Origin: Octopus sinensis
Taxonomy: Eukaryota
DNA: 20,051 nucleotides
NCBI RefSeq assembly: GCF_006345805.1
Contig: NW_021824037.1
Span: 1-20,051, forward strand
Direction: 5' to 3'
A model generated the notes under the pieces. The model worked only from the letters and a program-made list of their open reading frames with translations. It did not search any database and was not told the DNA's origin. Below, piece after piece: positions 1-20,051 of the stretch. The translations under genes and the position numbers were made by a program. Position 1 is the stretch's first letter. Each line of letters begins with the position of its first letter.

Positions 1-110
1 CGAAATTTTCTCAGACACCTGATGAAGGCTGGAGAGTATATCAGTCGAAACGGTGTGTTAACAACAAACAAGATGAGGGCAATATCCGTAAAATGTAAAT
101 AATGTACATA
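1..110 (+). mobile_element. 3' part of HHR-bearing SINE-like element (family A), cut by the window edge
   Basis: Near-identical to 16395-16505 (+) and to the reverse complement of 11521-11625: ...CAGACACCTGATGAAGGCTGGAGAGTATATCAGTCGAAACGGTGTGTTAACAACAAACAAGATGAGG...AAATGTAAATAATGT. Confidence 0.85.
14..59 (+). ncRNA. Type-I hammerhead ribozyme motif, family A, with mutated cleavage triplet
   Basis: Stem I GACAC(14-18)/GTGTT(55-59); core CTGATGA(19-25) plus an extra A; stem II GGCTG(27-31)/CAGTC(42-46); GAAA(47-50); then CGGT where the other copies have CGTT, so conserved U16.1 is lost. Confidence 0.65.
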
Positions 111-704
111 ATTCCTCATCTTTTAAATATAGAACTGAACTCACAGCAGTTTCCTCATTGAGGCTTTATTTCTCTTGTATAAAAAAAATCTATTGGAAAC
201 TGGTTCCAGTTATCGATCTCCGATGAATTTATGTTTAACGCCTACAATGCGGGTTTTTCCTGTTCTCTTATGATGTTACACGACCGCGAATTTTACACTT
301 TAAGCTTTCGTGAAATCTAAACATTACATGATTTGTATCTTATCATTTATTTATCTATTACAACAACACTGGTTGTCAAGTGACTGGGGATATCTCTCAA
401 CATATCACTCTATGTACGATGTCTCTACTTATTTGTTTCTGTCGTTATATATTTTCTATTCCGTTCTTTTCATTAGCGTTCGTTCTGCAGACCTCACAGT
501 TCCTTGTAATTGCACTTGTCACGTTTTACTGTTTTTCAGTCCGTGATTATCTAGCATGTACGCTCATTTATAACCCAATAGCTTAGGTTGTCCACATCGT
601 CAGGTTGAAGAATATTACTGGAAGATGTCGAAATTGTAATGGTATTTGGTCGACAGCAGAAGATGGACTTTAACATATCTGCAGCTTTGTTTTTCCATGT
701 TTTC

Positions 705-709
<5 letters not shown>

Positions 710-750
<41 letters not shown>

Positions 751-786
751 TGTGGTATGTGTAATATATATATATATATATATATA
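710..786. repeat. (TG)n and (TA)n microsatellites
   Basis: Directly visible dinucleotide runs. Confidence 0.95.
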
Positions 787-1016
787 CCAGGGAAAGCACA
801 TAAATGGGCAACATGATGAGGAAAAATAGAACTAGAATAATTAAATAATTAAAGCTGCAAAAGCATCACAAAAATATCATAAAAAACTGTTACTCAGAAT
901 TTCAGGTTTCCGTTCATCAGACAATTTTGACTGTGAGACAAACGGGGCCGTAAAACACTGAGTAGTAGTTTTTGTGATCTTTTCTTGTTTTTTTCGCAGT
1001 TTTAACAATAATTAAG
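787..1016 (-). mobile_element. Small repeat element, family B (HHR-bearing, partly palindromic)
   Basis: Begins CC right after a (TA)n run. CCAGGGAAAGCACATAAATGGGCAAC...AAAACTGTTACTC aligns by eye with CCGGAGTAAATACATAAATGTGAAAC...AAACCTGTTACT at 5977. ATCACAAAAA and TTTTTGTGAT form inverted arms. Confidence 0.6.
883..928 (-). ncRNA. Type-I hammerhead ribozyme-like motif, family B
   Basis: Minus strand reads AAAATTGT-CTGATGA-ACGGAAACCT-GAAA-TTCTGAG-TA-ACAGTTTT: exact core, GAAA, short stem III, GUA triplet and an 8-bp stem I with one U.G pair. Stem II is imperfect. Confidence 0.6.
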
Positions 1017-1024
1017 TATATATA

Positions 1025-1140
1025 GGCGCAGGAATGGCTCTGTGGTAAGAAGCTTGCTTACCAATCGCATGGTTTCAGGTTCAGTCCCAATGCACAGCAC
1101 CTTGGGCAAGTGTCTTCTACTATAGCCTCAGGCCAACCAT
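1025..1140 (+). mobile_element. tRNA-derived SINE family 1, 5' part
   Basis: GGCGCAGGAATGGCTCTGTGGTAAGAAGCTTGCTTACCAA...GGTTCAGTCCC...CCTTGGGCAAGTGTCTTCTACTATAGCC; A/B-box-like head; homologous to six other copies in the window. Confidence 0.9.
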
Positions 1141-1143
1141 AAC

Positions 1144-1395
1144 TCAGTCCTCGTTGAAAAGGAGTCTATTATAACATATGACAGACTAGGGCAGTACATC
1201 CACTGGAATGCTTGTAAATACTACAAAATTAAATTTCATTATAAGTGGTACAGGCACCATCCAGAGGACGTAGTCAATGGTGAGGGTGTCACCATCCTTT
1301 GGAACTTTCCAATGCAAAGAGACAGAAAAATTGACTCCAATTGACCAGACATTGTGATCAGGGACTACAACAGAGGAACTTGTCTGCTAATAGAT
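1144..1395 (+). pseudogene. R4/Dong-clade non-LTR retrotransposon fragment, start of restriction-like endonuclease (RLE) domain
   Basis: Frame +1 manual translation: SVLVEKESIITYDRLGQYIHWNACKYYKIKFHYKWYRHHPEDVVNGEGVTILWNFPMQRDRKIDSN*PDIVIRDYNRGTCLLID. Matches the RHD..G.YIHW / ILWDF / RPDIV...D...C.LID motifs of R2/R4-type RLE; one internal stop. Confidence 0.8.
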
Positions 1396-1668
1396 CAAAA
1401 TATCTCAAAACGATATAAGTATTTGCATTGGGACCCCTTTCATCGAAAACCGGTGATTGTCGTACGCTGATTACAGGTCAATACCTAGAAACTGTAGTCC
1501 GTGCGTATCACTTAGGTTGACGAGGGAAGGATGACCTCCCTTTGCAAATACCATAGTGCTCAGAAAGTGTGCCTTAAGCCAGCTAGAGACAATGTTCTCC
1601 TGGGGCTACAAGCTACAGTAACACCCACCCTTAGTGGTTAGCCATGTTGAGATGGCAAATATACCTAA

Positions 1669-1882
1669 CTTTCTCACTATAAAGATCTACAAATTGAAAT
1701 CATAAAAATGTGGAACCTTAGTACTACGATAATACCAGTAGTAATTGGTGAGTTGGGAATGATAAAGAAAGGAGCTGAGAAGTATGTTAAGCAACTCCCT
1801 GGTAATTCCAATCTCTGTGAACTACAAAAGGATAATCTTGATGGGTACAGCCCATATACTATGGAAAGCACTCTCCATCTAA
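1669..1882 (+). pseudogene. R4/Dong-clade retrotransposon C-terminus (RLE end), frameshifted
   Basis: LSHYKDLQIEIIKMWNLSTTIIPVVIGELGMIKKGAEKYVKQLPGNSNLCELQK, then a shift near 1831 to IILMGTAHILWKALSI*. KY..L..EI..MW, IPVVIG.LG and GTAHIL are typical R4/Dong terminal motifs. Confidence 0.85.
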
Positions 1883-2056
1883 AATTGAATAAATGTGGTG
1901 ATAATTTTAGCATGCATAACAAAGCAAAAGTGCCCTTGCTACTCTTGGCCTCCGGAGGATGCCCGGCATTAAGGCAGCTGAAATAAAGTTATAATGAAAA
2001 GAAATCATAAATGATAATAATAGCAACAACAACAACAACAATAATAATAATAATAA
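1883..2056 (+). mobile_element. 3' UTR and (AAC)n(AAT)n tail of the R4/Dong fragment
   Basis: Follows the ORF stop directly and ends in AAC/AAT repeats. Confidence 0.55.
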
Positions 2057-2071
2057 AGATATCAATAATCA

Positions 2072-2270
2072 TGATTTCACATTTTGTCACAAGGGCAACA
2101 ATTTTGGGGGAGGGGATTAATCAATTACATCAGCCCCAGTGTCCAACTGGTACATATTTTTTTGACCCCTAAAGGATGTAAGATAAAGTCAAACTCAGAC
2201 ATAACAACAGGCAAAATACTGCTAAGCATTTCATCCAGGGTACTAAAGGTTTTGCCAGCTTACTGCCTTA
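2072..2270 (-). mobile_element. SINE family 2, diverged copy
   Basis: Minus strand begins TAAGGCAGTAAGCTGGCAAAACC...AAATGCTTAGCAGTATTT; homologous to 2305-2517, 11483-11520 and 17693-17800. Confidence 0.8.
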
Positions 2271-2304
2271 ATAATAATAATAATAATTATTATTTTTATT
2301 ATTA

Positions 2305-2512
2305 TTTCAAATTTTTGCCACAAGGGAAGTTTGGGAGAGGTGGGGATGAGTCGAATACAATGATCCCAGTATTCAACTGGTACTTATTTTATCAACCCCA
2401 AAAGGAGGAAAGGCAAAGTCGACCTCAGCAGAATTTGAACTCAGAACATAGCGACAGGCAACATACCACTAAGCATTTTGCCCAGTGTGCTAAATGCTTT
2501 GCCAGTGCACCG

Positions 2513-2517
<5 letters not shown>
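2305..2517 (-). mobile_element. SINE family 2, second tandem copy
   Basis: Shares CCCCAG/CCCAGT...AACTGGTAC, AAAGTC, CTAAGCATTT and TTTGCCAG blocks with the preceding copy; minus strand has a B-box-like GAGTTCAAATTC. Confidence 0.85.
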
Positions 2518-2599
<82 letters not shown>

Positions 2600-2603
2600 T
2601 AAT
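2516..2603. repeat. (AAT)n microsatellite
   Basis: More than 25 near-perfect AAT units. Confidence 0.98.
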
Positions 2604-2679
2604 AAATGTTATAATATCTCTCATTTTACAATATGTTCAAAGTACAATTATAATTGGTTGTTTTCATATTTATATGCAA

Positions 2680-2897
2680 GCATATAGATATATATATATG
2701 TATATATTCATATCGATGTGTGTAAGCGCACATGTACTCATCTATACATGAGTATATATAGACACGCACACATGCATACGTATATATATGTGTGTATGTG
2801 TGTGTGTGTGTGTGTGTATAGATGTTTATACATTGTATATACATATATATATACATACATACATATATACACATATATTTATATATAAATGTGTGGC

Positions 2898-2936
<39 letters not shown>

Positions 2937-3080
2937 TATATATATGCTCATCAATGTGGGTGCACTGCTTTCTTTGGTTTGTTTTAGCCATCAAGGTCAA
3001 TTAGAGATAAATATATGTATGTATATGCGCTTACAGACAGATGTAGACAAATAGATAGATGGATAGATAGATAGATAAAC

Positions 3081-3150
<70 letters not shown>

Positions 3151-3227
3151 TGGTATATAGATAGAAAGCACAATCGTGAATCTTAGAACAATAATAGATA
3201 TAATACACACATTAATGTATACATACA

Positions 3228-3256
<29 letters not shown>
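2680..3256. repeat. Compound (TA)/(TG)/(GATA)/(TACA) microsatellite block
   Basis: (GATA)n about 3037-3150, (TACA)n about 3218-3256, TA/TG runs before. Confidence 0.9.
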
Positions 3257-3258
<2 letters not shown>

Positions 3259-3387
3259 TTGATGAATGGTGTGATACAGTGGTTGGAATTAGAAGGCCAA
3301 GAAGAAGTGCAGGATGGGCAAGACAGTGATATGATGAAAATGGATATGTTTTCTTGGAGGAAAATAGATTTGTATAATTCCTCTATT

Positions 3388-3565
3388 TTCATATCGTCAT
3401 CATCATCATCATCATCATCAATCGTCATCAATCATAATCATCACCATCAACATTGTTATGATTAATATCATTACTATTATCATTATTATTATTATAGCTG
3501 GCATGATAAGCATTTATTATCATTAGACATATATCATCATTTTTATTATCTTCAATAATATTGCG

Positions 3566-3604
<39 letters not shown>

Positions 3605-3652
3605 GCTATTATCATTATCATTAATATTCTTCTCCTTCTCTTTCTTCTCCTT

Positions 3653-3726
<74 letters not shown>

Positions 3727-3782
3727 CATTATTATTATTATTATTATTAATTTTACGGTTTTTATTATTCTGATTATTATTC
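3388..3782. repeat. Compound (CAT)n/(TAT)n/(CTT)n trinucleotide repeats
   Basis: Directly visible; source of the poly-N/K/I/L pseudo-ORFs. Confidence 0.92.
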
Positions 3783-3959
3783 ATTGTATTAAAAACAATG
3801 TTATTTTTATTGCATTTAGCATCAGCAGCAGCAACGGCTCATGTGTGTCTATATAGATATCATTTCCATATTGTTATTCGCTATCATCATCATCATCAAA
3901 ACCATATTCAGTCTCATGTTACAGTTACTGAAATTAGGACAACAAAACAGTAATATATT

Positions 3960-3989
3960 CATATACATATATGTGTATGTGTGTGTGTG

Positions 3990-4033
<44 letters not shown>

Positions 4034-4073
4034 TATGTATATATATGTATATGTGTATATATATATATATATA
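3960..4073. repeat. (TA)/(TG) microsatellite
   Basis: Directly visible. Confidence 0.9.
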
Positions 4074-4078
4074 TTGAA

Positions 4079-4404
4079 GGCGCATGGCTCAGTGGTTAGA
4101 GCGTCGAGCTTACGATCGTGAGGTTGTGAGCTCGAATCCCGGACGGGGCTGCGTGTTGTGTTCTTGAGCAGGCACTTTATTTCACGTTGCTCAGTTCACT
4201 CAGCTGTAGAAATGAGTGCGACGTCACAGGTGCCAAGCTTGTATCGGCCCTTGCCTTCCCTTGGACACATCGGTGAAGTGGAGAGGGGAGGCCGGTATGC
4301 ATGGGCGACTGCTGGTCTTCCATAAAACAACCTTGCCCAGACTTGTGCCTCAGAGGGTATCTCTCTAGGTGCAAACCCATGGTCAGTGCCTGACCGAAGG
4401 GGGT
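4079..4404 (+). mobile_element. tRNA-derived SINE family 3, near full length
   Basis: A box TGGCTCAGTGG, B box GCTCGAATCC, central TGTTGTGTTCTTGAGCAGGCACTTTATTTCACGTTGCTC...CAGCTGTAGAAATGAG; homologous copy at 16546-16890. Confidence 0.88.
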
Positions 4405-4455
4405 CTCTCTATATATATATACACACATTAATTCATACATACATATATACATATG

Positions 4456-4803
4456 TTCTTTTATTCATTATACTTTTATTTGTAGCCATGTTGGAACACT
4501 GCCTTTTGTTGGGCAAATCGGCCACAAGGCTTATTCTTTGTAAGCCTAGTACTTATTCTATTGGTCTCTTTTGTCAAACTGTTAAGTTATGGAGACATAA
4601 ATGCACCAACATCGGTTGCCAAGTAATGTTGGGGAGCAGACAAATACACACAACATATATACACACAAACATATATATATATATATATGATGGGCTTCTT
4701 TCAGTTTCCGTCGATCAAATCCACTCACAAGGCTATTGTTGGCCCGAGGCTATAGTAGAAGACATTTGCCCAAGGTGCCATGCATTGGGACTGAACCCGG
4801 AAC
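4456..4803 (-). mobile_element. SINE family 1, composite form (head + internal TA/TG tract + 3' module), 5'-truncated
   Basis: GGGCTTCTTTCAGTTTCCGT...CCGAGGCTATAGTAGAAGACATTTGCCCAAGGTGCC...GGGACTGAACCCGGAAC plus the module CTTATTCTTTGTAAGCCTAGTACTTATTCTATT; reverse complement of the 17165 and 18722 copies. Confidence 0.9.
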
Positions 4804-5639
4804 TACTTTTAACACCAGCATGCTAAAAATAGTAGTCAAAATGACTCAAAACCACAGCTTTCACTTAATACACAAGGCCAAATTCAAAGGAATGAGCAGA
4901 AAATGTTAAGACCCCATACAATGGATGAAAAGAATCAAAAATATAAATCAGACATATCCCTATCACAGTGATTTCAAACATTATGAATGAGCATAAGAAA
5001 ATGGAGGGCATCAATAGGTGGTATTCATAAACTTTTAGACATTATATTATGTCAATTTATTTATTTATTTACTAAAATGACAATTACAAGAATATACATA
5101 CATATATAACTTATTATGCTTTACATATAAAATGTATAAAAATATCAGTATTTATTCAAATATATAACATATAGCAATAGAAATTGGGAAAATATCTTAC
5201 AGCTGTTTCAGCCAAGAGGTAATAATACCTCATTCTACCTTTATTCCTCCAGTAGACTGAAGTAATAAGTAGATGAAATTGAGGTACTTGGGTGTTTCTC
5301 TAGGCTTCATCAGAGATTTTGGAAAGTACATAAGGTTAAATTATAAATTTAAATACACATATATATACATACTTTTAGATCTACATACATATACATAAAT
5401 ATACAGAAATACATATACCTACACTTAAATGTACATGCATATGTGCACGTATATGCATACAAATGAATCAATTATTATTAGTAGTATTAGATGCATTATA
5501 TTATTCATATTAGATAAAATATAAACAGAGGTACAAGAAAGTTATTATAAGAGCAGTAATATTGTAATTTATAAAATCAATATATCTTAAGATTATTTTA
5601 GTTATGTAAGAACGAAACTGTATATACATGAGGAACACA

Positions 5640-5707
5640 CATATATACACACATACGCATACATATATATATATATATATGTGTGTGTATTATATAATAT
5701 ATATATC

Positions 5708-5733
<26 letters not shown>
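5640..5733. repeat. (TA)n-rich microsatellite
   Basis: Directly visible. Confidence 0.9.
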
Positions 5734-5738
<5 letters not shown>

Positions 5739-5828
5739 GAGAGGGATAACCATTATGTGGACACCTTATGTTAGAAGTAGATCCGCTATGGTATTGGGCG
5801 TCCACATAGTGGTTAACCCTCTCATATG
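5734..5828. mobile_element. 95-bp palindromic MITE-like element
   Basis: 32-bp inverted arms CATATGAGAGGGATAACCATTATGTGGACACC / GGCGTCCACATAGTGGTTAACCCTCTCATATG with 3 mismatches, ~31-bp spacer, TA-rich flanks. Confidence 0.6.
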
Positions 5829-5931
5829 TATATAATACAATTTTACTGAACCTTCAGTTTTTTTATATGCTAGACCACTGGTGTGAATTTGATGTTATTA
5901 AATTAATATCTAATTTCTCACCCTCATTTAA

Positions 5932-5976
<45 letters not shown>

Positions 5977-5978
<2 letters not shown>

Positions 5979-6170
5979 GGAGTAAATACATAAATGTGAA
6001 ACAAGGTGGAAAAAAGAGTACTCAAATACCAGGGGTAGAGTAATGTGCTTTATTTAAAAGCAGCAGAAATTCAACAAACCTGTTACTACCTACTCACTTC
6101 GGAGTTTCACGTTCCTGTTCGTCGGACAGGTTTTGTTGAATTTCTGCTGCTTTTAAATAAAGTATAGTAT
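5977..6170 (-). mobile_element. Family B element, second copy: 36-bp inverted repeat enclosing an HHR-like loop
   Basis: Arms 6048-6083 and 6126-6162 are reverse complements apart from a 1-nt indel. Minus-strand loop is CCGACGA-ACAGGAACGT-GAAA-CTC-CGAAGT-GAG-TA-GGTAGTA. Flanked by (TA)n on both sides. Confidence 0.7.
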
Positions 6171-6198
6171 ATAAATTTTATATATATATATATATTGA

Positions 6199-6239
<41 letters not shown>

Positions 6240-6326
6240 TATTTCCATACAAACATGCTCATAGTACACCGTATTAGATGTGTTTTTGAAGTGAGGATTA
6301 ATGCAGTAGTTTGTATCATATATATA

Positions 6327-6370
<44 letters not shown>

Positions 6371-6560
6371 TATATATACACATATATACAAACATATATA
6401 TACATATAATATACCTACACAAAATACACACAAGCCCTTTGCACGCATATATGTGTGTACGTTTATCCCTTTTTCATATTCACACACAAACGCATACACA
6501 CACACTTCCCCCTCACCCCCCTCTCTCTGTCTCTCTCTCTCTCTCTCTCCCCCTCTCTCA
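6170..6560. repeat. (TA)n, (CA)n and (CT)n microsatellites
   Basis: Directly visible. Confidence 0.88.
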
Positions 6561-6745
6561 GGTATGTGGGGAAAGGCTTGCTTGCTGTTCGGTCCGACTG
6601 TGTGCTATTTCGGTCTACATATGTTGTAATCACGCCACTGTTACACGGTATTCTTTCCAAGGCAGCAAGCATCTGGTGTTGTGCCATCACCAGAAACGGC
6701 AGAGGTGAACTCTGGAGATTTCTGTATAGAGGCATCCACCAAACA

Positions 6746-7244
6746 CCTCCGCCACCAACCATCACCACCACCACCACTACCACCACCATCGCCATCGCCA
6801 TTGCCATTGCCATTGCTACCACTATCGCCATCGCCACCAGTGCCGCAACCACCACCATTCTTACTTCCAATTCTTCCACTACGACGACAACTGCCACCAC
6901 CACTATCACCACTACCACCACCACCACCACCACCACAACCACCACCATCACCGTCAACATCGCCACCACCATTGCCATCATGACTATCATCACAACCACC
7001 GCCGGCTCTACTACAACCACTAACACCACCACCACTTCACAACCATCACCACCACCACCACTTCACAACCATCACCACCACCACAACCAACAACACCACC
7101 ACCACCATCATCACCATTGCCATCATGACTATCATCACAACCAACGCCAGCTCCAGCACCACCACCACTACTACCACCACCACTTCCACCACCATCACTA
7201 CCACCACTACTACCACCACAGCCAATTTCTCTTACTGTTTCCAC

Positions 7245-7272
<28 letters not shown>
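6746..7272. repeat. Degenerate (ACC)n/(CAT)n trinucleotide tract followed by (CT)n
   Basis: About 480 bp of ACC variants; generates the poly-T/P/H/V pseudo-ORFs. Confidence 0.92.
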
Positions 7273-7277
<5 letters not shown>

Positions 7278-7398
7278 TCTCTCAATCTCGCAGCCATGTC
7301 TGTGCCTATATTTTAATCAAATTAAATTAATTTTGAAAGAAACTTATAAGTTTCACCTGATTGCTTATTCAACCTGATTGCAAAAACACAATCATATA

Positions 7399-7562
7399 GG
7401 CACAGACATGGCTGTGTGATAAGAAACTTGCTTCCCAACCACATGGTTCTGGGTTCAGTCCCACTGCATGGTAACTTGGGCATGTGTCTTCTACTATAGT
7501 CTCAGGCTAACCAAAGCCTTGTAAGTGGACTTCGTAGACGGAAACTGAAAGAAGTCCATCGT
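7399..7562 (+). mobile_element. SINE family 1 head and body; 3' module resumes at ~7825-7905
   Basis: GGCACAGACATGGCTGTGTGATAAG...GGGTTCAGTCCCACTGC...GGAAACTGAAAGAAGTCCATCG; the downstream CATCGCTTGACAACCAATG matches the module in the 17165 and 18722 copies. Confidence 0.9.
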
Positions 7563-7565
7563 ATA

Positions 7566-7602
<37 letters not shown>

Positions 7603-7604
<2 letters not shown>

Positions 7605-7767
7605 CCACTACACACATATTTTTCTCTCTTTGTTTCTTTCTGTGTTCCTTTCTGTAGAAGAGCGTAGGCTCGAAACGTAAAAACTTTTTCTATTCCTAAG
7701 TGTTATACTAATACATCTGTTTGTTTGTACACCACCTTCTTTCGTCTTTTGTTTATCGCAAACCTCT

Positions 7768-7771
<4 letters not shown>
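7603..7771 (+). mobile_element. Small element (family C) with HHR-like motif, nested in the (TA)n tract of a SINE
   Basis: Unique 170-bp block between two (TA)n runs. Contains TTT-CTGTAGA-A-GAGC-GTAG-GCTC-GAAA-CGTA-AAA at 7649-7682: perfect 4-bp stem II, GAAAC-GUA, A6->U in the core. Confidence 0.55.
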
Positions 7772-7826
<55 letters not shown>

Positions 7827-8034
7827 TATATATGTATATATCTATGTATGTGTTTGTGTGTCTATGTTTGTTCTCTCACCATCGCTTGACAACCAATGTT
7901 GATGTACTTTTGTTGGTATTTGAAGTTGCATCAAATCTATAAAGTGATACACAAGCACTCATTTGTTGCATTTTATAGCATGAACAGTTGCAATGAATGA
8001 AGATCATTACATAAATTCTTCTTCACTTGTGCGA

Positions 8035-8103
8035 GAGTGTGTGTGTGTGTGTGCGGTCATGTTTATGTGTGTGTACATACATATATACATGTATGCATAT
8101 ATG

Positions 8104-8166
<63 letters not shown>

Positions 8167-8211
8167 ATATATATATATGTATGTATATATGTATGTATAT
8201 ATATATGTATG

Positions 8212-8262
<51 letters not shown>

Positions 8263-8325
8263 GGGGGGAGAGAGATACATATATGCATAAATGTAAATAT
8301 ATATATATATATGTATGTATATATA
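8035..8325. repeat. Compound (TG)/(CT)/(TA)/(GA) microsatellite
   Basis: Directly visible. Confidence 0.9.
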
Positions 8326-9026
8326 TACAACTACAGCTGGCTATTACCAGTAAAGATTTTAGTTGCCAATTTTTTACAAGACATTGTAGATCTTTAGCTG
8401 GGGTTCGATCACAGCACCAGTAACAGTTAAGCTTCGTGCAATGGCCATACTCGATCACGAGGGGGTAGCCATAATATAGATATATACACACACACACATG
8501 AATTTATTAATATATATATATATACTCATATATACATGTACTTAGCAAGAATGTTGATTAAAATTCTCTACCCACCTATCTGATTGCTTGTTCAAAATCA
8601 CCTGATGTTAAACAGATTTTTGCCATAAAGTAATCAAATTATTCATTAATAAAATGCTACTGAAACAATTGTTGTGAATTCCTATACAGCATTTGTGTTC
8701 TTCTGTTATATATATATATACATATGGACATAGATACATACAAATATGTGAATATGTGAATAACTATATTCTCATTCTGCTTGCATTCACAAATTAATTA
8801 ACACACATACAATATACAAATGTGAATATTAAAAGCATTTTGTCGTCTGTGTTGTGTCCTCTACTGCTGATTAAAAGTTCATCTTTAGCTTCACTCACAC
8901 TCACACTCCACTCATACTTAACAATATGCTCATATTGGTTCAACATGTAGACACTTTATGTAATGGACAGGTTTTCTGTTGGACTAATATGCAGAGTGAA
9001 TATCGTGTATGTGTTCATGAATGCAT

Positions 9027-9710
<684 letters not shown>

Positions 9711-10009
9711 TCATGATCTATGCAGCCATTGTTGCCTCCACCCACACACTGGTCTCAACCGACTGAAATCCGTGTCAATAGCACAACTCCTTTCATCGAC
9801 CTCAACAGATGTATTGTGCACACTGTTATGCACACCTGCATGCATGTTTACACACACACACACACATACATACACACACATGCGTGCGCACACACATGCA
9901 TGCGCACACACATGCGTGCGCACACACATGTACACAACTTTATGAATGCGAGCGACAAGAGAGTCTGTACATCACAGCCTGCTTCGCTAGAAATAGCAGT
10001 CAAATCTCA

Positions 10010-10169
10010 GGGTTTCTTCTACTTTCCTATCTACCAAATCCATGCAGACGGCTTTGGCTGGCCCTGGGGCTATAGAAGAAGATGCTTGCCCAATGTACCA
10101 CACAAGAATTGAACCCAAAACCCAGAACCACATGGTTTGGGAGTAAACTTCTTACCACATAGCTATGCC
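10010..10169 (-). mobile_element. SINE family 1, diverged copy
   Basis: CTACCAAATCC...GGCTATAGAAGAAGATGCTTGCCCAA...AACCACATGGTTTGGGAGTAAACTTCTTACCAC matches family 1 in reverse orientation. Confidence 0.8.
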
Positions 10170-10394
10170 GGTACCTTTACGGAGTAAGAGAGAGAAGCTA
10201 AGCCTGAAGTGTGGAGGAGATGATGAGCAGGGATATGACCACCTCTGCTGACTCACTAATGGAAGGGTTTTACAGTTCAGGGTTGAAACACCTAACGATT
10301 GTTGGATACTATCTGATGGTAACCATTCCTGTTGGTGAAAGCGCTATTCTGTCTGGTGAGTGGTAAAGAAACACCTTCTAAGTGTTATCAATAA

Positions 10395-10995
<601 letters not shown>

Positions 10996-11482
10996 TATAC
11001 ATGCACAAACAAGCACAGATATATGTATGTTTATCTATCTAATTACCATCAACTTTGCATAACTGACCCTCCCACTGTATCAATACAGTCTCATAGATTT
11101 CTTAATCCTTTTCTTTGTCTTTTTCTTCTCCTTCTATTCATATTTTGATTGTCATGTTTCTCCAATATTTTCTCTATATTTTTCTGTACCATTTCCAACA
11201 TTTTCAGTATATATATTGTTATTTATTTCTATAATATATTTTCTATCCTCACTAAATTTCCCTATTTTCTCCATTATTTTTGCGTAATTCCATTTTCCAT
11301 CATATCTCTGACTTTTATCGCAGTTGCTTCCAACCTCTGACCATTCCTCAAAATCAGCTTCCTTGATGCTGAGATTTTTCCCTCCTTCTTCCTTTGATAC
11401 ATTCTAATTGTCTTGTCATATATTTTTAATCTCGATACTTAACTGTTTTAATTTCTAGTACTCTTAACTATTATTTTTTTTG

Positions 11483-11520
11483 TAAGGCAGCAAGCTGGCT
11501 GAATCATTAGTGTGCTGGAC
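11483..11520 (+). mobile_element. SINE family 2, 5' stub truncated by the family A element
   Basis: TAAGGCAGCAAGCTGGCTGAATCATTAG matches the family 2 start; the family A tail follows directly. Confidence 0.6.
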
Positions 11521-11769
11521 ATTATTTACATTTGATGGATATTTGTCCTCTCCTATTTGTTGTTAACACAACGTTTCGACTGATATACCCTCCAGCCTTC
11601 ATCAGGTGTCTTGGGGAACTTTCGAACCTGGGTTCTCATTCCTAAGGTATTTCTTCTTCTTCTTCTTCTTCTTATTATTATTATTATTCAGGTCGCTGCC
11701 TGGAATCGATCTCGGAATCTTGAGGGTAGTAGCCTGCGCTCTTAACCACTACACCATATGCCCACGAGC
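11521..11769 (-). mobile_element. Full family A element: tRNA-like head + (AAT)n(AAG)n linker + HHR-bearing body
   Basis: Minus strand: GGGCATA-TGGTGTAGTGG (A box, 11746-11756)...GAGATCGATTCCA (B-box-like, 11701-11713), simple-repeat linker 11651-11688, body with HHR, tail AAATGTAAATAAT. Confidence 0.85.
11565..11610 (-). ncRNA. Type-I hammerhead ribozyme motif, family A, core intact
   Basis: GACAC-CTGATGA-A-GGCTG-GAGGGTATAT-CAGTC-GAAA-CGTT-GTGTT: all core nucleotides present, minimal palindromic stem III (AACGTT), GUU triplet. Confidence 0.8.
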
Positions 11770-11790
11770 ATATAATAATGATAATAATAA

Positions 11791-14700
11791 TAACATAAAA
11801 AAATACCGAGGAATGAGAACACAGGTTCAAAATTTCCCCAAGATACCTGATGAAGGCTGGAGGGTGATAACATCAAAAAATACCTAGGAATGAGAACACA
11901 GGTTCAAAATTTCCCCAAGATACCTGATGAAGGCTGGAGGGTGATAATATCAAAAAATACCTAGGAATGAGAACGCAAGTTCAAAATTTCCCCAAGATAC
12001 CTGATGAAGGCTGGAGGGTGATAATATCAAAAATACCTAGGAATGAGAACACAGGTTCCAAAATTTCCCAAGATACCTGATGAAGGCTGGAGGGTGATAA
12101 TATCAAAAAATACCTAGGAATGAGAAACAGGTTCAAAAATTTCCCCAAGATACCTGATGAAGGCTGGGGGTGATAATATCAAAAAAATACCTAGAATGAG
12201 AACACAGGTTCAAAATTTCCCCAAGATACCTGATGAAGGCTGGAGGGTGATAATATCAAAAAATACCTGGGAATGAGAACACAGGTTCAAAATTTCCCCA
12301 AGATACCTGATGAAGGCTGGAGGGTGATAATATCAAAAAATACCTAGGAATGAGAACACAGGTTCAAAATTTCCCCAAGATACCTGATGAAGGCTGGAGG
12401 GTGATAATATCAAAAAATACCTAGGAATGAGAACACAGGTTCAAAATTTCCCCAAGATACCTGATGAAGGCTGGAGGGTGATAATATCAAAAAATACCTA
12501 GGAATGAGAACACAGGTTCCAAAATTTCCCCAAGATACCTGATGAAGGCTGAGGGTGAGAAACATCAAAAAATACCTAGGAATGAGAACACAAGTTCAAA
12601 ATTTCCCCAAGATACCTGAAGGCTGGAGGGTGATAATATCAAAAAATACCTAGGAATGAGAACACAAGTTCAAAATTTCCCCAAGATACCTGATGAAGGC
12701 TGGAGGGTGATAATATCAAAAAAATACCTAGGAATGAAACCACAAGTTCAAAATTTCCCCAAGATACCTGATGAAGGCTGGAGGTGTGATAACATCAAAA
12801 AAATACCTGGAATGAGAACACAAGTTCAAAATTCCCCAAGATACTGAGGATTGGAGGTGATAATATCAAAAAATACTAGGAATGAGAACACAAGTTCAAA
12901 ATTTCCCAAGATACCTGATGAAGGCTGGAGGGTGATAATATCAAAAAATACCTAGGAATGAGAACACAAGTTCAAAATTTTCCCAAGATACCTGATGAGG
13001 CTGGAGGGGATAACATCAAAAAATACCTAGGAATGAGAACACAAGTTCAAAATTCCCCAAGATACCTGAAGCGCTGGAGGGTGATATATATCAAAAAATA
13101 ACCTAGGAATGAGAACACAAGTTCAAAATTTCCCCAAGATACCTGATGAAGGCTGGAGGGTGATAATATCAAAAAATACCTAGGAATGAGAACACAGGTC
13201 AAAATTTCCCCAAGATACCTGATGAAGGCTGGAGGGTGATAACATCAAAAAAATACCTAGGAATGAGAACACAAGTTCAAAATTTCCCAAGATACTGAAG
13301 GCTGGAGGGTGATAATATCAAAAAAACTAGGAATGAGAACACAAGTTCAAAATTTCCCCAAGATACCTGAAGGCTGAGGGTGATAATATCAAAAAGTACC
13401 TAGGAATGAGAACACAAGTTCAAAAATTTCCCAAGATACCTGATGAGGCTGGAGGGTGATAATATCAAAAAAATACCTAGGAATGAGAACACAAGTTCAA
13501 AATTTCCCCAAGATACCTGATGAAGGCTGGAGGGTGATAACATCAAAAAATACCTAGGAATGAGAACACAAGTTCAAAATTTCCCCAAGATACCTGAAGG
13601 CTGGAGGGTGATAATATCAAAAAATACCTAGGAATGAGAACACAAGTTCAAAATTTCCCCAAGATACCTGATGAAGGCTGGAGGGTGATAATATCAAAAA
13701 ATACCTAGGAATGAGAACACAGGTTCAAAATTTCCCCAAGATACCTGATGAAGGCTGGAGTGATAATATCAAAAAATACCTAGGAATGAGAACACAGGTT
13801 CAAAATTTCCCCAAGATACCTGATGAAGGCTGGAGGGTGATAAATATCAAAAATACCTAGGAATGAGAACACAAGTTCAAAAATTCCCCAAGATACTGAT
13901 GAAGGCTGGAGGGTGATAATATCAAAAAATACCTAGGAATGAGAACACAGTCAAAATTTCCCCAAGATACCGATGATGATGGAAGGCCAAGATTGGAGGG
14001 TGATAATATCAAAAAATACCTAGGAATGAGAACACAAGTTCAAAATTTCCCCAAGATACCTGAAGGCTGGAGGGTGATAATATCAAAAAATACCTAGGAA
14101 TGAGAACACAAGTTCAAAATTTCCCCAAGATACCTGATGAAGGCTGGAGGGTGATAACATCAAAAAATACCTAGGAATGAGAACACAAGTTCAAAATTTC
14201 CCCAAGATACCTGAAGGCTGGAGGGTGATAATATCAAAAAATACCTAGGAATGAGAACACAAGTTCAAAATTTCCCCAAGATACCTGATGAAGGCTGGAG
14301 GGTGATAACATCAAAAAATACCTAGGAATGAGAACACAAGTTCAAAATTTCCCCAAGATACCTGAAGGCTGGAGGGTGATAATATCAAAAAATACCTAGG
14401 AATGAGAACACAAGTTCAAAATTTCCCCAAGATACCTGATGAAGGCTGGAGGGTGATAACATCAAAAAATACCTAGGAATGAGAACACAAGTTCAAAATT
14501 TCCCCAAGATACCTGAAGGCTGGAGGGTGATAATATCAAAAAATACTAGGAATGAGACACAAGTTCAAAATTTCCCCAAGATACCTGAAGGCTGGAGGGT
14601 GATAATATCAAAAAATACCTAGGAATGAGAACACAAGTTCAAAATTTCCCCAAGATTACCTGAAGGCTGGAGGGTGATAATATCAAAAAATACCTAGGAA

Positions 14701-16432
14701 TGAGAACACAAGTTCAAAATTTCCCAAGATACCTGAAGGCTGGAGGGTGATAATATCAAAAAATACCTAGGAATGAGAACACAAGTCAAAATTTCCCCAA
14801 GATACCTGATGAAGGCTGGAGGGTGATAATATCAAAAATACCTAGGAATGAGACACAAGTTCAAAATTTCCCCAAGATACCTGATGAAGGCTGGAGGGTG
14901 ATAATATCAAAAAATACTAGGAATGAGAACACAAGTTCAAAATTTCCCCAAGATACCTGATGAAGGCTGGAGGGTGATAATATCAAAAAAATACCTAGGA
15001 ATGAGAACACAAGTTCAAAATTTCCCAAGACACCTGATGAAGGCGGAGGGTGATAATATCAAAAAATACCTAGGAATGAGAAACACAAGTTCAAAATTTC
15101 CCCAAAGATACCTGAAGGCTGGAGGGTGATAATATCAAAAAATACCTAGGAATGAGAACACAAGTTCAAAATTTCCCCAAGATACCTGATGAAGGCTGGA
15201 GGGTGATAACATCAAAAAATACCTAGGAATGAGAACACAAGTTCAAAATTTCCCCAAGATACCTGAAGGCTGGAGGGTGATAATATCAAAAAATACCTAG
15301 GAATGAGAACACAAGTTCAAAATTTCCCCAAGATACCTGAAGGCTGGAGGGTGATAATATCAAAAAATACCTAGGAATGAGAACACAAGTTCAAAATTTC
15401 CCCAAGATACCTGATGAAGGCTGGAGGGTGATAATATCAAAAAATACCTAGGAATGAGAACACAAGTTCAAAATTTCCCCAAGATACCTGATGAAGGCTG
15501 GGGGTGATATATCAAAAAAATACCTAGGAATGAGAACACAAGTTCAAAATTTCCCCAAGATACCTGATGAAGGCTGGAGGGTGATAATATCAAAAAATAC
15601 CTAGGAATGAGAACACAAGTTCAAAATTTCCCCAAGATACCTGATGAAGGCTGGAGGGTGATAATATCAAAAAATACCTAGGAATGAGAACACAAGTTCA
15701 AAATTTCCCCAAGATACCTGATGAAGGCTGGAGGGTGATAATATCAAAAAATACCTAGGAATGAGAACACAAGTTCAAAATTTCCCCAAGATACCTGATG
15801 AAGGCTGGAGGGTGATAATATCAAAAAATACCTAGGAATGAGAACACAAGTTCAAAATTTCCCCAAGATACCTGATGAAGGCTGGAAGGTGTAATATCAA
15901 AAAAATACCTAGGAATGAGAACACAAGTTAAAAATTTACCCAAGATACCTGAAGGCTGGAGGGTGATAAATATCAAAAAATAAACCTAGAATGAGAAACA
16001 CAAGTTCAAAATTTCCCCAAGATACCTGATGAAGGCTGGAGGGTGATAATATCAAAAAATACCTAGGAATGAGAAACACAAGTTCAAAATTTCCCAAGAT
16101 ACCTGATGAAGGCTGGAGGGTGATAATATCAAAAAAATACCTAGGAATGGAACACAAGTTCAAATTTCCCCAAGATACCTGATGAAGACTGGAGGGTGAT
16201 AATACATCAAAAAATACCTAGGAATGAGAACACAAGTTCAAAAATTTCCCCAAGATACCTGATGAAGACTGGAGGGTGATAATATCAAAAAATACCTAGG
16301 AATGAGAACACAGTTCAAAAATTTCCCCAAGATACCTGATGAAGGCTGGAGGGTGATAATATCAAAAAATACCTAGGAATGAGAACACAAGTTCAAAATT
16401 TCTCCAAGACACCTGATGAAGGCTGGAGGGTG
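11791..16432 (+). repeat. Tandem array of about 60 units of ~77 bp (74-78) derived from the family A body
   Basis: Consensus GAATGAGAACACAAGTTCAAAATTTCCCCAAGATACCTGATGAAGGCTGGAGGGTGATAATATCAAAAAATACCTAG. Matches the inverted element body AATACCTTAGGAATGAGAACCCAGGTTCGAAAGTTCCCCAAGACACCTGATGAAGGCTGGAGGGT. Unit count is estimated from span divided by period. Confidence 0.97.
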
Positions 16433-16453
16433 TATCAGCCGAAACGTTGTGTT
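16408..16453 (+). ncRNA. Type-I hammerhead ribozyme motif, family A, best copy; predicted cleavage after 16448
   Basis: GACAC(16408-12) CTGATGA(16413-19) A GGCTG(16421-25)...CAGCC(16436-40) GAAA(16441-44) CGTT GTGTT(16449-53); stem II is fully Watson-Crick. Confidence 0.82.
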
Positions 16454-16517
16454 AACAACAAACAAGATGAGGACAAATATCCGTCAAATGTAAATAATGT
16501 AAATAATGTAAATAATG
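16454..16517 (+). mobile_element. Family A 3' tail with (AATGTAAAT)x3 terminal repeat
   Basis: AACAACAAACAAGATGAGGACAAATATCCGTC then a 9-bp unit three times at 16487-16513. Confidence 0.8.
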
Positions 16518-16545
16518 AACATTTGTACTATTCTATACTTTATAA

Positions 16546-16890
16546 GGCACCTGGCGCAATGGTTAGAACTTTGGGCTCACAATCATGAGGTAGTGAGTTC
16601 AATTCCCACACTGGGCTGTGTGCTGTGTTCTTGAGCAAGACACTTTATTTCATGTTGCTCCAGTTCACCAAGCTGTAGAAATGAATTGTGACATCACTGG
16701 TTCCAAGCTGTGTCAACCCCCTTTGCCTTAACCTTGGGCAACATCGGTGGCAGGTGAGGTGAGGTGAGGTTCTCAAGTAGTGGTGGGACATATTGATGCA
16801 CGCTGCTGGTCTTCCATGAACCTTACCTGGAATTGTGCCTCAGATGAGAACTTTTCTAGGTGCAATCCCATGGTCATTCATGACCGAAGA
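16546..16890 (+). mobile_element. tRNA-derived SINE family 3, diverged copy
   Basis: TGGCGCAATGG, GAGTTCAATTCCC, TGTGTTCTTGAGCAAGACACTTTATTTC...CTAGGTGCAATCCCATGGTC...TGACCGAAG, collinear with 4079-4404. Confidence 0.88.
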
Positions 16891-17164
16891 GCACAAACAT
16901 AGCTGGGGGGGCGGAGGCAGTAGGGGCAGTCCACCTTGAACGGAACTTCTAAAGGGGCACCACCTTTGGGTCTACTGTAGGTAGTATGTGCTTTTGTGTG
17001 GTGTCCGGGGGTGGAAAATGGAAGGGCCGACCCAGGTGCGCACACTCTAGCTAGTGTCGAAGGCGGTTTCTTACCCTTTACCCTTTTAATAAACATTAAT
17101 GAAATACTGAAAACTTTCTTAGTATTTTATGTTTTATAAAGCATGCAAGTGTTTCGATATATAT

Positions 17165-17572
17165 GAGTGGCTGTGTGGTAAGTAAGCTTGCTTACCAACC
17201 ACATGGTTCCAGGTTCAATCCCACTGCGTGGCATCTTGGGCAAGTGTCTTCTACTATAGCCTTGGGCCAACCAAAGCCTTGTGAGTGGATTTGGTAGACA
17301 GAAACTGAAAGAAGCCCGTTGTATATATGTATATATATCTATGTGTGTGTGTATGTTTGTGTGTCTGTGTTTGTCACCCCCTAGCATTGCTTGACAACCG
17401 ATGCTGGTGTGTTTACGTCACCGTCACTTAGTGGTTCGTCAAAAGATATATCGATAGAATAAGTACTGGGCTTACAAAGAATAAGTCCCGGGGTCGATTT
17501 GCTTGACTAAAAGGCGGTGCTCCAGCATGGCCGCAGTCAAATGACTGAAAACAAGTAAAAGAGTAAAAGAGA
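17165..17572 (+). mobile_element. SINE family 1, full composite copy
   Basis: Head, body, internal TA/TG tract, 3' module (AGAATAAGTCCCGGGGTCGATTTG...CCAGCATGGCCGCAGTCAAATGACTG) and (AGTAAAAG) tail. Confidence 0.92.
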
Positions 17573-17692
17573 GCATGTACTGTGCCTTTGGCAACAGATC
17601 AAGTTACAATAGGTTATTACGCAAGATTAGAATCCTGGGCCTGCTTTCCCATTCTGATGCAGACAAACTCACTCAACTGGGGAGAAACCATG

Positions 17693-17800
17693 TAGGCGGT
17701 GAGCTGGCGAAAACATTAGCATGCCAGGTGAAATGCTGAGCAGTATTTCGTCCGTCTATATGGTTCTGAGTTCAAATTCCGCCGAGGCCGACTTTGCCTT
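17693..17800 (+). mobile_element. SINE family 2, 5' half
   Basis: TAGGCGGTGAGCTGGCGAAAAC...GTTCTGAGTTCAAATTCCGCCGAGGCCGACTTTGCCTT. Confidence 0.85.
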
Positions 17801-17884
17801 ATCACACACACACATGCATATCACACACATGTATGAATGTACTTATATCGATTAAAGCTGTTACGTGTTTCTACTACTCAGTCT

Positions 17885-18056
17885 TCTATCTATCTATCTA
17901 TCTACCTACCTACCTACTTGCCTACCTACCTATCTATCTATCTATCTATCTATAAATATATATATATATTCATCTATCTATCTATTTATCTATCTATCTA
18001 TCTGTCTATCTATCTATCTATCTATCTATCTGTCTATCTATCTATCTATCTATCTG

Positions 18057-18099
<43 letters not shown>

Positions 18100-18108
18100 G
18101 TCTATCTG

Positions 18109-18154
<46 letters not shown>

Positions 18155-18190
18155 AACCTATCTATCTACCAATCTATCTATCTATCTACC
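17885..18190. repeat. (TCTA)n tetranucleotide microsatellite
   Basis: About 300 bp of TCTA/CCTA/TCTG units. Confidence 0.96.
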
Positions 18191-18315
18191 TCTTTTTCCA
18201 TTTGCCTGACTCCATATCTATCTCACTATCTGTTTCAACCTCTACACACTCACATACCTGCACATGTGATGTAAATGTCCTTCTCTTTTTCCAACACACA
18301 CACATACACACACGC

Positions 18316-18358
<43 letters not shown>

Positions 18359-18721
18359 GGAGAATCGGAATGCAAAAAGTGTGTTACTGGACCAATAACT
18401 AGAAATTTATGTCTACTTAGTCCACACATTATCCATAATTGAATGGACTAATTACTTTGAGGAGACATACTCTTCGTCTTCCTTGTACTAAAGTACCTAC
18501 ACATTACATGGTTTTCTTTCTTTTTTTTATGTTATTTGTTGTATGCCACCTGCTACCTATAATTCTATACGTGCATTGAGATTTTCTTGTATACACACAC
18601 ATACACACACAAAGATATATGAATGTGTGTGTGTGTGAGCACGCACATATGTGTATGTGCCTGTGTGTGAGTATTTTGATAGATATTGTTATAGATACAA
18701 AGACACAGACATATGTGTGGT

Positions 18722-18882
18722 GCAGGAGTGGCAGTGTGGTAAGTAGCTTGCTTACCAACCACACGCTTCTGGGTTCAGTCCCACTGCGTGGTACCTTGGG
18801 CAAGTGTCTTCTACTATAGCCTACGGCAACCAAAGCCTTGTGAGTGTATTTGATAGACGGAAATTGAAAGAAGCCCGTCATA

Positions 18883-18923
<41 letters not shown>

Positions 18924-19102
18924 GTGTGTGTATATGTTTGTCCTCCCAACATCGCTTGACTACCGATGGTGGTGTGCTTACATCCCTGTAACTTAGTGGT
19001 TTGGCAAAAGAGACCAATAGAATAAGTACTAGGCTTACAAAGAATAAGTCCTGGGTCAATTTACTCGACTAAAGGTGGTGCTCCAGCATGGCCGCAGTCA
19101 AA
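18722..19102 (+). mobile_element. SINE family 1, composite copy
   Basis: Collinear with 17165-17540. Confidence 0.92.
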
Positions 19103-19343
19103 GATGTTGGGGTGACAAACACAGACACACAAACACATACACACGTACATTTATATATATACATATATACATATATACGACGGGCTTCTTTCAGTTTCCG
19201 TCTACCAAATCCACTCACAAGGCTTTGGTCGGCCCGAGGCTATAGTAGAAGACACTTGCCCAAGATGCCACGCAGCGGGACTGAACCCAATACCATGTGG
19301 TTGGTAAAGCAAGCTACTTACCACACAGCCACTCCCACGCCTA
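19103..19343 (-). mobile_element. SINE family 1, inverted copy abutting the previous one
   Basis: Reverse complement of the head, body and TA/TG tract of 18722-18950. Confidence 0.92.
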
Positions 19344-19404
19344 TGAGAGAATCTATTTTTCAGTGGGTCAACTTTTTTCTATTTTTCTGTCTTTATGTCT
19401 TGCA

Positions 19405-20051
19405 TGTATGTATGCGTGTGTGTTTGTGTGTGTGTGTGTGTGTGTTTTTCTGTTTTCTGCATCTGAGTATGTATATGTGTATGCTTGTGTGAGTATGTGT
19501 GGTGTGTGTGTGTACGCGTGTGTGTGTATGTATATGTGTATGCGTGTGTGTGTGTGCATATGTGTGTATGTATGTGTGTGTGTATGAGTGTTTTATCTAT
19601 TTTCTGCACCTGAGTGTGTGTATGTATGTATATGTATGTGTGTATGCGTGTGTGTATGTGTGTGTGAATGCGTGTGTGAGTGTATGTGTGTGTGTGTGAG
19701 TGCGTTTTATCTATTTTTTGCATCTGAGTGTGTGTATGTATGTATATGTGTATGTATGTGTGTGTGTGTGTGTGTGTGTCTATGCATGTGTGTGTGTTTT
19801 TTAATCTATTCAACTATTTTCTGTATATGTGTGTTCATGTATGTGTGTGTATGTGTGTACGTGAGTGTGTTTTATCTATTTTCTGCATCTGAATGTGTGC
19901 GTGTGTGTGTGCGTGTATGTATGTGTGTATGCGCCTGTGTGTGTAATTGCATGCGTGAGCGTGAGTGTGTGTCTATATATGTCTCTATGGCAGTGTGTGC
20001 ATGTGTGAATGTCTGTTTTATCTATTTATCTATTTTCTGTATGTGTGTGCG
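19405..20051. repeat. TG-rich irregular minisatellite with a recurring ~25-bp motif
   Basis: TTTATCTATTTTCTGCA(T/C)CTGAGTGTGTG variants near 19446, 19591, 19706, 19800, 19870 and 20017, separated by (TG)-type tracts. Confidence 0.8.

What the first reader, a model, noticed from the sequence alone, without database searches (positions are those of the whole stretch)
11791..16517. 4.6-kb satellite made of about 60 half-ribozymes, capped by one complete ribozyme
Seen: each ~77-bp unit has the stem I 5' strand, the CTGATGA core and the stem II 5' strand but lacks CAGCC-GAAA-CGTT-GTGTT. Only the last unit runs on into the full HHR and the element tail. So the array is an internal amplification inside one retroelement copy. 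Established: HHR-containing satellites exist (newt satellite 2, Schistosoma Sm-alpha, cricket pDo500) but carry a whole ribozyme per monomer. Inference: a young satellite caught emerging from a ribozyme-bearing SINE, with a different architecture from those examples.
Basis: partly seen in the sequence, partly recalled or inferred. Interest (0 to 1): 0.85.

Follow-up and report, generated by a model that had tools for sequence, protein, structure and literature searches.

The report
Tandem array of truncated hammerhead repeats
A 4.6-kb block of 61 head-to-tail copies of a 77-bp piece of a short ribozyme-bearing repeat is real, but it looks like an ordinary local DNA amplification of a transposon fragment, and the copies cannot work as ribozymes.

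Summary
The array is real. TRF places it at 11790-16432, with 61 units of about 77 bp. Only the last unit continues into the 3' half of the motif and the element tail.

Three corrections to the finding:
- Only 43 of 61 units keep CTGATGA. Seventeen carry a 3-nt deletion in that box, and one is scrambled.
- The "complete ribozyme" is a minimal hammerhead of the Penelope-like-element (PLE) type. It has no helix III loop, no Rfam hammerhead model matches it, and published examples are inactive as monomers.
- The unit includes about 11-14 nt of AT-rich upstream linker, so it is not strictly internal to the element.

Both edge units keep ancestral bases shared with solo copies. Private substitutions are about 0.5%, against 7-13% between dispersed copies. 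Three identical 151-bp (77+74) dimers show stepwise amplification.

Best reading: a local duplication followed by unequal exchange, that is, a tandem array born from a transposon fragment. The ribozyme was cut by accident. The SINE label is unsupported. An inverted solo copy 140 bp upstream fits PLE-style head-to-head insertions. No genome or read data were available, so uniqueness of the locus, assembly accuracy and expression remain untested. Interest is modest.

The parts
11790..16432 (+). Tandem array of 61 units. The consensus 77-mer is ATAATATCAAAAAATACCTAGGAATGAGAACACAAGTTCAAAATTTCCCCAAGATACCTGATGAAGGCTGGAGGGTG. Each unit holds an AT-rich linker plus the 5' ~63 nt of family A, ending in loop 2 of the hammerhead.
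   Evidence: TRF; unit dissection; alignment of the units with the solo copies; 43 intact CTGATGA boxes, 17 with the 3-nt deletion, 1 scrambled.
14003..14529 (+). Higher-order stretch, units 30-36, where 74-bp units (box-deleted, ATAACATC in units 32, 34 and 36) alternate with 77-bp units. Units 31-36 are three identical 151-bp dimers.
   Evidence: TRF period 151 scores 7923 against 7715 for period 77. The type string is dAdAdAd, and five 74-mers are identical.
16356..16500 (+). The one complete family A copy on this strand: unit 61 plus the 3' half and tail (TATCAGCCGAAACGTTGTGTTAACAAC...AAATGTAAATAATGT).
   Evidence: Sequence; 90.6% identity to the solo copy over 138 nt; three-copy alignment A1.
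16408..16453 (+). Minimal type I hammerhead motif. Helix I is GACAC/GUGUU (5 bp). The core CUGAUGA is followed by an unpaired A. Helix II is GGCUGG/UCAGCC (6 bp, one G-U). After GAAA, C15.2-G16.2 are adjacent with no loop, then U16.1 and U17. The predicted cleavage site is after 16448.
   Evidence: Descriptor scan with 0 hits in 300 shuffles; pair counts 33/33; no Rfam hammerhead match.
16487..16517 (+). The 3'-terminal 9-mer AATGTAAAT, expanded to 3.4 copies. The other two copies have about one.
   Evidence: TRF; alignment A1.
11516..11650 (-). Solo family A copy, head-to-head with the array. It holds a complete min-hammerhead at 11565-11610 (-).
   Evidence: BLAST; descriptor scan; inverted repeats I1/I2, 57-58 nt at 93% complementarity to units 1-2.
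11651..11789 (.). Spacer between the two head-to-head copies. It holds a (TTC)n(ATT)n linker (11651-11688), an 85-bp unique segment (11689-11773) and an (AAT)n-rich linker (11774-11789). The two linkers are 79% complementary to each other.
   Evidence: Sequence; inverted repeats I4/I5; the unique segment is single-copy in the window and has no tRNA hit.
1..108 (+). Third family A copy, cut by the start of the window. Its motif is spoiled at U16.1 (GAAACGGT).

Best explanation
A short (~135 bp) dispersed repeat carrying a Penelope-like-element (PLE) type minimal hammerhead was inserted here, head-to-head with a second copy about 140 bp away. Later, a 77-bp segment was duplicated in tandem at the DNA level. 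That segment runs from the AT-rich linker just upstream of the repeat to a point inside loop 2 of the hammerhead.

The duplication was then expanded and homogenised by repeated unequal exchange or replication slippage, to 61 units. One step amplified a 77+74-bp dimer.

The breakpoint in the ribozyme is accidental. Units lack the 3' strand of helix II, the GAAA box, the cleavage site and the 3' strand of helix I, so they cannot self-cleave. The array is best seen as a neutral tandem array born from a transposon fragment.

Shown: the anatomy, the homology, the edge states and the higher-order structure. Inferred: the order of events, the DNA-level mechanism and the lack of function.
For: - The array and its colinearity with a complete copy are established.
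- The unit is homologous to family A over about 58-63 nt, at 84-93%.
- Edge units are the least homogenised. Unit 61 has the ancestral GACACC. Units 1-10 mostly have the ancestral G at unit position 35. Unit 1 has a private linker (ATAACATAAAAAAA) that is continuous with the upstream flank.
- Only 45 substitutions from the consensus occur in 4643 nt, and 22 of them are two shared variants. Dispersed copies differ by 7-13%.
- Three identical 151-bp dimers, and five identical 74-mers, indicate stepwise amplification rather than one burst.
- Seventeen units lost 3 nt of CUGAUGA and were still amplified, so the catalytic box is not under constraint.
- Junctions lie 16 nt upstream of the predicted cleavage site, so units are not products of ribozyme processing.
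- Upstream units lack 3' sequence. That is the opposite of the 5'-truncated partial tandems that PLE reverse transcription produces (PMC8557442).
- Array RNA shows no unusual folding (z = -0.01).
- The motif matches the published min-hammerhead traits: no loop 3, a palindromic 15.2-16.2 pair, an extra nucleotide between A9 and G10.1, a G10.1-C11.1 pair and a short helix I (PMC4209133).
- Published work describes adjacent inverted 5'-truncated copies and a microsatellite insertion bias in PLEs (PMC8557442), and dual min-hammerheads 100-700 bp apart on opposite strands.
- Birth of tandem arrays from TE fragments, and from PLE termini, by duplication plus unequal crossover is an established or already proposed route (PMC5932611, PMC9659126; bioRxiv 10.64898/2026.07.22.740005).
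Against: - No genome, reads or relatives could be searched, so a single-locus origin is inferred from this window only.
- No microhomology explains the founding junction (GGGTG|ATAAC).
- The assignment to PLEs rests on motif traits alone. No reverse transcriptase or GIY-YIG ORF is in the window, and helix II (6 bp) is shorter than the 7-8 bp reported for Schistosoma.
- Only two copies show the 5' end, so whether the linker belongs to the element is open.
- Low divergence can reflect ongoing homogenisation rather than youth.
- Much of the unit-to-unit variation may be sequencing noise.
Confidence: 0.7

Rival explanations
1. The 77-bp repeat is an established genome-wide satellite family with many arrays. 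This locus is just one array, possibly but not necessarily the birthplace, that happens to abut a family A copy.
For: - Satellites often disperse as short arrays and associate with TEs (PMC5139131, PMC10048060, listed).
- The array has higher-order structure and blocks of variants, as mature satellites do.
- No genome was available to exclude other arrays.
Against: - The last unit is in perfect register with a complete family A copy, and it carries the ancestral base of the dispersed copies.
- The first unit's linker is continuous with the local flank.
- No other 77-mer copy lies in the remaining 15 kb of a very repeat-rich window.
Confidence: 0.13
2. The array was made in one step by reverse transcription. 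The routes would be rolling-circle copying of a small circular RNA, or repeated template jumping by a PLE reverse transcriptase during insertion, as proposed for retrozymes and PLE partial tandems.
For: - The array keeps a single 3' half, and target-primed reverse transcription would copy that part first.
- Retrozyme and PLE tandems are attributed to such mechanisms (PMC7229834; PMC4209133).
Against: - Unit boundaries are 16 nt away from the cleavage site, and units lack that site, so no ribozyme-made circle of this register can form.
- PLE partial tandems keep 3' ends and lose 5' ends, which is the reverse of what is seen here.
- The junction carries linker DNA that matches the local upstream flank.
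- Shared variants in blocks, and identical 151-bp dimers, need several rounds of amplification.
Confidence: 0.06
3. The array is largely an assembly artefact, for example a short tandem duplication inflated by a long-read assembler.
For: Against the consensus, 91 indel events compare with 45 substitutions. About 69 of the indels are scattered 1-2-nt events, 31 of them in homopolymers, which is a long-read error signature.
Against: - Ordered blocks of shared variants, distinct edge units and a clean transition into unique flanks on both sides are hard to produce by mis-assembly.
- Read noise affects the unit count, not the existence of the array.
Confidence: 0.05
4. The array is functional at the RNA level, in one of two ways. 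Its transcripts could supply or sequester hammerhead 5' halves in trans, acting as a split ribozyme or a decoy. Alternatively, together with the inverted solo copy, they could form hairpin RNA that feeds small-RNA silencing of the repeat family.
For: - 43 units keep helix I 5' strand, CUGAUGA and helix II 5' strand.
- The inverted solo copy is 93% complementary to units over 57-58 nt, only 165-240 nt away.
Against: - 28% of units have lost the catalytic box.
- A trans complex would rest on 5 bp + 6 bp with several G-U pairs. It would also need two 3' halves to build helix III, because the motif has no loop 3 (PMC4209133).
- Folding is not unusual.
- No expression data are available.
Confidence: 0.05

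Closest known systems
Minimal hammerhead ribozymes of Penelope-like elements (Cervera & de la Pena 2014, PMC4209133; Lunse, Weinberg & Breaker 2017, known here by title only from the reference list seen)
   Same: The complete motif (16408-16453, and 11565-11610 on the minus strand) shares the defining traits. It is type I. It has no helix III loop and a palindromic 15.2-16.2 pair (AACGUU). It has an unpaired nucleotide between A9 and G10.1, a G10.1-C11.1 pair and a 5-bp helix I. It occurs mostly as solo dispersed copies, and here as a nearby pair on opposite strands.
   Different: No PLE ORF or pLTR context is in the window. Helix II is 6 bp, against 7-8 bp in Schistosoma. No same-strand intact partner lies nearby to form the dimer. 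Activity is untested.
Non-LTR retrozymes and classical hammerhead satellites (newt satellite 2, Schistosoma Sm-alpha, cricket pDo500; PMC7229834)
   Same: All are tandem head-to-tail arrays of low GC content, built from sequence that carries a type I hammerhead and is probably related to PLE termini.
   Different: Those have one complete, usually canonical, hammerhead per 170-400-bp monomer, and they are processed into linear and circular RNAs. Here the monomer is 77 bp and stops in loop 2. None of the 60 internal units is complete, and 18 of the 61 units lack even the CUGAUGA box.
Tandem arrays or satellites born from transposon fragments by local duplication and unequal exchange (PMC5932611, PMC9659126, PMC6947457, PMC12628747, PMC7004042). 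The 2026 proposal that PLE termini amplify locally is bioRxiv 10.64898/2026.07.22.740005.
   Same: The monomer is homologous to part of a dispersed repeat. The array is continuous with the rest of that repeat at one edge. The interior is homogenised, the edge units are diverged, and there is a higher-order repeat.
   Different: Only one locus has been seen, so satellite status (abundance, multiple arrays) is unknown. The unit spans the element's 5' boundary and includes linker DNA.
PLE insertion architecture with an inverted 5'-truncated copy next to the upstream end (Craig et al. 2021, PMC8557442)
   Same: Two copies lie head-to-head with microsatellite at the junction, and the hammerhead sits near each 3' end.
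   Different: An 85-bp unique spacer separates the copies. Both copies are only about 135 bp and have the same 5' end. No full-length element is present.

Membership tests
Canonical hammerhead ribozyme (Rfam Hammerhead_1 / HH9 / HH10 / II / 3) | Conserved core boxes CUGAUGA and GAAA, plus a UH cleavage site | tested here: met
   Present at 16413-16449 (+) and 11569-11605 (-). Absent from all 60 internal array units.
Canonical hammerhead ribozyme (Rfam Hammerhead_1 / HH9 / HH10 / II / 3) | Three helices, including a closed helix III hairpin, and a match to the family covariance model | tested here: not met
   A15.1-C15.2 is followed directly by G16.2-U16.1, with no loop. No hammerhead family is listed at gathering score or at E<=10 in 200-nt searches.
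Canonical hammerhead ribozyme (Rfam Hammerhead_1 / HH9 / HH10 / II / 3) | Self-cleavage | not testable with these tools
   Needs in vitro transcription of monomer and dimer constructs.
PLE-type minimal hammerhead (min-HHR) | No helix III or loop 3 in the monomer; palindromic 15.2-16.2 pair that allows a dimeric helix III | tested here: met
   GAAACGUU has C15.2-G16.2 adjacent, inside the 6-nt palindrome AACGUU. The criterion comes from PMC4209133.
PLE-type minimal hammerhead (min-HHR) | Unpaired nucleotide between A9 and G10.1, and a G10.1-C11.1 pair | tested here: met
   In CUGAUGA-A-GGCUGG...UCAGCC-GAAA, the descriptor hit requires bulge = 1 and a G-C closing pair.
PLE-type minimal hammerhead (min-HHR) | Short helix I (4-5 bp) and a longer than usual helix II | tested here: inconclusive
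   Helix I is 5 bp. Helix II is 6 bp including G-U pairs. The paper reports 7-8 bp in Schistosoma and 6 bp in D. virilis.
PLE-type minimal hammerhead (min-HHR) | Location in the terminal repeat of an element encoding reverse transcriptase and GIY-YIG endonuclease | tested here: not met
   The 20-kb window has no non-repetitive ORF of 90 aa or more. Most published min-HHRs are likewise solo, so this does not exclude descent from a PLE.
PLE-type minimal hammerhead (min-HHR) | A second intact copy on the same strand nearby, to form the active dimer | tested here: not met
   The only other plus-strand copy (19-60) is 16 kb away and mutated at U16.1. The near neighbour is on the opposite strand.
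Non-LTR retrozyme / hammerhead satellite | Every tandem monomer carries a complete hammerhead | tested here: not met
   None of the 60 internal units does; only the terminal unit plus its continuation does.
Non-LTR retrozyme / hammerhead satellite | Monomer of about 170-400 bp, expressed as linear and circular RNA | tested here: not met
   The monomer is 77 bp. Expression is not testable here.
   ARAGORN finds nothing in the window. Rfam gives no tRNA hit in or beside the copies. By eye there is only a degenerate B-box-like GGTTCGAAAGT.
   The 3' end ...AAATGTAAATAATGT is shared by three copies and the 5' end AAATACC by two. No target-site duplications were recognised, and the flanks are microsatellites.
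Transposon-fragment-derived tandem array | Homogeneous head-to-tail monomers that are homologous to part of a dispersed repeat and continuous with that repeat at an array edge | tested here: met
Transposon-fragment-derived tandem array | Satellite in the strict sense: many arrays or high genomic abundance | not testable with these tools
   No eukaryotic genome collection was available. Scans of metagenome, prokaryote and viral collections gave nothing real.

The most novel reading that the evidence does not exclude
The array is an expressed locus whose RNA acts on the repeat family. Its 43 intact 5' halves could pair in trans with 3'-half-bearing transcripts, for example 5'-truncated copies, to rebuild or to block the minimal hammerhead (a natural split ribozyme or ribozyme decoy). 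Alternatively, with the inverted solo copy, it could form hairpin RNA that seeds small-RNA silencing of PLE-derived elements.
Probability: 0.04. Interest if true: 0.75.

Novelty: new member of a known kind. Interest (0 to 1): 0.3.

Why it matters
The array itself is ordinary, but it bears on one open question. Tandem arrays of hammerhead-bearing, PLE-related sequence (retrozymes, newt and Schistosoma satellites) are usually explained by ribozyme processing, RNA circles and reverse transcription. Here the same kind of sequence was amplified 61-fold in a register that excludes ribozyme processing. That shows plain DNA-level duplication and unequal exchange can build such arrays. It fits the recent proposal that PLE termini amplify locally. 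It is also a caution for motif-based ribozyme censuses, because a CUGAUGA-based count would find 43 "cores" here and only one complete motif.

Tried and rejected
- **Rfam.** I searched the whole window at gathering score and at E<=10, and three 150-200-nt sub-windows. No hammerhead or tRNA family appeared. The many mir-297/466/3149 sub-threshold hits all sit on TG/TA microsatellites and are false positives.
- **ARAGORN.** No tRNA was found.
- **Prokaryote and viral scans.** One viral 17-mer hit was chance.
- **Literature.** A search for the 16-mer, and for phrases such as "truncated hammerhead", found 0 papers. The supplement of PMC4209133 and the paper PMC5785218 are not held.
- **The CTGATGA...GAAAC hit at 5294-5313 (-).** It is unrelated sequence.
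- **The hit at 12539-12563 inside the array.** It is a mutated linker with no helix II.
- **Helix III alternative.** I considered the hairpin GUUGU-GUUA-ACAAC (16446-16459) as helix III. It is out of register with A15.1 and has no UH after it, so I rejected it. It is instead a competing fold that hides the cleavage site.
- **Lag analysis.** Unit distances by lag gave no clear array-wide higher-order signal, only the local 151-bp stretch.
- **Thermodynamic folding.** Z-scores were unremarkable: -0.81, -0.33 and -0.01.
- **Covariation.** Three copies give one one-sided change and no compensatory change, which is uninformative.
- **Founding junction.** No microhomology was found by eye.


Full report
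**Observation**

Tandem Repeats Finder reports a single large array at 11790-16432. It has period 77, 61.0 copies, 92% matches, 4% indels and score 7715. The same span also scores as period 151 (score 7923). I cut the array into units by aligning the consensus 77-mer along it. This gave 61 units of 71-87 bp, most of them 77, followed by sequence that no longer matches the unit.

The 3' half of the motif, CAGCCGAAACGTTGTGTTAACAAC, occurs three times in the window, allowing up to 3 mismatches. The sites are 16436-16459 (+), immediately after unit 61; 11559-11582 (-); and 42-65 (+). It never occurs inside the array. So the central observation holds: about 60 truncated units, with only the last one running into the rest of the motif and the element tail.

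**Corrections to the observation**

- Only 43 of 61 units contain CTGATGA. Seventeen carry a 3-nt deletion that turns CCTGATGAAGG into CCTGAAGG, giving the 74-bp variant. Unit 29 is scrambled.
- Against the consensus there are 45 substitutions and 91 indel events in 4643 nt. Twenty-two of the substitutions are two shared variants (T5C and A35G). About 69 of the indel events are scattered 1-2-nt events, 31 of them in homopolymers. That pattern looks like long-read noise. Real divergence is probably 1% or less, and the exact unit count is soft.

**The source repeat ("family A")**

BLAST and a three-way alignment define a repeat of about 135 bp with three copies in the window:

- 16367-16500 (+), the end of the array;
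- 11516-11650 (-);
- 1-108 (+), cut by the start of the window.

The three copies share the 3' end ...AAATGTAAATAATGT and diverge after it. The two copies that have a 5' end share AAATACCT(T)AGG. Pairwise identities are 87-93%.

The unit matches family A from AAATACC to GGAGGGTG, about 63 nt. The first 11-14 nt of the unit (ATAAYATCAAA) have no counterpart in the solo copy, which has (GAA)7 at that position. They do match the AT-rich DNA directly upstream of unit 1...AATAATAACATAAAAAAATACC. So the repeated segment spans the element's 5' boundary.

**The ribozyme**

The complete motif reads GACAC-CUGAUGA-A-GGCUGG-(loop)-UCAGCC-GAAA-C-G-U-U|GUGUU. It is a type I hammerhead core with these features:

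- a 5-bp helix I;
- an unpaired A after A9;
- a G10.1-C11.1 pair closing a 6-bp helix II;
- no helix III loop at all. C15.2 and G16.2 are adjacent, inside the palindrome AACGUU.

No Rfam hammerhead family matches at the gathering threshold, or at E<=10 in 200-nt searches of the two complete copies; the 150 rows listed for the whole window hold none either.

These are the traits that Cervera and de la Pena (2014, PMC4209133) list for the "min-HHR" of Penelope-like elements (PLEs). Their list has no helix III or loop 3, palindromic 15.2-16.2, a nucleotide between 9 and 10.1, a conserved G10.1-C11.1 pair and a short helix I. They report no cleavage as monomers and weak cleavage as dimers. They also report that most copies are solo and that some pairs lie 100-700 bp apart on opposite strands.

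A descriptor I wrote from those rules hits only 16408-16453 (+) and 11565-11610 (-), with no hit in 300 shuffles. The copy at the window start fails at U16.1.

With three copies, all 33 pair cells are standard pairs, but there is only one one-sided change. Covariation is therefore uninformative. Energy folding predicts helix II. It also predicts a competing hairpin, GUUGU-GUUA-ACAAC, that covers the cleavage site. Z-scores are ordinary. So "one complete ribozyme" should read [quoted passage not shown].

**Context**

The solo copy at 11516-11650 lies on the minus strand, head-to-head with the founder of the array. It is 93% complementary to units 1 and 2 over 57-58 nt. The complementarity continues at 79% into the (AAT)n(RAA)n linkers on both sides of an 85-bp unique spacer.

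By eye the spacer has tRNA-like boxes, but ARAGORN and Rfam find nothing there. The window has no non-repetitive ORF. It is crowded with microsatellites and other short dispersed repeats.

Craig et al. (2021, PMC8557442) describe PLE insertions as strongly 5'-truncated. They are often accompanied by an inverted 5'-truncated copy at the 5' end, are biased toward microsatellites, and carry the hammerhead near the 3' end. The ancestral locus fits that picture better than a tRNA-derived SINE does.

**How the array arose**

- **Edges.** Both edges keep ancestral states. Unit 61 has GACACC like both solo copies, where 59 of the 61 units have GATACC (units 43 and 61 are the exceptions). Units 1-10 mostly have the G of CAGGTTC, as the solo copy does, while the interior has A. 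Unit 1 has a private linker. Poorly homogenised edge units are what unequal exchange predicts.
- **Interior.** Units 31-36 are three identical 151-bp dimers (77+74). The same 74-mer recurs at units 24 and 46. Amplification therefore happened in several rounds, at least one of them at the dimer level.
- **Against a ribozyme or RNA-circle origin.** Unit junctions lie 16 nt upstream of the predicted cleavage site, and units lack that site.
- **Against PLE-style partial tandems.** Upstream units lack 3' sequence, which is the opposite of what 5' truncation gives.

I conclude that a local DNA duplication was followed by unequal exchange or slippage. Whether rolling-circle amplification of excised DNA contributed cannot be told. 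No microhomology explains the first junction.

**Function**

Units lack helix II 3' strand, GAAA, the cleavage site and helix I 3' strand, so they cannot self-cleave. Loss of the CUGAUGA box in 17 units, and further amplification of that variant, argue against selection on the ribozyme part. Array RNA has no unusual predicted structure (z = -0.01).

A trans-acting split ribozyme would rest on 5-bp and 6-bp intermolecular helices with several G-U pairs. It would still need two 3' halves to form helix III, so I rate it unlikely. A hairpin with the inverted copy is structurally possible but has no supporting data.

**Comparison with known systems**

- The motif belongs with PLE-type minimal hammerheads on four of the sequence criteria tested. 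Helix II length was inconclusive. A PLE ORF and a same-strand partner for the dimer were looked for and not found in the window.
- The array is not a retrozyme or a classical hammerhead satellite. Those carry a complete ribozyme per 170-400-bp monomer (PMC7229834).
- It is a member of the broad and well-documented class of tandem arrays born from transposon fragments (PMC5932611, PMC9659126, PMC6947457, PMC12628747, PMC7004042).
- A 2026 preprint already proposes that PLE termini amplify locally into tandem repeats by duplication and unequal crossover (10.64898/2026.07.22.740005).

**Limits**

No eukaryotic genome, read set or transcriptome could be queried. Scans of metagenome, prokaryote and viral collections returned only chance matches or nothing. 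Locus uniqueness, assembly accuracy, the full-length structure of family A, its PLE partner, expression and catalysis all remain untested. The source organism is unknown. The microsatellite and SINE load suggests an invertebrate genome, but that is only an impression.

**Verdict**

The mechanism and the class are ordinary, and the "half-ribozyme" architecture is most likely an accident of where the duplication breakpoint fell. Its main value is as a natural example that hammerhead-bearing, PLE-type sequence can become a tandem array without any ribozyme involvement.

Noticed in passing
window 11516-11865: The solo family A copy (-) and the first array units (+) form a head-to-head inverted repeat, 57-58 nt at 93% complementarity. 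The complementarity extends at 79% into the (AAT)n(RAA)n linkers around an 85-bp unique spacer (11689-11773). The spacer has tRNA-like boxes by eye but no ARAGORN or Rfam hit.
   Followed up: partly
window 1020-1139, 4485-4803, 7394-7600, 10010-10163, 17165-17541, 18725-19102, 19109-19335: A different dispersed repeat of about 320-385 bp has at least 7 copies at 72-89% identity. The last two copies form a head-to-head inverted pair (18725-19335).
   Followed up: no
window 16530-16900 and 4035-4399: A SINE-like repeat starts about 15 bp after the array's tail. By eye its first 75 nt look tRNA-derived. A second copy at 4035-4399 is about 74% identical. ARAGORN calls no tRNA.
   Followed up: partly
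window 2084-2520 and 11473-11515: Two tandem copies of another SINE-like repeat end in (TAA)n. A 36-40-nt fragment of the same family (83% identity) directly abuts the 3' end of the solo family A copy, which suggests nested insertions.
   Followed up: partly
window 1-20051, e.g. 10422-10985, 6894-7219, 17885-18188, 3566-3781: Microsatellite density is extreme: 55 TRF rows, including (TA)~280, (CCA)~107, (TCTA)76 and (ATT)72. All sub-threshold Rfam microRNA hits (mir-297, mir-466, mir-3149, mir-5014) lie on these repeats and are artefacts.
   Followed up: yes
window 16487-16517: The 9-mer AATGTAAAT at the 3' end of family A is expanded to 3.4 copies only in the array-linked copy. This is a second, small local expansion in the same element.
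   Followed up: partly
window 11790-16432: Scattered 1-2-nt indels outnumber private substitutions about 3 to 1 among units. This suggests the assembly comes from incompletely polished long reads, and other homopolymer lengths in the window may be unreliable too.
   Followed up: partly
window 19535-19795: A 114-bp tandem repeat (2.3 copies, 82% matches) is embedded in a long TG-rich tract.
   Followed up: no
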